A stretch of 64,000 bases of DNA from Oscillospiraceae bacterium. GTDB taxonomy: Bacteria > Bacillota > Clostridia > Oscillospirales > Ruminococcaceae. The translations under genes and the position numbers were made by a program. How positions within the stretch are numbered: position 1 is the stretch's first letter; the number at the start of each line of letters is the position of its first letter. The notes beneath the pieces are model-generated. The model was not told where the DNA came from and ran no database searches. It worked only from the letters and a program-made list of their open reading frames with translations. The stretch spans positions 12,351 through 76,350 of the forward strand of contig JAFUOZ010000041.1 of assembly GCA_017481565.1 (NCBI GenBank), written 5' to 3'. Positions 1-64,000 of this stretch are shown one piece after another.

Positions 1-942
1 TCCAATTTCTCCAATGAGATCATGATAAACAGAATTAATTCTGACCTTGCAAACGATCTAGGAAACTTGGTTTCAAGAACTGTTGCTATGGCTGAAAAGT
101 ATTTCGGAGGAACATTGCCTTCCGAAAGACAGTCCGATCCTGTTGATGATGAGCTTATCAATATGGCAAAGGCTCTCAGAGAGACTGTTGCCGCAGATGT
201 TGAGGAGGCTCAGCTTTCAAACGCCCTTGCAGAGATATTCAAGGTGATCTCCCGTGCAAACAAGTACATTGACGAAACAGCTCCCTGGGTGCTTGCAAAG
301 GACGAAAGCAACAAGGCAAGACTTGCAACTGTTCTTTATAATCTTCTTGAGGCTGTAAGAATATCCACATCACTTCTTTCCGCATTTATGCCTACTACAA
401 TGCCTGAGGTATGGAGACAGATAGGTGCTTCCGAAGAGGATGTTTCCTATGAAAATGCAGGAAAGTTCGGTGTACTTCCTGAAAATGTCACAGTAACAAA
501 GGGTGATGTTCTGTTCCCCAGAATCGACGTTGAGAAGGAGATAGACGCTCTCAATGAAATGATAAAGTCTTCTCAGCCTGCAGAGGACGAGGACAAGGCT
601 AATCTTGTACCCATTTCTGAAACCATCACTATTGATGACTTTGCAAAGGTTGACTTAAGAGTTGCAGAGGTCATTGAGTGCGAAAAGGTCAAGAAGGCAA
701 AGAAGCTTCTTAAGCTGCAGCTGAATGACGGTTTCGGTACAAGACAGGTAGTTTCGGGAATTGCAAAGTGGTATGCTCCCGAGGACCTTATCGGAAAGAA
801 GGTCATTGTTGTAGCAAATCTCGCACCTGCAAAGCTTTGCGGTGAGGAGAGCGCAGGCATGATCGTTGCTGCTGATGTAGGAGAGGACGCAAGAGTTATC
901 TTTGTTGATAAGGATATCCCCAACGGCAGCAAGCTCAGATAA
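1..942 (+). CDS. metG: methionine--tRNA ligase, C-terminal portion (5' end lies upstream of the window)
   Basis: Frame 1 is open from base 1 (SNFSNEIMINR...), so the ATG at 22 is internal. Contains DLANDLGNLVSR (anticodon-binding domain) and a C-terminal Trbp111/EMAP-type tRNA-binding OB fold (DLRVAEV..KLLKLQL..RQVVSGIAKWY..GKKVIVVANLAPAKLCGEESAGM). Confidence 0.9.
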   Translation, partial: SNFSNEIMINRINSDLANDLGNLVSRTVAMAEKYFGGTLPSERQSDPVDDELINMAKALRETVAADVEEAQLSNALAEIFKVISRANKYIDETAPWVLAKDESNKARLATVLYNLLEAVRISTSLLSAFMPTTMPEVWRQIGASEEDVSYENAGKFGVLPENVTVTKGDVLFPRIDVEKEIDALNEMIKSSQPAEDEDKANLVPISETITIDDFAKVDLRVAEVIECEKVKKAKKLLKLQLNDGFGTRQVVSGIAKWYAPEDLIGKKVIVVANLAPAKLCGEESAGMIVAADVGEDARVIFVDKDIPNGSKLR

Positions 943-967
943 TTATCAATGCGCAATTCGTAATTGA
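940..967 (+). repeat. short run of YAATKCG heptads beginning on the metG stop codon
   Basis: TAATTAT CAATGCG CAATTCG TAATTGA. Same heptad unit as the long array at 59275-59530 (opposite strand there). Confidence 0.5.
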
Positions 968-1024
968 TGCTTTTAGCTGTATCATTATCCGATACGCTCA
1001 TATATTTAAGTTTAAGATCATTAA

Positions 1025-1065
1025 AAGGGGCTTGCAGGATATTAATGCAAGCCCCTTATTGCTTT
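1025..1065 (+). terminator. rho-independent terminator after metG
   Basis: 12-bp stem AAGGGGCTTGCA (1025-1036) / TGCAAGCCCCTT (1046-1057), 9-nt loop, T-rich tail. Confidence 0.7.
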
Positions 1066-1076
1066 ATAACGGTAAA

Positions 1077-2405
1077 ATGCTTATGATAAAGAAAATACTT
1101 TGCTATGTGGGTACATTTGCGGCGGCACTTCTGTTTCTGTGGGGAGCACTTCTGCTTTCGTCATCAGTACCCGATGAAAAAATATATGATAATCTTTATT
1201 CCTCGGCACAGCATTACAGCGGAAAAATGGCATTTGGCTTTAAAAGTGACGGAAGATATAATTCTGTAACCGATAATTATGCAGATGTTATACTTTTAAA
1301 TATAATATACAATATAAAAAGCAATGACCCTTTTATATCATCATTAGATACAAAATATTACAGCGGCGGTGAAGAGGGCGTAAATGCAGGATTTTACTAT
1401 TCACTGACCGAGGGTATACCTCCCGATACCGATTATACACGATATTGGCATGGAATGGCGGTGTTTATACGTCCTCTGCTTATATTTACAGATGTGGAGG
1501 GGATAAAAAATATCGGTGCGTGGGCGGTAATGCTGCTTATGGCGGCGCTGTGTGTTATACTTACGGTGAAAAAACAGTATTTCGGAGCGGCGGCAGTTAT
1601 TATCTCATTTTCGGCGGTGCAGCTGTGGAATATACGGCTTTCTCTTGAATATCTTCCGTCGGCTGCGGTATGCTTTTTTATGAGTATACTTTATGTGCTG
1701 CTTGAAAAAAAGAGCGATGATATACTTATTTATTTAAGTATATGCGGCGGAGTTATGATAGCCTTCTTTGATTTTCTCACAGCAGAGACGCTGACAATAC
1801 TTATACCGCTGCTTCTGGTGTATATAATACGCATGAACGACGGACGGACAGGTGAGCTTAAGAGTATGTTCAGGACGTTTTTTTTAAACTGCATTGCATG
1901 GGGAATATCCTATATAATGACCTTTATCGCAAAATGGACTATCGCTTCCGCTGTAACGGGGGAAAACAAGTTCACGGCGGCGTTATCCTCGGTGGGAGAA
2001 CGTTTTGCGGGAGAAGCGGATAAGATAGGATATCCAAAGCTTATATTATATGCGCCCCTTGCCAATCTTTCAACTGTTTTCGGCGGCACTGAAAGGATAT
2101 CGTCGGGGAATATTATAGTGGGTCTTGCGGTTACGGCGGTAGTAATGTGCGGTGTATATTATATACTGCGGAGAAAGGTTTTCTGTAAGGAAGCTGTTAT
2201 TTTTGCGGTTATTGCGGTTATCCCCTTTATACGCTTTTCGGTGCTTTCAAATCATTCCTATCTGCATGAATTTTTTACATATCGTGCACTGGCTTCGTCG
2301 GTTATGGCGCTGCTTGCTTTTGTATGGTATAATATTTTGCTTTCGGAGAATAAAAAAACTGTAAGCGGCAATAAAAAAAGCATAAAATATAAGGAGAGCA
2401 GATAA
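1077..2405 (+). CDS. polytopic membrane protein of unknown function (possibly GT-C-like)
   Basis: About 10-11 hydrophobic segments. The track ORF starts with TTG at 1032 inside the metG terminator stem, so I chose the first in-frame ATG (1077, MLMIKKILCY). I recognised no catalytic motif. Confidence 0.7.
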   Translation: MLMIKKILCYVGTFAAALLFLWGALLLSSSVPDEKIYDNLYSSAQHYSGKMAFGFKSDGRYNSVTDNYADVILLNIIYNIKSNDPFISSLDTKYYSGGEEGVNAGFYYSLTEGIPPDTDYTRYWHGMAVFIRPLLIFTDVEGIKNIGAWAVMLLMAALCVILTVKKQYFGAAAVIISFSAVQLWNIRLSLEYLPSAAVCFFMSILYVLLEKKSDDILIYLSICGGVMIAFFDFLTAETLTILIPLLLVYIIRMNDGRTGELKSMFRTFFLNCIAWGISYIMTFIAKWTIASAVTGENKFTAALSSVGERFAGEADKIGYPKLILYAPLANLSTVFGGTERISSGNIIVGLAVTAVVMCGVYYILRRKVFCKEAVIFAVIAVIPFIRFSVLSNHSYLHEFFTYRALASSVMALLAFVWYNILLSENKKTVSGNKKSIKYKESR

Positions 2406-2406
2406 T

Positions 2407-2916
2407 ATGTCAGAGAATACTGTAAGAGAAAAATTTATTAAAATTCGGAAGATGTGCGACAGGCTTGAAGAAGCCGGAGTAGATCAATATGGCTTTTATC
2501 CGCCTGTGACCGAAGCGGATATACACAGGTGGGAGGAAAAAAACAATGCGAAGCTTCCTGACGGTCTTAAGGAATGGTATCTGTGTTCCGACGGTGCGGA
2601 TATTACATCATTTCAGCTTTATCCGCTTAACAGGTTATCGGCAGATACAGTGATCGGAGGATATCGGGGATATTATCCTGTAGGCTCGTATATAGGTGAC
2701 GGGGCGATGCTTGTTGCGGATAAGGAAGGTAATTTATACACTGCAGATCACGGAGATATCAATAAAAGTGATTTTTCGGGTTTTCTTGATTGGTATCTTA
2801 TAGATTTTCTGGCTGATGAGTTATATACCTATTGTGGTGATGAGTATGAAAGCGAGACAAAACAAGCATATAATGAGGCTATTAAAAATGCCTTCCTTAA
2901 AGTGATTGGCAGGTAA
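2407..2916 (+). CDS. SMI1/KNR4 (SUKH-1) family protein
   Basis: 169 aa. Typical SUKH-1 N-terminal pattern ..ADIHRWEEKNNAKLPDGLKEWYLCSDGADI.. and small cytoplasmic size. Starts 1 nt after the upstream stop. Confidence 0.75.
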   Translation: MSENTVREKFIKIRKMCDRLEEAGVDQYGFYPPVTEADIHRWEEKNNAKLPDGLKEWYLCSDGADITSFQLYPLNRLSADTVIGGYRGYYPVGSYIGDGAMLVADKEGNLYTADHGDINKSDFSGFLDWYLIDFLADELYTYCGDEYESETKQAYNEAIKNAFLKVIGR

Positions 2917-2964
2917 TAGGATTGAAGCGGTATTGAGGTTACTTTAAATCAAAATAATCTATAC

Positions 2965-3003
2965 AAATGACCTGTGATTTTTCATTGGTCATTTTTGTTT
3001 TTG
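2965..3003 (+). terminator. rho-independent terminator
   Basis: Stem AAATGACC (2965-2972) / GGTCATTT (2987-2994) followed by TTTGTTTTT. Confidence 0.6.
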
Positions 3004-3123
3004 TTAAGGAAACGCTGATTAAAGCCGCAGGCATCGATTACGCCCCTCGAAAATCCCTTTGCCGAAGCGGCAAAACTTACTGAGAGGGGCGATAATCGAT
3101 TTAATCAGCGGTTCCTTAAGGAA
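3004..3123 (+). repeat. ~118-bp imperfect-palindrome element, copy A
   Basis: Outer arms TTAAGGAAACGCTGATTAAA / TTTAATCAGCGGTTCCTTAA. Inner arms ATCGATTACGCCCCTC / GAGGGGCGATAATCGAT. Central hairpin TTTGCCGAAGCGGCAAA. Homologous copies at 27374-27491 (inverted) and 40403-40499. Confidence 0.8.
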
Positions 3124-3242
3124 GTGCTGAGCAAATTTTTGTCTTGGCTTTTTGCATGGCTGCTGTGCTTTGAATTGTTATATTCTGTATATCTTTTGCT
3201 GTTATGTCCATAATATAAAAAATACTATACGGAGGATTTTTT

Positions 3243-5366
3243 ATGACAGCAATTATTATTACAGGCGGTAAGGGCAGCCGAATGAAACCACTTAATTCTG
3301 TGTGTTCTAAGCATGAACTGAAAATATGCGGAAAATCAATACTTGATTATATTACCGAAAAGCTCCGTAATAACGGCATTGATGAAATGATATATACCCA
3401 AAGTGAATATCTCAGAGCCGATCCTGTTTCATCGGTGAGGGCAGCAGCCAAAAAAATGAATGAAACCGCTGTTGCCGTATGCTCAGATGTACTCTGCGCT
3501 ATGGATTACCGCAAGGCTTTTATTATGCATAAAAGGTGGGGAAAAAGCATCACGCTCCTTTACTGCGGCGGCATTTTTACAGGCAATTTTATTTTTGAAC
3601 CTGATTTTTTTGAAAGATTTCCTGTACTTAAGGGAGATGTTTATTCTCTTGAGGATAAGCTTGGATATCTTGCGGCTGAATATAATGAGGACTGCTTTTT
3701 TATTGATATCAATACTCCGTCGGATTATATGGCAGCCGGGAAAGCAGTGTTGTATCGGAAATATATCCCCGATATTCCCTTTGAGGAAAATGCGTTTGTT
3801 CCCAAGGGAACTTATGCCGATACTGCCGAAACGGAGGCTCCTGTCTATATCGGAAAAAGCTGTGTTATCGACAGCGGAGCGGTCATTGCTCAGGGAACTC
3901 TTATAGGTGACTGTGTTTATATCGGAAAGGGTGCTCATATTGACGGCGGTATTATTATGAATGGTGTATATATCGGAGAAAGGGTACGGGTAAAGGATGC
4001 TGTTGTCTGCGAAAATGCACGGCTTCTCAGCGGAGCGCAGGTCTATCGGGGTGCTGTAATGGGCAGCGGAGCTTCCGCAGGTGAGAATTCAAGGATATAT
4101 GAGGGGGTAAGGGTCTGGAACGGCAGACGGGTTGCTCCCGAACAGACAGCCTCGTCGGATATTGTGTATTCGGGCGGCGGAGCTTCCGTTCTTCCGCTTA
4201 TGTTTGACAGCGAGGGCAGAATGTGCGGAGAATGCGGCGGAGTGATCAATCCGAAAACGGCTGCTGCTATGGGAAGTGCGGCGGTACAGTGCGGAAGGAC
4301 TGTTATTATCGGTCACAGAAGCGGTGCGGCATCAAAAGCTCTTGCATATGCATTTGCTGCAGGTGTGTCGGCTGCAGGCGGTGAAGCGATAATTTCAGGT
4401 GAGCTTTCCGAGCCGGCACTACGATACGGTACGATCATTTCGGGGGCAGGCTGCGGCTGTTATATTGACGGGGGAGTGAGTACCTCTGTACGTCTGTGCG
4501 CCGCTGACGGTCTTTCTGTTGATGAGGAGCTGGGAAGCCGTATTGAACAGGCCGTTGATAAAGGTGAATACTGCTCGGTGGGGCATAATCATTACGGCAG
4601 GATATCTTATCTGAATGATATATACAAAATGTATAATGTGTATCTGAATAAACTTGTCGTATCTGATATAAGCGGAATATATGCCGATGTAAGCTGTTCC
4701 GACAGTGTTTTATACAGCTTCTGCCGTGAAAAGCTTTCCTCTATGGGTGCGGATAATAAGAGCAATGAAAGGATAGCCTTTCATATAAGTGCCGACGGCA
4801 GAAAAATTTCTGCATACAGCGATGAAACGGGATATGTTTTTCATGATAAGCTGGTCATGCTTGCAATAAAAAGGCTCAGCGAAAGAGGTATCGGAAACAT
4901 CGGGGTTTCATCGGATATTCCGAAAGCGGCAGATCAGATCGCTCCTGTATTAAGGTATAAAACTGTTCCCGATCACAGAGAGATGTGCTCCGAGGAGATA
5001 TCCGCTGACAGAAAAGCAAGAAGTGCCGCTGCAAAGCTGCCCTTTTCCGAGGACGGCTGTGCGGTGATGCTTATTGTGCTGGATCATCTGGCAGCTCTTG
5101 GGATAAGTCTTAAAAAGGCGGTTTCTGAGCTTCCTTCATATGCGGCGGCGGAACGGTTCATACCGGTAAGAGGAAGTGCCGCTCAGCTTAAGGAGCTTAT
5201 CGGCAGGGCAGGTATTTCGGACAGAGATGAAAATATATCATCGGGACGAGTGATAATAAAGCCTGTAAGAACAGGGGGCGGTATTATGATGCATATCGAA
5301 AGCACAGATATTGAAGCTGCCGCCGAGCTCTGCGATTTTTATGAAGATCTTATCGGCAGATTGTAA
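3243..5366 (+). CDS. nucleotidyltransferase / left-handed beta-helix / phosphohexomutase-like fusion protein
   Basis: N-terminal IIITGGKGSRMKPL (sugar-1-P nucleotidyltransferase G-loop). Hexapeptide-type repeats (IGKSCVIDSGAVIAQGTLIGDCVYIGKGAHIDGGIIMNGVYIGERVRV). The C-terminal ~400 aa have PGM/PMM-like architecture, but I could not find the T-A-S-H-N-P phosphoserine motif. RBS GGAGGA upstream. Confidence 0.8.
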   Translation: MTAIIITGGKGSRMKPLNSVCSKHELKICGKSILDYITEKLRNNGIDEMIYTQSEYLRADPVSSVRAAAKKMNETAVAVCSDVLCAMDYRKAFIMHKRWGKSITLLYCGGIFTGNFIFEPDFFERFPVLKGDVYSLEDKLGYLAAEYNEDCFFIDINTPSDYMAAGKAVLYRKYIPDIPFEENAFVPKGTYADTAETEAPVYIGKSCVIDSGAVIAQGTLIGDCVYIGKGAHIDGGIIMNGVYIGERVRVKDAVVCENARLLSGAQVYRGAVMGSGASAGENSRIYEGVRVWNGRRVAPEQTASSDIVYSGGGASVLPLMFDSEGRMCGECGGVINPKTAAAMGSAAVQCGRTVIIGHRSGAASKALAYAFAAGVSAAGGEAIISGELSEPALRYGTIISGAGCGCYIDGGVSTSVRLCAADGLSVDEELGSRIEQAVDKGEYCSVGHNHYGRISYLNDIYKMYNVYLNKLVVSDISGIYADVSCSDSVLYSFCREKLSSMGADNKSNERIAFHISADGRKISAYSDETGYVFHDKLVMLAIKRLSERGIGNIGVSSDIPKAADQIAPVLRYKTVPDHREMCSEEISADRKARSAAAKLPFSEDGCAVMLIVLDHLAALGISLKKAVSELPSYAAAERFIPVRGSAAQLKELIGRAGISDRDENISSGRVIIKPVRTGGGIMMHIESTDIEAAAELCDFYEDLIGRL

Positions 5367-5407
5367 CTGTACCGTGTTTTTTGTCGGATTATGACATTAA
5401 ATTGTAA

Positions 5408-5436
5408 TTGACAAAAGTTCGTAATTGGTGTATAAT
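5408..5436 (+). promoter_or_regulatory. consensus sigma-A-type promoter about 500 nt upstream of rnj
   Basis: TTGACA (5408-5413), 17-nt spacer, TATAAT (5431-5436). Confidence 0.6.
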
Positions 5437-5936
5437 GGATAATATATTTATGTGCGGACTGGTTTTTGCAGCAGCGGACAAGCAATGTTGAGCGTCAGGC
5501 GGTTTATGAAAAGACGCTGAGATATATTATCGCTTCGGAATTTATAATTATAATGTTATGTATTGCGGCATAAAAGGGATCGTGTTAAGCCGCGGATTTT
5601 TTATATTAAGGCAGTGCCCCTTGTATCCTGATAAAATACTGCTTTGCTTCGGAGACAAAGTTTCCATAGGGGTATCTGTCCGTATTTTATGCGATAATTC
5701 GGAACAATTCAAGAAGAATATATTGTACTCTTTATTAAAAGGGTCTATAACAAACCGCAGTTCATATCGTTTCATTAACTATCCAATGAAGTTTTTCAGT
5801 GGGTCTGAAATGATATCTGCGGCTTTGAACTGTGCTTTCATAATCTCCCTGTGCATTTTTGAAACGGTACGGAACATAATTATTACTATTTTTATTATAT
5901 GTAAGCCGCTGTTTTGCCTGCGGCAGTTTAAGAAAG

Positions 5937-8102
5937 GTGATGTGTTTAGTGGCAAAGAACGATGCAGAGTATACTATCAATGATTTCGGTGAAAAGCTTG
6001 CTGTAAAGCAGGAAAAGGAAAATGAAGAAAACGGTACAAGACAGAACGGTTATCAGAAGAGAAGCTTCTATACAAAGAATTATTACGGAAAGAATACAAG
6101 AAGAGCATATCAGGGAAGCTTCCGCCGTTCCTACAGACAGGGTACAGGCTATAACGGCGGATATAAGTCAAATAATAATGAAGGCTATACATCTAACAGG
6201 GAATATGATTTCAGAACAGACGCTAAAAGAGATTATACACGTACAGATCACAGAAAGCCTGTAAGTAATTCCTACAGCGGCAGAAGATACAGCAGCGGAC
6301 AGTCCTACAGGACAAGCAATAAGGAAAGAACAGATATTTTATCGGATAATTTTACACAGTCAAGGACAAGCAGTATTCCTGTTCAGACGATCGCTCCCGA
6401 AATTTCGGACGGCTGCGCTTATCAGACAAATCACAGAAGCACCAAGAGAACTCCTCTTAAAATAATCCCATTAGGCGGTCTGCATGAGATCGGAAAGAAT
6501 ATGACCGTTTTTGAATGTGCCAATGATATTTTCATCGTTGACTGCGGAATGGCGTTCCCCGACAGCGATATGCCCGGTGTTGATATCGTGCTGCCCGATT
6601 TTTCATATATAAAGGAAAATGCTGACAGGGTAAGAGGTATCGTTATAACTCACGGTCATGAGGATCATATCGGCGGACTTGCTTATCTTTTAAAGGACGT
6701 TAATGTTCCTGTATATGCAACAAGACTTACGGTTGGTCTTATTGAAAACAAGCTTAAGGAGCATAATCTGGGCAGTGTATCTCTTAATGTGGTAAAGCCC
6801 AGACAGACCGTAAAGCTTGGCTGCATGGCAGTTGAGTTTATCAGGGTAAATCATTCCATTCCCGATGCTGTTGCACTTGCGATCCATACACCTGCGGGAA
6901 TAGTTGTTCATACAGGCGACTTCAAGGTGGATTATACTCCCATTGAGGGCGGAGTTATTGACCTTGCACGTTTCGGTGAGCTTGGCAGCAGAGGTGTTCT
7001 TGCACTTATGGCGGATTCTACCAATGCGGAAAGGGCAGGTCATACAGCTTCGGAAAGAACTGTAGGTGCTTCCTTTGAAAATCTTTTTGACAAGGCAGAG
7101 GGCAAGCGTATCATTATCGCCACCTTCTCTTCAAATATCCAGAGAATACAGCAGATCGTCAACAATGCGGTAAGATGCGGCAGAAAGGTTGCTGTTTTCG
7201 GCAGGAGCATGGTAAATGTTATCAATACCGCTACCGAGCTTGGCTATTTGAAGGTTCCTGAGGGAGTTATAATAGATCTTGACGCTATGAACCGTTTTCC
7301 GCCTGAAAAGATAGTCCTTATCACAACGGGAAGTCAGGGCGAACCTATGTCCGCACTTACAAGAATGGCGATGAATGAGCATAAGAGCGTTACCATCACT
7401 CCCTATGACTTTATCATAATAAGTGCAACGCCTATCCCCGGCAATGAAAAGCTGGTAACAAAGGTTGTAAACGAGCTGATGAAGTCGGGCGCAGAGGTGG
7501 TTTATGAGGCTATGTATGATGTTCATGTTTCGGGACACGCCTGTCAGGAGGAGCTTAAGCTTATGCAGGCACTTACAAAGCCCAGATTCTTTATCCCCGT
7601 TCACGGTGAATACAAGCATCTGAAAAAGCACGCAGGAGTAGCTTATTCAATGGGAATGAGCGAGGACAGCGTTATCATAGGCAAGATAGGCGATGTTATC
7701 GAGACTGACGGCGTTGAAATGAAGATCACAGGCTCAGTTCAGGCAGGAAGAGTTCTTGTTGACGGACTTGGCGTCGGCGATGTAGGTTCTATCGTTCTCA
7801 GGGACAGAAAGCATCTTGCGCAGGACGGACTTATAGTTGTTGTTGTTACTATTGAGGGTGACAGCGGAACTGTTCTTGCAGGCCCCGATATCGTTTCGAG
7901 AGGCTTTGTATATGTAAGAGAGTCGGAGGAGATGATGGAGGCTGCAAGAGAGCTGCTTACAAATACTCTTCAGAAGTGTCTTGACGGACGCATCAGGGAC
8001 TGGAATACTATCAAGTCAAGGATAAAGGACGATCTCAGCGATTATATCTATATGAAGACAAAGCGCAGTCCCATGATACTGCCTGTTATCGAGGAAATAT
8101 GA
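5937..8102 (+). CDS. rnj: ribonuclease J with a ~165-aa low-complexity N-terminal extension
   Basis: Metallo-beta-lactamase/beta-CASP core: LKIIPLGGLHEIGKNMT, ITHGHEDHIGG, STNAERAGHTASE, HVSGHACQEEL, FIPVHGE. The start is uncertain (GTG 5937, ATG 5940 or GTG 5949, after GAAAGG). Confidence 0.9.
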   Translation: MMCLVAKNDAEYTINDFGEKLAVKQEKENEENGTRQNGYQKRSFYTKNYYGKNTRRAYQGSFRRSYRQGTGYNGGYKSNNNEGYTSNREYDFRTDAKRDYTRTDHRKPVSNSYSGRRYSSGQSYRTSNKERTDILSDNFTQSRTSSIPVQTIAPEISDGCAYQTNHRSTKRTPLKIIPLGGLHEIGKNMTVFECANDIFIVDCGMAFPDSDMPGVDIVLPDFSYIKENADRVRGIVITHGHEDHIGGLAYLLKDVNVPVYATRLTVGLIENKLKEHNLGSVSLNVVKPRQTVKLGCMAVEFIRVNHSIPDAVALAIHTPAGIVVHTGDFKVDYTPIEGGVIDLARFGELGSRGVLALMADSTNAERAGHTASERTVGASFENLFDKAEGKRIIIATFSSNIQRIQQIVNNAVRCGRKVAVFGRSMVNVINTATELGYLKVPEGVIIDLDAMNRFPPEKIVLITTGSQGEPMSALTRMAMNEHKSVTITPYDFIIISATPIPGNEKLVTKVVNELMKSGAEVVYEAMYDVHVSGHACQEELKLMQALTKPRFFIPVHGEYKHLKKHAGVAYSMGMSEDSVIIGKIGDVIETDGVEMKITGSVQAGRVLVDGLGVGDVGSIVLRDRKHLAQDGLIVVVVTIEGDSGTVLAGPDIVSRGFVYVRESEEMMEAARELLTNTLQKCLDGRIRDWNTIKSRIKDDLSDYIYMKTKRSPMILPVIEEI

Positions 8103-8133
8103 TGAGATCGGAATTTGAACGGAGGCGTAAGCT

Positions 8134-10143
8134 ATGAAGGGTAAACGCTGGAAGGCGTTCAGGCTTGTATCCATGCTTCTGGTGCTGGCGGCGTTTGTGT
8201 GTGCTATAGCAGGTGAGGAAAGCGTAAACAGTGCTTCTCTCTGGACTAAGCTTGGCATCATATCCTCTGTAAGCATTGCGTATCTGGTGCTGTTTATTGC
8301 GTCCACAAGAAATCTGCACAGCTTTGTTTCCAGTATGGAAAGCCAGCTTGATATAACCGAAAGGGATTCGCTCTATAAATTTCCCGCTCCTGCAGTTATT
8401 GTGGATACAGACGGTATCATTATATGGTACAACAAGGCTTTTTCTGAGGAGATATACAGCAGCGATGATGCATACGGAGTGGATATTTCCCGTATCATCG
8501 ACATTGATATGACAGAGACAAAGGAGAACAAGGACGTTACCATTGAGTATATGTCAGGCAAATACAGAGTATCTGCGGTCACTACCGAAAAGCATGACAG
8601 TATAAGCGATACCACCGTTGCCGAGCTTACACTGCTTTATTTTGAGGATATAAGCGATTATGTAAGGCTTGAAGAGGAATACGAGCGGTCAAGAATGTGG
8701 GTCATGATGATAATGATCGACAGCTACGAGGAGCTTTTCAACAATGTAAAGGATTCGGACAAATCCCACATAACAATGCAGATAGACAGGCTTATGGAGG
8801 GCATTATGGAGGAAAGCAGCGGTATTATCCGAAAGATATCCTCCGACAGATTCCTTGCGGTAATTGAGGAAGCACCCTTGCAGAAGCTTATTGACGATCA
8901 GTTCAGGAGTATTCTTGAAAAGGTCAGGGAGATAAGCGTAAACGACAAGAATTATGTTACTGTTTCCATAGGTGTAGGCCACGGCGGAAAGACCCTTGCC
9001 GAGTCCGAGAACATGGCAAAGCAGGCACTTGATATGACTCAGGGCAGAGGAGGCGATCAGGCGGCTGTCAAGGAGGACGATGATTTCCACTTCTTCGGCG
9101 GTACATCAAAGGGTATCGAAAAGCATACAAAGGTGCGTACAAGGATCTTCAGTTCAAACCTTATGCAGCTTGTGGAGCAGTCTGATAATGTTATCATTAT
9201 GGGACACCGTTTTGCAGACCTTGACGCTATGGGAGCGGCTGCAGGCATGGCAGGCGCTTTAAGGCTTATGGGCTGTGCCGCATATATATGCATAGATGTA
9301 AACAGAACGCTTGCTCTTCCTATTATAAACAGACTTAAGGAAAATCTTGAGGAGGGCGAGGATATTTTCCTTTCTCCCAAAAATGCGCTGGCGGTCATAT
9401 CCCCCAGAACGCTGCTTATCGTAGTTGATACAAACAGCAAGGATATGCTGGAAAGCATCGAGCTTTACGAGGCGGCAAAGAATGTGGTATATATCGATCA
9501 TCACAGGCAGGTGGTCAACAGTATCGACAATGCTGTGGTTGCACTGCATGAGCCGTATGCGTCATCGGCAAGCGAAATGGTTGCCGAGGTGGTGCAGTAT
9601 ATGCCGCTGAACGGCGCTCTTTCAAGCTATTATGCAGACGCAATGCTTGCGGGAATCATGCTTGATACAAAGGATTTTGTAAACAAAACAGGTGTGCGTA
9701 CCTTTGAGGCGGCGGCATTCCTTAAGAAGCTGGGAGCGGATACAGTTGCGGTAAAGAAGCTTTTTGCAAACTCTCTGGAAAGCTGCCGCAAGAAAGCGGC
9801 ACTTGTGGAGTCTGCGGAGATATACAGCCGCTGTGCAGTGGCTTCGTGGGACAGGCAGGATAATGACGTAAGAATATTCTCGGCACAGGCGGCTGATGAG
9901 CTGCTGGGCGTTGAGGGAGTTGACGCAAGCTTTGTGCTTTATTCGTGTATGATAAACGGAAATGACTGTGTCAATATATCTGCACGCTCCTATGGTGCGC
10001 TGAATGTTCAGATCATCATGGAGAAGCTGGGCGGCGGCGGTCATCAGACAATGGCGGCGGCTCAGATATATGATATCTCCGTTGAAGATGCTAAGAAAAG
10101 GCTTTTTGAGGCGGTAGACGAGTATATAACAGGTATCAGTTAA
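8134..10143 (+). CDS. gdpP: GdpP-type cyclic-di-AMP phosphodiesterase (2 TM, PAS-like, degenerate GGDEF, DHH/DHHA1)
   Basis: Two N-terminal TM helices. DHH motifs GHRFADLDAMGAA and YIDHHR. DHHA1 motif GGGGHQTMAAAQ. RBS GGAGG. Conserved gdpP-rplI-dnaB neighbourhood. Confidence 0.9.
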   Translation: MKGKRWKAFRLVSMLLVLAAFVCAIAGEESVNSASLWTKLGIISSVSIAYLVLFIASTRNLHSFVSSMESQLDITERDSLYKFPAPAVIVDTDGIIIWYNKAFSEEIYSSDDAYGVDISRIIDIDMTETKENKDVTIEYMSGKYRVSAVTTEKHDSISDTTVAELTLLYFEDISDYVRLEEEYERSRMWVMMIMIDSYEELFNNVKDSDKSHITMQIDRLMEGIMEESSGIIRKISSDRFLAVIEEAPLQKLIDDQFRSILEKVREISVNDKNYVTVSIGVGHGGKTLAESENMAKQALDMTQGRGGDQAAVKEDDDFHFFGGTSKGIEKHTKVRTRIFSSNLMQLVEQSDNVIIMGHRFADLDAMGAAAGMAGALRLMGCAAYICIDVNRTLALPIINRLKENLEEGEDIFLSPKNALAVISPRTLLIVVDTNSKDMLESIELYEAAKNVVYIDHHRQVVNSIDNAVVALHEPYASSASEMVAEVVQYMPLNGALSSYYADAMLAGIMLDTKDFVNKTGVRTFEAAAFLKKLGADTVAVKKLFANSLESCRKKAALVESAEIYSRCAVASWDRQDNDVRIFSAQAADELLGVEGVDASFVLYSCMINGNDCVNISARSYGALNVQIIMEKLGGGGHQTMAAAQIYDISVEDAKKRLFEAVDEYITGIS

Positions 10144-10205
10144 GATTATCAGAAAATTTTCACAGAATATGCACAATCAGGTGATATAATTAAGGAGACG
10201 TTGTT

Positions 10206-10976
10206 ATGGATAAGGAGCAGATGCTGAAATTATTTGAAGAAATTCAGGAAAAAATAAAAAGCGGAGAAATTGATAACGATAATATGTCAGGATTTCCGGC
10301 GGAATCTCTGCATACAGAAGATCTTGATGATTTTTTCGGCAGGCATTTTCCCGGCGGAGAGGGTCGGGTTTTTCATGAGATAATATCGGATATAGTTCAT
10401 ATCGATATCGGGATAATTCCCCCTGCCGAGGGACGTGATTATACGGTGCTTTATACATCGGGAATGAGTGATCTTTCGATGACCATGCCGGAGGGGATGC
10501 CCGAAAAGGATAAGGAAAGGCTTTCAAGGGCAGAGCTTATGATGCTTCTGCCTGCTGATTGGAAGCTTGATTCTGAAGCCTTTAAGGACGAAAGAAATTA
10601 CTGGCCCGTAAGAGCGCTTAAGACAGCGGCAAGATTTCCCCATGAATATGAAACATGGTTTGCTCACGGTCACGATCTGCAGTTTACCGAGCCATGCGAA
10701 CCATTTGCGGATAATACTGGGCTTTGTGCGCTGCTGTTTGCTTATCCCGATGAGGAGGAGCTGAAGGGATTTACCGCATCGGACGGAATGTACATCAATA
10801 TATACACGGTGATTCCTATATATGAGGAGGAGCTGATGTATAAGTTAAATGAAGAGGACGGGGAAAAACCGTATCTTTTCGAGCTTATTTTCGGTGAGGG
10901 CGATGCTCCCGTTGATAAGAGAGTGATCAACATCAACAGAAAAAATGTCTGCAAAGATTACAGAAAGGATAGATAA
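10206..10976 (+). CDS. SUFU-like (suppressor-of-fused domain) protein
   Basis: 256 aa, cytoplasmic. Pattern [11 protein letters not shown]...[14 protein letters not shown]...[27 protein letters not shown] resembles bacterial SUFU-domain proteins. RBS AAGGAG. Confidence 0.65.
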
Positions 10977-10978
10977 AC

Positions 10979-11425
10979 ATGAAGGTTATTTTTTTACAGG
11001 ACGTTAAGGGCTCAGGCAAAAAGGGTGAGGTCAAGGAAGTATCCGACGGATACGCAAGAAATTTCCTTATCGGAAAGGGTCTTGCGTGTGAAGCAACAGC
11101 AAAGAATCTTTCCGATTTACAGGGACAGAAATCCTCTGCACAGCACAAGGCTGACGTTGCAAAGCAGGAGGCTATGGATTCCGCAGCCGCAATAAAGGGA
11201 AAGACAGTTGTCTGCAAGGCTAAGGCAGGACAGGGCGGAAAGCTTTTCGGTGCGGTTACCGCAGGCAATATTGCAGAGCTTATCGGTTCTCAGCTGGGTA
11301 TCAAGGTTGAAAAGAAGAAGGTTAGCCTCAGCAATGAGATAAAGGCTTTCGGAACATATACCGCTGAGGTTAAGTTTATGGCAGGTATTTCCGAAAAGAT
11401 CACTGTTGAAGTGGTAGAGGAATAA
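10979..11425 (+). CDS. rplI: 50S ribosomal protein L9
   Basis: [36 protein letters not shown]... 148 aa. Confidence 0.95.
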
Positions 11426-11497
11426 TTCTGTTCGTTTTTTCACCGTGGATTTACAATGGATAGCTTGTCCGTTTACTATTGACAGCTGTTACGTGCT

Positions 11498-11588
11498 AAA
11501 GGGGATTTCGCACTCTGCGGAGTGCGACCAAAGGGCGCTGCCCTCTGGACTCCCGCAAGCCTTTGTAAAGGCTTGAGCGAAACTTTTA
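11498..11588 (+). repeat. GC-rich element of three consecutive hairpins between rplI and dnaB
   Basis: TCGCACTC-TGCG-GAGTGCGA (11508-11527); CCAAAGGGC-GCT-GCCCTCTGG (11528-11548); AAGCCTTT-GTA-AAAGGCTT (11557-11574). GC content stands out from the AT-rich spacer. Confidence 0.5.
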
Positions 11589-11631
11589 ACTTGTGTTACT
11601 GCTTTTGGTTTTTTCTTTGAATTGCTATATT

Positions 11632-11649
11632 GATTGCGAATTACGCATT
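11632..11649 (-). repeat. 2-3 heptads of the YAATKCG family (reverse orientation)
   Basis: GATTGCG AATTACG CATT on the + strand. Confidence 0.35.
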
Positions 11650-11669
11650 TCTTACAGGGGGTTATTGGT

Positions 11670-13022
11670 TTGGAGCTTGGCGATATTACTTCTCGTGAAA
11701 TGCCTCATAGTATTGAGGCTGAACAAACAGTTCTCGGTGCTGTCCTTATGGACCCCGATCAGCTGGCTGTGGTCATGAACTACGTAAAGGCAGACAGTTT
11801 CTATGTGCAGAAGCATAAAAGCCTTTTCTCTATCATTATCCGCCTGTTCACTATGGGCGTTAATGCGGATATTATCACCGTTCTCGATGAAGCCGTAAGA
11901 GAAGGTATCTTCGAGGACTCCCGTTCGGGTAAGGAATATCTCGCCGCTGTTATGCAGGGCGTGCCTTCTCTTGCCAATATCGAAAGCTACTGTAAGATCG
12001 TTGAGGAAAAGTATTACATACGCTCCCTTATCGAAGCGGCTAACAGTATCGTGCGCAACTGTACGGAAGGCTCCGACTCTGCTGCCGTTTTACTTGATTC
12101 CGCCGAACAGATGATCTATGATATCAGACAGGGCAAGGACGTTGACGGTCTGACCCGTGTTGATGAAGTGCTACTCAGTACCTATGATCATCTTAACCGC
12201 ATCTCAGGTGCAGATAAGGAAAAGTATCAGGGCGCAAAATCGGGATATTCGGCTCTGGATAATGTTATAAGCGGTCTTAACAAATCCGACCTTATTATCC
12301 TTGCGGCTCGTCCCGGTATGGGTAAAACCTCCTTTGCGCTTAATGTTGCCGCCAACGTTTGCAGAAATACCGCCGATAAGGAAGTAGTCGTGTTCTCGCT
12401 GGAAATGTCAAAGGAACAGCTTGTTACACGTATGCTTTCGGCGGAAAGTCTCGTTGACAGCGATCATCTTATCAAGGGCAATATTACAAATGCAGACTGG
12501 GAAAAGCTTGCAGGCGGCGCAAACAGAATGTCTATGATGAATCTGTATCTGGACGATACCGCAGGTATTACTGTTGTTCAGATGAAGGCCAAGCTCAGAA
12601 GGCTTAAAAATGTAGGTCTTGTTGTTATAGACTATTTACAGCTTATGAACTCAGGCAAAAAGGCGGAAAGCCGTGTAAATGAGATCTCCGAGATAACACG
12701 TCAGCTGAAGCTTATGGCTAAGGAGCTGAATGTTCCCGTTATCACACTTTCACAGCTTTCCCGTTCGGTTGAATCCCGTCCCGATAAGCGTCCGCAGCTT
12801 TCTGATCTGCGTGAATCCGGTTCTATCGAGCAGGATGCGGATATAGTTCTTTTTCTTTATCGTGACGGATATTATAATAAGGATAAGACCGAGGACGTTA
12901 ATTTAGCAGAATGTATCGTATCGAAAAACCGTCACGGTGAAACAGGTACAGTAAATCTCAGGTGGAACGGTCAGTATACGCTGTTTATGTCTGACGACAG
13001 ACGGCCTGTTCCACAGCCGTAA
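11670..13022 (+). CDS. dnaB: replicative DNA helicase
   Basis: PHSIEAEQTVLGAVL N-terminal motif, Walker A ARPGMGKTSFALN, Walker B VVIDYLQLM. Start is either TTG 11670 (AGGGGG 9 nt upstream) or ATG 11700. The track's TTG at 11634 is unlikely. Confidence 0.92.
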   Translation: MELGDITSREMPHSIEAEQTVLGAVLMDPDQLAVVMNYVKADSFYVQKHKSLFSIIIRLFTMGVNADIITVLDEAVREGIFEDSRSGKEYLAAVMQGVPSLANIESYCKIVEEKYYIRSLIEAANSIVRNCTEGSDSAAVLLDSAEQMIYDIRQGKDVDGLTRVDEVLLSTYDHLNRISGADKEKYQGAKSGYSALDNVISGLNKSDLIILAARPGMGKTSFALNVAANVCRNTADKEVVVFSLEMSKEQLVTRMLSAESLVDSDHLIKGNITNADWEKLAGGANRMSMMNLYLDDTAGITVVQMKAKLRRLKNVGLVVIDYLQLMNSGKKAESRVNEISEITRQLKLMAKELNVPVITLSQLSRSVESRPDKRPQLSDLRESGSIEQDADIVLFLYRDGYYNKDKTEDVNLAECIVSKNRHGETGTVNLRWNGQYTLFMSDDRRPVPQP

Positions 13023-14330
13023 GTGATGTGTTATATGGATAAAAGGATAATAAGTAAGGCAGCTGTTCTTCTTGGGGATATCCCCCCAAGGAGCAGTATT
13101 GCTGTAGGACTTTCGGGCGGTGCGGACAGTGTTTGTCTGCTGCTTGTACTTTGTGAGCTTGCACCCCGTTATGAGCATAAAATATCGGCAGTGCATATAA
13201 ATCACTGCTTAAGGGGAGAGGAAAGCGACAGGGACGAACAGTTCTGCCGCTGTTTATGCGAAAGACTGGATATCCCCTTTACAGCTGCAGCTGTTGATGT
13301 AAACGGATATGCACAGAAAACAGGTAAATCAACCGAGGCGGCTGCCAGAGAGCTGAGATATGCGGAGCTTGAAAAAGCAGCAGGTGGAGGATTTATCGCA
13401 ACGGCACATAATCTGAATGACAATGCGGAAACGGTCATTTTCAATATGACAAGAGGGACGGGACTTAAGGGACTTTGCGGTATTCCCGAAAGAAGAGGAA
13501 ATATCATCAGACCTCTTCTTGGTGTTTCCAGAGATGATATCGAGGAATATTTATCGGAAAAGGGACAGTCCTATGTTACGGACAGCACCAATCTGACAGA
13601 TGATTATTCAAGAAATAAAATAAGACACAGTGTTATTCCTGTGCTTTGCGGTATTAATTCCGCTTTTCTTGACAATATAAAGAATATGACGGAAATTTTA
13701 TCGGAGCAGGATAAATTCTGTCATGACGCTTCAATGGTAAGCGACAGTGACGCAGATAAGCTGCCCGACGCTCCCAGAAGAAGATATGTTCAGCGGCGGC
13801 TGGAGGAGCAGGGCTTTGATCCTGACAGCAGTATGATCTGCCGTGGAGACAGAGTACTTGTTGAGGGCGGCAGAGAGCAGATAAAGGGGAATATTTTTGC
13901 GGTGAAAAGAAACGGTATCCTTGATTTTGAGGAGATCGGAAGCTGTAAGGAGCTTGAAAACTTCTCCGCAGAGCTGAAAGAGGGAGTAAATATTTTCCCT
14001 GACGGGAAAAAAATATTGTTTGAAGTATATAAATCCAAAGATATTAACAAATCTGTAACAAATTATTTGTTGGATTGTGGTAGAATAAAAGGTAGTCTTG
14101 TTATGCGTACAAGGCGTGAGGGTGACAGGATCATGCTTAAGGGCGAGAGCTTCCACCGTAAGCTCCGCAAGCTTTACAATTCTATGAAAATTCCGCCTCA
14201 CAGGCGTGACAGTGCGGTTATCATCGAGGACGAAAACGGAATAGTTTTTGCTCAGTACTGCGGAGTTTCGGCTGCCGCTGCCTGCGATGACGACAGCACC
14301 GATATAATGCTCATCAGCATTATAGAATAG
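13023..14330 (+). CDS. tilS: tRNA(Ile)-lysidine synthetase
   Basis: PP-loop motif GLSGGADS. TilS-like central and C-terminal domains. Start ambiguous (GTG 13023, ATG 13026 or ATG 13035). Confidence 0.88.
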   Translation: MMCYMDKRIISKAAVLLGDIPPRSSIAVGLSGGADSVCLLLVLCELAPRYEHKISAVHINHCLRGEESDRDEQFCRCLCERLDIPFTAAAVDVNGYAQKTGKSTEAAARELRYAELEKAAGGGFIATAHNLNDNAETVIFNMTRGTGLKGLCGIPERRGNIIRPLLGVSRDDIEEYLSEKGQSYVTDSTNLTDDYSRNKIRHSVIPVLCGINSAFLDNIKNMTEILSEQDKFCHDASMVSDSDADKLPDAPRRRYVQRRLEEQGFDPDSSMICRGDRVLVEGGREQIKGNIFAVKRNGILDFEEIGSCKELENFSAELKEGVNIFPDGKKILFEVYKSKDINKSVTNYLLDCGRIKGSLVMRTRREGDRIMLKGESFHRKLRKLYNSMKIPPHRRDSAVIIEDENGIVFAQYCGVSAAAACDDDSTDIMLISIIE

Positions 14331-14399
14331 CTGACTTTTTGAAAAATACCGTGTTCCTTCGGAATACGATATACTATATATAACTTAAGGAGTGAAAAA

Positions 14400-16487
14400 A
14401 TGGGAAAAAAGAGCAGAGGCGTTGTACTATATGTAATAATTCTTCTGGGCATCATTGCTGCTATGGTCATGTTTGTGAATGACTCGGCACAGCCAAGCGA
14501 GAACTATACCTATTCCGAGATCATGGATTATTTCGACAATTATCAGGTGAATGATTACACCTTTGATCTGGGAACAGGCGAGCTTGCCTTAAAGGTTGAC
14601 GGTTCGGAGGATTACATTTTCTACACTGTCCCCAATGTGAATGTATTTTTGAATGAGATCCAGATGGGTGAGGAAAATTACCGTAAGGAATATAATGAAC
14701 GTCACCCGGATACCCCGCTTAAGCAGGACTATTTCAAGATCAGGGATAATTCATGGCTTTATAATGTTCTTCCCTCACTGCTGCTTGTGATACTTATGGT
14801 AGTTTTCATGGTTATCATGATGAGACAGGCAGGCGGCGGCGGTAAGATCAACAGCTTCGGCAAGGCAAATATCAAGGATCAGTCCAAGAAAAAGAATACC
14901 TTTGCCGATGTTGCAGGAGCAGACGAGGAAAAGTTTGAGCTTCAGGAGATCGTTGATTATCTGAAAAATCCCAAGAAATATACCGAGATCGGCGCAAGGA
15001 TACCCAAGGGCGTTCTGCTGGAGGGACCTCCCGGTACAGGTAAAACTCTGCTTGCAAAGGCAGTTGCAGGTGAGGCAGGCGTTCCATTCTTCTCTATTTC
15101 AGGCTCCGACTTTGTTGAAATGTTTGTCGGTGTCGGTGCTTCAAGAGTAAGAGACCTTTTTGAAACAGCAAAGAAAAATGCTCCCGCTATCATCTTTATC
15201 GATGAGATCGATGCAGTAGGCCGTCACAGAGGCGCAGGTCTGGGCGGCGGTCACGATGAACGTGAGCAGACCCTTAATCAGTTGCTGGTTGAAATGGACG
15301 GCTTTGAGGGTAACGAGGGCGTTATCGTTATGGCGGCTACAAACCGTAAGGATATCCTTGACCCTGCACTTCTCCGTCCGGGCAGATTTGACAGACATAT
15401 CGTGGTAAGCTATCCCGATGTAAAGGGCAGAGAGGAGATCCTCAGAGTTCATACAAGAAACAAGCCTTTAGGTCCCGATGTTGACCTTAAGGTGATCGCA
15501 CAGTCCTCCGCAGGCTTTACAGGTGCGGAGCTTGAAAACCTTGTAAATGAGGCTGCTCTTCTTGCTGCAAGACAGAACAGAAAGGCTATTACAAAGTCCG
15601 ATATCGAAGAGGCTACTATCAAGGTCATCGCAGGTCCCGAAAAGAAGAGCAAGGTCGTTACAGTGGACGAAAAGCGTCTTGTTGCTTATCATGAGGCAGG
15701 TCATGCGGTTGCTACCTTCTATCTTCCCACACAGGATAAGGTCCATCAGGTGACCATTATCCCAAGAGGAAGTGCAGGCGGTATGACTATCCACCTTCCC
15801 GAAAAGGAGCCTTCTTATCTTAATATGACAGCTGCAAAGATGAAGGAAGAGATAGTTGTTCTCATGGGCGGACGTGTTGCCGAGGAGATGATCATCGGTC
15901 AGGCATCAGCAGGTGCAATAAGCGATCTTCAGCGTTCCACAAAGCTTGCAAAGGCTATGGTAACACAGTACGGCTTCTCCGAGAAGCTGGGTCCCGTTGT
16001 TTATTCCGATGATAACGGTCAGCCTTTTGTGGGTATGGAGTACGGTCACAGCAAGGGTCATTCCGAGGAGGTACTCTCTGCTATTGACAAGGAGATCAGA
16101 ACTATCATCGACAGCTGTTACGAAAAAACAGAGCAGCTTCTTAATGAGCATATCGACAAGCTTCATCTTGTTGCAAAGACTCTTATGTACAATGAAAAGA
16201 TCGACAGCAAGGACTTTGAAGCGATCATGAAGGGTGAAACTTCTGCCGAGGAGATCGAAAAGAAGTATGAGGAATTCGTGAAGAATGCTGAAAAGAAGAT
16301 AGATGTTGTTATTGACGACAGCACCGATAAGGAAGCAGATAAGCCTGTTGAGGAAGAAAAAAAGCAGGACGATGCTCCCGATACAAAGACCGAGGAAAAA
16401 TCTGACGGGACTGAAAATAATGAAAAGTCCGATGCAGAAAACAATACAGATAATAGCAATAATAATGAGGACAGCAAGTCCGAATAA
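14400..16487 (+). CDS. ftsH: ATP-dependent zinc metalloprotease FtsH
   Basis: Two TM helices. AAA+ Walker [14 protein letters not shown], Walker [12 protein letters not shown], and Zn motif HEAGHAV. Acidic N/D/E/K-rich C-terminal tail. Confidence 0.96.
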
Positions 16488-16500
16488 TATTCTGTAAATC

Positions 16501-16540
16501 AAACCGACTGTTTGCTCATTGACAAACAGTCGGTTTATAC
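16501..16540 (+). terminator. rho-independent terminator after ftsH
   Basis: 14-bp stem AAACCGACTGTTTG / CAAACAGTCGGTTT, 8-nt loop. Confidence 0.75.
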
Positions 16541-16554
16541 TTTAGGTGATGATT

Positions 16555-18588
16555 ATGGATATCAATTCTCCCGTTGGCTCGCTTGGCGGAGTGGGCAAAA
16601 AAAGAGCTGAGCTTTATAATAAGCTGGGTATATATACTCTGGCTGATCTTGTATATTATTTCCCTAAGAGATATAATGATTACAGCTGTCCTGTGTCTAT
16701 AGACGAGGCACAGATCAACGAGCATGCAGTAATATCGGCGGTGGTCACGAAAAAAATGCCTGCCGCAAGAATACGTCAGGGACTTGTACTCTATAAGCTG
16801 GTAGCGGCTGATGAAAAGGACAGTGTTACAATAAGCTTTTACAACAACAGATTTGTTTATGATAAGCTTTTTGAGGGTACGGAATATTTATTCAGCGGCA
16901 AGATAACAGGGGGCTTTACCCGAAAGGAAATGAACAGTCCTCAGGTAATATCGGCAGATGAAAGCTGTCTTTTCAGACCTGTTTATCATCTTACCGAGGG
17001 GATAACGGTAAATATGCTTACCGCAAACATCGAGACAGCGTTAAAATGCGTAGGCGATGATTTTCCCGATCATATCCCCGACCATATAAGAAAGAAATAT
17101 TCCCTTTGTACCTTGGGATATGCGCTTCATAATATACATTTTCCCGAAAGTGATCACGGTCTGGAGCTGGCAAGGCGCAGGCTTGGTTTTGATGAGCTTA
17201 TTCAGCTGCAGCTTGGAATGCTCATGCTGAAAAGCAGAAACCGCAGAAGCACAGGCTATGTAATGAAAAAATACGACCTGAACGAATATTATTCGGCGCT
17301 TCCCTTTGAGCCTACAGGCGCACAGAAAAGAGCCTGTGAGGATATTGCGGCGGATATGTCAAGGGATTTTCCCATGAACAGACTTGTTCAGGGCGATGTA
17401 GGCTCAGGCAAGACTGCAGTTGCTGCCGCTGCCTGCTGGCTTGCAGTTAAAAACGGAGTTCAGGCTGCGCTTATGGCTCCGACGGAAATTCTTGCAAGAC
17501 AGCATTATGCAACGCTCAGTGGATTTCTTGAGCCTATGGGCATAAAGGTAGGCTGTCTTACTGGAGCAATGACTGTAAAGCAGAAAAACGAGCTTAAAGC
17601 AAGGCTTGCAAGCGGCGAGCTTGATGTTGTAACAGGTACTCATGCACTGATATCGCAATCAACAGAGTTCAAGGCACTGGGTCTTGTTATTACAGATGAG
17701 CAGCATCGTTTCGGAGTAAATCAGCGGAAGGCTTTTGCAGGCAAGGGGGAAAGTCCCCACAAGCTGGTAATGTCTGCTACGCCTATCCCAAGAACGCTTG
17801 GACTTATCATATACGGTGATCTGGATATATCCATACTTAATGAGCTTCCTAAGGGCAGACAGCCTGTTGAGACTCATGCTGTAACAGGTAAGCTCCGTGA
17901 CCGTGCCTTAGGATATGTAAAGAAGCATCTTGACGAGGGCAGACAGGGCTATATAGTATGTCCTCTGGTTGAGGACAGCGAGGTAAGCGAAGCTCTTGCA
18001 GTGACCTCATACAAGGATAAGCTTGAAAAGGGGATACTTGCGGATTATAATATCGGTCTGCTCCACGGTCAGATGAATGCCGCCGAAAAGGATAAGGTAA
18101 TGGCAGAATTCAAAGCAGGGGATATACAGCTGCTTGTCTGTACTACTGTTGTGGAGGTAGGCGTTGATGTTCCCAATGCTGCGGTAATGATGATAGAAAA
18201 TTCCGATCGGTTCGGTCTTTCACAGCTTCATCAGCTGAGAGGACTAGTGGGCAGAGGACAGTTCAAAAGCACCTGTATACTGCTTACCGATAATCTTACC
18301 GAGGAAACAAGGGAACGTCTTAAAATAATGTCCTCTACCAATGACGGCTTTAAAATATCCGAGGAGGATCTGAAAATGAGAGGCGCAGGAGATTTCTTCG
18401 GTGAAAAACAGCACGGACTTCCTCCCATGAAAATAGCTGATATCATCGGTGATCGTGAGCTTCTTGCGCAGGCACAGAGTGCCGCAAGGGAGCTTCATGA
18501 GGAAAGCTCCGACCTTGAAAAATATCCTCTGCTTAAGGAAAATGTTGAAAAGATGTTCTCCAAAAATGCTGAGGACGGGATGAATTGA
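16555..18588 (+). CDS. recG: ATP-dependent DNA helicase RecG
   Basis: LGGVGKKRAELYNKLGI, Walker A GDVGSGKT, DEQHRFG, and the C-terminal helicase domain. ATG 16555 follows AGGTGA by 8 nt (the track ORF opens at GTG 16546). Confidence 0.93.
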   Translation: MDINSPVGSLGGVGKKRAELYNKLGIYTLADLVYYFPKRYNDYSCPVSIDEAQINEHAVISAVVTKKMPAARIRQGLVLYKLVAADEKDSVTISFYNNRFVYDKLFEGTEYLFSGKITGGFTRKEMNSPQVISADESCLFRPVYHLTEGITVNMLTANIETALKCVGDDFPDHIPDHIRKKYSLCTLGYALHNIHFPESDHGLELARRRLGFDELIQLQLGMLMLKSRNRRSTGYVMKKYDLNEYYSALPFEPTGAQKRACEDIAADMSRDFPMNRLVQGDVGSGKTAVAAAACWLAVKNGVQAALMAPTEILARQHYATLSGFLEPMGIKVGCLTGAMTVKQKNELKARLASGELDVVTGTHALISQSTEFKALGLVITDEQHRFGVNQRKAFAGKGESPHKLVMSATPIPRTLGLIIYGDLDISILNELPKGRQPVETHAVTGKLRDRALGYVKKHLDEGRQGYIVCPLVEDSEVSEALAVTSYKDKLEKGILADYNIGLLHGQMNAAEKDKVMAEFKAGDIQLLVCTTVVEVGVDVPNAAVMMIENSDRFGLSQLHQLRGLVGRGQFKSTCILLTDNLTEETRERLKIMSSTNDGFKISEEDLKMRGAGDFFGEKQHGLPPMKIADIIGDRELLAQAQSAARELHEESSDLEKYPLLKENVEKMFSKNAEDGMN

Positions 18589-18591
18589 TAA

Positions 18592-18616
18592 CAATTCGCA
18601 ATTTATAATGTACATT
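18592..18616 (+). repeat. short run of YAATKCG-like heptads 3 nt after the recG stop
   Basis: CAATTCG CAATTTA TAATGTA CATT. Confidence 0.4.
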
Positions 18617-18618
18617 AA

Positions 18619-18660
18619 AAGGCTGTCGGGCAGATGTTTTATCATCTGCCTGACAGCCTT
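18619..18660. terminator. bidirectional terminator between recG (+) and the 338-aa gene (-)
   Basis: 18-bp stem AAGGCTGTCGGGCAGATG / CATCTGCCTGACAGCCTT (one mismatch), 6-nt loop. Confidence 0.8.
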
Positions 18661-18662
18661 TA

Positions 18663-19679
18663 TTAATTACCAAGAGAATTTTCAAGAAACTTCATATATT
18701 GCTTAACTCTGTTGTCATCCTGGGCATAAGTATTCAGCTTATCAAGAACGTTCAGCCAAAGAATATCATTATCATTCAACAGCTTTTCAAACAAGGCTAT
18801 TGAGCTTTCAACATCAAATTTTCGTTTGATATCCTCATCAAAACCACGTCTTTCGGTGTTGAAAAGTCTTGTTTCGGAATGATATTTATTCTTGGTTTCT
18901 CCTCTTATGATAGAACATATAATATCAAAGCTTTCACGGTAAAATTCCTTTTCAAAATGAGCTCCGTTAAGGTTGCTCCAATGATTTTCATCACCCATAA
19001 AGTATTTTGATATATCTATTACATAAGGGTTATACTTATTGATGATATAGTTTTCTAATTCTGAAAGCTGAGGATTGTATTTGGAATTTGCCTGAAACGG
19101 ATTCCTGAATTTATCGGGGATAACTTCAATTCTGCCGTTTTTTGAAAGATAATAATTATTTGCACGGAAACAGTTTAAAATAATATGATCAGAGTCATAT
19201 TTCTGCATTATCTTTTCAAAAAACAAATCTACCATGCCATAATATATCCATGTGGGCAGCAGCATGAAATTTGCTACCGATATGTCTGCGGCGTTTTTCT
19301 GACACAGCCGAGTATTCATAAATTCATGGGCGCAGGTAGAAAAAAGTGTATTGTTATATACAGCAAAGTCTGTCTGCATATCAAACAGATCCATAACGAT
19401 CCATTCTGCGCGGGAATTCAGTAACAGATCTATAGTGTCCTTGTTTAAGCTTTGCTTTAATGTACGAAGCCTTGTTTTGTCCCATAATTCTTCGGCTTTT
19501 ATATCTTCTACCTCTGCTCTGTTAAAGGGTGGCGGATACATTGCGCAGGCTATATTCTGCTTATCAAGGAAATATTGCATATCTATATCGGAAGCGGCAG
19601 TATTATGTCCCTTTGTGTCACCGTCCAGCATGGATATACGTGAAACACAGCTGCCGAGAATATTGACTGTATAAGACAT
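18663..19679 (-). CDS. hypothetical cytoplasmic protein (N-terminus ILGSCVSR resembles the DUF6270 family; not verified)
   Basis: 338-aa ORF 16 nt downstream of the SGNH hydrolase gene on the same strand. No signal peptide or TM segment. Confidence 0.65.
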   Translation of the reverse strand: MSYTVNILGSCVSRISMLDGDTKGHNTAASDIDMQYFLDKQNIACAMYPPPFNRAEVEDIKAEELWDKTRLRTLKQSLNKDTIDLLLNSRAEWIVMDLFDMQTDFAVYNNTLFSTCAHEFMNTRLCQKNAADISVANFMLLPTWIYYGMVDLFFEKIMQKYDSDHIILNCFRANNYYLSKNGRIEVIPDKFRNPFQANSKYNPQLSELENYIINKYNPYVIDISKYFMGDENHWSNLNGAHFEKEFYRESFDIICSIIRGETKNKYHSETRLFNTERRGFDEDIKRKFDVESSIALFEKLLNDNDILWLNVLDKLNTYAQDDNRVKQYMKFLENSLGN

Positions 19680-19695
19680 TTTTATCCCTCTTTTA

Positions 19696-20457
19696 TCAGA
19701 ACATATTGTTCCTTATTTCCTTGCCGATATATTTTCCTTCAAGGCACTGACCCTTTTCGGCAGGGTGCAGACCGTCACGGAGATATCTTCCTTCACCGCC
19801 GTTTATCTCGAATTTTTCACATATTCCGCTGTTGTGGAAGCAGTCGATCATCTGAACTGCAAAGGCACCGCAGATCTTTTTCATTGTAACGATCTGCTTT
19901 TCTATCTTGGCATTATGCTCAGGATTTCCTGTCTGTATAGGTGTGCAGACAAATACCCTTGCGTCGGGATATTCGGTCATGATAGTCTGTATGCACCAGC
20001 GCATAGCGTTTGCTTCGTCATAAGCCTTGTCAAGAGATGCTTCCTTGCCTTCAAGTGCAGCCTCAGCATCACCGATACACTGCTCCTCATCGTTTGTACC
20101 CATAGCGAAAACAAATACATCGGGAACAGGATATTCTCCGCTTTTTACCTCGCTGATGAATTTCTGTATATGCACCACAGCACAGTTATTCATGCGCTTC
20201 TGCATTTCGTTCATATCCTCTGTAGGCTCCCAGCCGTCGCTTATGCCTGCAAAATCGGGATCGGAATAATCCTGAGTTTCAACTGTAACGCCGTTTGCGG
20301 TATATTTTCTCTTATACCATACCGATGAGCCGACAGCTACATTGTGCTGACCTGCAAATCCAAGATCATTTACCACATGATATGACCACTGATTGCCTGC
20401 TGTTATGCTGTCACCGTCAACGCCTAAATTAAGCTTTGAAAAATCGAAGGTATTCAT
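19696..20457 (-). CDS. SGNH/GDSL-family hydrolase (esterase)
   Basis: Block I GVDGDSITAG, block III FAMGTNDE, block V DGLHP. No signal peptide. Confidence 0.85.
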   Translation of the reverse strand: MNTFDFSKLNLGVDGDSITAGNQWSYHVVNDLGFAGQHNVAVGSSVWYKRKYTANGVTVETQDYSDPDFAGISDGWEPTEDMNEMQKRMNNCAVVHIQKFISEVKSGEYPVPDVFVFAMGTNDEEQCIGDAEAALEGKEASLDKAYDEANAMRWCIQTIMTEYPDARVFVCTPIQTGNPEHNAKIEKQIVTMKKICGAFAVQMIDCFHNSGICEKFEINGGEGRYLRDGLHPAEKGQCLEGKYIGKEIRNNMF

Positions 20458-20576
20458 ATATACTCTATCTCCTTGTAATAATTAATATCACGAATAATTT
20501 TCAGAAATTGACTGTAATTATCGGCTGATAAAGGTCAATAATAGTATTACAAAATAAACCGAAAGGATATCAGCCG

Positions 20577-20981
20577 ATGAGCCGTTTAAAAGAACACACC
20601 ATTATTTTTCTTCTGGGCGGAGTAATATATTCCGCAGTGGAGGTCATTTTCAGAGGATATACCCACTGGAGCATGACCCTTACCGCAGGTATAAGCCTGC
20701 TGATAATGTACCGCCATTTTGATGCTCACCCCGAAGAGGGTATTCTTACAAGATGCCTTTTCGGAATGGTGACCATAACCACTCTTGAATTTATTGCAGG
20801 CTGTATCTTCAATATAGCCCTGAATTATGATGTGTGGGATTATTCAGATATGTATCTGAACTTTATGGGACAGATATGCCCCACCTTCTGTGCCGCATGG
20901 TTTCTGATAAGTCTTCCCGCAGCGATAATATGTGAATATGTACGTTCACGCTTTTCCGGCGGAGAATTCATATCGGCATGA
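20577..20981 (+). CDS. small 4-TM membrane protein (resembles the 'putative ABC-transporter type IV' / DUF1113 family)
   Basis: 134 aa, four hydrophobic helices, FLLGGVIYSAVEVIFRGYTHWSM at the N-terminus. Confidence 0.65.
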   Translation: MSRLKEHTIIFLLGGVIYSAVEVIFRGYTHWSMTLTAGISLLIMYRHFDAHPEEGILTRCLFGMVTITTLEFIAGCIFNIALNYDVWDYSDMYLNFMGQICPTFCAAWFLISLPAAIICEYVRSRFSGGEFISA

Positions 20982-20988
20982 CCTTTGC

Positions 20989-22047
20989 TTACAGAATACC
21001 TTTTATAAATGCGGTAAGCTCCTCAGCCATTTCGTTATGCTCGGCAATTCTCGGGTGACCGTGGGTTGCTGAGCCGTTTCTCCTGAAAAGGTTATGATAA
21101 GCTTTGATACCCTCTGCATTAAGCTCGTCCTTTATGGCTTCGATAGTATCGTCCCACGCCTTGTCATGATTGAGCACAGTAGTTGTAAGCACGAATTTTA
21201 CTTTATCACCGTATTTTTCTGAGAGACTGCGGATAATTCCCATATAGCCGTCCATCCACTTTCTGCGGTAATCGGGATCGGTTATATCAAGATCGTCCGC
21301 ATCGGTGATACCGTTGTGCTTGTCGTTCTGACCGAGAGCAAAAACTACAACATCGGGGGTGTAGCGTGAAAAATCCCAGCTTGTAAGCTCGCCTGCTTCG
21401 GGGAAATAGCATAGCTTATCATATACCGATTCCATGCCTATCATCTTGGGCCAGTGGAAATAGCCTGTATCATCGAATACGGCAATTCCGCCCTGAGCGA
21501 TGTTGTGTATACGTGCATTAAGGTTACGTGAGGTCTGCATAACAAAGCTGTACCATGAGTTATCATATATAGATTCATGTCCCACAGGGTCACAGAGACC
21601 CTCAAAGCCTGCCGCCTCGCATACCTCGCCTGCGCATACGCTGTCGCCGTAGACCTCCATATTAAGAGAATAGCTGCGGTTTACAGGCAAAAGTTCACCG
21701 TTTTCGATGTCAATTCCGCTGAGTGAGTAGCTGTGGTTTGAGGATATCCTCTTATAGATGATAAGCTCATGCTCCTTATCCGATTCGAGATTTGCACAGA
21801 GCTGAACTGTCACCTCATTGTAGTTGTTTTCATATTTAAGGGGGAGACGGCCCATTCTTCCGTCAATAATATATCCCAGTGAGACTATTCCCCAGTTTGA
21901 ATGGTTCTTTATTTTTATTGAAAGGGCTGTACCCCTGAAGCGTATTTCCAGCTGTGAGCCTGCATAGTAGAAAACAGGCGCTTTAGGGTCGGAGGTGTCG
22001 ATTCTTCCCATATAGTCAATATATGGGTTATTCATTTCATAAAGCAT
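20989..22047 (-). CDS. CE2-like carbohydrate acetylesterase (N-terminal beta-sandwich plus SGNH domain)
   Basis: N-terminal GRID...FYYAGSQLEIRFRGTALSIKIKN jelly-roll-like region. SGNH blocks VYGDSVCAG, ALGQNDK, GHPRIAEH. No signal peptide. Confidence 0.78.
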   Translation of the reverse strand: MLYEMNNPYIDYMGRIDTSDPKAPVFYYAGSQLEIRFRGTALSIKIKNHSNWGIVSLGYIIDGRMGRLPLKYENNYNEVTVQLCANLESDKEHELIIYKRISSNHSYSLSGIDIENGELLPVNRSYSLNMEVYGDSVCAGEVCEAAGFEGLCDPVGHESIYDNSWYSFVMQTSRNLNARIHNIAQGGIAVFDDTGYFHWPKMIGMESVYDKLCYFPEAGELTSWDFSRYTPDVVVFALGQNDKHNGITDADDLDITDPDYRRKWMDGYMGIIRSLSEKYGDKVKFVLTTTVLNHDKAWDDTIEAIKDELNAEGIKAYHNLFRRNGSATHGHPRIAEHNEMAEELTAFIKGIL

Positions 22048-22160
22048 AGTTTTATCCTCTTGTATTCAGAGTATTTTCATGTGTTTTCCGTAAAAATCAT
22101 ACAAAAACGGCTTTCGGACTTGTCAGTGTACTGAGATCACAAAAGCCGCTTTTTTATAGC

Positions 22161-24419
22161 TTATATTCTGGTAAAGCTGATTATAGTTGAAGTAAAGTCG
22201 CCGTGAACTGAAACATTGATGCCTGCGTTCATAAGTGCACTTCCCGAATGTACTTCACCTGTAGCACTGCTCAGATACTTTGCGTCAGGGTCAAGACCCT
22301 TCAGCTTTATGCGTCTGCTGCGGTAATTGGGTCTGCCCAGAACCTGAACAAAGGTGAAAAGTGCTTCTGACTTGTCCTTTGCAACGAACATCCATGCGTC
22401 CCACATATTATCTTCAAATACATTTCCGATACGGTACTGGTCGCCTGTTCTGATAAGAGGATTGTATTTCTTGAATTCCTCCACCTGAGCAGGTATCATA
22501 TTCCTGTCATTTTCGGGGATACGTGTTACATCAAGCTCATATCCGAAGGTACCCACCATAGCAACGTGACCTCTTGTTGCAAAGGGAGTGCTTCTTCCTA
22601 CTGTATGGTTGGGACAGTCGGAAACGTGTGCGCCCATTGCGGAGGCAGGATAGCAGATAGAGGTTCCGTGCTGTATCTTAAGTCTTTCGATAGCGTCGGT
22701 ATCGTCAGATGTCCATATCTGAGGAGAATAATAAAGCATACCGGCGTCAAAGCGAGCGCCGCCGCCTGAGCAGTTTTCAAGCAGGATATGAGGATAATCC
22801 GTTGTAAGACGGTTCATCACATCATATACACCGAGAACATATCTGTGCCACAGCTCTCTCTGACGGTTTGCAGGAAGTGTGGTGGAGCCTACCTCTGTAA
22901 GCTGGCGGTTCATATCCCACTTGATATATTCTATATTTGCGCTGTCCAGTATCTTTTTCATCATGCCGTAGATGCAGTCTCTTACCTCCTTGTTGGAGTA
23001 GTCGAGAACATACTGCTCACGGCTCTGGGTCATATCCATACCCTGTATCTGAATTGCCCATTCGGGATGTTTCTTGAAAAGCTCACTGTCGGGAGAGATC
23101 ATCTCAGGCTCAAACCAGATACCGAACTTCATACCAAGCTTGTTTACCTCGTCAACCAGGTACTTGAGACCGCCCTTTATCTTGCTTTCATAAACAAACC
23201 AGTCGCCAAGTGAGCTGTTGTCGCTGTCACGGTGACCGAACCAGCCGTCGTCCATAACAAGCATTTCTATGCCAAGCTCGGAAGCCTGCTTTGCGATGCT
23301 GATAAGCTTATCAGTATCGAAATTGAAATATGTAGCTTCCCAGTTGTTGATAAGTATGGGACGGCGCTTATCCTTATATTCACCTCTTATAAGGTGCTGC
23401 CTGTAAAGGTCATGGAAGGTACGGCTCATATTTCCGATACCCTGTGAGGAATATACCATTACTGCTTCGGGAGCAGCGAATACTTCACCCGGTTCAAGAA
23501 GCCAGTTGAAATCGAAATGGTTGATACCCATAACAACTCTTGTTTTCTTGTGCTGTGTAACCTCTGCCTGTGCAAAGAAGTTGCCGCTGTATACCAGATT
23601 GAAGCCGTAAGCCTCGCCCATATCCTCGTCTGCATTATGCGATACAAGAGCGATAAAGGGGTTGTTCTGATGTGATGATTCACCCTTGACGGAATCAATG
23701 CCCTGCTTGCCGTGATGAAGTGGAGAACGCTCCATGATGCGCTCTCTTGCCCATGAGCCGTTGAGAGTGATAAAATCATACTGATCCGAATCAAAATCAA
23801 TGCCCATAGACATTACTCTGCGGATATTGACAGCTCTTTCGCCCTTGTTTACAAGACGTACGCTTCTTGTGATAACATCAAGGTCGTTGAATGCGGTATA
23901 GATAAGAACAGCTTCAATTCCGCTGTGCTTGTCAACACAGGTTATCTCCAGGGTTTCAGCCTCGTTTTCATCTGCAAAGGTTGCGGGAAGAGTTACTATA
24001 TCGGGCTGAACTATCTGAGGCTTGCCCTTATATATCTTATGAGATACATATCTTAAATCGCAGGAGGACATACCGTCCTCGTCCATTATCATAAAGCAGG
24101 GTTCTCTGTAATCGCCTATACCGTGACAGGGATATTCAAAGGGGGTAGTGTCCATGAATGTACCCATATCTCTTTTGTTTACCTTTGGTGTATAGGGATT
24201 TTCACCCAGTCTGATAAGATAGGAAAGGTCGTCGTCCTCAATATGCTTACCGTAGTAAACGTGAGCAAGATGACCGCTTTCAAGTGCTGCAAGGGCATAG
24301 GTAGTATCCTTTGCGTTGAGCGTGAAAAGCTTCATTTCCTCTGTGAATATTTCATCGGAATTTGTCTGCCATCTGTACTGGCTGTATTCCTTTTTTATTG
24401 ACTGTTCCTTGATACTCAT
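22161..24419 (-). CDS. alpha-galactosidase, glycoside hydrolase family 36
   Basis: 752 aa. PILINNWEATYFNFD, MDDGWFG, KWDMNR, ENCSGGGARFD, IWTSDDTD. Confidence 0.93.
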   Translation of the reverse strand: MSIKEQSIKKEYSQYRWQTNSDEIFTEEMKLFTLNAKDTTYALAALESGHLAHVYYGKHIEDDDLSYLIRLGENPYTPKVNKRDMGTFMDTTPFEYPCHGIGDYREPCFMIMDEDGMSSCDLRYVSHKIYKGKPQIVQPDIVTLPATFADENEAETLEITCVDKHSGIEAVLIYTAFNDLDVITRSVRLVNKGERAVNIRRVMSMGIDFDSDQYDFITLNGSWARERIMERSPLHHGKQGIDSVKGESSHQNNPFIALVSHNADEDMGEAYGFNLVYSGNFFAQAEVTQHKKTRVVMGINHFDFNWLLEPGEVFAAPEAVMVYSSQGIGNMSRTFHDLYRQHLIRGEYKDKRRPILINNWEATYFNFDTDKLISIAKQASELGIEMLVMDDGWFGHRDSDNSSLGDWFVYESKIKGGLKYLVDEVNKLGMKFGIWFEPEMISPDSELFKKHPEWAIQIQGMDMTQSREQYVLDYSNKEVRDCIYGMMKKILDSANIEYIKWDMNRQLTEVGSTTLPANRQRELWHRYVLGVYDVMNRLTTDYPHILLENCSGGGARFDAGMLYYSPQIWTSDDTDAIERLKIQHGTSICYPASAMGAHVSDCPNHTVGRSTPFATRGHVAMVGTFGYELDVTRIPENDRNMIPAQVEEFKKYNPLIRTGDQYRIGNVFEDNMWDAWMFVAKDKSEALFTFVQVLGRPNYRSRRIKLKGLDPDAKYLSSATGEVHSGSALMNAGINVSVHGDFTSTIISFTRI

Positions 24420-24436
24420 AGTGACCTCCGTATTAT

Positions 24437-25042
24437 TTATTCTCTGGTTATAGCCTCGGAGCTGTCCTCGATATAATGCTCTCTTACAGCACCGAAAAAT
24501 CTGTCTATAAGCTTGAATAGAAGATATATAAATATCCCCGAAATGTTGGTGAATATGAATTCGGGGATAAATATTCCTGTCAGAATACCTGAATCCGGGT
24601 CATAGCCCCAAAGAAGATAGAAGAAAATATAATGGAGCGAGGATTGTATAAGCGACGCTCCGAAGCAGAGCAGGATAAAGTTAAGTATCCGCCGCCGCAT
24701 ATAAAACAGAAAAACAAGTGAAATCATCATAGAACAGAAGCCTATGATTATTCCGTTGAAGCTTACAAGCGTACCTGATGCAGAATCGGTCAGAAGTCCG
24801 CAGACGCAGCCGAAAAGCGCAGAATAAAAGGGGGAGGCGGATTCATATACCGCCGCCGCCGCTGCAACGGGGATAAGTACAAGAGGCATAGGCAGCCGTC
24901 CCATATCCGATACGGAAATCACCTTTCCTGTTGACATGAATATATAACCGATACCTGCAAGAAGATAATATATTATCCACCGTATGACCGCATTGCGTTT
25001 TTCCTTTTTCTTTTTGCGGTCCATGTTCATTTTTTTGGTCAT
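24437..25042 (-). CDS. mreD: rod shape-determining protein MreD
   Basis: Small polytopic membrane protein. Start overlaps the mreC stop (ATGA). Last gene of the mreB-mreC-mreD order. Confidence 0.75.
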   Translation of the reverse strand: MTKKMNMDRKKKKEKRNAVIRWIIYYLLAGIGYIFMSTGKVISVSDMGRLPMPLVLIPVAAAAAVYESASPFYSALFGCVCGLLTDSASGTLVSFNGIIIGFCSMMISLVFLFYMRRRILNFILLCFGASLIQSSLHYIFFYLLWGYDPDSGILTGIFIPEFIFTNISGIFIYLLFKLIDRFFGAVREHYIEDSSEAITRE

Positions 25043-25971
25043 GAAAGCTCCTCCGTTTCTGCGGACGAGGCTTCCGTTTCATCTGTATCTGTATCATCTG
25101 ATGTTTCGGAGACAGCTTCTTCAACGGGTATATTTTCGGCGGAGATATCCGCATCCTCAGCCGCAAGTACCGAATCGTCTATCTCAAAGCCTGTTATGAC
25201 GAATACATCTGAAACAGTTTCAGGGTCTACCGCCGGCTTTATCACCGCATACATGGACAGACCGCTGTCCTCCATGCCGATATCCTCAACGATACCCACA
25301 AGCTGTCCCGCAGGATAGTTTGCGCTTCCCGAGGTGACTACAATATCGCCTTTTTTTATTTCACTTATCTTGTCGATGTAGCTCATTCTGCAGAAGCCGT
25401 CTGTAGAAAGCTCGTAGGTACCCTCTATGATACCCTGTGCCTTTGTTTCGAGAGTATATACACCGATAGCCGTTTTGGGAGAATAAAGAGTGCGTACCTT
25501 GGCAGTGGACTGTGCAACATCATAGCATACGCCTACTATTCCTTCCGAGGTAACAACAGGGTCCTGTGGCTTTATACCGTCCTCAGCGCCCTTGTCAATG
25601 GTAAATGAGGCGTAAGGGTCGTTTGTGGTCCTTGCAATGACCGAGCAGGGAGGGGAGAAGGTAAAGCTTTCATATTCCTCACTCAGTTCAAGCATAGCTC
25701 TCAGGTCCTCGTTTTCACGTTTTAAGCTGTCATAATCTATAATATCGTTGTAAAGCTCATTTATTTCCGATTTGAGCTGTTGATTTTCATTATAATACCT
25801 CTCCGCATTCATAAGCATATCCAGCGAGGAGGTCACCTTGTCAGAAATGCTTGTGGACGCTTTCTGGAGCGGTTCAAAAAGCTTGCTCCAGAAGGATGCG
25901 CTTTCCGATGCATATCCGCCCTTTGTGACGGAATATATCATAACGCCCAGAAGAACGGCGGTAAGTGCCAC
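25039..25971 (-). CDS. mreC: rod shape-determining protein MreC (true start probably ATC at 26010)
   Basis: N-terminal TM, coiled-coil (NENQQLKSEINELYNDI), beta-barrel domains (SPKTAIGV..., GQLVGIV). The frame stays open upstream of GTG 25971 to 26031, and the SD GGGGTG sits 5 nt before ATC 26010. Confidence 0.85.
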   Translation of the reverse strand: MALTAVLLGVMIYSVTKGGYASESASFWSKLFEPLQKASTSISDKVTSSLDMLMNAERYYNENQQLKSEINELYNDIIDYDSLKRENEDLRAMLELSEEYESFTFSPPCSVIARTTNDPYASFTIDKGAEDGIKPQDPVVTSEGIVGVCYDVAQSTAKVRTLYSPKTAIGVYTLETKAQGIIEGTYELSTDGFCRMSYIDKISEIKKGDIVVTSGSANYPAGQLVGIVEDIGMEDSGLSMYAVIKPAVDPETVSDVFVITGFEIDDSVLAAEDADISAENIPVEEAVSETSDDTDTDETEASSAETEELS

Positions 25972-26044
25972 AAGTATTTTAAATCGGGTGCTTTTAAAAA
26001 ACTCTTTGATGCTATCACCCCGTTTGTGCTGTTATATATAATAA

Positions 26045-27061
26045 TTAATAATATCTCGATTCATCTGTAAGAACATCACGGAGCTTTTCGTTTTCCTCCA
26101 GTACCTTGCCTGTACCGTCGGCAACGCAGTCAAGAGGATTTTCCGCAATATAAACGGGCATACCTGTTTCACGGCTTATAAGCCTGTCAAGACCTCTGAT
26201 AAGGGCACCTCCGCCTGCAAGAGTGATACCCTGATCGATGATATCAGCCGCAAGCTCGGGGGGAGTTTTTTCAAGAGTTATCTTTATAGCCTCAACCACA
26301 TGAGAAAGGGGCTCTTCCAGAGCCTCTCTTATCTCCTCCGAGGATACTTTAATATTCTGAGGGAGACCGTTCATAAGATTTCTTCCCTTTATTTCCATAG
26401 AGGATTTCTGTTCGGAAAGAAACGCCGAACCGATAGCGATCTTTACATTTTCCGCTGTACGTTCACCTATAAGCAGATTATATTTTTTCTTGACATAGTT
26501 GATAATAGCCTGATCGAAAGCGTCGCCTGCAACTCTTACCGAGCGTGAAGTAACGATTCCGCCCAAAGAAATAACAGCTACCTCTGATGTGCCGCCGCCG
26601 ATATCCACGATCATTGAGCCTGTAGGCTCGGAAACGGGCAGACCTGCACCGATAGCAGCTGCCATAGGCTCTTCGATAATGCTTACCTTTTTAGCGCCTG
26701 CATTTTCGGTAGCCTCTCTTACAGCTCTTCTTTCAACTGCGGTAACTCCCGAGGGAATACAGATTATAACATTTGCTCTTGTAAAGAAGGCACCCTTAAG
26801 TGCCTTGTCTATAAATTCCTGAAGCATGGTGGTGGTAAGGTCAAAATCTGCGATAACACCGTCCTTAAGCGGACGCACCGCAACGATAGAGCCGGGAGTT
26901 CTTCCGATAACGTCCTTTGCCTCCTGACCTACATATTTAGCTGTTTCTGTCCTTGTATCAACGGCAACCACCGACGGTTCACGGATAATAATACCCTTTC
27001 CTCTCATATATACAAGGGTGTTTGCAGTTCCCAAATCTATTCCGATATCTCTGGTAAACAT
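26045..27061 (-). CDS. mreB: rod shape-determining actin homologue MreB
   Basis: [46 protein letters not shown]. Confidence 0.96.
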
Positions 27062-27294
27062 AAAGCTTGCTGCTCCTTTTCGTTTTCTTTTGTTCTATCT
27101 TTGTATGGTATTTTTTTATAAAAACCGGCAATTTTCCCGATTATAATATCATCTATACTATTATACCACGTAAATTATTTTACTACAACAGATTTTTTAA
27201 AAATATTTTCAGTATTTCAATTTTCTTTTTATTGTGCAATCAACAGGGCTTTTTCTTCTTTGTTTTTGGTTATTTTACACATATCGACGTTTTG

Positions 27295-27329
27295 CAAACT
27301 GCAATGCATAATGCGCAATTTCCAATAAA
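27295..27329 (+). repeat. five degenerate YAATKCG-family heptads
   Basis: CAAACTG CAATGCA TAATGCG CAATTTC CAATAAA (CAAT/TAAT phased every 7 nt). Confidence 0.45.
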
Positions 27330-27373
27330 AGTTCCACCGAAAGAGTTCAGACAGAGCTTTTATTCACAGCATT

Positions 27374-27491
27374 CTCAAAGAAACCGCTGATTGAATCGTT
27401 TCACGACCCACTCAGTCAATTTTGCCGCTACGGCAAAGGATTTTCGTGGGTCTGAAACGATGCCTACGGCTTTAATCAGCGCTTTCTTAAG
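27374..27491 (-). repeat. ~118-bp imperfect-palindrome element, copy B (inverted relative to copy A)
   Basis: Aligns along its full length to the reverse complement of 3004-3123. Central hairpin TTTGCCGCTACGGCAAA. Inner arms ATCGTTTCACGACCCAC / GTGGGTCTGAAACGAT. Confidence 0.8.
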
Positions 27492-27509
27492 TATTATCCT
27501 CGTTAAAAT

Positions 27510-27560
27510 AAAAAAACACACGCCGCCTGCGGATATCGCAAAGCGGCGTGTGTTTTTATT
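27510..27560 (-). terminator. rho-independent terminator of the 478-aa hydrolase gene (A/T runs on both sides)
   Basis: Stem ACACACGCCGC (27516-27526) / GCGGCGTGTGT (27544-27554), extended by CTGCG/CGCA. T-run on the minus strand. Confidence 0.8.
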
Positions 27561-27580
27561 TACATTTTAAAGAAGGCATA

Positions 27581-29017
27581 TCAAAGCTCAACAGGTTCAA
27601 ATCTGATACGAACAGAGGGAGCCTTTTCAATAGTAGCATAGTAATTCTCTGCCCAGTCATCACCCTGTGAGGGGTCGTTCTCACCACTTGCGGGAGGTGC
27701 AAAGATCTTAAGTGTCATATCACATTCGCCTGTTAAGGGCTTTTCAAAGAATGCACCCATAAGATCAATAGTTTTTGCTTCGGGGGACTTGTAGAACCAC
27801 TTGCCGTTAAGCTCCATCATGTAGTTGCCGTCGTCCTCGAATACCACCTCGCAGAAATGAGGATTCTTTTCAAAATGGAGAGGTATCTCAATACCCTCAG
27901 CATCCTCAGCGCCGCCCCAACGGAGCTTAGCGGGGAACTGTGCCTCGCCCTCAGTCTTCATTTCGGGCATGAACCAGTCTGAATGGATGATCTCCTTGTA
28001 TGTTCTGAGCAGCGGCTGTTCGATACCAACCTCAGAGTTGTTGGGATCCTCTATTTCAAGACCCAGACGGCCTCTGTCCCTGAACTGATACATTGTAAAT
28101 GATGTGAACCATTCAGCCTTGTCATTTACTAAGATATCGCAGAATTCCTTTACCATGTCAGCCTGCTCGTAAGGACCTGTTACATCTCCGTCAGAGTTGA
28201 ATTCAGCCATGCTCATAGGCTTGCCCTCGCCGCCGTTAAGGAACTTGAAGCGCTCATAGCTTGCCTTTGTCTTGTCGTAGGTATCCTGAACCTTGCTTCT
28301 GGAGTGAGAATTTCCGCCTCTTTCGGCAACATCATAGGGCCAGCCCCAGTGGAGAGCCATATACTTGTCAACGCTCCACATATCAGCAGCGGGAACAACA
28401 CACCTGAACTCCTCTTCCATTTCCATTTCGGTCTTGTTAAGATCCTCGATACCGCCGATGCACATAAGTGTCTTTACGTTAGGGGCATATTCGTGGATAA
28501 TATCGGAGAAGTGTACAAAGAACTCGGCAACCTCCTTGTAGGAAGCACGCTTTGTAAAGGAGAACCAGTTGCCTGTTGCTTCGTGGTTTATTCTTAAGAT
28601 CATTCTGCCAAAGGTGCTCAGATCCTTGGCGATAGCGATAAGATGCTCGTCCTCTAAGGTAGGATCTATAGTAAGAGTAAGAGTAACGTCCTGACCGTGA
28701 CGGCGTACATCTCTCATGCAGGTAAAGGGTTCGTCATCAAGTGTACCGTTAAGACCGCCCTTGTATGTAAAGTAATCATCATATGGAAAATCCCATGCAA
28801 AGCTTACATCGGGAGAAGCGTGTACTACCGACGCTCTGCCGGGCCAGCCTGCATCCTTGGGATAGTAGCAGTACATAAGGCTGATGCTGCGGTGAGGTCT
28901 GCCCAGCTTTGAGATGATATAGTCCTGATTTACATATTCTCCTCTTTCGGAACCATCGCCTAAGTCAACAGCGCACTTTGCCTTGCCCATATGGATCTTG
29001 TAGATATTCTCGCTCAT
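27581..29017 (-). CDS. putative clan GH-A (TIM-barrel) glycoside hydrolase, GH26-like signature; cytoplasmic
   Basis: ATG 29017 is preceded by AGGAGGAA (the track ORF starts 20 codons earlier). RINHEATGNWFSF resembles the GH26 acid/base strand (..HE..G.WFWW). MSMAEFNS is a candidate nucleophile strand. The C-terminal ~150 aa look like a beta-sandwich. Family assignment is tentative. Confidence 0.7.
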   Translation of the reverse strand: MSENIYKIHMGKAKCAVDLGDGSERGEYVNQDYIISKLGRPHRSISLMYCYYPKDAGWPGRASVVHASPDVSFAWDFPYDDYFTYKGGLNGTLDDEPFTCMRDVRRHGQDVTLTLTIDPTLEDEHLIAIAKDLSTFGRMILRINHEATGNWFSFTKRASYKEVAEFFVHFSDIIHEYAPNVKTLMCIGGIEDLNKTEMEMEEEFRCVVPAADMWSVDKYMALHWGWPYDVAERGGNSHSRSKVQDTYDKTKASYERFKFLNGGEGKPMSMAEFNSDGDVTGPYEQADMVKEFCDILVNDKAEWFTSFTMYQFRDRGRLGLEIEDPNNSEVGIEQPLLRTYKEIIHSDWFMPEMKTEGEAQFPAKLRWGGAEDAEGIEIPLHFEKNPHFCEVVFEDDGNYMMELNGKWFYKSPEAKTIDLMGAFFEKPLTGECDMTLKIFAPPASGENDPSQGDDWAENYYATIEKAPSVRIRFEPVEL

Positions 29018-29124
29018 TTTAATTCCTCCTGAACCTATATTATGTGATCTGTAAAATTTCCCAAAAAAGCAATACATAAAAATGTATTATTTTCATAAGA
29101 TAACGTTTTCATGTCCGAATACAT

Positions 29125-29150
29125 AAAAAGCGGAAATGCTCCGCTTTTTA
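29125..29150. terminator. small bidirectional terminator hairpin
   Basis: AAAAAGCGGA-AATGC-TCCGCTTTTT. Confidence 0.6.
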
Positions 29151-29241
29151 TAAATAACTCTCATGTAATACATTATAACCTATAAAGATTAATGGGTCAA
29201 CTATAAAATATTAATTATTAGCTGTTAATTATTGACTATAT

Positions 29242-29706
29242 TTACTTTCCCTTTGTTTTTGTCTTAAGTGCCGCCCTTGTGCGCTTTACCTCGGTAAGAG
29301 ATGCGGTGAGAGCAGTTTCGGATTCAGCAAGTATGCTGTTGATATAATCATAAGCTGACTCACGGAGCATTTTTGATTTGGTCTGTGCCTGTGTGATAAG
29401 CTCGATGCCCTGACTGTGAGCGCGCTTTGTTATTGCATCGTTTGAAACAAGAAGCTTTGCACGCTCCTCTGCCTTCTGAACGATCGTTTCGGCTTCCTTT
29501 TTGGCACCTGCGATAATAGCGTCCCTGTCCTCAAGAATACGCTTGGACATACGTATTTCCTGTGGGAGAGAGGCTCTTCCCTCATTGATAAGATCCTTTA
29601 TCTTGTCACTGTTGACGGTAACTCTTCCCGAAGAAAAGGGCATTAATCTTGCTGAGTCTATAATATCCTCGATTTCCGAAAGAACCTGTTCGATATCCTT
29701 GCTCAC
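29242..29706 (-). CDS. hypothetical coiled-coil protein
   Basis: 154 aa, helical and charged (AGAKKEAETIVQKAEERAKLLV...). Lies immediately downstream of coaD on the same strand. Confidence 0.7.
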   Translation of the reverse strand: MSKDIEQVLSEIEDIIDSARLMPFSSGRVTVNSDKIKDLINEGRASLPQEIRMSKRILEDRDAIIAGAKKEAETIVQKAEERAKLLVSNDAITKRAHSQGIELITQAQTKSKMLRESAYDYINSILAESETALTASLTEVKRTRAALKTKTKGK

Positions 29707-29724
29707 GATGATCTTCCTTTCATA

Positions 29725-30222
29725 TTAATAAGGCTTTTTCAGCAGCCTTTTTTCGATATCGGGGAGTATGCAAAGAGGAACGAACCTGCTTATATCTCCT
29801 CCGAAGGCTGCAACCTGCTTTACAACGCTGGAGCTGAGGTACATATTTTCAGTGGCTGTGGTAAGAAATACAGTTTCCGCTTCCGAATAAAGACTGCGGT
29901 TTACCAAAGCCATCTGAAATTCATATTCAAAATCGGTCACGGCACGAAGTCCCTTGACTATCGCCACCGCACCTACATTTTTCACATAATCTGCGATAAG
30001 TCCGTCACATATATCCACAACAACATTATCAAGACCGCAGTCGTTTATAGCCTTGTGAATGAGCATCACTCTTTCTTCAGGTGAGAAGCTGGGGTTTTTT
30101 GCGGCATTCACCGAAACAAGAACGATAACTCTGTCAAAAAGAACTGATGCACGTCTGATAATATCCATATGGCCTAATGTGATCGGGTCAAAGCTGCCCG
30201 GACATACTGCTATTCGTCTCAT
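29725..30222 (-). CDS. coaD: phosphopantetheine adenylyltransferase
   Basis: AVCPGSFDPITLGHMDII (T/HxGH motif), 165 aa. Confidence 0.94.
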   Translation of the reverse strand: MRRIAVCPGSFDPITLGHMDIIRRASVLFDRVIVLVSVNAAKNPSFSPEERVMLIHKAINDCGLDNVVVDICDGLIADYVKNVGAVAIVKGLRAVTDFEYEFQMALVNRSLYSEAETVFLTTATENMYLSSSVVKQVAAFGGDISRFVPLCILPDIEKRLLKKPY

Positions 30223-30227
30223 TTATA

Positions 30228-30779
30228 TCAGCCTTCTTCATTAAACGGTACTCTGTATACGGTAAGCTCGACCTTTCCGTAGCGGTAGGTCTTTTTCTTT
30301 TTCAGCCTTCCGTATTCATCGGGGAGAACGAGTCCTTTTTCGTGTTCACATACAACGATACCTCTTTCGGACATTCTCGGTTCGAGAAGAGGAAGCACTT
30401 TTTCGTGAAGTCCCATGTTATAGGGCGGGTCAAGAAGTGCTATATCAAATGTATGGCGTGAGCTTTTCAGAAAATCAATGCTGTCAAGATTGGCAACATA
30501 GGAAATATCCTTAAAGCCTGCAGCATTTACATTTTCCCTTGTAATATCAGCGGCTTCTCTGTTCTTGTCTATGAAACGGCAATACTTTGCACCTCTTGAA
30601 AGAGCCTCGATGCCAAGCTGACCTGAGCCGCTGAAAAGGTCAAGTATCTCTGAGCCGTCAATATCAAACTGTATTATAGAGAAGATGGACTCCTTCACCA
30701 TATCGGTAGTGGGGCGTACATCTGTACCCTCTAAGGTCTTGAGTTTTCTGCCCCTTGCAGAACCTGTTATTACACGCAT
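30228..30779 (-). CDS. rsmD: 16S rRNA (guanine966-N2)-methyltransferase
   Basis: MRVITGSARGRKL..., LDLFSGSGQLGIEALSRGA, DPPY. ATG 30779 is preceded by AGGAG (the track ORF opens at TTG 30809). Confidence 0.9.
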   Translation of the reverse strand: MRVITGSARGRKLKTLEGTDVRPTTDMVKESIFSIIQFDIDGSEILDLFSGSGQLGIEALSRGAKYCRFIDKNREAADITRENVNAAGFKDISYVANLDSIDFLKSSRHTFDIALLDPPYNMGLHEKVLPLLEPRMSERGIVVCEHEKGLVLPDEYGRLKKKKTYRYGKVELTVYRVPFNEEG

Positions 30780-30965
30780 AATTATCTCCTGTTTTATATC
30801 TGTTTCCAAAAAGTATTACAAAATGATTACATATTATATATTATAACCGATTAATTCCGATTTGTCTATACCAAAAATTAAAATTAACATAATCAAGTGT
30901 AAAAAATAATATTAAAAGAAGGCTTTTTATTGGTAAAAATGACAAAATTGTAATAATTATAACAG

Positions 30966-31010
30966 AAAAAATCCCTGCGGACAGCTTTATATGCTCCGCA
31001 GGGACAGTTT
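30966..31010 (-). terminator. rho-independent terminator after coaX
   Basis: CCCTGCGGA (30973-30981) / TCCGCAGGG (30995-31003). T-run on the minus strand. Confidence 0.75.
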
Positions 31011-31020
31011 TGTATTGTAT

Positions 31021-31791
31021 TTAGTTGTTTATATTCTTATTGTAGATTATCATAAGCCCCTTTAAAAGCAGCTCGTCATCCAGGATTATCTCCTCACGGC
31101 AGAGGGGGACTACTGTTCCCGCAAGTCCGCCTGTTGCAACGACGGTGTGCTTTTTTCCCATGGCCTCATTGATACGGTTTATGATACCGTCCATTGAAGC
31201 GGCTGTACCGTAAAGCATACCGCTTTTCATACAATCTATGGTGTTTGTGCCGACTATTCTCTTTGGCGGCTCTAAGCTTATTTTCGGCAGCTGAGATGTT
31301 CTGCCTGTAAGAGAATCAAGGGAAACTCTCATTCCGGGCATTATCATACCGCCAAGATAATTCTTGTTTTCATCGATGACTGAGACTGTATTTGCCGTTC
31401 CCATATCGAAGATTATCAGCGGCAGGGGATATTCGTTTATACCTGCAACTGCGTCCACAACAAGATCGCTTCCAAGCTGTGCGGGATTATCTATAACTAT
31501 GCTGAGTCCTGTTTTTATTCCGGGACCGACAACCATTGCGGTCTTACCTGTTATCTTGGCGATCGCACCCTTTACGGTAAGTGTTACCGAGGGCACTACC
31601 GATGAAATGATAGCTCCGCTTATGCTTTCCGGCTTTATATCGTAAAGCTCCAGCACGGTCTTGAAGGACATTGCATATTCCAGTTCGGTTGCGGTATGAT
31701 TTGTGGAGATCCTTTCCACAAACTGTATTTTGCCGTCTGAAGAGCAGCCTGTTACGATATTTGAGTTTCCTATATCAACTGCGATGACCAT
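31021..31791 (-). CDS. coaX: type III pantothenate kinase
   Basis: MVIAVDIGNSNIV, IIFDMGTANT, VVATGGLA. Confidence 0.92.
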   Translation of the reverse strand: MVIAVDIGNSNIVTGCSSDGKIQFVERISTNHTATELEYAMSFKTVLELYDIKPESISGAIISSVVPSVTLTVKGAIAKITGKTAMVVGPGIKTGLSIVIDNPAQLGSDLVVDAVAGINEYPLPLIIFDMGTANTVSVIDENKNYLGGMIMPGMRVSLDSLTGRTSQLPKISLEPPKRIVGTNTIDCMKSGMLYGTAASMDGIINRINEAMGKKHTVVATGGLAGTVVPLCREEIILDDELLLKGLMIIYNKNINN

Positions 31792-31832
31792 ATCTGTATT
31801 TCCTTTGTATTATAGTATTTATATAGTATATA

Positions 31833-32474
31833 TTAAGCGGCTTCTGCTTTTGCAGTGCTTATGGGTGTGATAAGTCTTGCCTTAAGAAGAGCAGTACCTA
31901 CTGCACCCGATACAAGTGTAGAAGCGATCATTTCGGTAACAGCGTTGATACCTACAAATGCGCAGATAAATACCAGTACGTTTCTGCCTGCCATAAGCTC
32001 GGTAACATATTCGGTATTTCCGAAAAGTCCTACCAGTGAGAGCATGAAAAGTGCTGTATTGAAAAATGCTGTGCACAGACCTGTTACAAAGCAGCCTGTG
32101 ACCTTTCCTGCTGTGCCTGTGGACTTTGAGCAGATAAGACGGTATACCCAGCCTGCAAGGAAGCCTGTGAGCACACGGGGGATAAACCTCTGAACAAATG
32201 CAAGAATAGGATTTATCTCAAAGAGGATAACGCCCATTGCGCTTGTTCCGCCTACGCCGATGCACTGTAAAAAGCTTGTGATACCGAAAACAGCTCCTAC
32301 GGCAGCTCCGCCTGCAGGGCCAAGCGCTATCGCAGCTATGGCAACGGGTATGATGTTCATTGTAATGGCAAGAGGGCCTATATTAAGGTAGCCCAGAGGG
32401 GTGTAAGCCATTACCAGCAGTACTGCCGTAAGTACGCCCAGCAGTACCAGATCTTTGGTTTTTGAGTTTCTCAT
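31833..32474 (-). CDS. ECF-transporter substrate-specific (S) component; possibly pantothenate-specific given adjacency to coaX
   Basis: 213 aa, about 6 TM helices, Gly/Ala-rich. ATG 32474 is preceded by AAGGAGGAA. The substrate is inferred from context only. Confidence 0.75.
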   Translation of the reverse strand: MRNSKTKDLVLLGVLTAVLLVMAYTPLGYLNIGPLAITMNIIPVAIAAIALGPAGGAAVGAVFGITSFLQCIGVGGTSAMGVILFEINPILAFVQRFIPRVLTGFLAGWVYRLICSKSTGTAGKVTGCFVTGLCTAFFNTALFMLSLVGLFGNTEYVTELMAGRNVLVFICAFVGINAVTEMIASTLVSGAVGTALLKARLITPISTAKAEAA

Positions 32475-32685
32475 AAAAAATTCCTCCTTGTTATTATTCC
32501 TCTTAAAGAGGATACAATACAATACTTTTTCATTATATCATACTTTTCAGGGTTTTTCAATAGGCATATTATCAGTTTTTTTTATGAGTTGTGGGAAATA
32601 ACAAATTAAAGGTTTAAAATTTCATGTTGAAAACGTTTTTTTATATATAATATACACAAAATGTACCAAAGATGAATAAATAATG

Positions 32686-32714
32686 TTGACAAAATTGTTT
32701 ATTTATGCTATTAT
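32686..32714 (+). promoter_or_regulatory. candidate sigma-A promoter for the PAS-GGDEF-EAL gene
   Basis: TTGACA, 17-nt spacer, TATTAT. Confidence 0.4.
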
Positions 32715-32757
32715 TATAATATTATAGAATGAAATAATATCGAATTTGTCACTGTAC

Positions 32758-34464
32758 ATGAAGAAAGCTGGTCATAATATGGATGCTATTCTAAATAAAT
32801 TTGACTCCAAGCTTTTTGATTCGCTCTCAAAAAGTTCGAGCCGACTGTATTTTTATTATTCGGATATGAAAACGAATACTGCCACCTGGTCGGAATCGGC
32901 AGTGGAATATTTCGGGCTGCCCTCACAGGTGCTTGCACCGGGAACTATATGGGATGAGCGTGTTCACCCCGATGATCTGGAAGTATATCAGAAAAGCTTT
33001 GAAGCGATGATAAAGGGTGAGACCCCTTATCATAACTGTGAATACAGGGCAAAAAATGCCGAGGGAAATTATGTGTGGGTAAATTGTCTGGGTTATATGA
33101 CCTACAATGAGGACGGTTCTCCCGACTTTTTTGCAGGCTTTGTTACAAATATGGGAACCGTCAACAAAATAGATTCCGTTACGGGACTTCGTACCGTAAA
33201 TGTATTCAGAAGCGATCTTGACAGGCTGTTTTCCGAGAAAATATGCGGTGCGGCTGTTCAGATAGATATTGATAATTTCAAGCGTATCAATTCAAGATAC
33301 GGCTATGATTTCGGCGATAAGGTGCTATATGCCATAGGCAGCAAGGTCGCTGAAATAGCAGGCAATCCCGGCAGGGTATACCGTGCCGACGGCGCACAGT
33401 TTGCTGTTATCTTCAAGGATATATGTGAAACCCGTGTAACAAGGAACTTTCTCACGGATTTCCACAGATCCATGAAAAATGCTCTGGAACAGATAAGAGT
33501 AAACGGAATTACTCTCCGTTTTGAATTCAAAATGGGTGTTACTCTTTTCCCCACCGACGGGGACTGTATAGATCAGATACAGAACAATATCTATTATGCC
33601 ATTGAAAATGCGAAAAATACAAAATCAGATGCTCCTGTTTTTTACAGTGAGGAGCTTTATGCCAAGAGAAATGAACATATAAGGCTTACAGATGCTGTAA
33701 GGACAAGCGTTGAAAATCACATAGAGGGCTTCAGGATAGTTCTTCAGCCTATAATAGATGCGGAAACAGGAAAGCTCAGCTCTGCGGAGGCTCTTCTCCG
33801 CTGGAGAAATCCCGCTTTCCCCAAAGCAAGTCCTATGGATTTTATCCCTATTCTTGAGGAATCCAGAAATATCGTTCCCGTAGGCAAGTGGATAATCGAT
33901 ACTGCTCTTCGCACCGTTGCGGAATGGTCAAAGATAGATACTCCCGTAAAGCTTAAGCATATCAACATGAATTTCTCCTACATTCAGTTCATGGACGAAT
34001 CTCTGGAGGATTATGTAGTTGAAAAGCTTGATGAATACGGTCTTCCCAGAAATACACTTATTGCCGAGCTGACCGAAAGCTGCCGGGTTGAATATACCGA
34101 TAAGCTTGCGAAAATATTGCAGAAATTCCACGATGACGGTATACAGATCGCTCTGGACGATTTCGGTACAGGCTATGCGTCGCTTATGGTGCTTAAGGAT
34201 ATCCCTGCGGATATAGTCAAGATAGACCATACCATGACAAGGACCATAAGAAATCGTGAAAAAGACAGAAATATCGTTGAATTTATAATAGCCTACTGCA
34301 ATAATATGGATATTGACGTATGCACTGAGGGCGTTGAGACCGATGAGATCCTGGGCGTTGTAAAGACTGCAGGCGCAAAGTATATCCAGGGTTATTACTA
34401 TGACAAACCACTGGAGCTGGACGAATTCTTCGAGAAATATCTTAAAAACGGATATACATTGTAA
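32758..34464 (+). CDS. PAS / degenerate GGDEF / EAL protein (likely c-di-GMP phosphodiesterase)
   Basis: EAL-domain motifs AEALLRWR, ELTES, DDFGTGYASL, KIDHTM, EGVET are intact. The GGDEF site reads RADGAQF (degenerate). Start ambiguous (ATG 32758 or 32779). Confidence 0.88.
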   Translation: MKKAGHNMDAILNKFDSKLFDSLSKSSSRLYFYYSDMKTNTATWSESAVEYFGLPSQVLAPGTIWDERVHPDDLEVYQKSFEAMIKGETPYHNCEYRAKNAEGNYVWVNCLGYMTYNEDGSPDFFAGFVTNMGTVNKIDSVTGLRTVNVFRSDLDRLFSEKICGAAVQIDIDNFKRINSRYGYDFGDKVLYAIGSKVAEIAGNPGRVYRADGAQFAVIFKDICETRVTRNFLTDFHRSMKNALEQIRVNGITLRFEFKMGVTLFPTDGDCIDQIQNNIYYAIENAKNTKSDAPVFYSEELYAKRNEHIRLTDAVRTSVENHIEGFRIVLQPIIDAETGKLSSAEALLRWRNPAFPKASPMDFIPILEESRNIVPVGKWIIDTALRTVAEWSKIDTPVKLKHINMNFSYIQFMDESLEDYVVEKLDEYGLPRNTLIAELTESCRVEYTDKLAKILQKFHDDGIQIALDDFGTGYASLMVLKDIPADIVKIDHTMTRTIRNREKDRNIVEFIIAYCNNMDIDVCTEGVETDEILGVVKTAGAKYIQGYYYDKPLELDEFFEKYLKNGYTL

Positions 34465-34493
34465 ATTTAAAATTGACCATTGCTTTTTTAGTG

Positions 34494-34530
34494 AAACCGT
34501 TCCGATGCCTTTCGGAGCGGTTTTGTTTTT
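34494..34530 (+). terminator. rho-independent terminator
   Basis: AAACCGTTCCGA / TCGGAGCGGTTT stem followed by TGTTTTT. Confidence 0.8.
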
Positions 34531-34660
34531 GTGATTATATGAGTTTATCTGAAAAAATAGAAAAAAACGGAAAAAGTTTAAGAAGTCTTTATAAATTCTA
34601 AAAAAGATATTGTATAATAGAGCGTTAAAAAATTGTATAATGTATAGTGTATATTAGAAT

Positions 34661-34700
34661 AATAGCGTATAGTTATTGATAATAGCATATAGTTATTGAA
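34661..34700 (+). promoter_or_regulatory. tandem 20-bp direct repeat upstream of the GH9-like gene (candidate operator)
   Basis: AATAGCGTATAGTTATTGAT / AATAGCATATAGTTATTGAA (18/20 identical), ending 36 nt before the ATG. Two ATTGTATAAT boxes lie just upstream. Confidence 0.45.
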
Positions 34701-34735
34701 ATGTGGATGTATACCGTGAAGGGAGGCGGCGGATA

Positions 34736-36370
34736 ATGCGCAAAAAAATATATATAAGCAGCTGCGGCTATGCTGTGGGCGCAAAAAAGACCGCCGTTTG
34801 TCTTACGGGCGGTGACGGCTTTGTACTTGAAAATGTTAAAACAGGAGAGCCTGTCTACAGGGGCAGGCTGTCACCCTCTTATGAGGATACCGAATCGGGA
34901 GATGTTGTACGTATTGCCGATTTTTCCGATTTCGATATTCCCGGTGAATATTGTATCAAGTGCGGCTTCAGACGCTCACAGAGCTTTGAAATAGGCGTTG
35001 GGATATATAGCTGGATTAAGGATATCATTCTTGACGGAATGTATCTTAACCGATGCGGCTGTGAGCCTATGTCCGATGAAGGCGCAGCCCTTTATAAGAA
35101 TTTTTTACATAAAAAATGTCATACGGGTCTTACTCCTATGTTTTTCGGCGGTCAGATGATAGACGCTTCAGGCGGCTGGCACTGCGGCGGCGGCTTTGGA
35201 AAGTATGTTACAATAACCGCTCTCACCTGTGCGGCTATGCTTTATGCATACAGACTTTACCCCGAAAGCTTTACCGAGGAGGTCGGAAATACTCCCAAGA
35301 TAATAAACGAATGCAGATGGGGACTTGAATGGCTCCTGAGAATGCAGAGTGCGGACGGCGGCATATACCATAAATGTGATACGGCGGTTCATTCCGATGA
35401 ATTATCATCGGTTTCAAGCAAGGATGAGGAATATTATGTTTTCCCCGAATCCTGTCAGGCGGCAGTGCTTTTTACTGCTGTTACCGCTCTTGCAGCAAGA
35501 GTATTTGAAGAATTTGACCGTTCCTTTTCAAAAAAACTCAGCCGTGCTGCTTCAAATTCATGGCTGTGGATAGCAAACAGTGACAGCTATGAGCCGTGGG
35601 AGCTTCCTACAGGGGCAAAGCCGGGCGGATTGGGGGATATCCCCGATAATGATGATAATGACGATTATATCTGGGCGATGTGCGAGCTTTACGAGCTTAC
35701 GGGCGATGAATTGTTCCACAAGAAATTTGCGGATATGGTCTACTATACCGATACCACAGGCTTTTCAGTGAATAATACAGGCGGCTTTGCGGCACTTTCG
35801 TATATAATGGGTACAGAGAAAAAGGACCCTACCATTCTTTTCTATATCAAGAAAAAATTCGGCGACCGTGCCGATAAGCTTGCGGCGGCTTCGGAAAGAG
35901 ACGGATATGGCTCTGCTTTAGGTGCAAAGCCGAATTTTGCAGGCTATGATATGCTTTCAAATATGACTGTTATTTCCGATTGTCTTATATGTCAGACCGC
36001 ATATATGCTCTTCGGACTGCAAAAATATATAGATGCCGCTTCTATGGCTTTACAGTATCTTATGGGTAAAAATCCTATGGGTGTGACCTATATCACAGGT
36101 GTTTCGGAGGATAGTCCCGAACGTCCCCGTCACAGTATTTCATATAAGTGCGGCGAAAGTGTTCCCGGAATGATAGTCTGCGGAGCAAACTATTTCAGGA
36201 ATGATGAATTTTCACGCTGGAGGCTTGGCAAGCATACGCCCCCTGCCAAGTGCTATATTGACAATGAATGCAGTGTATCCACCAATGAACCATATATAAG
36301 CTTCGCTGCTGCGGCGCTTATGGCATTTGCATTCTTTGACCGTAACGGAAGCGGACAGCTTCCCAAGTAA
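34736..36370 (+). CDS. GH9-like protein with N-terminal Ig-like (CelD_N-type) domain; catalytic DAGD motif not conserved
   Basis: ATG 34736 after AGGGAGG. N-terminal pattern GY..G.KK.A......F.L......V..G.L......SGDVVRIADFSDF..PGEY. (alpha/alpha)6-type core with GGWHCGGGFGKY where GH9 has GGW[HY]DAGD..K[YF]. C-terminal ..YIDNE...STNEPYISFAAA. No signal peptide. Confidence 0.82.
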   Translation: MRKKIYISSCGYAVGAKKTAVCLTGGDGFVLENVKTGEPVYRGRLSPSYEDTESGDVVRIADFSDFDIPGEYCIKCGFRRSQSFEIGVGIYSWIKDIILDGMYLNRCGCEPMSDEGAALYKNFLHKKCHTGLTPMFFGGQMIDASGGWHCGGGFGKYVTITALTCAAMLYAYRLYPESFTEEVGNTPKIINECRWGLEWLLRMQSADGGIYHKCDTAVHSDELSSVSSKDEEYYVFPESCQAAVLFTAVTALAARVFEEFDRSFSKKLSRAASNSWLWIANSDSYEPWELPTGAKPGGLGDIPDNDDNDDYIWAMCELYELTGDELFHKKFADMVYYTDTTGFSVNNTGGFAALSYIMGTEKKDPTILFYIKKKFGDRADKLAAASERDGYGSALGAKPNFAGYDMLSNMTVISDCLICQTAYMLFGLQKYIDAASMALQYLMGKNPMGVTYITGVSEDSPERPRHSISYKCGESVPGMIVCGANYFRNDEFSRWRLGKHTPPAKCYIDNECSVSTNEPYISFAAAALMAFAFFDRNGSGQLPK

Positions 36371-36390
36371 ATATGAGAGGATAATATAAA

Positions 36391-37686
36391 ATGAAGCTTA
36401 CAAGAATTATCGCAGGAGCTGCCGCTTCAGTTATGCTTGCGGCTATGCTTACAGCCTGCGGAGGAGACAGTGCCGATACACCGAAGGAAACTGAAGCGGC
36501 TGCCGCAGCAGAAACTACTGCACCTGCCGAGCCTGTTGTACACGCACCTCCCACATCGGCGGCAGCACCTACTGAGCCTGTTGATATCAGTGCAGGTGTT
36601 ACCGACGCTATGTATGAAAGAGCTCTGCTCAATGAGGGCGGCCTTGAAAGACTTGCGGCTGCTATGAGAAAGGCTCAGAAGGGTGAGCCTGTTACCGTGG
36701 GCGTTATAGGCGGTTCTATCACACAGGGCTCACTGGCTTCAAATCAGTCCCTTTGCTATGGCTCACTGTTCTTTCAGTGGTGGCAGGAGAAATTCCCCGA
36801 TTGTCAGATAAATACAGTGAACGCAGGCATTGGAGGAACCAATTCATATCTTGGCGTAAACAGAGTTGATGAGCAGCTTCTGTCCTACGATCCCGATGTT
36901 GTCATTGTTGAGTTTTCGGTAAATGATACCGATAAGGTAATGAATAAATATTCCTATGACAGCCTTGTAAGAAAAATCCTTTCCCATGAGACAAATCCTG
37001 CGGTAATGCTTCTGTTTACCACTCAGGAGGACGGAACAAGCTTACAGGAAACTCATAAGGAGATAGGTACAGCGTATGATCTGCCTATGCTTAGCTATCG
37101 TGAGATCGTATATCCTGAGGTAAAGGCAGGAACTCTTGACTGGAAGGAGATATCTCCCGATAATATCCACCCCAATGATGTGGGTCACGGCTTTATCGGA
37201 CAGATGCTTTCACGTTATCTTGATGAGGTCTATGATAAGCTTGATACCATATCCGAAGAGGTAGCTGCTTTTGATGCAAAGGCTTATACATCGGATTATT
37301 ATAAGAATGCAAAGATGTATTTCCCTTCAACTCTTCAGGTGACTATGGAGGGCTTTGCGGCAGGCTCAAACAAGGTATATCCCGATAAGTTCCCTGAGAA
37401 CTGGGTGGCTGAGGCAGGCGGCACCATGTCCTTTGAAACTGAATGTCAGACCCTTGGTATCTTCTATCTTAAGACCACCGACGGCAAGGGCGGCGAGTAT
37501 GAGGTATATGTTGACGGAGAGCGTAAGGCTACCATCAATTCCGATTTTACCGGCGGCTGGGGCAATTACGGCGAAACAAAGCCTGTATTTATTGATATGG
37601 AGACTGCAAAGCATTCTGTTGAGATAAAGCCTGCGGCAGGCAGCGAGGATAAGGCTATGACTATTCTCGGTGTTATGCTCAGCTGA
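36391..37686 (+). CDS. lipoprotein SGNH/GDSL esterase
   Basis: Lipobox LTAC at residues 20-23. Pro/Ala/Thr linker. SGNH blocks VGVIGGSITQG, GIGGTNS, FSVNDT, DNIHPND. A C-terminal beta-rich domain. Confidence 0.85.
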   Translation: MKLTRIIAGAAASVMLAAMLTACGGDSADTPKETEAAAAAETTAPAEPVVHAPPTSAAAPTEPVDISAGVTDAMYERALLNEGGLERLAAAMRKAQKGEPVTVGVIGGSITQGSLASNQSLCYGSLFFQWWQEKFPDCQINTVNAGIGGTNSYLGVNRVDEQLLSYDPDVVIVEFSVNDTDKVMNKYSYDSLVRKILSHETNPAVMLLFTTQEDGTSLQETHKEIGTAYDLPMLSYREIVYPEVKAGTLDWKEISPDNIHPNDVGHGFIGQMLSRYLDEVYDKLDTISEEVAAFDAKAYTSDYYKNAKMYFPSTLQVTMEGFAAGSNKVYPDKFPENWVAEAGGTMSFETECQTLGIFYLKTTDGKGGEYEVYVDGERKATINSDFTGGWGNYGETKPVFIDMETAKHSVEIKPAAGSEDKAMTILGVMLS

Positions 37687-37717
37687 TTGTTAATGTTATA
37701 TAATATCTGATATAATA

Positions 37718-37752
37718 AAAATCTGCTGTACGTGTGTACGGCAGATTTTTTT
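37718..37752. terminator. bidirectional rho-independent terminator
   Basis: AAAAATCTGCTGTACG-TGT-GTACGGCAGATTTTTTT. Confidence 0.85.
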
Positions 37753-37759
37753 AGTAGGT

Positions 37760-37806
37760 GCTGATCAAATCGTTTGCTTAAGGAAATGATTTGATCAGCG
37801 TTTTTT
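37760..37806 (+). repeat. 12-bp perfect-stem hairpin whose arms match the arms of the 118-bp palindrome family
   Basis: GCTGATCAAATC (37760-37771) / GATTTGATCAGC (37788-37799). The loop contains CTTAAGGAAA. A T7 run follows. Confidence 0.5.
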
Positions 37807-38285
37807 TAACACCAATTTCCCGTTTCGGGTATAATATCGGGAGTGATCCAGTTAAGAGCGGGACTTTTTTCTCCCTTTGCAATAAAATATCCGATACCCT
37901 TCCATGCAAGACGGGGCGGCAATAGCAGACCCTTTGATACAAAAAGCTCACAGTATATATCCACTGTTTTATCAAGCTGTGTTTCGTCATAAAGCGCAGG
38001 ATAGCATCGCGGAAGTCTTGTATTTACCCTTTCTTTATTGATATTCCCTACAACAGCGTCGTAATATTCATTGTAGGACAGATATAAGCCAAGCTCCTCA
38101 TAAAAACCCACAAAAAGATATTTTGTATTGATATCATTTTCAAACAGATCAAAAACACAGGAACAGTTTCCCTGTTTCCAATAATCGGGGAATCCGTTTA
38201 TAAGCTCATCGTATAACTGAGGGATATCCGCCGTGGATATTTCTCTTTTTCTGCTGTTCGGACCGCTGAATATTATTTTTCTCAT
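37806..38285 (-). CDS. hypothetical small cytoplasmic protein (immunity-protein-like; unverified)
   Basis: 159 aa from ATG 38285 (MRKIIFSG...). Ends ..AWKGIGYFIAKGEKSPALNWITPDIIPETGNWC. No TM segment or signal peptide. Confidence 0.6.
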   Translation of the reverse strand: MRKIIFSGPNSRKREISTADIPQLYDELINGFPDYWKQGNCSCVFDLFENDINTKYLFVGFYEELGLYLSYNEYYDAVVGNINKERVNTRLPRCYPALYDETQLDKTVDIYCELFVSKGLLLPPRLAWKGIGYFIAKGEKSPALNWITPDIIPETGNWC

Positions 38286-38376
38286 AGGTACGTCCTTTCT
38301 GTAATAAAATAGTGCCGCACAGACATGAAGGTCATGCGGCACCATGAGACAAAATCTCGGATTTCAGATTTAAGGA

Positions 38377-39522
38377 TTATTTTCTCACCAGCTCGGGATG
38401 CTGCTTTTTTATCTCTGTCTTGTTAAGATACATAAGATTATCAGCTTCATCATAGATATCCTTCCATTTCTCCGAATATACCCCCGATGCATAGCCCATA
38501 GCAATACTTAGGGTTATGGAAAGACCCTTGTAATTATCGCAGGCGGTGCGGACATTCTCTATTTCCGCAAGAACGGTCTCATCGGAGGGAGAAATGTATA
38601 TCGCCGCAAATTCGTCGCCGCCTACTCTGTATACGCTTTGTGCGCCCTTAAGATTATCGGTGAGAACTTGGGCAGCTGCCGCTAAGAGACGGTCACCCTC
38701 GGTATGCCCGATAGTATCGTTTACCAGCTTAAGACCGTTCATATCGCATACCACAAAGCCGATGTTTACGGAACGTTTTTTGCGGCAGTGCTTTCTGCCT
38801 ATATCGGAAAGCTCCTTATTGAAGCCGTTACGGTTTCTTATGTTCAGTGTGCTGTCCCAATAAGCCTGTTCCATGTATTTTTCCAGACGGTTATCCATAT
38901 ATATGAAAAGACCGATGCATACCATGGTAACTCCGCCGCCTGTCATAAGAAGCTCGGGGATAAGCGCCTGAGTGAGTATCATCGTAAACATAAGTATCAT
39001 CATAGGAATGACTGAAAGTCTCGCCTTAAGCTCCAGCTTTCTGCCGTTTATCAGCACAAGGGCAAGTCCTGTCAGGCAGTATATCGCAAATATTCCGTAG
39101 CCTGCAAAAACCAGAGGACCGAAGCTGTAATTTGTACCGTTTCCCGAAACATATTCCATGGGAAGTACGGAGGAAATAATAAGGTAAATTGTAAGTGGTA
39201 TAAAGCCCGTATATTTCAGCAGCTTTACAGTTCTGTTAGGGAGAGTAAGTACCGCTACATAATTGAAAAATGACATTATGAATACAATTCCTGTGATATA
39301 GTATACTATATGCAATATTCTGTTTGCAATATCGGGGACTGTATCCATATTATTGACAGTTACTACAGTTGTCAGGTCCATGATGACATGGGCAAGACCG
39401 GGCATTGCTATCCGCAGAAACTGATTCTGCTTGTTTGCACCGTTATAATATGCGTTGTACGAAATGAGAAAGATCAGTATGGAAAGGCATACTATTTCTT
39501 CACGTATTAATAACAGAGTCAT
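38377..39522 (-). CDS. membrane-anchored diguanylate cyclase (multi-TM N-terminus plus GGDEF)
   Basis: About 6-7 TM helices, then RNRNGFNKEL..., DMNGLKLVNDTIGHTEGD and an intact RVGGDEFAAI. Confidence 0.9.
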   Translation of the reverse strand: MTLLLIREEIVCLSILIFLISYNAYYNGANKQNQFLRIAMPGLAHVIMDLTTVVTVNNMDTVPDIANRILHIVYYITGIVFIMSFFNYVAVLTLPNRTVKLLKYTGFIPLTIYLIISSVLPMEYVSGNGTNYSFGPLVFAGYGIFAIYCLTGLALVLINGRKLELKARLSVIPMMILMFTMILTQALIPELLMTGGGVTMVCIGLFIYMDNRLEKYMEQAYWDSTLNIRNRNGFNKELSDIGRKHCRKKRSVNIGFVVCDMNGLKLVNDTIGHTEGDRLLAAAAQVLTDNLKGAQSVYRVGGDEFAAIYISPSDETVLAEIENVRTACDNYKGLSITLSIAMGYASGVYSEKWKDIYDEADNLMYLNKTEIKKQHPELVRK

Positions 39523-39608
39523 AATTTATCACCCTTGACAAAATATATACAATATAATTATAACATATAATCGCCCCATTGTCAAAGGATTTTTGCAAAA
39601 AAATTAAA

Positions 39609-39923
39609 TCATTTTTTATTGAAGCGGTGCATCAGTTCGAGAAGGAGACGTCTGTCCTTTTCGTTCATTTCCTTAAGCTCGGATATGATATTTTCCTGAA
39701 GAAAGGGGTCGTCCACAGTGTCATCAAAAAAGTCTCTGGGGGTTATGTCAAGATATTCGCATATGGCGATAAATTCGGTCATTGAAGGGAGTGCACGTCC
39801 TGAGGATATGCTTTGTATGTAGCTTTTGCTGTGTCCCAGGTCAAGGCTCATTTTATATTCGGAAATGTCTCTTTTTATTCTGAGCTGGGTTATTCGTGTT
39901 CGGATAAAATCTTCATACTGCAT
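39609..39923 (-). CDS. XRE-family helix-turn-helix transcriptional regulator
   Basis: IRTRITQLRIKRDISEYKMSLDLGHSKSYIQSISSGRALPSMTEFIAICEYLDITPRDFF. ATG at 39923. Confidence 0.88.
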   Translation of the reverse strand: MQYEDFIRTRITQLRIKRDISEYKMSLDLGHSKSYIQSISSGRALPSMTEFIAICEYLDITPRDFFDDTVDDPFLQENIISELKEMNEKDRRLLLELMHRFNKK

Positions 39924-40220
39924 CGTTAATACCACCTGTGTACTATATATATACTGCTATTATTTATTTTAGTATATTTTTATCCTTTACATTACCGATT
40001 TGTTCGTGAATTATGCTTGACATATAACGATAGAATCAGTTATAATATAAAAAGCAGCGATTGTTTGGCATATATGCTGTAAAAAATGAATTATTGGTAT
40101 GTGATTATTCAGCGAAAACGGAAAACTCAATAGTGACGTTGATAAATTATTGAGGTTTGTATATAAATAACAAAAAATGTTTGCGTTATGTACAATAATG
40201 CATAAAATTTCAAAAAAATG

Positions 40221-40249
40221 TTGCAGTTTGCATATATGTGTGATATAAT
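40221..40249 (+). promoter_or_regulatory. candidate promoter with extended -10 for the PAS-GGDEF gene
   Basis: TTGCAG, 17-nt spacer ending in TGA, TATAAT (40244-40249). A second TTGACA-18-TATAAT pair lies at 40016-40045. Confidence 0.5.
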
Positions 40250-40287
40250 GCTATTACGATAAAGTGTTTGAAAGGCGGTAACTTTCA

Positions 40288-41931
40288 ATGTATAATTGCC
40301 TGATAAATATAAATATATCCGACAGCAGCGGCAGGCTGGAAAGGGTGCTTTCAAAGGCAGTTCCTCCCGAGGACTGTCAGCTTGTTTTTTCGGATAATGC
40401 TGTTAAGGAAGTGCCTATCAATTCCGAAGGCATCGATTACGCCGCTCAAAAATCCGTCAGTGAGAGGGGCAATAACCGATTTGATCAGCAGTTCCTTAAT
40501 ACTCCCGATTCGGTCATTATATACGGCTCGGCTGAGGACTGGCGCAGCAATAAGACAGAGTGCGCATATTCGGTGCTTGCAGCAGGTGAGGATATCCCCG
40601 ATGATATTGACCTTGCCGTATTTGATGATGTATGGCTTCTCCCCGAAAATGAAAAGCTTTATGACAGACTTCTGATGTCATATTTCAATAATTTTATCGG
40701 TAACGTAAAGGAACGCTTTGATCATCGTATGCTTAAAATATGCTTTGATACTGCGGCGGACAGTGTTCCCGACCTGATGTGGTTCAAGGATATGAAGGGC
40801 GCTCACCTTATGGTGAATGACGCATTCTGCAAGGCTGTTGAAAAAACAAAGCAGCAGATCTATAAGCAGGGGCATTATTATATCTGGGATATTCCTCAGG
40901 AGGAGTATGAACAGGGCGATTATGTCTGTCTGGAGTCGGAACAGGTGGTCATAGACGCAGGAAAGACCGTGCTGCTTGATGAAAATGTAAAGACAAAGGC
41001 AGGAATGAAGCAATTCAAGACCTATAAATCACCATTATGTGACATTGACGGCAGAGTTTTCGGCACTTGCGGAGTTGCAAGAGATGTTACAGACCTGCAT
41101 AAGATAAACAGCGAGCTTACCGTTATGCTTGAAAGCATACCCTTTGCGGTAATGATAGAGGACAGCGAGGGCAATCTTGTAAGCTCAAATATCATATTCA
41201 AGAATTATTTCCCCGATATTGCCGACTTTGAGGGCAGAGACTGCACCGAATGGAAAACGGTGGTTCTGGAGCAGTCGGAAAACAGCGAGATAAGTATTGA
41301 GCATAACGGAGATATGCATATCCTGAAATTTATGGAAAATACCATAAACGATTCCTTCGGCGAGGTGATCGGAAACATTACAATTTTCCATGATATAACC
41401 GCTGAAAGAAATTATCAGAAGCAGACACTTAAGCATGCAAACACTGACTTCCTGACAGGTCTTCATAACCGCAGGAGCCTGTTTGCGCAGCTGAGCTGGC
41501 TCAGGACATCTCCTTATCTTTCCATGATAACCATTGACCTTGATAATTTCAAGAAGGTAAATGATACATTCGGTCATAAGGCGGGAGACAAGGCACTTAT
41601 CGAGACATCACATATAATCAGTGAGACCTTCAGTGATGATTTTACCGCACGGCTGGGCGGAGATGAATTTTTAGTTGTTATCAGCCGTAAGGTCAGCATG
41701 GAGCAGCTTAAGGAGCAGACGCAGAAAATGCTTGATACCATGCTGGAGCATTTCAACAGCAATGCTGAATTCAAGGTGCTTACCGCAAGCGCAGGCATTG
41801 TTTTGGAAAAATGTCCTCCGTCGGGGGTGCATAATGCGGAGTCGCTTATGCATAAGAGCGACAGCGCACTTTATCATGCAAAGAACAAGGGCAAGGCGTG
41901 CTTTGTTGTTTATGATGAGATAAAGAAATAG
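40288..41931 (+). CDS. cytoplasmic diguanylate cyclase (N-terminal domain, 2 PAS-like, GGDEF)
   Basis: Intact RLGGDEFLVV. NTDFLTGLHNRRSL, DLDNFKKVNDTFGHKAGD. The start at 40288 is supported by the promoter above and GAAAGGCGG 10 nt upstream. Confidence 0.9.
   Translation: MYNCLININISDSSGRLERVLSKAVPPEDCQLVFSDNAVKEVPINSEGIDYAAQKSVSERGNNRFDQQFLNTPDSVIIYGSAEDWRSNKTECAYSVLAAGEDIPDDIDLAVFDDVWLLPENEKLYDRLLMSYFNNFIGNVKERFDHRMLKICFDTAADSVPDLMWFKDMKGAHLMVNDAFCKAVEKTKQQIYKQGHYYIWDIPQEEYEQGDYVCLESEQVVIDAGKTVLLDENVKTKAGMKQFKTYKSPLCDIDGRVFGTCGVARDVTDLHKINSELTVMLESIPFAVMIEDSEGNLVSSNIIFKNYFPDIADFEGRDCTEWKTVVLEQSENSEISIEHNGDMHILKFMENTINDSFGEVIGNITIFHDITAERNYQKQTLKHANTDFLTGLHNRRSLFAQLSWLRTSPYLSMITIDLDNFKKVNDTFGHKAGDKALIETSHIISETFSDDFTARLGGDEFLVVISRKVSMEQLKEQTQKMLDTMLEHFNSNAEFKVLTASAGIVLEKCPPSGVHNAESLMHKSDSALYHAKNKGKACFVVYDEIKK
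40403..40499 (+). repeat. degraded copy D of the palindrome element, lying in frame inside the GGDEF gene
   Basis: TTAAGGAA...GGCATCGATTACGCCGCTC...GAGAGGGGCAATAACCGATTTGATCAGCAGTTCCTTAA aligns with copy A. The central hairpin is deleted. Read as KEVPINSEGIDYAAQKSVSERGNNRFDQQFLN. Confidence 0.65.
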
Positions 41932-41950
41932 AATACAGATAAAGGGGCAA

Positions 41951-41981
41951 GAGATTTTTACTCTTGCCCCTTGGCTGTTGT
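41951..41981. terminator. bidirectional terminator between the GGDEF gene (+) and aroE (-)
   Basis: AAGGGGCAAGAG / CTCTTGCCCCTT 12-bp stem. Confidence 0.8.
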
Positions 41982-41992
41982 CATGATATTTT

Positions 41993-42832
41993 TTACTTAT
42001 TTTCCATAAGCTTATGCATATCTGCGATAAGCTCTTCGATATCGGCCTCATCATAAGATGAGCCGTCCCAGTATTCATGGGCAACGACAGCCTGCCATAC
42101 CAGCATAGCCATACCGCCTGCTGTCCTTATGCCGTTATCCATGGCGATCTGCATGAGCTTTGTGGTCTGAGGATTATAGATAACATCAAACACAAAGCCG
42201 CAGTTCTTTATGACCTGCTCGGAAACGGGGCAAGCATCGACCTTGGGGAACATTCCCACAGGGGATGCATTTACAAGAATATCATAGCTTCCTGTGATCT
42301 CATCTGCATATACGGTTTTTATAACTGCGGAGTCATAGCCGTTTTCCCTTGCATATTCTCTTACAGGGTCAACCGTATCCTCAAATCCGGGAAGAACGGA
42401 GATCGTAAGCTCCGCACCGTGACGGACAGCTTCGATAGCCATCATTCTGCCGACACCGCCGCAGCCTATCTGGAGTACCTTTCCGGTAAGGTCTGCGCCT
42501 GCCGCTTCAAGTGCTCTTAAGTAACCGTCGCAGTCGGTATTGTAGCCGATATGTCTGCCGTCCTTTACGGCAACGCAGTTTACGGAATTGTATCTTTCGG
42601 CAGAGCTGTCAAGCTCATCGAGATATTTTATAATGTTTATTTTATGGGGGATTGTTATATTAAAACCCTCCAAAGCCATAAGCTCGGGTATTCTTGCTTC
42701 AAGCTCCTCTTCGGGTATCTCCTTTATGAGATAATCGAAATCCTCAACGCCCGAAAGCCTGAAAAGTCTTTCATGGATAGGCGGAGACATCGTATGCTTG
42801 AGAGGGTAGCCAAGAAGTCCGTAATGCTTCAT
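41993..42832 (-). CDS. aroE: shikimate dehydrogenase
   Basis: GLLGYPLKHTMSPPIHE, NITIPHK, NTDCDG, GCGGVGR. Confidence 0.92.
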   Translation of the reverse strand: MKHYGLLGYPLKHTMSPPIHERLFRLSGVEDFDYLIKEIPEEELEARIPELMALEGFNITIPHKINIIKYLDELDSSAERYNSVNCVAVKDGRHIGYNTDCDGYLRALEAAGADLTGKVLQIGCGGVGRMMAIEAVRHGAELTISVLPGFEDTVDPVREYARENGYDSAVIKTVYADEITGSYDILVNASPVGMFPKVDACPVSEQVIKNCGFVFDVIYNPQTTKLMQIAMDNGIRTAGGMAMLVWQAVVAHEYWDGSSYDEADIEELIADMHKLMENK

Positions 42833-42852
42833 TGATATCAGTCCTTTATTGA

Positions 42853-43776
42853 TTATTTTGCAGCTTCGATAAGCTTGTCAAGGGAGGCGTTATCCTCAAC
42901 ATTGAAGATCTCAACGCCCTTGAGAGTTTTCTTTACAAGTCCGGAAAGTACCTTTCCGGGTCCAAGTTCAACATATCTGTCATAGCCTGCCGCCTGCATT
43001 GCCGCAAGCTCATCTGTAAATCTTACGGGGGATACGATATGCTGCGCAAGCTTTTCGGGGATATTGTCAAAGTCGGTAAGTGCTGCGCCTGTGATGTTTG
43101 AATAGAAATCTACCTGAGGCTTTGCAAACTGTACGTCCTTTATTGCGGCGAGGAATTCATCTGCCGCAGGCTGCATCAGCTTTGAATGGAAAGCGGAGGC
43201 TACTGCAAGCTTTGCTGTACGGAAGCCCATTTCCGCAAACCTTGCGGCTGCCTTGTCAACTGCTTCCGTTTCGCCTGCAATAACGGTCTGAGCGAGAGAG
43301 TTGTAGTTTACGGGAACAACATAGCCGTCGGTTTCGGAGCATACCTGCTCAACACAGGAAAGGTCCTTGCCGATGATGGCACACATTGCGCCGCCTGCTG
43401 TTTCGGCTGCCTTCTGCATAGCCTCGGAGCGAGCCTTGATGACCCTGAAAGCGTCTGCTCTTGAAAGCATACCCGATGCAGTCATAGCCGCATATTCACC
43501 GAGAGAGTGTCCCGCAACAGCTGTAGCTTCGATACTGTTGAGCTTTGCGGCTTCAAATGCACTGAGAGATACTGCCATGATAGCAGGCTGAGCGATAACT
43601 GTCTTTGCAAGCTCTGCAGCGTCGCCGTTTGTGCATTTATCTGCAAGGTCAAAGCCGAGTATCTCGGAAGCCTCGTCAAATATTGCCTTTACCTCTGCAT
43701 ATCTGCCTATAAGCTCTGCGCCCATTCCGGGATACTGACAGCCCTGTCCTGAGAATAAAAATACTGTTTTTGCCAT
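42853..43776 (-). CDS. fabD: malonyl-CoA:ACP transacylase
   Basis: FLFSGQGCQYPGMG, active-site GHSLGEY. Confidence 0.95.
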   Translation of the reverse strand: MAKTVFLFSGQGCQYPGMGAELIGRYAEVKAIFDEASEILGFDLADKCTNGDAAELAKTVIAQPAIMAVSLSAFEAAKLNSIEATAVAGHSLGEYAAMTASGMLSRADAFRVIKARSEAMQKAAETAGGAMCAIIGKDLSCVEQVCSETDGYVVPVNYNSLAQTVIAGETEAVDKAAARFAEMGFRTAKLAVASAFHSKLMQPAADEFLAAIKDVQFAKPQVDFYSNITGAALTDFDNIPEKLAQHIVSPVRFTDELAAMQAAGYDRYVELGPGKVLSGLVKKTLKGVEIFNVEDNASLDKLIEAAK

Positions 43777-44069
43777 GATTTAAGTCCTCCATTTACTATT
43801 TGTATATTAATTAAAATAATTAACTTTCTGTATCATTAAAAAGATTTATGCTAAAGTTTCGGAAAAAAAACGAAAAATTGTTGACAAACGGGTATGGTTT
43901 ATATTAAAATATATATTGAGCTTTTATGCGGACAGGGGTATACTATATATATTATATAAAAAAACAAAATAAAATATAGCGGCAGTAAATAATACAGCGG
44001 ATAAAAGCCAAGACTTATTATAGCATATAATAAAAAAAAAAACAATATAATCGGGAGGAAAATTTTATA

Positions 44070-45065
44070 ATGGGAGTAAATATTCTGGGAACGGGTGTTT
44101 ATACGCCTTCAATTACCGTAACTAATGAGATGATGTCCAAGATCGTTGAGACAAGCGATGAGTGGATCACCACACGTACAGGTATCAGCAGCAGAAATAT
44201 GTCCAACGGTGAGCCTACATGGTATATGGGCGCAGAGGCAGCCAAGGCAGCTATTGCCGAAGCGGGAATAGACAGCAAGGATATAGGTCTTATCATTGAC
44301 GCTACTATTACAGCCGATTTCCATACACCCTCCACAGCCTGCATTATTCAGCGTGAGATCGGTGCGGTGGGCGCAGCGTGTGTTGATGTAAATGCGGCAT
44401 GCTCAGGCTTTATTTATGGATTTGATATGGCAATGCGTTATCTTATGACCGATGATACCCTTAAGTATGCGCTGGTGGTAGCAAACGAAAATCTTTCCAA
44501 GATCACAAATTTTGAGGATCGTACCACCTGTGTGCTTTTCGGTGACGGTGCTGCGGCTGTTGTTATCGAAAAGAGCGACAAGCTCTATACAAGCTGGCTT
44601 TCCGCAGACGGAACAGGCGCACAGTATCTTTACTGCAAGGGCGATCCTGCCGCAAACGCATTTATGGGCGAGGATAAGCTTTCTGTCCCCGACGGCACAG
44701 ATGAGAATATCACTCATCATTATCTTGTGCAGGACGGCAAGGAGGTTTACAAGTTCGCTACAAAGGCACTTCCCACAGCAGCAACAAAGGCAGCTGAAAA
44801 GATCGGTCTTGATATTACAGAGGTTGATTATTTTGTACCTCATCAGGCTAATGTGCGTATCCTTGAAACAGCAGCCAAGAATCTGGGCGTATCAATGGAT
44901 AAGTTCATAGTTACACTGGATCATCACGGCAATACCTCAAGCGCATCTGTGCCTATTGCTCTTGACGAGGCTATAAAGTCAGGCAAGATCAAAAGAGGCG
45001 ACAAGCTTTGTCTTGTAGGGTTCGGTGCAGGTCTTACTCTCGGTGCTGCAATTATTGAATATTGA
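44070..45065 (+). CDS. fabH: 3-oxoacyl-ACP synthase III
   Basis: AACSGF (active Cys), VPHQAN, HGNTSSAS. Confidence 0.95.
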   Translation: MGVNILGTGVYTPSITVTNEMMSKIVETSDEWITTRTGISSRNMSNGEPTWYMGAEAAKAAIAEAGIDSKDIGLIIDATITADFHTPSTACIIQREIGAVGAACVDVNAACSGFIYGFDMAMRYLMTDDTLKYALVVANENLSKITNFEDRTTCVLFGDGAAAVVIEKSDKLYTSWLSADGTGAQYLYCKGDPAANAFMGEDKLSVPDGTDENITHHYLVQDGKEVYKFATKALPTAATKAAEKIGLDITEVDYFVPHQANVRILETAAKNLGVSMDKFIVTLDHHGNTSSASVPIALDEAIKSGKIKRGDKLCLVGFGAGLTLGAAIIEY

Positions 45066-45194
45066 TTTTAATCGACATATATTTATATTGCGGCTATGAT
45101 ATAATGTATTTCATACAGGAAATACAGACGGTATATGCTTTTTTACGGATAAAGCTATACCGTGTACTTAAAAAACAATGAAAGGATAAATATT

Positions 45195-46127
45195 ATGACT
45201 AACAGAATCACAGAGCTTCTCGGAACAAGATATCCTATTCTTCAGGGCGGTATGGCGTGGATCGCCGAAAGTACACTTGCTTCCGCCGTATCTAATGCAG
45301 GCGGTGTAGGTCTTATCGCAGGCGGCAGCGCTCCCATTGATTATCTGAGAGATCAGATCCGCCGCTGCAAGGAGCTTACAGACAAGCCCTTCGGCGTAAA
45401 TATCATGCTTATGTCTCCCAATGCGGAGGATCTTGCTCAGCTTTGCATAGATGAGGGTGTAAGGGTAGTTACAACAGGCGCAGGCAACCCCGGAAAGTTT
45501 ATCCCTGCATGGAAGGACGCAGGAATAAAGGTTATCCCCGTTGTTCCTTCGGTAGCGCTTGCAAAGAGAATGGAAAGATCGGGCGCAGACGCAGTTATCG
45601 CTGAGGGTACCGAATCAGGCGGTCATATCGGCGAAAACACAACCATGTGCCTTGTTCCTCAGGTAGTTGACGCTGTAAAGATACCTGTTATCGCAGCAGG
45701 CGGAATCGCAGACGGCAGAGGCATTGCGGCTTCCTTTATGCTCGGTGCGGAGGGCGTTCAGGTAGGAACACGCTTCCTTGCTTCCGATGAAGTACAGATC
45801 AGCCCCGTTTACAAGCAGCTGGTCATCGATGCAAAGGATACAGACAATGTTGTAACAGGACGTACAACAGGTCACCCCTGCAGAAATGTTAAGACCAAGT
45901 TTGCAAAGCAGCTTGCGGCAGGTGAGATGAACGGTACTCTCACTCCCGAAAAGTTTGAGGAGATCACTCTCGGTTCACTGAGAAAGGCAGTTCAGGACGG
46001 AAATCTTGAAGAAGGCTCGTTCCTCTGCGGTCTTATTGCAGGTATGGTAAATGAGATAAAGCCCTGTCAGGCTATCATCGATGAAATGTTTGCACAGGCA
46101 GGAAAGCTGCTTAATATTGAATTTTAA
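45195..46127 (+). CDS. fabK: enoyl-ACP reductase II (FMN-dependent, nitronate-monooxygenase fold)
   Basis: YPILQGGMAWI, ESGGHIG, AAGGIADGRG. ATG at 45195. Confidence 0.88.
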   Translation: MTNRITELLGTRYPILQGGMAWIAESTLASAVSNAGGVGLIAGGSAPIDYLRDQIRRCKELTDKPFGVNIMLMSPNAEDLAQLCIDEGVRVVTTGAGNPGKFIPAWKDAGIKVIPVVPSVALAKRMERSGADAVIAEGTESGGHIGENTTMCLVPQVVDAVKIPVIAAGGIADGRGIAASFMLGAEGVQVGTRFLASDEVQISPVYKQLVIDAKDTDNVVTGRTTGHPCRNVKTKFAKQLAAGEMNGTLTPEKFEEITLGSLRKAVQDGNLEEGSFLCGLIAGMVNEIKPCQAIIDEMFAQAGKLLNIEF

Positions 46128-46152
46128 TCATATAATATAGGAGTATAGAAAA

Positions 46153-46890
46153 ATGGCTAAAACAGCACTTATTACAGGCTCTGCAAGAGGTATCGGAGCT
46201 GCTATCGCACTTCGTCTTGCAAAGGACGGATATAATATCGCACTTAACGATATCAGCATGGAAATGTTTGAAAACAACGATATCGCCGATAAGATAAAGG
46301 AAATGGGCAGAGAGGTGGAGATCTATATCTGCGACGTTTCAAAGTATGATCAGTGTGAGGAAACGGTAAAGAAGATCAAGGAGCGTTTCGGCTCTATCGA
46401 TTGTCTCGTAAACAATGCAGGTATCACAAGAGACGGACTTATGGCAAGAATGCCCGAGGAGCAGTATGACCTTGTTGTCGCTGTAAATCAGAAAAGCGTA
46501 TTCAATATGATGAAGCTTGTGGGCAATATCATGATGAGACAGAAGTCAGGCAGGATCATCAGTCTTGCGTCTGTTGCGGGTCTTTACGGTAATCCCGGTC
46601 AGATCAATTATTCCGCTACAAAGGCCGCTATCGTGGGTATGACAAAGACTGTTGCCAAGGAGCTGGGTTCAAGAGGTATCACAGCAAACGCCGTAGCACC
46701 GGGCTTTATCAAGACTCCTATGACAGATAAGCTTACCGAGGAGCAGAGAAACAAGATGCTTGATCTTATCGCTATGAAGCGTTACGGCACTACCGAAGAG
46801 ATCGCAGGCGTTGTATCCTTCCTTGCTTCCGATGATGCATCTTATGTAACAGGACAGGTCATCGAGATCTCAGGCGGACTTATGATGTAA
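46153..46890 (+). CDS. fabG: 3-oxoacyl-ACP reductase
   Basis: ITGSARGIGAAIA, NNAGI, YSATKAA (SDR catalytic YxxxK). Confidence 0.95.
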   Translation: MAKTALITGSARGIGAAIALRLAKDGYNIALNDISMEMFENNDIADKIKEMGREVEIYICDVSKYDQCEETVKKIKERFGSIDCLVNNAGITRDGLMARMPEEQYDLVVAVNQKSVFNMMKLVGNIMMRQKSGRIISLASVAGLYGNPGQINYSATKAAIVGMTKTVAKELGSRGITANAVAPGFIKTPMTDKLTEEQRNKMLDLIAMKRYGTTEEIAGVVSFLASDDASYVTGQVIEISGGLMM

Positions 46891-47013
46891 TTAAACGGAA
46901 ATATATTTTTAATATATTTCGGTATATTATTGATATACTTAATGCGATGTTAATATAATTTTATCTGATTTTTAATTTATGCCCGATACGGCAGAATGGA
47001 GATTTTTAAAGTT

Positions 47014-48261
47014 ATGAGTAAAAGAGTAGTAATCACAGGTATGGGTGTTGTATCTCCCATAGGAAACACACTTGATGAATTTTATAACAGTCTTAAGGAT
47101 AACAAGCACGGCTTCTGCTATCTTAAGGACGTTGCAAAGGTTACAAAGGAAGATTTTGATGTAAAGATCGTTGCTGCGGTAAAGGATTTTACATCTGAAA
47201 AGTACATCGACAAGAAGGAAGCAAAGCGAATGGACCGTTTTACACAGTTCTCGGTTGTTGCGGCTCTCGATGCTCTTGCAGACAGCGGCACTAAGTTTGA
47301 GGATATCGATCCTTACAGAGCAGGTGTTATCTGCGGCGTGGGCATCGGCGGTCTGAACCTTACACTTGAAGAGGCTCAGAAGTATACTGCAAAGGGCCCT
47401 GACAGAGTTTCTGTATTCTTTATCCCTATGATGATCGCAAATATGGCGGCAGGTACTATCTCAATGCGTACAGGCTTCAAGGGTGCAAACTATTGTACAA
47501 CTACTGCCTGTGCATCTTCTACACACTCTATCGGTGAAGCATTCAGAAGGATCAAGGACGGTTATCTTGATGTTTGTCTGGCAGGCGGCTCAGAGGCTTG
47601 TGTAGGCGAGTTCGCACTCAGCGGCTTCAATAACATGAAGGCACTTTCACGCTCAGATGACCTTGACCGCTGCTCTATCCCCTTTGACGCTGACAGAAAC
47701 GGCTTCGTTCTCGGTGAGGGAAGCGGTATGCTGGTGCTTGAAGAGCTTGAGCATGCAAAGGCAAGAGGCGCTAAGATCTATGCGGAGATCGCAGGATACG
47801 GCGCAACCTGTGATGCTTATCATATGACAAGTCCTTCGCCTACAGGCGAGGCTGCTGCAGAGGGCATGAAGCAGGCTTATACAGAGGCAGGTCTTAAGCC
47901 TGAGGATATCAACTATATCAATGCTCACGGTACTTCTACACCTCTCAATGACAAGTATGAGACAAATGCTATAAAGATCGCTCTCGGCGACGCTGCAAAG
48001 AATGTTGTTGTAAACTCCACAAAGTCCATGACAGGTCACCTTCTGGGTGCTGCGGGAAGTGTTGAGGCTATCGCAACAGCTCTTGCCTGCCGCGATGATC
48101 TTGTTCATAAGACAGTAGGCTTCAAGAATGCAGATCCCGAATGTGATCTGGACTGCTGCACAGACGGCAACAGAAGCATGACTGTAAATGCCGCTCTTTC
48201 CAACAGCTTAGGCTTCGGCGGTCATAATGCAACTCTCTGCATCAAGAAGTACGTTGACTGA
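47014..48261 (+). CDS. fabF: 3-oxoacyl-ACP synthase II
   Basis: RVVITGMGVVSPIG, TTACASS (active Cys), NAHGTSTP, GHLLGAAG, GFGGHN. Confidence 0.95.
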   Translation: MSKRVVITGMGVVSPIGNTLDEFYNSLKDNKHGFCYLKDVAKVTKEDFDVKIVAAVKDFTSEKYIDKKEAKRMDRFTQFSVVAALDALADSGTKFEDIDPYRAGVICGVGIGGLNLTLEEAQKYTAKGPDRVSVFFIPMMIANMAAGTISMRTGFKGANYCTTTACASSTHSIGEAFRRIKDGYLDVCLAGGSEACVGEFALSGFNNMKALSRSDDLDRCSIPFDADRNGFVLGEGSGMLVLEELEHAKARGAKIYAEIAGYGATCDAYHMTSPSPTGEAAAEGMKQAYTEAGLKPEDINYINAHGTSTPLNDKYETNAIKIALGDAAKNVVVNSTKSMTGHLLGAAGSVEAIATALACRDDLVHKTVGFKNADPECDLDCCTDGNRSMTVNAALSNSLGFGGHNATLCIKKYVD

Positions 48262-48366
48262 TAAACAGAGTCATATTCTGCGTGTATCGTTCCTGTCATT
48301 CCGAAAGTGAGGGTCATGGAACGGTACTCACGGCGCAGAGGACAGTACCCGAAAGGAATTATTGAA

Positions 48367-48912
48367 ATGCTTGGATTAAACGATTTTACCATTGATGATA
48401 TCAGAGCCCTTGCAGATGTTATGCATGAAAAGCATCTGGGAAGGATCGAGCTTAAGAACGGCGCAAGCGAGGTGGCTATCGACGGGGCACGTCCCGTTCC
48501 TCCCGCACCTCACGGATATATGCAGGGAATGGGTATGCCTATGGGAATGCCTGTGAATATGGGCATGAATATGCCTGCTATGACACCTCCTCCCGTGCAG
48601 CTTGATCCTATGCCCGATACCGAAAACAGCGCTTCGGGCAAGGCGGCTCCCAATGTAGAGGCACAGACCGCATTCAACGGAAATGTGGTAAAGGCTCCTA
48701 TCGTGGGAACATTCTATGCATCTCCCGCACCCGGAAAGCCTCCCTTTGTAACGGTGGGACAGAAGGTAAAGAAGGGCGATGTTATTATGATAATCGAGTC
48801 TATGAAGCTGATGAACGAGGTTCAGAGCGAATATGACGGCGAAGTCGCAGAGATCATGGCAAAGGACGGTCAGCCTGTTGAGTATGATCAGCCTGTAATG
48901 ATAATAAAATAA
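48367..48912 (+). CDS. accB: biotin carboxyl carrier protein of acetyl-CoA carboxylase
   Basis: Pro/Met-rich linker. Biotinyl domain with IESMKLMNEV. ATG 48367 after AAAGGA. Confidence 0.9.
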   Translation: MLGLNDFTIDDIRALADVMHEKHLGRIELKNGASEVAIDGARPVPPAPHGYMQGMGMPMGMPVNMGMNMPAMTPPPVQLDPMPDTENSASGKAAPNVEAQTAFNGNVVKAPIVGTFYASPAPGKPPFVTVGQKVKKGDVIMIIESMKLMNEVQSEYDGEVAEIMAKDGQPVEYDQPVMIIK

Positions 48913-48939
48913 TATAAAATAACACTGGAGAATAATATA

Positions 48940-49368
48940 ATGGCACAGTTAAACAAAGAACAGATAATGGAAATTATCCCCCACAGAGATCCCTTTTTGC
49001 TCATAGACAATGTTCTGGAGCTTGAACCCGGCGTAAAGTGCGTTGCGGAAAAGTATATGTCACCCGATGAATTCTGGTTCAAGGGTCATTTCCCCGATTA
49101 TCCCGTTGTTCCCGGAGTTCTTATGGTGGAGATGATGGCGCAGGCAGGCTGTGTGGCTATGCTCACACTTCCCGAAAACAAGGGAAAGATCGGCTTTTTC
49201 GGCGGCATCAAGGAGGCTAAATTCCGCAGACAGGTAGTTCCCGGAGACACACTTCGTCTTGAGGTGGAGATCGTAAAGGTAAAGGGTCCTATCGGTGTAG
49301 GTAAGGGCGTTGCTACCGTAAACGGCGAAAAGGCTGTTACTGCTGAGATCACCTTTGCACTCAAATAA
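48940..49368 (+). CDS. fabZ: 3-hydroxyacyl-ACP dehydratase
   Basis: IPHRDPFLLID, GHFPDYPVVPGVLMVEMMAQ. Confidence 0.95.
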   Translation: MAQLNKEQIMEIIPHRDPFLLIDNVLELEPGVKCVAEKYMSPDEFWFKGHFPDYPVVPGVLMVEMMAQAGCVAMLTLPENKGKIGFFGGIKEAKFRRQVVPGDTLRLEVEIVKVKGPIGVGKGVATVNGEKAVTAEITFALK

Positions 49369-49394
49369 TTTTAAAAGGCGGCTGATGAGTTAAT

Positions 49395-50735
49395 ATGATA
49401 AGTAAAATTCTTATTGCCAACAGAGGCGAGATCGCTGTAAGAATAATCCGTGCCTGCCGTGAAATGGGTATAAAGACCGTTGCTGTCTATTCCACAGCCG
49501 ATAAGAATGCCCTGCACGCAAGGATCGCTGATGAGGCGGTCTGCATAGGCGGACCTGCCACAAAGGACAGCTATCTTAACATGAAGGCTGTTATTGCAGC
49601 TTGTGAGATAACGGGTGCAGAGGCTATTCACCCCGGTTTCGGTTTTCTTTCCGAAAATGCATCCTTTGCAAGAATGTGCGGAAAGTGCGGAATTATCTTT
49701 ATCGGTCCTTCTCCCGAATCTATAGAGATGCTGGGAGACAAGGCGGCGGCAAAGACAGCTATGAAGAATGCAGGGGTACCTGTTATCCCCGGGTCAGACG
49801 GTGCGGTGCGCTCAATGACCGATATCAGAAAAACAGCCGCTGAGATAGGCTTTCCTCTTATGATAAAGGCGTCGGCAGGCGGCGGCGGAAGAGGAATACG
49901 TCTTGTAAACAATGAAGATGAGCTGGAGGCTCAGGCTACTGCGGCAAAGCAGGAGGCTCTGAACTTTTTCGGCGATGACAGCATATATATGGAAAGGTTC
50001 ATCATTGACCCCAAGCACATCGAATTCCAAATTCTTGCAGACAAGTTCGGAAATGTGATACACCTGGGCGAGAGAGACTGTTCCATGCAGAGAAGAAATC
50101 AGAAGGTGCTGGAGGAAACTCCCTCCGCTGTCATGACGGAGGACCTGCGCCGCAGAATGGGCGCTGCCGCTGTTGCAGCCGCTAAGGTATGCGGATATCA
50201 CAATGCAGGTACCATTGAATTTTTGGTAGACAGTGAGCAGAACTTCTATTTCATGGAGATGAATACACGTATTCAGGTAGAACACCCTATCACCGAGCTT
50301 GTAACAGGTGTTGATCTGGTAAAGCAGCAGATAATGATCGCTGACGGAAAGCCTCTGCCCTATCATCAGGAGGATATCAGTTTAAGAGGTCATGCGATAG
50401 AGTGCCGTATCAATGCGGAAAGTCCCGAGGCAGGCTTCAGACCCAGCCCCGGAAAGATAACAGCGCTCCATACCCCCGGAGGTCCCGGAATAAGAATAGA
50501 CAGCTCTGCTTATCAGGGCTATACCATAACTCCCTACTATGACAGCATGATAGCAAAGCTTATTGCCTATGCGCCTACCCGTGAGGAAGCAATCGCAAAG
50601 ATGAAATGGGCGCTTGCTGAATTTATAGTTGAGGGCGTTGATACTAATATTGATTTTCAGCTCAGCCTTATCTGTGATCCCAATTTTGAAAAGGGCGATT
50701 ATGATATAGGCTATTTAGGCAGGAAAATGAAATAA
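49395..50735 (+). CDS. accC: biotin carboxylase subunit of acetyl-CoA carboxylase
   Basis: KILIANRGEIAVRIIRAC, GGGGRGIR, EMNTRIQVEHP. Confidence 0.96.
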   Translation: MISKILIANRGEIAVRIIRACREMGIKTVAVYSTADKNALHARIADEAVCIGGPATKDSYLNMKAVIAACEITGAEAIHPGFGFLSENASFARMCGKCGIIFIGPSPESIEMLGDKAAAKTAMKNAGVPVIPGSDGAVRSMTDIRKTAAEIGFPLMIKASAGGGGRGIRLVNNEDELEAQATAAKQEALNFFGDDSIYMERFIIDPKHIEFQILADKFGNVIHLGERDCSMQRRNQKVLEETPSAVMTEDLRRRMGAAAVAAAKVCGYHNAGTIEFLVDSEQNFYFMEMNTRIQVEHPITELVTGVDLVKQQIMIADGKPLPYHQEDISLRGHAIECRINAESPEAGFRPSPGKITALHTPGGPGIRIDSSAYQGYTITPYYDSMIAKLIAYAPTREEAIAKMKWALAEFIVEGVDTNIDFQLSLICDPNFEKGDYDIGYLGRKMK

Positions 50736-50834
50736 ATTATATCAGAAATAAACCTTACATGTTTTATGAGTAAGTATGTGTGAGACGGGTATGCCCCCTG
50801 TCTCCGCAGGGCTTACTGTATGCAGGTGAATAAT

Positions 50835-51563
50835 ATGAAACGATGTCCCTTATGTTCGGGAAAGGTAAAGGACGGAATGTGTGTTGACTGCGGATATTCC
50901 ATTCCCGATGAAGACGAACTCAATGAAATTTCAAGCATATATAATACTGAGCCTGAGGAGGAGCCTGAGGAAAGGTATCCTCAGAAGGAATATATCCCCG
51001 AAAGCTATCAGCGTGAGGAAATGCCTGACAGAATGCCCTACGGCTATGCTGAGCCTTCGGAAAAGTATATCCCCAAGGTTGCGGTAATTCCCGACCCTGT
51101 GCAGAATAACGGGGTACATACGGGTAACCAAAGCGGTTACATACCTTATCAGCCGAACAGTACGGGGACAGGTGCGTCCATGGGCGGAGGTACGGGGTAT
51201 GTGCAAAGCGGAAGCAATCCTCAGGGATATGTGCAGAACGGATATAACGGAAATGTACAGAGCGGTTATAACGGCAATGTGCAGAACGGAAGTCCCATGA
51301 GCAAAACGGGCAGCACCAATTATGACCCTACTGCCAATTTTACACCCTATCAGAATGTTCCTGCGGCGAACAATAAAACCAATATTTTTTCAAATCTTAA
51401 AGCCTCGGATCTTAAATGGGGCGAGCTTCTTGCATCGTTCTTTATACCCTTTGTGGGATTTATTCTGGGAATAAAGAATCTTTCAAAATCAGGCGGAACA
51501 GACAAGGATAAGGCAATGGGAATTATTTGTCTCGGGCTTGCTGTTCTGGGATTGTTTTTATAA
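50835..51563 (+). CDS. zinc-ribbon / low-complexity / C-terminal TM protein (paralogue 1 of 4)
   Basis: MKRCPLCSGKVKDGMCVDCGYSIPDEDEL. Q/N/G/Y-rich repeats (GYVQSG, GYNGNVQ). C-terminal hydrophobic hairpin. AGGTGA 6 nt upstream of the ATG. Confidence 0.8.
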   Translation: MKRCPLCSGKVKDGMCVDCGYSIPDEDELNEISSIYNTEPEEEPEERYPQKEYIPESYQREEMPDRMPYGYAEPSEKYIPKVAVIPDPVQNNGVHTGNQSGYIPYQPNSTGTGASMGGGTGYVQSGSNPQGYVQNGYNGNVQSGYNGNVQNGSPMSKTGSTNYDPTANFTPYQNVPAANNKTNIFSNLKASDLKWGELLASFFIPFVGFILGIKNLSKSGGTDKDKAMGIICLGLAVLGLFL

Positions 51564-51568
51564 TACAA

Positions 51569-52111
51569 ATGAACGATATAGAAAAATGTCCTCTTTGCGG
51601 AGGACGCTCAAAAAGCGGAAAATGCCTGAGCTGCGGATATATCATTCCCGACAGCTCAGAGCTTGAATATATGACTAAGCTTGCAAGCGCAGAGCCTGAG
51701 GATTATCCTGAGGAGGAGGCTGCAAGAAATCTCTTTGAAGCAGATGTAAATGTAAAGGTGTATCATAACGATCTGCCCGATATCTGCGATAAAAATCAGA
51801 CAGACCCTTATCTGAAAAGAAAGACTGAATACAGGACAAAGCCGAAAAGCACTTATGTACACCCCGACAGAAAGCCGTTATTCAGGGAAAAGCTTGATAT
51901 GCTGCTTGAAAATAACCGTTTTATTTTTTATGGCGCATATATATTGTCAATGCTGCTTCCGCTGAGGATATATGTAATATTCATTCATATAATAATGCTT
52001 CTCTGGGCAGCTGTTTTCAGGGATAAAGCGGATTTTATGAGTGAAAATAAAATGTGGCTGATGTATGTGGGAGCGGTAATGGCTATTGTTCTTAAGCTTT
52101 CTATGATGTGA
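51569..52111 (+). CDS. zinc-ribbon membrane protein (paralogue 2 of 4)
   Basis: MNDIEKCPLCGGRSKSGKCLSCGYIIPDSSELEYMTKLASAEPEDYP. Two C-terminal TM helices. Starts 5 nt after the paralogue 1 stop. No SD. Confidence 0.8.
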   Translation: MNDIEKCPLCGGRSKSGKCLSCGYIIPDSSELEYMTKLASAEPEDYPEEEAARNLFEADVNVKVYHNDLPDICDKNQTDPYLKRKTEYRTKPKSTYVHPDRKPLFREKLDMLLENNRFIFYGAYILSMLLPLRIYVIFIHIIMLLWAAVFRDKADFMSENKMWLMYVGAVMAIVLKLSMM

Positions 52112-52126
52112 TGTGACTAAAATATC

Positions 52127-52747
52127 ATGAATGAAAAAACGAAATGTCCTCTGTGCGGAGGACGCTCAAAAAGCGGAATATGCTCCGAATGCGGATATAT
52201 CATTCCCGACAGTGAGGAGCTTGATTACGAAACAAGGCTTGCAAGCGCAGAGCCTGAGGATTATCCTCGTCAGGAGGCTATGCGCAATGTGCTTGCGGAG
52301 GAGAAGGTAAACGTAAAGGTCAGAAATGATTATATGCCCGATGTGCTTACTCCGCCGCCTCCGCCTGTACAGACTGTAAAAAAGCCTGCTGTCAATAAGC
52401 AGAGTTCTGTCAATAAGCAGAGTTCTGTCAATAATGTAAATAATGCTGCTCCGATGAAAAAAAGTGTTTATGTTCATCGGGGAGAAAGGCTCAGCTTAAT
52501 TGACAGGATAGATAATATGCTTTACAGAAATTCAAAAATATTTTATGGGATATATATTGCACTGATGCTTCTGCTTTCCGGTGAGGAATATATGGCAGCG
52601 GTACTTATTTCCCTGTTTTTATATATGCTTATAGGTATAAGATGCGATTTTTTCAGTACTAAAAAGACGATACTGCTGTATCTGACAGCTATACTGGCTA
52701 TCATCGTCAAATTGGGACTTGAAGAAATGTTCAGATACGGTTTTTAA
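52127..52747 (+). CDS. zinc-ribbon membrane protein (paralogue 3 of 4)
   Basis: MNEKTKCPLCGGRSKSGICSECGYIIPDSEELDYETRLASAEPEDYP. PPPPP/VNKQSS linker. Two TM helices. Confidence 0.8.
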   Translation: MNEKTKCPLCGGRSKSGICSECGYIIPDSEELDYETRLASAEPEDYPRQEAMRNVLAEEKVNVKVRNDYMPDVLTPPPPPVQTVKKPAVNKQSSVNKQSSVNNVNNAAPMKKSVYVHRGERLSLIDRIDNMLYRNSKIFYGIYIALMLLLSGEEYMAAVLISLFLYMLIGIRCDFFSTKKTILLYLTAILAIIVKLGLEEMFRYGF

Positions 52748-52751
52748 CGAT

Positions 52752-53330
52752 ATGAATGAAATACAAAAATGTCCCCTCTGTGGAGGAAAAACCATAAGCG
52801 GCTTATGTATGGAATGTGATTACGTCATTCCCGATGGTGATGAGCTTGAATATATGACCTTGCTTGCAAACACAGAGCCTGAGGATTATCCGACGGCAGA
52901 GGCGGCAAAAAACGAGCTTTTGTCCGCACCTGTAAAGGTGAAGGTGAAAACGGATTATATGCCTGATGTATATGAGGTGCCGCCGTCGGTTCAGCTGACA
53001 CCTGCAAATAATCCCCCTGCAAATAATAATATCAATAATATCAATAATACGGCAGTGCAGAAGAATGTCAATATGTATGTACCGCCTTCACAGCCTCAGC
53101 AGAAAACGGCTTTTGAAAAAATTTATGACTGGTGGTACGATCATTTTTATATCGGGTATATATTACTTCTTATATTGGCGGTCATTATGCCGTCAGCTGT
53201 TGATGTAGCTATCGGGGGAGCACTGCTTATTCCCGATTTTGAGGATGATGATCCCTTTAACCCTAACAAACTGAAAATAGGCGCTATACTGCTTATAATC
53301 GGTTTGCTTAAATTTCAGTTTCTGGATTAG
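52752..53330 (+). CDS. zinc-ribbon membrane protein (paralogue 4 of 4)
   Basis: MNEIQKCPLCGGKTISGLCMECDYVIPDGDELEYMTLLANTEPEDYP. N/P-rich linker. Two TM helices. Starts 4 nt after the paralogue 3 stop. Confidence 0.8.
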   Translation: MNEIQKCPLCGGKTISGLCMECDYVIPDGDELEYMTLLANTEPEDYPTAEAAKNELLSAPVKVKVKTDYMPDVYEVPPSVQLTPANNPPANNNINNINNTAVQKNVNMYVPPSQPQQKTAFEKIYDWWYDHFYIGYILLLILAVIMPSAVDVAIGGALLIPDFEDDDPFNPNKLKIGAILLIIGLLKFQFLD

Positions 53331-53351
53331 CCGAAAGGACGTGACTTTAAA

Positions 53352-54242
53352 TTGTTAGAGGATCTTTTTAATGTGGTCACCACACGCTTTAACAGCGTTG
53401 TGAAGGACGATAAGGATAAAAAAGAAAGCAAAAGCACTGTTGATATTCCTAAGGATCTGTTTTTCAAATGTCCCCGATGCTCGTCGGTTGTTGTGTCGGA
53501 GGATCTGGACAATAATCTGGGAGTATGTCCCGACTGCGGTTATCATTCAAGAATATCCGCAGTGAGAAGGCTTGCTATGGTTGCAGATAAGGAAAGCTTT
53601 ATTGAATATGACAAGGATATGATAAGCAAGAATCCTATAGATTTCCCCGAATATGAGGAAAAACAGGCAAAGCTCAGGGAACAGACAGGTCTTAAGGACG
53701 CTGTTATCACGGGAGAATGTACAATAAGAGGCAGAAAATGCGTTATCGGTATCATGGATTCACGGTATATGATGGCATCTATGGGAAGTGTTGTGGGCGA
53801 AAAGCTTACAAGAGCCTTTGAAAAGGCTACCGAAAAGAGACTTCCTATCGTGCTGTTTACCGCTTCGGGCGGTGCAAGAATGCAGGAGGGTATGGTATCC
53901 CTTATGCAGATGGCAAAGACAAGCGGTGCGGCTGCAAGACATTCCGAGGCAGGCCTTTTATATATAACCGTTATGACCGATCCTACTACGGGCGGTGTTA
54001 CGGCTTCTTTTGCGTCTCTGGGCGATATCATCATCGCTGAGCCTAAGGTGCTTATCGGCTTTGCGGGCAGACGTGTTATCGAGGGAACTATCAAGCAGAG
54101 ACTTCCTGAGGATTTTCAGTCCGCTGAGTTTTTGCTGGAGCATGGCTTTGTTGATATGATAGTTGACAGAAAAAGCATGAGAAAAACCCTTTCTCATCTT
54201 ATCAGTCTTCATACCGATAATGTGGAGGTGAAGGACAGATGA
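53352..54242 (+). CDS. accD: acetyl-CoA carboxylase carboxyltransferase beta subunit (TTG start)
   Basis: (M)LEDLFN... matches the usual AccD N-terminus. Zn ribbon CPRC-x15-[15 protein letters not shown]. Confidence 0.93.
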
Positions 54243-55066
54243 GTATGAATAATATCACACCATGGAAAAAAATGGAGATAATCCGTCATAAGAATCGTCC
54301 TACCATAAGGGATTATCTTCCTATGATATTTGAAGATTTCTATGAGATGCACGGTGACCGTCTTTACGGCGATGACGGTGCGATAATAGGCGGAATAGGC
54401 AGGCTGAGAGGTATGCCTGTGACAATTATCGCTGAGGTAAAGGGCAGAGACCTTAACGAAAATAAGCAGTCCAATTTTGCCATGCCTCACCCTGAGGGCT
54501 ACAGAAAGGCGCTCAGGCTTGCAAAACAGGCTGAAAAGTTCAAACGACCTGTTATATGCTTTATAGATACTCCCGGCGCATTCTGCGGCATAGAGGCTGA
54601 GAAGAGGGGACAGGGAGAGGCTATTGCCCGAAACCTTTTTGAGTTTATGACCCTGAAAACTCCCGTTGTATCGGTGGTGCTGGGCGAGGGCGGCAGCGGC
54701 GGCGCACTGGCTCTTGGCGTATGCGATGAGCTTGGTATGCTTTCAAACTCGATCTATTCGGTAATTTCACCGAGAGGCTTTGCTTCTATACTCTGGAAGG
54801 ACGCATCAAGGGAGAAGGAAGCCTGCAATATCATGAAAATAACAGCCGAGGATCTGACTGAGCTTCAGATCTGTGACGCTATAATTGAGGAGTCGGAAGG
54901 GGGCGCTCACAACGACCCGATGATGACTGCCGAAAATATTGAAGAATTTTTGGTAAAAACGCTGAAAGAAAAAATGCAAATAGATATTGACGTTTTGCTA
55001 AATCAACGTTATACTAAATTTAGAAAAATCGGTGAGTTTGAGGAATCGGCTGCGGCTGAGGAATAA
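54239..55066 (+). CDS. accA: acetyl-CoA carboxylase carboxyltransferase alpha subunit
   Basis: Overlaps the accD stop (ATGA). [26 protein letters not shown]. Confidence 0.93.
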
Positions 55067-55143
55067 AACACCTGTTTTTTGATAAATCATGTTGTAAAGA
55101 TGAAAATCTTTATATATATTACCCAAGAATGGAGGAAACGAAA

Positions 55144-55371
55144 ATGGTATTTGATAAGGTTAAGGAGATTATCGTTGAGCAGCTCGATGTTGACGGCGAT
55201 AAGGTAATCAATGGCGCAAACATTCAGGATGACCTGGGCGCTGACTCCCTTGACATTGTTGATCTCGTTATGTCACTTGAGGAAGAATTCGATATCGAAA
55301 TTCCCGATGAGGCTGTTGAGAACATCAAGACAGTCGGAGATATCGTTAAGTACATTGAGGACAATCAGTAA
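55144..55371 (+). CDS. acpP: acyl carrier protein
   Basis: [19 protein letters not shown] (phosphopantetheine Ser). GGAGG 8 nt upstream of ATG 55144. Confidence 0.95.
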
Positions 55372-55531
55372 TCAGCTGCTTACGAGAAGCCTCGGGGCAT
55401 GAGCATGCTCCGCTGTAATCGGATCTGTATTTCGGGTCATATTTTTCGGACAGGATCTTTTTAAGCTCTGTCTGAATGTTGTCCTCCGAAAACAGATCCT
55501 TTTATTTTCACTTTTGAAGGAGTGACCGGAA

Positions 55532-57397
55532 TTGAACAAGAAAACAATTATCAAGGCGGTATATGCCGTTATTATTGCGGCGGTGACATTCTTTCTTTCG
55601 TATTCACAGGAAATGTTTGAAGAGCCGCTTCTTAAGAAAACAGACAATATGCTTAAGGATGTGCTCTATCAGCAGGAGCTGCCTATAAGCCGTGATATAA
55701 AGATAATAGCGATAGATGATAAGACACTGGAAAAATACGGTCCTTTCGGTACGTGGTCAAGAAGTACTTATGCGGACCTTATAAATATACTTAATTCAAA
55801 CGAGGGGCTTGAACCTGCCGTTATCGGCTTTGATATAATGTTCTTCGGAAATATGGACGAGGAGGGCGACAGGCTCTTTGCGGAAACTGCGGAAAAGGCA
55901 GGAAATGTAGTGCTTTCCTCAAATATACTCTATAACGACTCAAAGATACTTACAGATGAAAACGGAAATGAATATATCGATACCATGTATATCGAAAACA
56001 TAGAATATCCCTATGAGGCGTTAAACAAGGCGGCTGAAAGCGGATTTGTAAATATCTCCGCAGACAATGACGGAGTTGTCCGCAGGATAATTCCTACGGT
56101 AACATTTAACGGGGAGACAAGGGACAGCTTCTCTAAGGTGATATATGAAAAATACTGTGCTTATCTTGGTGAGACACCCAATGAAATAATTACAGACAGA
56201 GACAACAGCATGACAGTGAGATTTACGGGCGCACCGGGAGATTACAGTGCAACCTCGCTTTGTGATGTGCTTGACGGTACTGCTGACCCCCGTAATTTTG
56301 CAGGGGCTGCAGTGCTTGTGGGAGCTTATGCGCAGGGTATGCAGGACGCACAGAGTGTTCCTACGTCTCATGAGCAGATGTACGGCGTTGAGATACACGC
56401 AAACGTTATTGAGGCTATGTATGAGGGAATCTTTCCTGTGCAGGCGGACAGGCTTGTCTGTGCCTTTATATCTGCTGTTATAGCGGCGCTGCTGTTTATA
56501 CTTATGAGCAATGTAAAGTTTGCGATAGTTACTGTGATAGCTGCTGCTGCTTTTGTGGGAGAGGTTTTTGCGGCGTATATGCTTTCGCAGAACAATGTGT
56601 TTGTTGACCTTGTTTATCTGCCGATCATGACCATAGTAAGCTATGTTGTTGTGGTAATTATGAATTACGTTGTTGAGCGTATCATAAGAAACAAGACCCT
56701 TAATGCATTCAAGAAATATGTTGACCCCAAGTTTATCAGGGATATGCAGAGAAGCGGCGGAGATTTTAAGATCGAGCTTGGCGGAGAAAGCAGGGAATGT
56801 GCGCTTCTGTTTGTTGACATCAGAGGCTTTACCGCTCTTTCGGAGTGTCTTACTCCAAAGGAGGTAGTACACGTACTGAATAAATACCTTAAGCTTACCA
56901 CTGATTCGGTAATAAATAACGGCGGTACGGTGGACAAGTTTGTAGGGGACTGTACCATGGCTATATTCAATGCTCCCTTTGACCTTGACGACTATGTATT
57001 CAAGGCTGTATGTGCAGGCTTTGATATTATTTCGGGAGATAAGGAATTCAATGAGCATATTGAAGAGGGACTTTCCGAAGAATCGGTAAGAAAGCTGAGA
57101 GAGCGTTGGGCAACGAGAACGGACAACGGCGTGGGTTTTGGTGTAGGAATACACTGCGGAGAGGCTGTTGTGGGAAATATCGGCTGTGATTTCCGTATGG
57201 ACTATACGGCGATAGGCGATACTGTAAATACAGCGGCAAGAATCGAAAGCGGAGCAAAGAAGGCGCAGCTTTGCATAAGCGGTGATGTATATGAGCTTGT
57301 GAAGGACAGAGTAGAGATAGACGGATATGAGGATAAGATGTTCAAGAATAAATCCGAGCCTGTAAGATGTTATTCGGTAGTCGGGGTTAAAAGGTAA
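55532..57397 (+). CDS. CHASE2-domain membrane sensor fused to a class III adenylate/guanylate cyclase domain
   Basis: N-terminal TM, ~300-aa extracytoplasmic region, 3 TM, then LLFVDIRGFTALSE, KFVGDCTMAIFNAP, GIHCGEAVVGNIG, DYTAIGDTVNTAARIES. TTG start after AAGGAG. Confidence 0.88.
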   Translation: MNKKTIIKAVYAVIIAAVTFFLSYSQEMFEEPLLKKTDNMLKDVLYQQELPISRDIKIIAIDDKTLEKYGPFGTWSRSTYADLINILNSNEGLEPAVIGFDIMFFGNMDEEGDRLFAETAEKAGNVVLSSNILYNDSKILTDENGNEYIDTMYIENIEYPYEALNKAAESGFVNISADNDGVVRRIIPTVTFNGETRDSFSKVIYEKYCAYLGETPNEIITDRDNSMTVRFTGAPGDYSATSLCDVLDGTADPRNFAGAAVLVGAYAQGMQDAQSVPTSHEQMYGVEIHANVIEAMYEGIFPVQADRLVCAFISAVIAALLFILMSNVKFAIVTVIAAAAFVGEVFAAYMLSQNNVFVDLVYLPIMTIVSYVVVVIMNYVVERIIRNKTLNAFKKYVDPKFIRDMQRSGGDFKIELGGESRECALLFVDIRGFTALSECLTPKEVVHVLNKYLKLTTDSVINNGGTVDKFVGDCTMAIFNAPFDLDDYVFKAVCAGFDIISGDKEFNEHIEEGLSEESVRKLRERWATRTDNGVGFGVGIHCGEAVVGNIGCDFRMDYTAIGDTVNTAARIESGAKKAQLCISGDVYELVKDRVEIDGYEDKMFKNKSEPVRCYSVVGVKR

Positions 57398-57402
57398 ATA
57401 TG

Positions 57403-57437
57403 CAATGCGCAATTCGTAATGTGTAATGCGCAATTAA
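57403..57437 (+). repeat. five YAATKCG heptads starting 6 nt after the cyclase stop codon
   Basis: CAATGCG CAATTCG TAATGTG TAATGCG CAATTAA. Confidence 0.6.
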
Positions 57438-57504
57438 AAAAGAGGCTGTAACAAAACGCCTTTATGCTCGCCCGTTGGTAAATCTAAACGGATAAGCTAA
57501 AAAA

Positions 57505-57539
57505 ATAACCGCTGTACAAACCCAATGTACAGCGGTTAT
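57505..57539. terminator. bidirectional terminator
   Basis: 14-bp stem ATAACCGCTGTACA / TGTACAGCGGTTAT, A-run upstream. Confidence 0.85.
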
Positions 57540-57541
57540 GA

Positions 57542-58324
57542 TCATTTATTAAGATATTTGGGGAAATTCTTTTCGATAAACTCAAAGGAGCGGAGCTGTT
57601 TTTCAATTCCTGTGACCTCTATAAGCACGGTGCAGTCGGCAAATTTTGTGTCATAAAGCTCAAAGAACCTGTTCCAGTCGATCTTTCCGTCGCCTAAGGC
57701 AAGATGAAGATCGGAGATAAGGTCGTTATCGTTGATGTGCAGATGCTTTGTAAAGGGAGCTACGGACATTGACCATTTTTCCGTTTCATGACCGAATACG
57801 GAGGCATGGGCATAATCATAGCATATACCGAAACGGTTGTGAGCTTTCAGATTTTCACCTAAACGGGCGATAAGCTCGGGAGTTTCATCAAACATATTTT
57901 CGATATATATCTTTTTGTCGGGGTAATCTTCAAGAATTTTTGTCCAGTAGGCGATATTCTTGCTGAGCCAGTCCTCACGGTAGCTTTCGGAAAGAAAATT
58001 CGCTATATAGTTGGTGTGGAATATTACCGCTTCCGCACCCATGCGCTGAGCGATATCCATACTCTGACGGACTCTCATATCGGATACTTCAAAAATGCGC
58101 TTGTCGGAGCTGAATACGGTAACATCCAAAAAAGCACCGTGAAGCGTTGAATGAGCAGGTACTCCCATGCTTAAATATGAGGAGATTATATTATCCGTAA
58201 GCGTCTTGTTATCTAGAACACGGGGCAGGAAAAAATCATTGTATTCAAATGCGGCATTATAACGCTCGGCAAGCTCTAAGGATGCGATAAGGTCGCATCG
58301 GTCGGGGATTATGTGAAATTTCAT
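57542..58324 (-). CDS. sugar phosphate isomerase/epimerase (xylose-isomerase-like TIM barrel)
   Basis: 260 aa. AVIFHTNY, IYIENMFD, ICYDYAHA, HLHINDND pattern of the AP-endonuclease-2/TIM-barrel family. Confidence 0.8.
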   Translation of the reverse strand: MKFHIIPDRCDLIASLELAERYNAAFEYNDFFLPRVLDNKTLTDNIISSYLSMGVPAHSTLHGAFLDVTVFSSDKRIFEVSDMRVRQSMDIAQRMGAEAVIFHTNYIANFLSESYREDWLSKNIAYWTKILEDYPDKKIYIENMFDETPELIARLGENLKAHNRFGICYDYAHASVFGHETEKWSMSVAPFTKHLHINDNDLISDLHLALGDGKIDWNRFFELYDTKFADCTVLIEVTGIEKQLRSFEFIEKNFPKYLNK

Positions 58325-58466
58325 AATTAATACACCTTTTTTATAGTAAATTTATATAATTTTATGATATGTAAATAAATTACAATATTATTATAACATG
58401 ATTATTCAAAAAAGTAAACACCTTTGATAAAAATAGTCCGGATTTTCTGTATTTTTAAAAAAACAG

Positions 58467-58495
58467 TTGAGTTTTTTCGCTGTATGGTGTATAAT
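58467..58495 (+). promoter_or_regulatory. candidate sigma-A promoter for the rhomboid gene
   Basis: TTGAGT, 17-nt spacer, TATAAT (58490-58495). Confidence 0.5.
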
Positions 58496-58528
58496 GAAAA
58501 TACATCAATACGGAAAGGACGATAAAAA

Positions 58529-59131
58529 ATGAAGAAAAAAACATCGGGCAAGGGATTCAATATCGGCTTTATAAGCTATAATTCCCCTGTGATACTTACC
58601 TTTACGCTGATCTCGCTGGCGGCACTGATACTTAATACGCTTACAGGCGGCTGGAGCAATATGAAGCTGTTTTCGGTGTATCGTGCGCCGCTGACAGATC
58701 CTCTGTTTTATCTGAGGCTGTTTACTCATTCGCTGGGTCATGCGGATCTGAGCCATTTTGTAAGTAATTTTACGCTGATACTGCTTATAGGACCTATCCT
58801 TGAAGAAAAATACGGCGGAAAGCCTCTTGTGCTTACAATGGTGCTTACTGCCTTTGTGACAGGACTTATCAATGTTATATTCTTTCCTCAGACTGCACTT
58901 CTGGGCGCAAGCGGTATCGCATTCATGCTGATAATCCTAGCATCGTTTACCAATACCGAGGATAAGAAAATACCGCTGACCTTTATTCTGGTTGCGTTTA
59001 TCTATCTGGGAGGAGAGATAATAAACGGTATCATCTCTGCCGATAATATCTCACAGATGGGACATATTATCGGTGGCTGCTGCGGTGCTGCGGCAGGTCA
59101 TCTTTTCGGTATCAAGAAGCTGAAGATATAA
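58529..59131 (+). CDS. rhomboid-family intramembrane serine protease
   Basis: Six TM helices. GASGIAF (GxSG) and MGHIIGG (catalytic His helix). Confidence 0.85.
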   Translation: MKKKTSGKGFNIGFISYNSPVILTFTLISLAALILNTLTGGWSNMKLFSVYRAPLTDPLFYLRLFTHSLGHADLSHFVSNFTLILLIGPILEEKYGGKPLVLTMVLTAFVTGLINVIFFPQTALLGASGIAFMLIILASFTNTEDKKIPLTFILVAFIYLGGEIINGIISADNISQMGHIIGGCCGAAAGHLFGIKKLKI

Positions 59132-59184
59132 TTCGCAATGCGTAAAGCGTAATTCGCAATGCGCAATGCGTAATGCGCAATTAA
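59129..59184 (+). repeat. eight YAATKCG heptads beginning exactly on the rhomboid stop codon
   Basis: TAATTCG CAATGCG TAAAGCG TAATTCG CAATGCG CAATGCG TAATGCG CAATTAA. Confidence 0.75.
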
Positions 59185-59220
59185 TTATTATTATTTTTCC
59201 TTTAGAGCTATAATTTACAA

Positions 59221-59252
59221 AAAGGCTTTGCACATCAGAATGCAAAGCCTTT
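59221..59252. terminator. terminator hairpin between the two heptad blocks
   Basis: AAAGGCTTTGCA-CATCAGAA-TGCAAAGCCTTT. Confidence 0.75.
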
Positions 59253-59274
59253 TGCAGATATATTGACTATTTTA

Positions 59275-59530
59275 AATTGCGAATTGCGAATTGTGAATTG
59301 CGAATTGCGAATTGTGAATTGCGAATTGCGAATTGTGAATTGCGAATTGCGAATTGCGAATTGCGAATTGCGAATTGCGAATTGTGAATTGCGAATTGTG
59401 AATTGCGAATTGCGAATTGCGCATTGTGAATTGCGCATTGCGAATTGCGAATTGCGAATTGCGAATTGCGAATTGTGAATTGCGCATTGCGAATTGCGCA
59501 TTGCGAATTGCGCATTGCGAATTGTGCATT
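59275..59530 (-). repeat. tandem heptanucleotide satellite, about 36 units (AATTGCG on the + strand = CGCAATT on the - strand)
   Basis: 256 bp of uninterrupted 7-bp periodicity. Units are AATTGCG (majority), AATTGTG, CATTGCG and CATTGTG. There are no spacers, so it is not CRISPR. It generates three to four artefactual NSQFAIR-type ORFs in the track. Confidence 0.95.
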
Positions 59531-59536
59531 ACATAA

Positions 59537-59570
59537 ACAGCCGCCGACTGTATGCATAGTCGGCGGCTGT
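59537..59570. terminator. terminator hairpin downstream of the 130-aa gene
   Basis: 13-bp stem ACAGCCGCCGACT / AGTCGGCGGCTGT, 8-nt loop. Confidence 0.8.
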
Positions 59571-59615
59571 TCATGCTTTTATAGGAGGTTAAAATGAAAA
59601 GAGATTATTTAAAGA

Positions 59616-60008
59616 TCAGAGAATGGAATCTATCCATTTGATAGCGTCTTCTTCGGTGCGGAAGGTGCCTTCCTGAATTGCGGCATTGGATTTTTTTCCG
59701 TGCTCCTTAGCCTGTGCACCTGTGATAAATGACGCAAAATTGACAAATGCCATAGCCTTGCAGTTTGAAGCCTCCAGCTTTTTATGAAGCTCGATAAGCT
59801 CGGTGCTTACATCGGGAGTAACGGGCGGCATTTTGCTTATATCGCATATATACGCCCAGCCTGTTGCCTTATAGGGTGCAGAAAGTGAAACCAGCTTGTC
59901 AGTAAGCCATTTTACCTCTGCTACGTTGGTAGCCGCATCGGCTGATGATTTGATGTATTTCTTTCCGGGGTATGTGGTTATAGTCTGTGCACCGTTATTA
60001 TAGGTCAT
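59616..60008 (-). CDS. hypothetical 130-aa cytoplasmic protein
   Basis: Clean ORF. AGGAGCGAGAT upstream of the ATG. No motif recognised. Confidence 0.65.
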   Translation of the reverse strand: MTYNNGAQTITTYPGKKYIKSSADAATNVAEVKWLTDKLVSLSAPYKATGWAYICDISKMPPVTPDVSTELIELHKKLEASNCKAMAFVNFASFITGAQAKEHGKKSNAAIQEGTFRTEEDAIKWIDSIL

Positions 60009-60334
60009 ATTATCTCGCTCCTTTATTGTGGTTTATTGTTATATATGGATTATAGCATATTTGTTCAGAATATGCAAGAGGTTTTTGTAAATATGTTGAA
60101 TTTTGTTATAAATGCACAAAATGACGGCTTGCTTTTTAGAATTACGAAAACGTATATATTTTAAGCTTCGTCCATAAATCATATTGTATGGAATTTGACG
60201 ATTTATTATTGAAAATATTGGAATATTTTGTTCTTGATTATATCTTGAAAATATGCTACAATAGTGGTGTATAACTATTGAACTATTATTATGATCCGCA
60301 ATAAGAAATGCGGAAGATTGGATTTTGATTTGCT

Positions 60335-62398
60335 ATGAAAAAATGGATGATCGAAAAGCCTGACAGGGCGTTATCCTCAGATATATCAAGAAAATGCTCA
60401 CTTTCAGCCTTGTCGGCAGATGTTCTGACTTCGAGAGGTATAGTCACATCGGAGCAGGCAGCCGCTTTTTTCGGTATGTTCGGTAAAAGGGATGAGCTGG
60501 GTCTTTATGATCCTTATGATATCGCCGATCTGCGCAGGGCTGCGGATATTATCTCCGAGGCTGCGGAGACGGGAGAGAAAATATGCATTTACGGCGATTA
60601 CGATTGTGACGGTATTATGTCTACTGCCGCTTTATATAATTATCTTTCCGAAACCGGTGCTGATGTTTCCTATTTCATAAATGAGCGCAAGGACGGATAT
60701 GGTCTTAATGCAGATAATATCAGAAAGCTTCATGAGCAGGGTGTACAGCTTATTATAACGGTGGATAACGGTATTTCCGCTGTTGAGGAGGCTGCGCTCT
60801 GCGCTGAGCTTGGCATCAGGCTTGTTATTACAGATCATCATACGCCGCCCCCTGAATTGCCTCAGGCTGAAGCGGTGGTGGATCCTCATATATGCTGTGA
60901 TGAGAACCGTGCGCCCTTCCGTTCGCTTTGCGGCTGCGGCGTTGTTATGAAGCTTATTGCGGCTATGGAATTCGGCGAGAGCAGTATCCCTGTTGAGATG
61001 ATGTCCGATCTGGCGGCGGTTGCTACTATTGGTGATATTATGCCCTTGGAGGACGAAAACAGGGTAATAGTCCGTCATGGTATGCATTACCTTGAAATAA
61101 CGGGAAATGTGGGAATGAGGGCGCTTATTGAGGCTTTATCCACATCTGCTGACGGAAAAAAGAGGAAATTTGAGGTCAATTCGAGAAATATTGCGTTTAT
61201 GATAGTTCCCCGTATCAATGCATCGGGACGTATGGGCTCGGCTATGGACGCAGCAGAGCTTTTTACTACCGAGGACGAGGAAAGAGCCGCTGAGCTTGCG
61301 GCAGAGCTTTGTTCGCTGAATGAAAAGCGCCGTTCTGCTGAAAATGCCATTATGAATGAGGCGGGAGCGCTTATGGCTGAAAAGCGTGACGTATTCGGTG
61401 CTGCGCCTGTGCTTGTTATCAGCGGAAAGGGCTGGCACAAGGGCGTTATCGGTATAACTGCCGCTAAGATATGCGAAAAAACAGGAAAGCCCGTTTTCAT
61501 GATATCGGTGGACGAGGAAGGAAACGGCACAGGCTCGGCAAGAGCGCCTGAGGGATATTCTGTATATGATGCGCTTTATTCCTGCCGTGAGCTGCTGACA
61601 AGATTCGGCGGTCACAAGGGGGCAGGCGGTTTTTCTCTTAAGGAGGAAAATATAGAAGCGTTCAGGGAGAAGCTTTGCAGAGAGGCAGAGGGGCTTTATT
61701 TTGAGCCTACAATAACGGCGGTAAAGCAGCTTGCTCCCAATGAGCTTACCGTTGAAGCGGTGGAAACTATGCGCAGGGAGCTGGAGCCCTTCGGTGAGGC
61801 AAATCCTGAGCCTGTATTCCTTGTTCCAAATGCGAGGATAACAGGTGTTCAGCCGCTTTCAGAGGGTAAATATACCAAGGTGACTGTAGATTTCGGCGGA
61901 AATATTATTACTTTTCCGATGTTTGATACGCCTGTAAGGGATTTTCCCTACAATGAAGGGGAAATAATAAATATAATGGGTATTCCCGATATAAACGAGT
62001 TCAGGGAGAAGAAGTCGGTGACTCTGAGAGTCTGCGATATGCGCAGATGCGGAGTAAATCAGCAGAAGCTCCTTAATGCAGAAAGGGAATACAATAAATT
62101 CAGAGGCGGCGCCGCTCCCGACCCGAAGCTTATTCCCATAATGCTTCCGAAAAGAGAGGATTATGCGGCGGTATATCGTGCGATACCTGAGGACAGGGCT
62201 GTTTCTGAGGATTACATATACAATAAATTCAGCGGCTCATATAACCTTTGTCTGCTTCATATAATCCTTGACGCATTTGAAGAGACGGAGCTTATAAGCC
62301 GTGACTGTGCCGCAGGCACAATAAAGAGAAAAAAGGTGGAAAACGGCAGAAAAGCCGATTTCACGGCAGCGCCTACAATAAAAAGGCTGACTATGTAA
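60335..62398 (+). CDS. recJ: single-stranded-DNA-specific exonuclease RecJ
   Basis: DHH motifs IYGDYDCDGI, ITVDNG, ITDHHTP. DHHA1 motif GGHKGAGG. Confidence 0.93.
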   Translation: MKKWMIEKPDRALSSDISRKCSLSALSADVLTSRGIVTSEQAAAFFGMFGKRDELGLYDPYDIADLRRAADIISEAAETGEKICIYGDYDCDGIMSTAALYNYLSETGADVSYFINERKDGYGLNADNIRKLHEQGVQLIITVDNGISAVEEAALCAELGIRLVITDHHTPPPELPQAEAVVDPHICCDENRAPFRSLCGCGVVMKLIAAMEFGESSIPVEMMSDLAAVATIGDIMPLEDENRVIVRHGMHYLEITGNVGMRALIEALSTSADGKKRKFEVNSRNIAFMIVPRINASGRMGSAMDAAELFTTEDEERAAELAAELCSLNEKRRSAENAIMNEAGALMAEKRDVFGAAPVLVISGKGWHKGVIGITAAKICEKTGKPVFMISVDEEGNGTGSARAPEGYSVYDALYSCRELLTRFGGHKGAGGFSLKEENIEAFREKLCREAEGLYFEPTITAVKQLAPNELTVEAVETMRRELEPFGEANPEPVFLVPNARITGVQPLSEGKYTKVTVDFGGNIITFPMFDTPVRDFPYNEGEIINIMGIPDINEFREKKSVTLRVCDMRRCGVNQQKLLNAEREYNKFRGGAAPDPKLIPIMLPKREDYAAVYRAIPEDRAVSEDYIYNKFSGSYNLCLLHIILDAFEETELISRDCAAGTIKRKKVENGRKADFTAAPTIKRLTM

Positions 62399-62411
62399 CG
62401 GAGGGAATTCT

Positions 62412-64000
62412 ATGCTGAAAAAATCCGAAACGGTATCTACCATTGATGTGCTTTTACAGAAGATCTTTGATGATGAAAAGCAGTATAATCTCAGCAAGAT
62501 CATTTCTGCATATGAATTTGCCGCAAAGGCTCATGCAAATCAGGTGAGATCATCGGGAGAGCCTTATATAACTCACCCTGTAGCTGTATCATATATCCTT
62601 CTGGAGCTGGGTATGGATACGGATACTATCTGTGCGGCTATGCTTCATGACGTGGTTGAGGATACAGATGTCACTCTTGAAGAGCTGAGAAAGCTTTTCG
62701 GTCAGGACGTTGCCATGCTGGTAGACGGTGTTACCAAGCTGGGAAAGATACCTCTGTTTACCAAGGAGGAGCAGCAGGCTGAGAATGTAAGAAAGATACT
62801 TCTTGCCATGTCTCAGGATATACGAGTTATCATCATAAAGCTCTGCGACAGGCTTCACAATATGAGGACTCTTGAATTCCGTCCCGCAAACAAGCAGAGG
62901 AATACTGCGCTTGAGACCATGAATATCTATGCGCCTATCGCTCACAGGCTGGGTATCAAGACCATTCAGGACGAGATAGAGGATCTGGCATTCAGATATC
63001 TTGACCCATATGCCTATGCGGAGATCGAACAGCAGATGAAGATCAAAAGCAATGAGCGTCAGGTATTTATCGAGTCTATCAAGAAGCAGATAACCGAAAG
63101 ATTTCAGAAAAACGGCTTTTCCTGTTCGCCTGTGCTTATGGGACGAGTAAAATCCGTTTACGGAATTTACAGAAAGACCTTCGTTCAGGGCAAGAACGTT
63201 GAGGAAATATACGATATATATGCGGTCAGGATAATCGTTCAGAATGTTATCGAGTGCTATAATGCCCTTGGTCTTATACACGATATGTTCACGCCTATAC
63301 CGAACCGATTCAAAGACTATATAGCTACGCCCAAGGCGAATATGTATCAGTCGCTGCATACTACCGTTATCGGCAGGGAGGGCGTTCCCTTTGAGGTGCA
63401 GATACGTACCGAGGATATGCACTATACCGCCGAATACGGTATCGCTGCCCACTGGAAATACAAGGAGGGCATCAAGGGCAAGGATAAGCTGGAAAGCAGG
63501 CTTGCATGGATAAGACAGATCATCGAGGCGCAGCAGGATACAGACGATGTTGAGGAGATCGTCCGCACTATCAAGTCGGATCTTGCTCCCGAGGACTGCT
63601 TTGCATTTACTCCCAAGGGAGATATGATAACTCTGCCCACAGGTGCTACTATAATAGATTTTGCCTATGCTATCCATACACAGGTAGGTAATAAGATGAA
63701 AGGCGCAAAGGTTGACGGAAAGCTTGTTTCCCTTGACCATGTGCTGAATACGGGAGAGATCGTTGAGATACTGACCTCTTCCGACCCTAATCACGGTCCA
63801 AACAGGGCATGGCTCAGTATATGCAAGACCAATGAAGCAAAGTCAAAGATACGCTCATGGTTCAAGAAGGAAAGACGTGAGGAAAATATCATAAACGGTA
63901 AGGCTGAGCTTGAAAGAGAATTCGGAAGAAACAATATCAATGTTCCTGCCGAGGATCTTAAGAGCTTCCTTGCAGATGATATGAAGCGTCATAACTGCGC
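62412..64000 (+). CDS. relA: bifunctional (p)ppGpp synthetase/hydrolase, N-terminal ~529 aa (3' end beyond the window; absent from the ORF track)
   Basis: My own translation from ATG 62412 (GGAGGG 7 nt upstream): MLKKSETVSTIDVLLQKIF...AHANQVRSSGEPYITHPVAVSYILLELGMDTDTICAAMLHDVVEDTD (HD domain). Later YIATPKANMYQSLHTTV and EVQIRTEDMH (synthetase). The frame stays open to base 64000. Confidence 0.92.
   Translation, partial: MLKKSETVSTIDVLLQKIFDDEKQYNLSKIISAYEFAAKAHANQVRSSGEPYITHPVAVSYILLELGMDTDTICAAMLHDVVEDTDVTLEELRKLFGQDVAMLVDGVTKLGKIPLFTKEEQQAENVRKILLAMSQDIRVIIIKLCDRLHNMRTLEFRPANKQRNTALETMNIYAPIAHRLGIKTIQDEIEDLAFRYLDPYAYAEIEQQMKIKSNERQVFIESIKKQITERFQKNGFSCSPVLMGRVKSVYGIYRKTFVQGKNVEEIYDIYAVRIIVQNVIECYNALGLIHDMFTPIPNRFKDYIATPKANMYQSLHTTVIGREGVPFEVQIRTEDMHYTAEYGIAAHWKYKEGIKGKDKLESRLAWIRQIIEAQQDTDDVEEIVRTIKSDLAPEDCFAFTPKGDMITLPTGATIIDFAYAIHTQVGNKMKGAKVDGKLVSLDHVLNTGEIVEILTSSDPNHGPNRAWLSICKTNEAKSKIRSWFKKERREENIINGKAELEREFGRNNINVPAEDLKSFLADDMKRHNC

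Follow-up and report, generated by a model that had tools for sequence, protein, structure and literature searches.

The window, a stretch of 64,000 nucleotides from the genome assembly of an Oscillospiraceae bacterium, carries four plus-strand open reading frames, P1 to P4, which occupy the whole of the gap between accC and accD (Table 1). The listing of open reading frames and the raw sequence both confirm the number, common strand and lengths given for these genes in the preliminary description. The spacer between accC and P1 measures 99 nt, those between successive paralogues 5, 15 and 4 nt, and that between P4 and accD 21 nt. The G+C content of P1-P4 (0.36-0.45) is slightly lower than that of the flanking acc genes (about 0.48).

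Table 1. Genes and sequence features of the accC-accA segment (positions are those of the window)
Feature	Position	Strand	Basis
accC, biotin carboxylase	49395..50735	+	Pfam Biotin_carb_N, CPSase_L_D2, Biotin_carb_C, E 5e-76 to 4e-40
Stable stem-loop lacking a U-tract, accC-P1 spacer (99 nt)	50771..50815	+	RNA fold
Shine-Dalgarno-like AGGTGA of P1	50824..50829	+	Sequence; 5 nt before ATG 50835
P1, 242 aa, 'type A'	50835..51563	+	ORF listing, alignment
P1 four-Cys zinc ribbon (C4, C7, C16, C19)	50844..50891	+	Alignment, AF2
In-frame 24-nt tandem repeat (x2.8), P1 linker	51225..51290	+	TRF score 97
P1 C-terminal hydrophobic helical hairpin	51417..51557	+	Hydropathy 196-217, 225-242; AF2 helices 195-203, 205-217, 223-241
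P2, 180 aa, 'type B' (ELEYMT..EPEDYP..VNVKV)	51569..52111	+	ORF listing, alignment
P3, 206 aa, type B	52127..52747	+	ORF listing, alignment
Perfect 18-nt tandem repeat (x2.6, VNKQSS), P3 linker	52389..52434	+	TRF 100% matches
P4, 192 aa, type B	52752..53330	+	ORF listing, alignment
accD, carboxyltransferase beta	53352..54242	+	Pfam Zn_ribbon_ACC E=1.7e-8, Carboxyl_trans E=4e-21
accA, carboxyltransferase alpha, overlaps accD stop	54239..55066	+	ORF; ACCA + Carboxyl_trans on identical L001 gene

The stem-loop in the accC-P1 spacer has a folding energy of −20.3 kcal/mol (z −4.0), a stability reached by 0 of 200 shuffled sequences. It is conserved at two further loci, L002 and L003, the outer stem differing by one double change from U-A to C-G. 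Its identity as a canonical terminator was rejected, as the U-tract is missing and the terminator scan is blank there. The plus-strand scan of both flanking spacers (accC-P1 and P4-accD) also returned no terminator-like site; a terminator/promoter pair isolating the four genes had been named in the preliminary description as grounds against its reading, and no intrinsic terminator was found to part them from accC or accD. The AGGTGA upstream of P1 is the only Shine-Dalgarno-like site, no purine-rich stretch being present before P2, P3 or P4, which agrees with what had been claimed earlier. With gaps of 4-15 nt and no such site, translation of each of P2-P4 is probably coupled to that of the preceding gene; this part of the earlier proposal is plausible, but the arrangement is peculiar to the species of the window, G-rich ribosome-binding sites preceding most family genes elsewhere.

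The alignment of P1-P4 reveals C-P-L-C-x8-C-x2-C-[GD]-Y-x-I-P-D-x2-E-L plus E-P-E in all four copies, followed by a variable P/N/Q-rich linker and C-terminal hydrophobic segments, two of them in the common plan. The N-terminal pattern put forward previously therefore stands in its core, CPLC...C-x2-C-[GD]-Y-x-IPD, and needs correction in its spacings, since P1 starts with M-x2 rather than M-x3-5 and the interval between the knuckles is x8 in all four. LA-x2-EPEDYP...V-x-VKV is shared by P2-P4. At the level of the family, described below, the ribbon reads K-C-P-L-C-x8-9-C-x2-C-G-Y-x2-P-D/E, a form present in P1-P4; its four Cys are invariant or nearly so, and its Cys, Pro, Gly and Tyr columns are conserved at 95-100%, across 112 members. 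The same alignment places the motifs that set the family apart outside the ribbon. Among them are the linker motifs Y-N-x-D-P-x-D-Y-P, R-E-I-x-P...E-E-I-Y-P-N-R-P...K-V-R and N-P-Y-A-x-F-S/T-P. In the post-ribbon motif, S-A-L-Y-N-x-D-P-x-D-Y-P together with the R-E-I-x-P...E-E-I-Y-P-N-R-P...K-V-R block, P1 carries the variant SSIYNTEPEEEPEERYP, while the form in P2-P4 is the 'type B' variant common to P0009-P0011, P0051 and the third ribbon of P0008.

In P1, the ribbon and a helix (residues 1-35) are followed by the motif SSIYNTEPEE, an N/Q/G/Y-rich linker and the hairpin (residues 195-241). The AF2 model, built on the 112-sequence alignment, gave pLDDT values of 88-95 for residues 1-30, with the strands of the ribbon predicted at 90 or above, below 50 for residues 89-182 and 78-90 for residues 190-242. 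The long linker, acidic at first and then N/Q/P/Y-rich, is accordingly predicted to be intrinsically disordered. Helix 1 of the P1 hairpin is kinked at a Pro conserved in the first segment of 95% of members, the connecting loop is short (KSGGTDK), and the protein ends without a tail. Of 58 members, 55 have exactly two hydrophobic segments at the C-terminus, among them P1, P2 and P4; in P3 they are split into three. The hairpin carries the family signature WW...P..G. The inter-helix loop is acidic in P4 (EDDDPFNP) and usually K/R-rich in the family, with a mean of 1.9 K/R in about 6 residues. By the positive-inside rule, a K/R-rich loop does not fit a simple topology with the N-terminus inside and the loop outside, and the hairpin may be re-entrant or oriented differently.

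With a cut-off of E<=1e-3, an exhaustive profile-HMM search, as the preliminary description had recommended, retrieved 68 representative clusters, 18 of them at or below 1e-10. All share one architecture, so P1-P4 are not orphans. The family comprises 109 clusters at 90% identity, its members being 130-300 aa long with the common ribbon, motifs and hairpin, and they are labelled "hypothetical protein" in public records. No member reaches threshold in Pfam or NCBIfam, and Foldseek, Pfam and PDB searches gave no significant relatives. The generic Pfam model DZR (PF12773, gathering threshold 27.3 bits) matches weakly, with 13.4-14.9 bits (E 0.03-0.09) for P1-P3 and no match for P4; sub-threshold DZR matches occur in 17 of 58 members (best E 5e-4; 20 bits for P0024). 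P1 also matches the N-terminus of TcaA weakly (E 0.23). The Asp23 (DUF322) Pfam domain is absent from P1-P4 and from the 58 members scanned. A zinc-binding anti-sigma factor was considered and rejected, as the motif C-x2-C...C-x2-C has no His ligand, as against H-x3-C-x2-C, and the neighbours in the window and at the L001 locus are accC and accD, with no sigma factor gene. A phage or defence protein was likewise rejected, two scans of viral contigs giving no relatives and PADLOC no match; the sole PHROG match, to P3, is marginal (E 0.008) and confined to the ribbon. Sequence comparison thus identifies P1-P4 as four paralogues of a hitherto undescribed family, specific to a clade of Clostridia whose metagenome-assembled genomes are labelled Oscillospiraceae or Ruminococcus.

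The genomic position of the family was tabulated for homologues gathered by sequence alone, the loci being metagenome-assembled genomes labelled Oscillospiraceae, Ruminococcus or Clostridia with usable flanks; L040 was left out of the count, its contig being too short to judge. In 38 of 38 informative loci, one to four family genes directly adjoin accC on its 3' side and/or accD on its 5' side, and an accC homologue precedes the family gene wherever the 5' flank is available. The slot is fixed in 17/17 GTDB genome loci, in all flanked metagenome loci and in all contigs from protein look-up with usable flanks; no family copy was found elsewhere than after accC among the loci with flanks. Every flanked homologue therefore adjoins accC and/or accD, and the lack of enrichment beside acc and fab genes, which had been named as grounds against the earlier reading, is not observed. 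AccC is 75-100% identical to that of the window across loci (75-87% in the more distant ones), and the family proteins of distant lineages are about 20-40% identical to P1 over their full length. The nearest relatives of P1, P0012-P0015, occupy the accC-accD interval of L004 and L005. One rearranged metagenomic contig, L027, carries two family genes after fabZ-accC; it lacks accD and accA as well as every upstream fab gene except fabZ. The gene neighbourhood of L027 resembles the efp...accC-yqhY neighbourhood of Bacillus.

Comparison with two other assemblies gave dN/dS values of 0.16-0.42 for P1-P4 as against 0.00-0.05 for fabF, fabZ, accC, accD and accA; selection on P1-P4 is purifying but relaxed. 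P1 lies at 0.16-0.21, and against L002 the values are 0.19 for P3 and 0.42 for P2, which is 94% identical to its orthologue. The conservation of the reading frames in other assemblies at dN/dS below 1, together with the 68 homologous clusters, places P1-P4 beyond chance and upholds the earlier view of them as real paralogues within the fab/acc operon. Some of the 'orthologues' of P1-P4 show dS of 0.9-1.6 as compared to 0.08-0.27 in the flanks, indicating allele replacement; the L002 allele of P4 differs in its C-terminal half (41% identity, dS 1.45), with flanking genes 99-100% identical. The 18-nt repeat of P3 is polymorphic, L001 and L002 being one unit shorter (200 aa). Identity between the 5' parts of P2 and P3 amounts to 84% across 120 nt and 79-81% across 150 nt, which falls short of the near identity that had been stated. 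Partial gene conversion between them is nevertheless plausible, because dS is only a third as high in the 5' 150 nt (0.41) as in the remaining gene (1.25). Within the species, both copy number and alleles turn over. The 'type A' form, widespread as a single copy, has P1 as its orthologue; in the species of the window the gene has been multiplied to four copies, an ancestral one of type A and three of type B. Variable copy number, allele replacement and repeat slippage are unusual for the partner of an essential enzyme.

A functional tie of the family to acetyl-CoA carboxylase (ACC) or membrane-lipid synthesis is well supported, because the slot is strictly kept and no terminator isolates the genes. 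Part of this conservation is shared ancestry in a very stable operon, the homologues all coming from one fairly narrow clade. The conserved slot suggests that the family assists or regulates the initial step of fatty-acid synthesis, a role so far unrecognised. Tentatively, we favour a lineage-specific, membrane-anchored ACC partner housed downstream of accC, most likely acting on AccC, as inferred from context. The hairpin would anchor the protein in the cytoplasmic membrane, and the ribbon and linear motifs, which would face the cytoplasm, would bind an ACC component. AccC would be the likeliest component, because the family stays with accC where accD is absent; this preference over AccD or AccA rests on the single rearranged contig L027. 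Binding would dock or sequester ACC at the membrane, whether to inhibit or to scaffold it, and malonyl-CoA production would thereby be tied to the building of the membrane. The analysis establishes the reality of the genes, their architecture, the family and its strict synteny; topology, binding partner and consequence for ACC are inferred.

A role in membrane or lipid homeostasis that involves no contact with ACC, the operon position reflecting co-regulation only, is an alternative that we consider possible but rather unlikely; lipid sensing or organising, help to the enzymes of phospholipid synthesis and acyl-chain handling are examples. The predicted membrane anchor within the fab operon agrees with such a role, as do the lack of any sequence feature that names an ACC subunit and the blank structure and domain searches; quick evolution and variable copy number also suit a non-stoichiometric membrane component more than an enzyme subunit. 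The slot, however, is too specific for mere co-expression with fab genes, being always straight after accC and never between other fab genes, and in L027 the family is retained with accC although accD, accA and most upstream fab genes are missing.

The preliminary description had also drawn attention to the ribbon of AccD, which spans residues 37-62 (53460-53537) and matches Zn_ribbon_ACC with 34.9 bits. On that account the paralogue ribbon would mimic it as a decoy, competing for mRNA or another ACC subunit, the anchor tying the competition to the state of the membrane. Both ribbons have four Cys and share the K-C-P-x-C and C-x-x-C-G-Y knuckles, accD adjoins the family genes in nearly all loci, and E. 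coli carboxyltransferase is reported to bind mRNA (PMC2831308). An hhalign comparison of the family N-terminus with the AccD ribbon alignment reached a probability of 92.8% over 21 columns, but the likeness is of the two CxxC knuckles only, with a 7-residue gap (x15 vs x8). A part of the E. coli ribbon in mRNA binding has reportedly been disputed (Smith and Cronan, J Bacteriol 2014). The AccD ribbon, C-x2-C-x15-C-x2-C, is moreover fused to a carboxyltransferase fold, whereas P1-P4 have no Carboxyl_trans domain. Zn_ribbon_ACC (PF17848, cut-off 24.5 bits) finds no match at E<=1 in P1-P4, nor in the 58 members scanned, whereas the generic DZR matches weakly. In a search of PDB sequences with the family profile, the L32 and Nop10 ribbons appear at E 0.25-0.7 and carboxyltransferase chains are absent at E<=1. 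The occurrence of the family in L027 without an adjacent accD and the position of its distinguishing motifs outside the ribbon also argue against a decoy, which is thus not specifically supported and appears very unlikely.

More improbable again is a neutral or selfish insertion, i.e. an unrelated expanding family hitch-hiking at a permissive site in an essential operon, which had been offered as the alternative explanation. Tandem expansion, allele replacement, repeat slippage, the lower G+C and the lack of a known function favour it. Against it stand the intact reading frames and conserved motifs in all 38 loci despite the low full-length identity, dN/dS well below 1, the absence of copies outside the slot among loci with flanks, the nearly blank phage and defence searches, and an accC-accD gap free of transposase and integrase genes. 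Conservation of the slot across lineages at such divergence from P1 led us to reject the permissive-site explanation. A role in zinc handling or in the maturation of AccD, for instance supplying zinc to its ribbon or chaperoning that ribbon from a membrane tether, is scarcely credible: a four-Cys site encoded directly upstream of the zinc-dependent AccD would allow co-translational hand-over to the protein translated next, but the idea is purely speculative, a structural ribbon, with its tight hold on zinc, makes a poor donor, accD is not adjacent in L027, and the conserved non-ribbon motifs are left without explanation.

The reading as a membrane-anchored ACC partner can be taken one step further, with somewhat greater doubt, to an unrecognised lineage-specific, membrane-anchored ACC component encoded within the acc operon of abundant gut Clostridia, which would use its zinc ribbon and linear motifs to capture AccC or the carboxyltransferase at the membrane and would set the supply of malonyl-CoA by the state of the membrane. 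If so, the tandem copies (one to four, of two subtypes) would be isoforms differing in anchor and linker.

Among known proteins, the generic zinc-ribbon membrane proteins of Firmicutes (DZR / Zn_Ribbon_1, e.g. TcaA) resemble the family in having an N-terminal C4 ribbon, a low-complexity linker and at least one transmembrane segment. The family differs from them in its scores below the curated cut-offs, its own motifs (YNxDPxDYP, REIxPE..EEIYPNRP..KVR and WW..P..G) and its fixed genomic slot after accC. Small non-catalytic proteins that modulate the activity or the holoenzyme assembly of ACC, encoded beside or paralogous to its subunits, include the actinobacterial epsilon subunit AccE and the plant BADC. 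Unlike the family, both are soluble, BADC being a BCCP paralogue and AccE having neither ribbon nor membrane anchor.

Attachment of ACC regulators to membranes has precedents. The CTI proteins of the plant and algal plastid envelope, with three paralogues in Arabidopsis, dock heteromeric ACCase via alpha-CT and attenuate fatty-acid flux (PMC7712654). They are likewise small membrane proteins in a small paralogous group, but they are eukaryotic and non-homologous, with a coiled coil in place of a zinc ribbon, and their target is a non-catalytic alpha-CT extension which bacteria lack. In E. coli, the cytoplasmic part of the inner-membrane protein YhcB binds AccA and apparently sequesters it, lowering fatty-acid synthesis (PMC12977641, PMC11237625). 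YhcB is thus a small membrane-anchored ACC binder, as proposed for the family; it differs in its N-terminal single-pass anchor and coiled coil, its distribution in Gammaproteobacteria, its location outside the acc operon and its non-homologous sequence. In contrast to YhcB and CTI, no coiled coil is predicted in the family, which has the membrane hairpin. Should the proposal hold, the family would be a third independently evolved way of docking ACC at a membrane, beside YhcB and CTI.

The exact positional analogue is YqhY/RfaA of Bacillus subtilis, a small non-enzymatic protein whose gene lies directly distal to accC, an accBC-yqhY operon being found in many Firmicutes (PMC5437119). It binds AccC, delivers it to ClpEP and restrains ACC (bioRxiv 10.1101/2024.02.19.580884). 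YqhY is unrelated to the family in sequence and fold, and is soluble or peripheral, with no zinc ribbon, disordered linker or transmembrane hairpin. YqhY/RfaA, YhcB and CTI therefore appear analogous rather than homologous to the family, which, if it does act on ACC, would occupy the accC-distal slot as a non-orthologous substitute for YqhY/RfaA.

ORF calling and Pfam assignment showed that the + strand of the window encodes an entire operon for type II fatty-acid synthesis, and the four same-strand ORFs (P1 to P4) that the preliminary description had placed between accC and accD were confirmed in the sequence. The spacers measure 99 nt for accC-P1, 5, 15 and 4 nt for P1-P2, P2-P3 and P3-P4, and 21 nt for P4-accD. 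Alignment of the four products displays the invariant pattern C-P-L-C-x8-C-x2-C-[GD]-Y-x-I-P-D-x2-E-L...E-P-E, to which P2-P4 add a common LA-x2-EPEDYP-x2-EA-x2-N...V-x-VKV, and all four end with a P/N/Q-rich stretch followed by two hydrophobic segments. The ribbon spacing is x8 in every copy, not x7-8 as described before, and P1 has two residues between its initial Met and CPLC instead of three to five.

Fatty-acid synthesis operon of the window and the four ORFs between accC and accD
Feature	Position	Strand	Remark
fabH	44070 (start)	+	fab/acc operon
fabK	45162-46127	+	between fabH and fabG; FabK-type (NMO family) enoyl-ACP reductase
fabG	46153 (start)	+	fab/acc operon
fabF	46996 (start)	+	fab/acc operon
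accB	48307 (start)	+	fab/acc operon
fabZ	48940 (start)	+	fab/acc operon
accC	49395-50735	+	directly 5' of the four ORFs
P1	50835-51563	+	242 aa
P2	51569-52111	+	180 aa
P3	52127-52747	+	206 aa
P4	52752-53330	+	192 aa
accD	53352-54242	+	own ribbon at residues 37-62 (Zn_ribbon_ACC, E=1.7e-8)
accA	54239-55066	+	after accD
acpP	55129 (start)	+	after accA

The fabK gene was not found by tblastn in the corresponding operons of 17 related GTDB loci (L006-L022), several of which have a gap of roughly 450 nt in its place. After acpP, the window carries a membrane CHASE2-adenylate/guanylate cyclase gene (55532-57397), and loci of two other lineages carry a gene for a GGDEF-EAL protein of roughly 1010 aa (L028, 7956-10988; L039, 10513-13542), so that a second-messenger enzyme stands repeatedly 3' of the fab/acc operon. 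A 470-aa ORF on the - strand (56021-57433), antisense to the cyclase gene, is in all likelihood a shadow ORF and not a real gene. Two small unannotated ORFs of 70 and 150 aa between fabG and fabF of L039 (1940-2635), neither with a Pfam match, are another lineage-specific insertion into the operon.

A word-indexed search of 5.8 billion proteins with the four paralogues as query returned nothing beyond same-species copies, and an exhaustive HMM search was therefore needed to reach the family. This profile search of 1.84 billion representatives, a check proposed in the preliminary description, recovered 68 homologous clusters at E<=1e-3 (18 of them at <=1e-10), and when an alignment of 58 members was used as query in another indexed search, 109 clusters were obtained. 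Scans of Pfam, NCBIfam, PHROG and PADLOC gave no match above threshold, the sole sub-threshold signal in Pfam and NCBIfam being the generic double-zinc-ribbon (DZR) model (E 0.03-0.09). No curated domain is recorded for the 109 clusters except DZR on the three-ribbon protein P0008, and their source names, where given, read 'hypothetical protein [Oscillospiraceae bacterium]', with one labelled Prevotella sp. Neither a curated model nor any literature exists for the family.

Members measure 130-300 aa and have a common architecture. The N-terminus reads M-x3-K-C-P-L-C-G-G-K-x4-C-x-S-C-G-Y-x2-P-D-E, then S-A-L-Y-N-x-D-P-x-D-Y-P, and is followed by, in most cases, a middle part R-E-I-x-P-x4-E-E-I-Y-P-N-R-P...K-V-R, and then by a low-complexity N/Q/G/P/Y-rich linker, often with N-P-Y-A-x-F-S/T-P, and a terminal hairpin that opens with (K)YWW and has a Pro conserved in 95% of members. 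P1, with a variant of the post-ribbon motif, groups with the widespread form, while P2-P4, the homologues P0009-P0011 and P0051, and the third ribbon of P0008 constitute a 'type B' variant, an alignment of which found no match in JGI metagenomes. AlphaFold2 modelling of P1 with 112 sequences predicts the ribbon and one helix at residues 1-35 (pLDDT about 88-95), disorder at residues 89-182 (below 50) and the hairpin at 190-242 (78-90); a shallower run with 6 sequences reached a pLDDT of 55. Neither a PDB sequence search with the family (E>=0.05) nor a Foldseek search of the model (E>=3) gave a meaningful match.

Public gene calls (P0003, P0005, P0007) often start P1- and P4-type genes at an internal Met between the CxxC knuckles, giving products of 228 and 173 aa (start regions 50835-50900 and 52752-52815 in the window), and begin P2-type genes too early, at a TTG that makes them overlap P1. 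Such mis-set starts cut or mask the ribbon in databases and hide it from annotation pipelines; the lack of a model for the family may have its cause here.

The gene neighbourhood is the key result and is among the tightest signals of its kind that one could want. Homologues were gathered by sequence alone, through protein look-ups of divergent representatives and two motif scans, one covering one genome per GTDB species (17 loci; its motif is absent from the window's own copies) and one covering metagenome contigs (7 loci), and the window's fab/acc proteins were mapped onto all 41 loci, the window included. Three, among them the short contig L040 with P0011, were too short for judging; in all 38 informative loci the family is immediately adjacent to the 3' side of accC, the 5' side of accD or both, bearing out the enrichment beside acc genes on which the preliminary description had made its reading depend. 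A locus holds one (the commonest number), two, three or four copies, four being found only in the window's species. AccC of the more distant loci retains 75-87% identity to that of the window, as compared to only about 20-40% full-length identity to P1 for the family proteins. The record titles describe MAGs obtained from the gut of rabbit, mouse and human and assigned to 'Oscillospiraceae', 'Ruminococcus sp.', 'Ruminococcaceae' or 'uncultured Clostridia'.

A rearranged metagenomic contig, L027 (ENA ERZ27270767, 1-12603), carries S20, efp, an ECF S-component, fabZ, accC and two family genes, P0010 and P0008 (326 aa), with genes of the other strand beyond; accB, accD and accA are all absent from it. 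The presence of family genes with accC and without accD or accA suggests that accC is the gene to which the family is primarily linked. The region resembles the efp...accBC-yqhY region of Bacillus, and a very acidic 167-aa protein with a C-terminal double CxxC is encoded between efp and the ECF S-component.

The locus is also present in three further assemblies, L001, L002 and L003, which represent the window's species or a sister species. In comparisons with L002 and L003, dN/dS is 0.00-0.05 for the flanking genes and 0.16-0.42 for P1-P4, which are real genes under purifying but relaxed selection. The array is dynamic: that of L003 has three copies as against four in the window, and its P2 and P4 show dS of 1.4-1.6 as compared to 0.27 for accD; the P4 allele of L002 differs from that of the window in its C-terminal half. 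Such copies are not simple orthologues of those in the window but paralogues or alleles that have been replaced. In-frame tandem repeats occur within the linkers of P1, P3 and P4 (51225-51290, 52389-52434 and 53025-53049), and the perfect 18-nt repeat of P3 (VNKQSS, 2.6 units) is one unit shorter in L001 and L002; linker length evolves through slippage. P2 and P3, formerly described as nearly identical at the 5' end, share 79-84% identity there. Their dS over this part is 0.41, one third of the value for the remainder of the gene (1.25), a pattern compatible with partial gene conversion.

Nothing was found to isolate the four genes transcriptionally; such isolation would have spoken against the preliminary reading. 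The terminator scan detected no + strand terminator-like site in the accC-P1 or P4-accD spacers, and a weak match at the P1/P2 junction (51529-51552) was rejected, its folding being no more stable than that of shuffled sequence (z -0.48). Within the 3' end of P4 (53263-53299), about 55 nt upstream of accD, are two overlapping hexamer pairs of sigma-70 type (CTGAAA-17-TATAAT, 10/12 matches). They could constitute an internal accD-accA promoter, but pairs of this kind, the one at 53271-53299 included, do not exceed the background rate in this A+T-rich stretch (37 found against 23 +/- 6 expected). The accC-P1 spacer contains a strong stem-loop without a U-tract (50771-50815, dG -20.3 kcal/mol, z -4.0). 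L002 and L003 conserve it, a single U-A pair being exchanged for C-G in a compensatory manner; L004 and L005, the loci with the closest relatives of P1, have a spacer of 21-26 nt and lack it. The stem-loop may serve in processing or stabilising the mRNA and so set the relative expression of the upstream and downstream halves of the operon; no known RNA was found in the window by Rfam. A Shine-Dalgarno-like site (AGGTGA, 5 nt 5' of ATG) precedes P1 alone, as described earlier, and the SD-less junctions of 4-15 nt make translational coupling of P2-P4 plausible; it is peculiar to the window's species, because most family genes elsewhere have G-rich ribosome-binding sites.

The paralogues belong to a conserved, selected family with a predicted membrane anchor, whose place in the fab/acc operon is fixed on the distal side of accC, and the family is probably tied in function to acetyl-CoA carboxylase (ACC) or lipid synthesis. 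In the proposed mechanism, the C-terminal hairpin would anchor the protein in the cytoplasmic membrane, with the ribbon and the motif-bearing disordered region on the cytoplasmic side, an orientation suggested by an N-terminal part of roughly 120-200 residues with a Cys4 site and no apparent signal peptide; the K/R-rich inter-helix loop fits a simple N-in/loop-out hairpin poorly. The ribbon and disordered region might then capture an ACC component, most likely AccC. Such docking or sequestration of ACC is advanced tentatively; against it speak the narrow clade of carriers and an evolutionary turnover that would be exceptional in proteins working with an essential enzyme. The main alternative, a role in membrane biogenesis that does not touch ACC, appears rather unlikely.

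The proposal that the paralogue ribbon mimics that of AccD, acting as a decoy, is of low probability. Profile-profile alignment of the family N-terminus with the AccD ribbons of the same loci does reach a probability of 92.8%, but it spans only the two knuckles (21 columns) and requires a 7-residue gap. The curated AccD-ribbon model, Zn_ribbon_ACC, does not match the paralogues, whereas they are matched by the generic DZR model. In the search of all PDB sequences, the family profile matches, with its ribbon part, the generic ribbons of L32 and Nop10 (E 0.25-0.7), with no carboxyltransferase chain among the matches at E<=1. The two ribbons are therefore no more alike than C4 ribbons in general, and specific homology to the AccD ribbon is rejected. 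The decoy proposal is further weakened by the family-defining features, which are situated outside the ribbon, and by L027, where the family occurs without an adjacent accD. A phage or defence origin was rejected, as two scans of viral contigs did not find the family, PADLOC gave no match and PHROG gave one marginal ribbon-level match, to P3 only; an anti-sigma (ZAS) reading was likewise rejected, as C-x2-C...C-x2-C has no His ligand and no sigma factor gene is in the neighbourhood.

P1-P4 represent a real gene family that had escaped annotation although its place is inside a textbook operon, and which fills the accC-distal slot across a whole clade of mostly uncultured gut anaerobes. If its products bind ACC, docking of the enzyme at the membrane would have evolved repeatedly and by convergence, the family would offer a handle on the control of lipid synthesis in gut Clostridia labelled Oscillospiraceae or Ruminococcus, and it would exemplify how a compact regulator can combine a ribbon with short linear motifs and a hairpin in the membrane. 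If they do not, the family is still a conserved operon member in a membrane-biogenesis setting. The interest of the family lies in the specific and cheap experiments that it makes possible.

Work on how Gram-positives regulate ACC is still at an early stage, and small non-enzymatic partners of the enzyme (RfaA/YqhY, YhcB and CTI) have been found only in the last few years. The suggested capture of ACC leans on these three as independent precedents. In Bacillus, yqhY/rfaA occupies the same slot distal to accC, and its product is an AccC-binding adaptor restraining ACC (PMC5437119; bioRxiv 10.1101/2024.02.19.580884). The E. coli membrane protein YhcB binds the ACC subunit AccA, apparently sequestering it (PMC12977641; PMC11237625), and the CTI membrane proteins of the plastid envelope dock alpha-CT and attenuate flux (PMC7712654). 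None of the three is homologous to the P1-P4 family, which would be best classed among the small accessory or regulatory partners of ACC as a non-homologous addition to those known rather than as something categorically new.

What the first reader, a model, noticed from the sequence alone, without database searches (positions are those of the whole stretch)
59275..59530. 36-unit AATTGCG heptanucleotide satellite between two convergent genes
This is 256 bp of strict 7-bp periodicity: AATTGCG with AATTGTG, CATTGCG and CATTGTG variants. It has no spacers and no coding potential that makes sense; all frames give NSQFAIR-type repeats. It lies after the terminator hairpin of the 130-aa gene, so it is neither promoter-proximal nor obviously transcribed.

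Three heptads span 21 bp, which is two helical turns. Arrays of contiguous heptads are the binding substrate of cooperative ribbon-helix-helix proteins such as the omega repressor / ParB of pSM19035-type plasmids. By analogy, this could be a protein-loading or centromere-like array, a nucleoid-structuring site, or simply a slippage-prone VNTR.
Basis: partly seen in the sequence, partly recalled or inferred. Interest (0 to 1): 0.65.

Follow-up and report, generated by a model that had tools for sequence, protein, structure and literature searches.

The report
Expanded heptanucleotide repeat behind a gene
The 36-copy AATTGCG array is real, but it is an over-grown copy of a short 7-base repeat that sits just after stop codons in this gut bacterium and many other, mostly ruminant-gut, bacteria, so it is a variable microsatellite of a known but unexplained kind and not a plasmid-style centromere.

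Summary
Window 59275-59526 holds 36 gap-free heptads (24 AATTGCG, 7 AATTGTG, 4 CATTGCG, 1 CATTGTG) between a rhomboid gene (+) and a 130-aa gene (-).

It is not an assembly artefact. An independent k141 contig carries the identical array, and the longest internal repeat is 61 nt.

It is not unique. Short arrays of the same unit, read as CGYAATK in the sense of the upstream gene, start 0-9 nt after four other stop codons in the window. One of them (about 7.6 units) faces the big array as an inverted partner.

A sister lineage (about 89% nucleotide identity) has 6 units at the orthologous site instead of 36, and 2 instead of 7.6. The position is conserved and the copy number is not.

The same mixed-unit family is found mainly in ruminant-gut Oscillospirales, Selenomonadales and Treponema. 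It is biased to the sense strand just after stop codons (21 vs 4) and to convergent inverted pairs (9 vs 0).

This anatomy matches the known dispersed heptamer repeats of Xanthomonas, Nostoc and Beggiatoaceae, whose function is unknown.

A control heptamer is equally widespread across phyla, so cross-phylum presence alone means little. The omega/ParB centromere analogy fails every feature I could test.

Verdict: a slippage-expanded VNTR allele of a 3'-UTR heptamer family, and a new member of a known kind.

The parts
59275..59530 (-). Large heptad array: 36 full units plus CATT. It reads (CGCAATT/CACAATT/CGCAATG)n in the sense of the 130-aa gene and AATTGCG on the + strand.
   Evidence: The unit string is aabaabaabaaaaaababaaadacaaaabacacacb. 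An identical array is present in the independent contig L135.
59127..59182 (+). Small inverted partner array of about 7.6 units (CGYAATK) in the sense of the rhomboid gene. Its first unit contains the rhomboid TAA stop codon.
   Evidence: In predicted RNA folds it pairs with the far end of the large array. The sister lineage L430 has only 2 units here.
59219..59253 (.). Bidirectional terminator-like hairpin: stem 59224-59232 / 59241-59249, with an A-run before it and a T-run after it. It lies between the two arrays.
   Evidence: Sequence read. The hairpin is kept in both MFE folds and is conserved in L430.
59536..59571 (.). 16-bp GC-rich hairpin between the 130-aa gene and the large array. It scores as terminator-like on the + strand only; the U-tail on the - strand is weak.
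   Evidence: The stem is conserved and the loop differs in L430.
58529..59131 (+). Rhomboid-domain membrane protein gene (200 aa). The small array lies in its 3' flank.
   Evidence: PF01694, E = 8.5e-17.
59616..60008 (-). 130-aa conserved hypothetical gene. The large array lies 82 nt downstream of its stop codon.
   Evidence: no family or structure match. Orthologues were found.
57401..57435 (+). 5-unit array of the same family, 3 nt after the stop codon of the CHASE2-adenylate cyclase gene (55532..57397), in sense orientation.
945..965 (+). 2-3-unit array of the same family just after the stop codon of the + strand gene 22..942. It shares the 18-mer CAATGCGCAATTCGTAAT with the 57401 site.
18597..18610 (+). 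Weak 2-unit member (CGCAATT TATAATG), 8 nt after the stop codon of gene 16546..18588 and before a terminator hairpin.
27300..27320 (+). 3-unit member (TGCAATG CATAATG CGCAATT) in a 519-bp gap between two - strand genes. This is the one site in the window that does not follow the sense-after-stop rule.

Best explanation
The array is a hyper-expanded allele of a short heptanucleotide simple-sequence repeat. It belongs to a dispersed family, (CGYAATK)n in the sense of the upstream gene. Members usually have 3-5 units and occupy the stretch between a stop codon and the transcription terminator, often as convergent inverted pairs.

At this locus both members of a pair were already present in the common ancestor with a sister lineage. 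In the window's lineage the arm behind the 130-aa gene grew from a handful of units to 36. The likely mechanism is slipped-strand mispairing and unequal exchange in steps of 7, 14 and 21 bp.

Shown: the array is real; the family exists and has a positional and strand rule; position is conserved while copy number varies.

Inferred:
- Slippage is the mechanism of growth.
- The array is transcribed as part of a 3' UTR, because the better terminator for each gene is the distal hairpin.
- The 36-copy state itself has no dedicated function.

Why this particular heptamer is kept at so many gene ends is not explained by slippage alone. That is covered by the first rival.
For: Reality of the array:
- An identical 36-unit array sits in an independent assembly from another sample, and its longest internal exact repeat is 61 nt, below k = 141.
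- Short-read contigs break inside the array.

Family in the window:
- Sense-oriented arrays start 0-9 nt after the stop codons at 942, 18588, 57397 and 59131.

Copy-number change at a fixed position:
- L430, about 89% identical over recJ-p130-rhomboid, has 6 units against 36 and 2 against about 7.6. Its intergenic gap is 237 nt against 484 nt.
- A second strain differs in unit order.
- p130 orthologues at 78% identity or less have a plain terminator and no heptads.

Higher-order sub-repeats (aab)3 and (ac)3 are present.

Family elsewhere:
- The 18-mer shared by two window sites gives 64 loci. They are mostly ruminant-gut Ruminococcus, Acutalibacteraceae, Oscillospiraceae, Selenomonadaceae/Quinella and Treponema.
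- 21 arrays lie within 40 nt after a stop codon in sense orientation against 4 in antisense (p = 0.0009). That is 21 of 47 against 8.7% expected.
- An inverted partner lies downstream in 9 of 49 arrays and upstream in 0 of 49.
- L267 repeats the architecture: a 4-unit array facing a partner of at least 30 units.

[quoted passage not shown] Heptamers are the over-represented class of long SSRs in prokaryotes (Mrazek 2007 as summarised in PMC4679880).
Against: - Slippage alone does not explain why the same unit recurs at many unrelated loci and in several phyla of one habitat.
- It does not explain why variation is concentrated at two unit positions (Y and K).
- It does not explain why the orientation follows transcription.
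- No transcript data are available, so the 3'-UTR status is inferred.
- The copy number of 6 in L430 comes from a k = 31 short-read contig. The path is unambiguous (longest repeat about 15 nt), but heterogeneity within the sample cannot be excluded.
- Gene calls in related loci were made with a crude longest-ORF rule.
Confidence: 0.68

Rival explanations
1. RNA-level cis element. (CGYAAUK)n in the 3' UTR would be a landing pad for a single-strand RNA-binding protein with a 7-nt footprint or period. Candidates are a cold-shock-domain protein, which binds one protein per heptamer, or a HutP-like ring that reads triplets spaced 7 nt apart. Binding would compete with pairing to the inverted partner or with terminator folding, and so tune termination, read-through or mRNA decay. 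The 36-unit array would then act as a high-capacity decoy, or would simply be an over-grown site.
For: - The orientation follows the sense strand of the upstream gene (21 vs 4), and arrays abut stop codons but lie before terminators.
- Variation is concentrated at positions 3 (C/T) and 7 (T/G), while CG-AAT stays constant across taxa.
- The orthologous groEL 3' arrays in L127 and L293 keep 4 units, and all 4 base differences between them fall at those positions.
- The family recurs in several phyla.
- CspB binding one protein per heptamer is cited as a candidate mechanism for TAACTGA repeats in PMC4679880.
- HutP's UAG-N4 periodicity comes from my own knowledge and was not tested.
Against: - No binding protein has been identified and there are no expression data.
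- Copy number changes six-fold between close lineages with no sign of constraint.
- More distant orthologues lack the arrays altogether.
- Pure (AATTGCG)n and (CGTAATT)n arrays in other phyla and in phage contigs show no strand bias: 14 vs 10, and 36 vs 41.
- The Y/K pattern could also come from C-to-T mutation plus conversion between units.
Confidence: 0.2
2. DNA-level protein-loading array. This is a centromere-like or nucleoid-structuring site bound cooperatively by a ribbon-helix-helix or ParB-like protein, as with the omega heptads of pSM19035. It is the first reader's favoured analogy.
For: Contiguous heptads occur in direct and inverted orientation, and three units span 21 bp, with an (aab)3 21-bp sub-repeat. 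Nothing else supports it.
Against: - The unit does not match the omega heptad WATCACW.
- The locus lies among chromosomal housekeeping genes (accA, acpP, recJ, relA/spoT) with no ParA, ParB or RHH gene in the genes read within about 5 kb.
- Family members are scattered at gene 3' ends with transcription-linked polarity.
- The sister lineage manages with 6 units.
Confidence: 0.04
3. Relic of a mobile element. The inverted heptad arrays would be the terminal inverted repeats of a MITE-like element. Alternatively the heptads would be stacked excision footprints (a 4-bp AATT target duplication plus 3 nt), which would account for spread between loci and phyla.
For: - Arrays often come as inverted pairs enclosing 10-200 bp.
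- Identical 18-mers occur at unlinked loci.
- The distribution follows habitat rather than lineage.
Against: - The sequence between paired arrays is not conserved between loci. It is simply the local terminator.
- No transposase is associated.
- Most arrays are single.
- The exact 18-mer is absent from the viral contig collection.
Confidence: 0.05
4. Assembly artefact, or a coding repeat in which a heptapeptide-repeat protein is read through the array.
For: All six frames are open across the array, and mechanical ORFs of 71-100 aa run through it. Short-read assemblers do break here.
Against: - Two independent assemblies agree unit for unit, and no 141-mer is repeated.
- The ORFs start inside a hairpin with no ribosome-binding site.
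- Changes in 7-nt steps between strains would shift the reading frame.
Confidence: 0.02

Closest known systems
Dispersed GGGAATC / GGGGAYT heptamer repeats of Xanthomonas and Nostoc (Rehm et al. 2015, PMC4692102)
   Same: - One heptamer unit is dispersed over many intergenic sites.
- The typical length is about 4 units, with rare long arrays (up to 26).
- Convergent inverted pairs are frequent.
[quoted passage not shown]
- Length and sequence vary between close species.
- Function is unknown.
   Different: The unit here has no G-tracts, so the G-quadruplex rationale does not apply. The host is a low-GC gut Clostridium relative. At 36 units the array is longer than the maxima reported there.
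TAACTGA heptamer repeats of Beggiatoaceae, Cyanobacteria and Bacteroidetes (MacGregor 2015, PMC4679880)
   Same: - A specific heptamer recurs as short direct repeats at many intergenic sites.
- It is shared by unrelated phyla with no evident transfer mechanism.
- Occasional arrays are very long (up to 43 copies).
- Contigs often end inside the arrays.
- Close strains differ by indels in 7-nt steps.
   Different: In 'Maribeggiatoa' the repeats lie just upstream of start codons in forward orientation, suggesting a translational role. Here they lie just downstream of stop codons.
Long simple sequence repeats of prokaryotes, heptanucleotide class (Mrazek et al. 2007, as summarised in PMC4679880 and PMC4692102), including the STRR heptamers of heterocystous cyanobacteria
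   Same: These are head-to-tail 7-nt units without spacers. They are intergenic, over-represented relative to other unit lengths, and ascribed to polymerase slippage.
   Different: This is a general class without a positional rule. The STRR units (such as CCCCAGT, from my own knowledge) and their hosts differ.
Omega (RHH) repressor / ParB heptad arrays of pSM19035-family plasmids
   Same: Contiguous 7-bp units occur in direct and inverted orientation.
   Different: The unit sequence, the genomic context (chromosome, gene 3' ends) and the transcription-linked polarity all differ, and no cognate genes are nearby. See the membership test.
REP/BIME extragenic palindromes of enterobacteria
   Same: Dispersed elements in 3' UTRs and between convergent genes, often in inverted pairs that can fold as hairpins.
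   Different: REP units are imperfect palindromes of about 35 nt, not tandem heptamers. No RAYT-type transposase link was seen here.

Membership tests
Prokaryotic long simple sequence repeat (heptanucleotide class) | Head-to-tail copies of a 5-11 nt unit without spacers, longer than chance allows | tested here: met
   36 units, 0% indels, TRF score 416. Pattern count is 49 against 9.9 +/- 3.0 in shuffles.
Prokaryotic long simple sequence repeat (heptanucleotide class) | Copy-number polymorphism in whole-unit steps between strains or lineages | tested here: met
   6 units against 36, and 2 against about 7.6, at orthologous sites in L430. The unit order differs in a second strain.
Prokaryotic long simple sequence repeat (heptanucleotide class) | Non-coding location | tested here: met
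   The array lies between convergent genes. The ORFs through it are mechanical only.
Dispersed heptamer repeat families (Xanthomonas/Nostoc type, PMC4692102) | Same unit at many intergenic loci, typically about 4 units | tested here: met
   There are 5 further sites in the 64-kb window. Arrays of 3-5 units dominate in the 64 related loci.
Dispersed heptamer repeat families (Xanthomonas/Nostoc type, PMC4692102) | [quoted passage not shown] | tested here: met
   21 sense against 4 antisense, and 21 of 47 against 8.7% expected. Inverted partner downstream in 9 and upstream in 0.
Dispersed heptamer repeat families (Xanthomonas/Nostoc type, PMC4692102) | G-tracts able to form G-quadruplexes | tested here: not met
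   The units AATTGCG and CGYAATK contain no run of two or more G.
Dispersed heptamer repeat families (Xanthomonas/Nostoc type, PMC4692102) | Repeats are transcribed | not testable with these tools
   No transcriptome data are available. Terminator geometry suggests the array lies inside the transcribed 3' region.
Omega/ParB heptad operator-centromere (pSM19035 type) | Heptad consensus WATCACW | tested here: not met
   The units are AATTGCG, AATTGTG and CATTGCG. The consensus is recalled from my own knowledge.
Omega/ParB heptad operator-centromere (pSM19035 type) | Arrays lie upstream of promoters of partition or copy-control genes on a plasmid, next to genes for the RHH protein and a ParA ATPase | tested here: not met
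   The array lies downstream of two convergent genes. The neighbours are accA, acpP, a CHASE2 cyclase, a TIM-barrel protein, rhomboid, recJ and relA/spoT on a 186-kb scaffold.
Omega/ParB heptad operator-centromere (pSM19035 type) | Cooperative binding of duplex heptads by a ribbon-helix-helix dimer | not testable with these tools
   This needs EMSA, footprinting or ChIP.
REP/BIME | Unit is an imperfect palindrome of about 20-40 nt | tested here: not met
   The 7-nt unit is not self-complementary. On the - strand, hairpins arise only between oppositely oriented arrays. On the + strand G-U pairs also let the large array fold on itself.
CRISPR array | Repeats separated by unique spacers | tested here: not met
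   There are no spacers; the units are contiguous.
Phase-variation contingency SSR | Repeat lies inside a reading frame or between promoter elements, so that unit changes switch a gene | tested here: not met
   The array lies 82 nt beyond the stop codon of one gene and 143 nt beyond the stop codon of the other.
Any Rfam RNA family | Match at or above the gathering score | tested here: not met
   The only hit is a sub-threshold MIR1023 match (23 bits against 90) caused by the inverted arrays.

The most novel reading that the evidence does not exclude
(CGYAAUK)n would be a genuine 3'-UTR cis-regulatory element shared, by transfer or convergence, among several bacterial phyla of the ruminant gut. 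A conserved single-strand RNA-binding protein with a 7-nt footprint would read it, and it would control terminator folding or mRNA fate. Arrays of 30-36 units, as in this window and in L267, would act as high-capacity decoys for that protein.
Probability: 0.15. Interest if true: 0.7.

Novelty: new member of a known kind. Interest (0 to 1): 0.32.

Why it matters
Heptanucleotide repeats are the most over-represented class of long simple repeats in prokaryotes. Nearly twenty years after that was noticed, neither their origin nor their function is known.

This locus adds three things:
- A clear case where the position is conserved while copy number changes six-fold between close lineages.
- A previously undescribed family found mainly in ruminant-gut Oscillospirales, Selenomonadales and Treponema, with a clear sense-strand, after-stop-codon rule. 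That rule gives a concrete handle for RNA pull-downs and reporter assays.
- A practical point: such arrays break short-read assemblies of gut metagenomes, and they could serve as strain markers.

There is no evidence for a centromere or a protein-loading site.

Tried and rejected
1. Cross-phylum presence as evidence of a shared system. However, the reversed control heptamer (GCGTTAA)3 did the same, so this argument was dropped. Those loci also carry many other heptamer arrays.

2. A strand rule for the pure (AATTGCG)n arrays of other phyla. The bias near stop codons was only 14 vs 10. The rule therefore holds for the mainly ruminant-gut mixed-unit family, not for the heptamer in general.

3. 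A phage link. The family's 18-mer is absent from viral contigs. The degenerate pattern finds 106 viral loci, but they are mostly pure CGTAATT arrays in higher-GC contigs with no strand bias.

4. Orthologous comparison through GTDB genomes. The nearest p130 homologues (75% or less) come from genomes whose RecJ is only 39% identical and which lack the rhomboid neighbour, so they were uninformative. The useful relative came from an exact-protein look-up of a 98% homologue.

5. Function of the 130-aa neighbour. There is no Pfam, NCBIfam or PDB sequence match, so there is no lead to a binding protein.

6. Rfam. Nothing was found.

7. Literature searches for the unit sequence, or for heptamer repeats in rumen bacteria, found nothing specific.

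8. The stop-cassette idea, that TAA in CGTAATK units supplies stops in all three frames. It fits some small arrays, but the large array contains almost no TAA, so it was not pursued.

Full report
**What is there.**

Window 59275-59526 is a gap-free run of 36 heptads followed by a partial CATT. The units are 24 AATTGCG, 7 AATTGTG, 4 CATTGCG and 1 CATTGTG. Tandem Repeats Finder gives period 7, 35.7 copies, no indels and score 416, which is by far the strongest repeat in the 64-kb window.

The array lies between a rhomboid-domain gene (58529..59131, +) and a 130-aa gene of unknown family (59616..60008, -).

- Starting in the rhomboid stop codon there is a second array of about 7.6 units (59127-59182) of the same heptad in the opposite orientation: CGCAATG, CGTAATT, CGTAATG and so on.
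- Between the two arrays lies a hairpin (stem 59224-59232 / 59241-59249) flanked by an A-run and a T-run. It looks like a bidirectional terminator.
- The hairpin next to the 130-aa gene (59536-59571) scores as a terminator only on the + strand. On the strand of the 130-aa gene its U-tail is poor.
- For each gene, then, the better terminator is the distal hairpin. The large array may well be transcribed from one or both sides. This is an inference, since no transcript data exist.
- If one RNA spans both arrays, the small array pairs with the far end of the large one over about 55 nt. That follows automatically from inverted repeats and is not evidence of function.

**Not an artefact.**

The window matches an ENA metagenome scaffold of 186,660 bp. 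An independent k141 contig from another sample carries the same 36 units in the same order. The longest exact repeat inside the array is 61 nt, so 141-mers traverse it unambiguously. Contigs built with short k-mers end a few units into either array. A second strain, whose 130-aa protein is identical but whose flanks differ slightly, has a different unit order at the start of the array.

**A family, not a singleton.**

In the window, short arrays of the same unit occur after the stop codons at 942, 18588, 57397 and 59131. They lie 0-9 nt downstream, always read CGYAATK in the sense of the upstream gene, and are followed by that gene's terminator hairpin. The large array obeys the same polarity: on the strand of the 130-aa gene it reads (CGCAATT)n. 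One small array (27300-27320) does not fit the rule.

Two of the window's sites share the 18-mer CAATGCGCAATTCGTAAT. Scanning one genome per species for that 18-mer gave 64 loci.

- About 49 of the 64 are true arrays of three or more units.
- Most come from ruminant or other herbivore gut genomes: Ruminococcus, Acutalibacteraceae, Oscillospiraceae, other Clostridia, Selenomonadaceae/Quinella and Treponema, with single Prevotella, Muribaculaceae and Thermoguttaceae contigs.
- Several genomes contribute three to five loci each.

The first unit is often AATAATT or TATAATT, with the gene's TAA stop in phase. Away from the selected core, the in-phase units keep CG-AAT and vary mainly at position 3 (C/T) and position 7 (T/G).

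**Positional statistics.**

These use a crude longest-ORF gene call in the low-GC loci.

- 21 arrays start within 40 nt downstream of a stop codon in sense orientation, against 4 in antisense (p = 0.0009). After removing obvious orthologous duplicates the count is 19 vs 4 (p = 0.003).
- 21 of 47 intergenic arrays fall in that class, against 8.7% expected for random intergenic placement.
- An inverted partner array lies within 300 nt downstream in 9 of 49 cases and upstream in none.
- One goat-caecum Oscillospiraceae genome (L267) repeats the whole architecture of the window. A 4-unit sense array after a gene end is followed by a 24-nt spacer and then an inverted array of at least 30 units. There it lies 49 nt upstream of the next gene.

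**Evolution at this locus.**

The closest homologue of the 130-aa protein outside the window's own lineage (98% identical) sits on a contig (L430). That contig is about 89% identical in nucleotides across recJ, the 130-aa gene and the rhomboid gene. Both hairpins and both arrays are present at the same positions.

- The large array has only 6 units there: GGCAATT CACAATT CGCAATT CACAATT CGCAATT CGCAATT.
- The small array has 2 units.
- The intergenic distance is 237 nt instead of 484 nt.

More distant orthologues (78% or less) are followed by an ordinary terminator with no heptads. One of them (L127) carries a different heptamer, AATGAAT, with an inverted partner at that spot.

Inside the window's array, the left end is (AATTGCG AATTGCG AATTGTG)x3 and the right end is (AATTGCG CATTGCG)x3. 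These are the marks of multi-unit duplication.

Together this shows a conserved site whose copy number is free to change. The 36-unit state is a lineage-specific expansion.

**How special is the heptamer?**

Three perfect AATTGCG units occur in at least 120 loci from Nostocales, Anaerolineae, Acidobacteriota, Planctomycetota, candidate phyla and others. Those loci are full of other heptamer arrays as well.

Cross-phylum occurrence of a given heptamer array is therefore ordinary in a 596-Gb collection and cannot be used as evidence for a shared system.

In the cross-phylum AATTGCG set the arrays also tend to abut stop codons rather than start codons, but without clear strand bias (14 vs 10). 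Phage contigs carry mostly pure CGTAATT arrays with no bias.

**Comparison with what is known.**

Heptanucleotides are the over-represented class of long simple sequence repeats in prokaryotes, and polymerase slippage has been proposed as the cause (Mrazek et al. 2007, as summarised in PMC4679880 and PMC4692102).

The best-described dispersed families are these:
- GGGAATC in Xanthomonas and GGGGAYT in Nostoc. They mostly have 4 units (range 2-26) and form 70-75 convergent inverted pairs. [quoted passage not shown] They are mostly transcribed and vary in length between species (PMC4692102).
- TAACTGA in Beggiatoaceae, Cyanobacteria and Bacteroidetes. It is shared by unrelated phyla, reaches up to 43 copies, and shows indels in 7-nt steps. 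Contigs end in the repeats, and cold-shock-domain proteins, which bind one per heptamer, are discussed as possible readers (PMC4679880).

The anatomy found here matches the Xanthomonas type point for point, except that the unit cannot form G-quadruplexes. I therefore file the array as a new member of this known, functionally unexplained kind.

**The omega/ParB analogy.**

- The unit does not match the omega heptad (consensus recalled from my own knowledge).
- The array lies downstream of genes, not upstream of promoters.
- The context is chromosomal housekeeping DNA (accA, acpP, recJ, relA/spoT) with no partition genes among the neighbours read.
- The family's polarity follows transcription, which a duplex-DNA site would not need.
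- Binding itself cannot be tested here.
- AATT tracts spaced 7 bp apart fall at three different helical phases every 21 bp, so no planar intrinsic bend is expected. This is reasoning, not a computation.

**Mechanism, with the steps marked.**

Shown:
- The array is a real, perfect-period array.
- It belongs to a dispersed family with a sense-strand, after-stop-codon rule and convergent pairing.
- The site is conserved, and copy number differs six-fold between lineages about 89% identical.
- Higher-order sub-repeats are present.

Inferred:
- Growth was by slipped-strand mispairing and unequal exchange.
- The array is transcribed as a 3' UTR.
- The expanded length has no dedicated function.

Open:
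- Why this unit is kept at so many gene ends.

The leading functional rival is an RNA-level element read by a protein with a 7-nt footprint, with terminator or hairpin competition as the output. I give it about 0.2. The strand rule and the restricted Y/K variation support it. The free copy number and the absence of arrays in slightly more distant orthologues count against it.

Noticed in passing
window 50820-53330: Four consecutive, abutting or overlapping + strand ORFs (50820..51563, 51527..52111, 52127..52747, 52719..53330) lie between ORF 49395..50735 and the two ORFs upstream of acpP (53352..54242 and the accA-like 54239..55066). They contain in-frame tandem repeats: 24 bp x2.8 at 51225-51290, a perfect 18 bp x2.6 at 52389-52434, and 9 bp x2.8 at 53025-53049. 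This may be one low-complexity protein gene broken by frameshifts or assembly errors.
   Followed up: no
window 59616-60008 (-): The 130-aa protein has no Pfam, NCBIfam or PDB sequence match. Yet it is 73-75% identical in genomes whose neighbouring RecJ is only 38-39% identical (L121, L122, L124). It is either unusually conserved or horizontally mobile.
   Followed up: partly
L127 6450-6560: At the 3' flank of the 130-aa orthologue in a related Oscillospiraceae MAG there is a different heptamer array, (AATGAAT)n. It is followed by a terminator hairpin and inverted ATTCATT units, and the contig ends there. The same spot seems prone to heptamer arrays of different sequence.
   Followed up: no
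L266 6953-6987 and 7795-7829; L323 1650-1684: In Selenomonadaceae the same heptads, in AATTRCG orientation, appear to lie inside the coding sequence of a lipoprotein-like signal peptide. My own reading of the reverse strand gives MKKILLYALLITNCALLFVGC after a GGAGG ribosome-binding site. So the family is not strictly non-coding.
   Followed up: partly
L118 6660-6790; L047 7800-7928: In two spirochaete MAGs, long pure arrays begin directly after a promoter-like TTGACA-N17-(C/T)ATAAT motif. There the array would form the 5' end of a transcript.
   Followed up: no
L127 1915-1949 and L293 1338-1370: Orthologous arrays follow a gene whose product ends ...PAGGMY (GroEL-like tail, my reading). Both have 4 units starting in the TGA-TAATG stop region, and all 4 base differences between them fall at the Y and K positions. 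The adjacent terminator differs at 2 of about 40 positions.
   Followed up: partly
window 59127-59530: The C/T unit variants in both arrays are C-to-T changes when written on the + strand: CGC to CGT in the small array and GCG to GTG in the large one. G-U pairs therefore preserve the predicted long duplex in + strand RNA (-200 kcal/mol, z = -10.9) better than in - strand RNA (-149 kcal/mol, z = -7.0). This could reflect strand-biased deamination rather than selection.
   Followed up: partly
window 34634-34699: AT-rich 20-bp direct repeats (ATAGCGTATAGTTATTGATA-like, 2-2.8 copies) lie next to TGTATAA repeats. Whether this stretch is intergenic was not checked, and they are unexplained.
   Followed up: no
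L140-L259 (control scan): The control heptamer (GCGTTAA)n has its own lineage-specific hot spots, with several loci each from Puia, Luteitalea, Chitinophagaceae and an uncultured gammaproteobacterium. This suggests that each lineage favours its own heptamer families.
   Followed up: no
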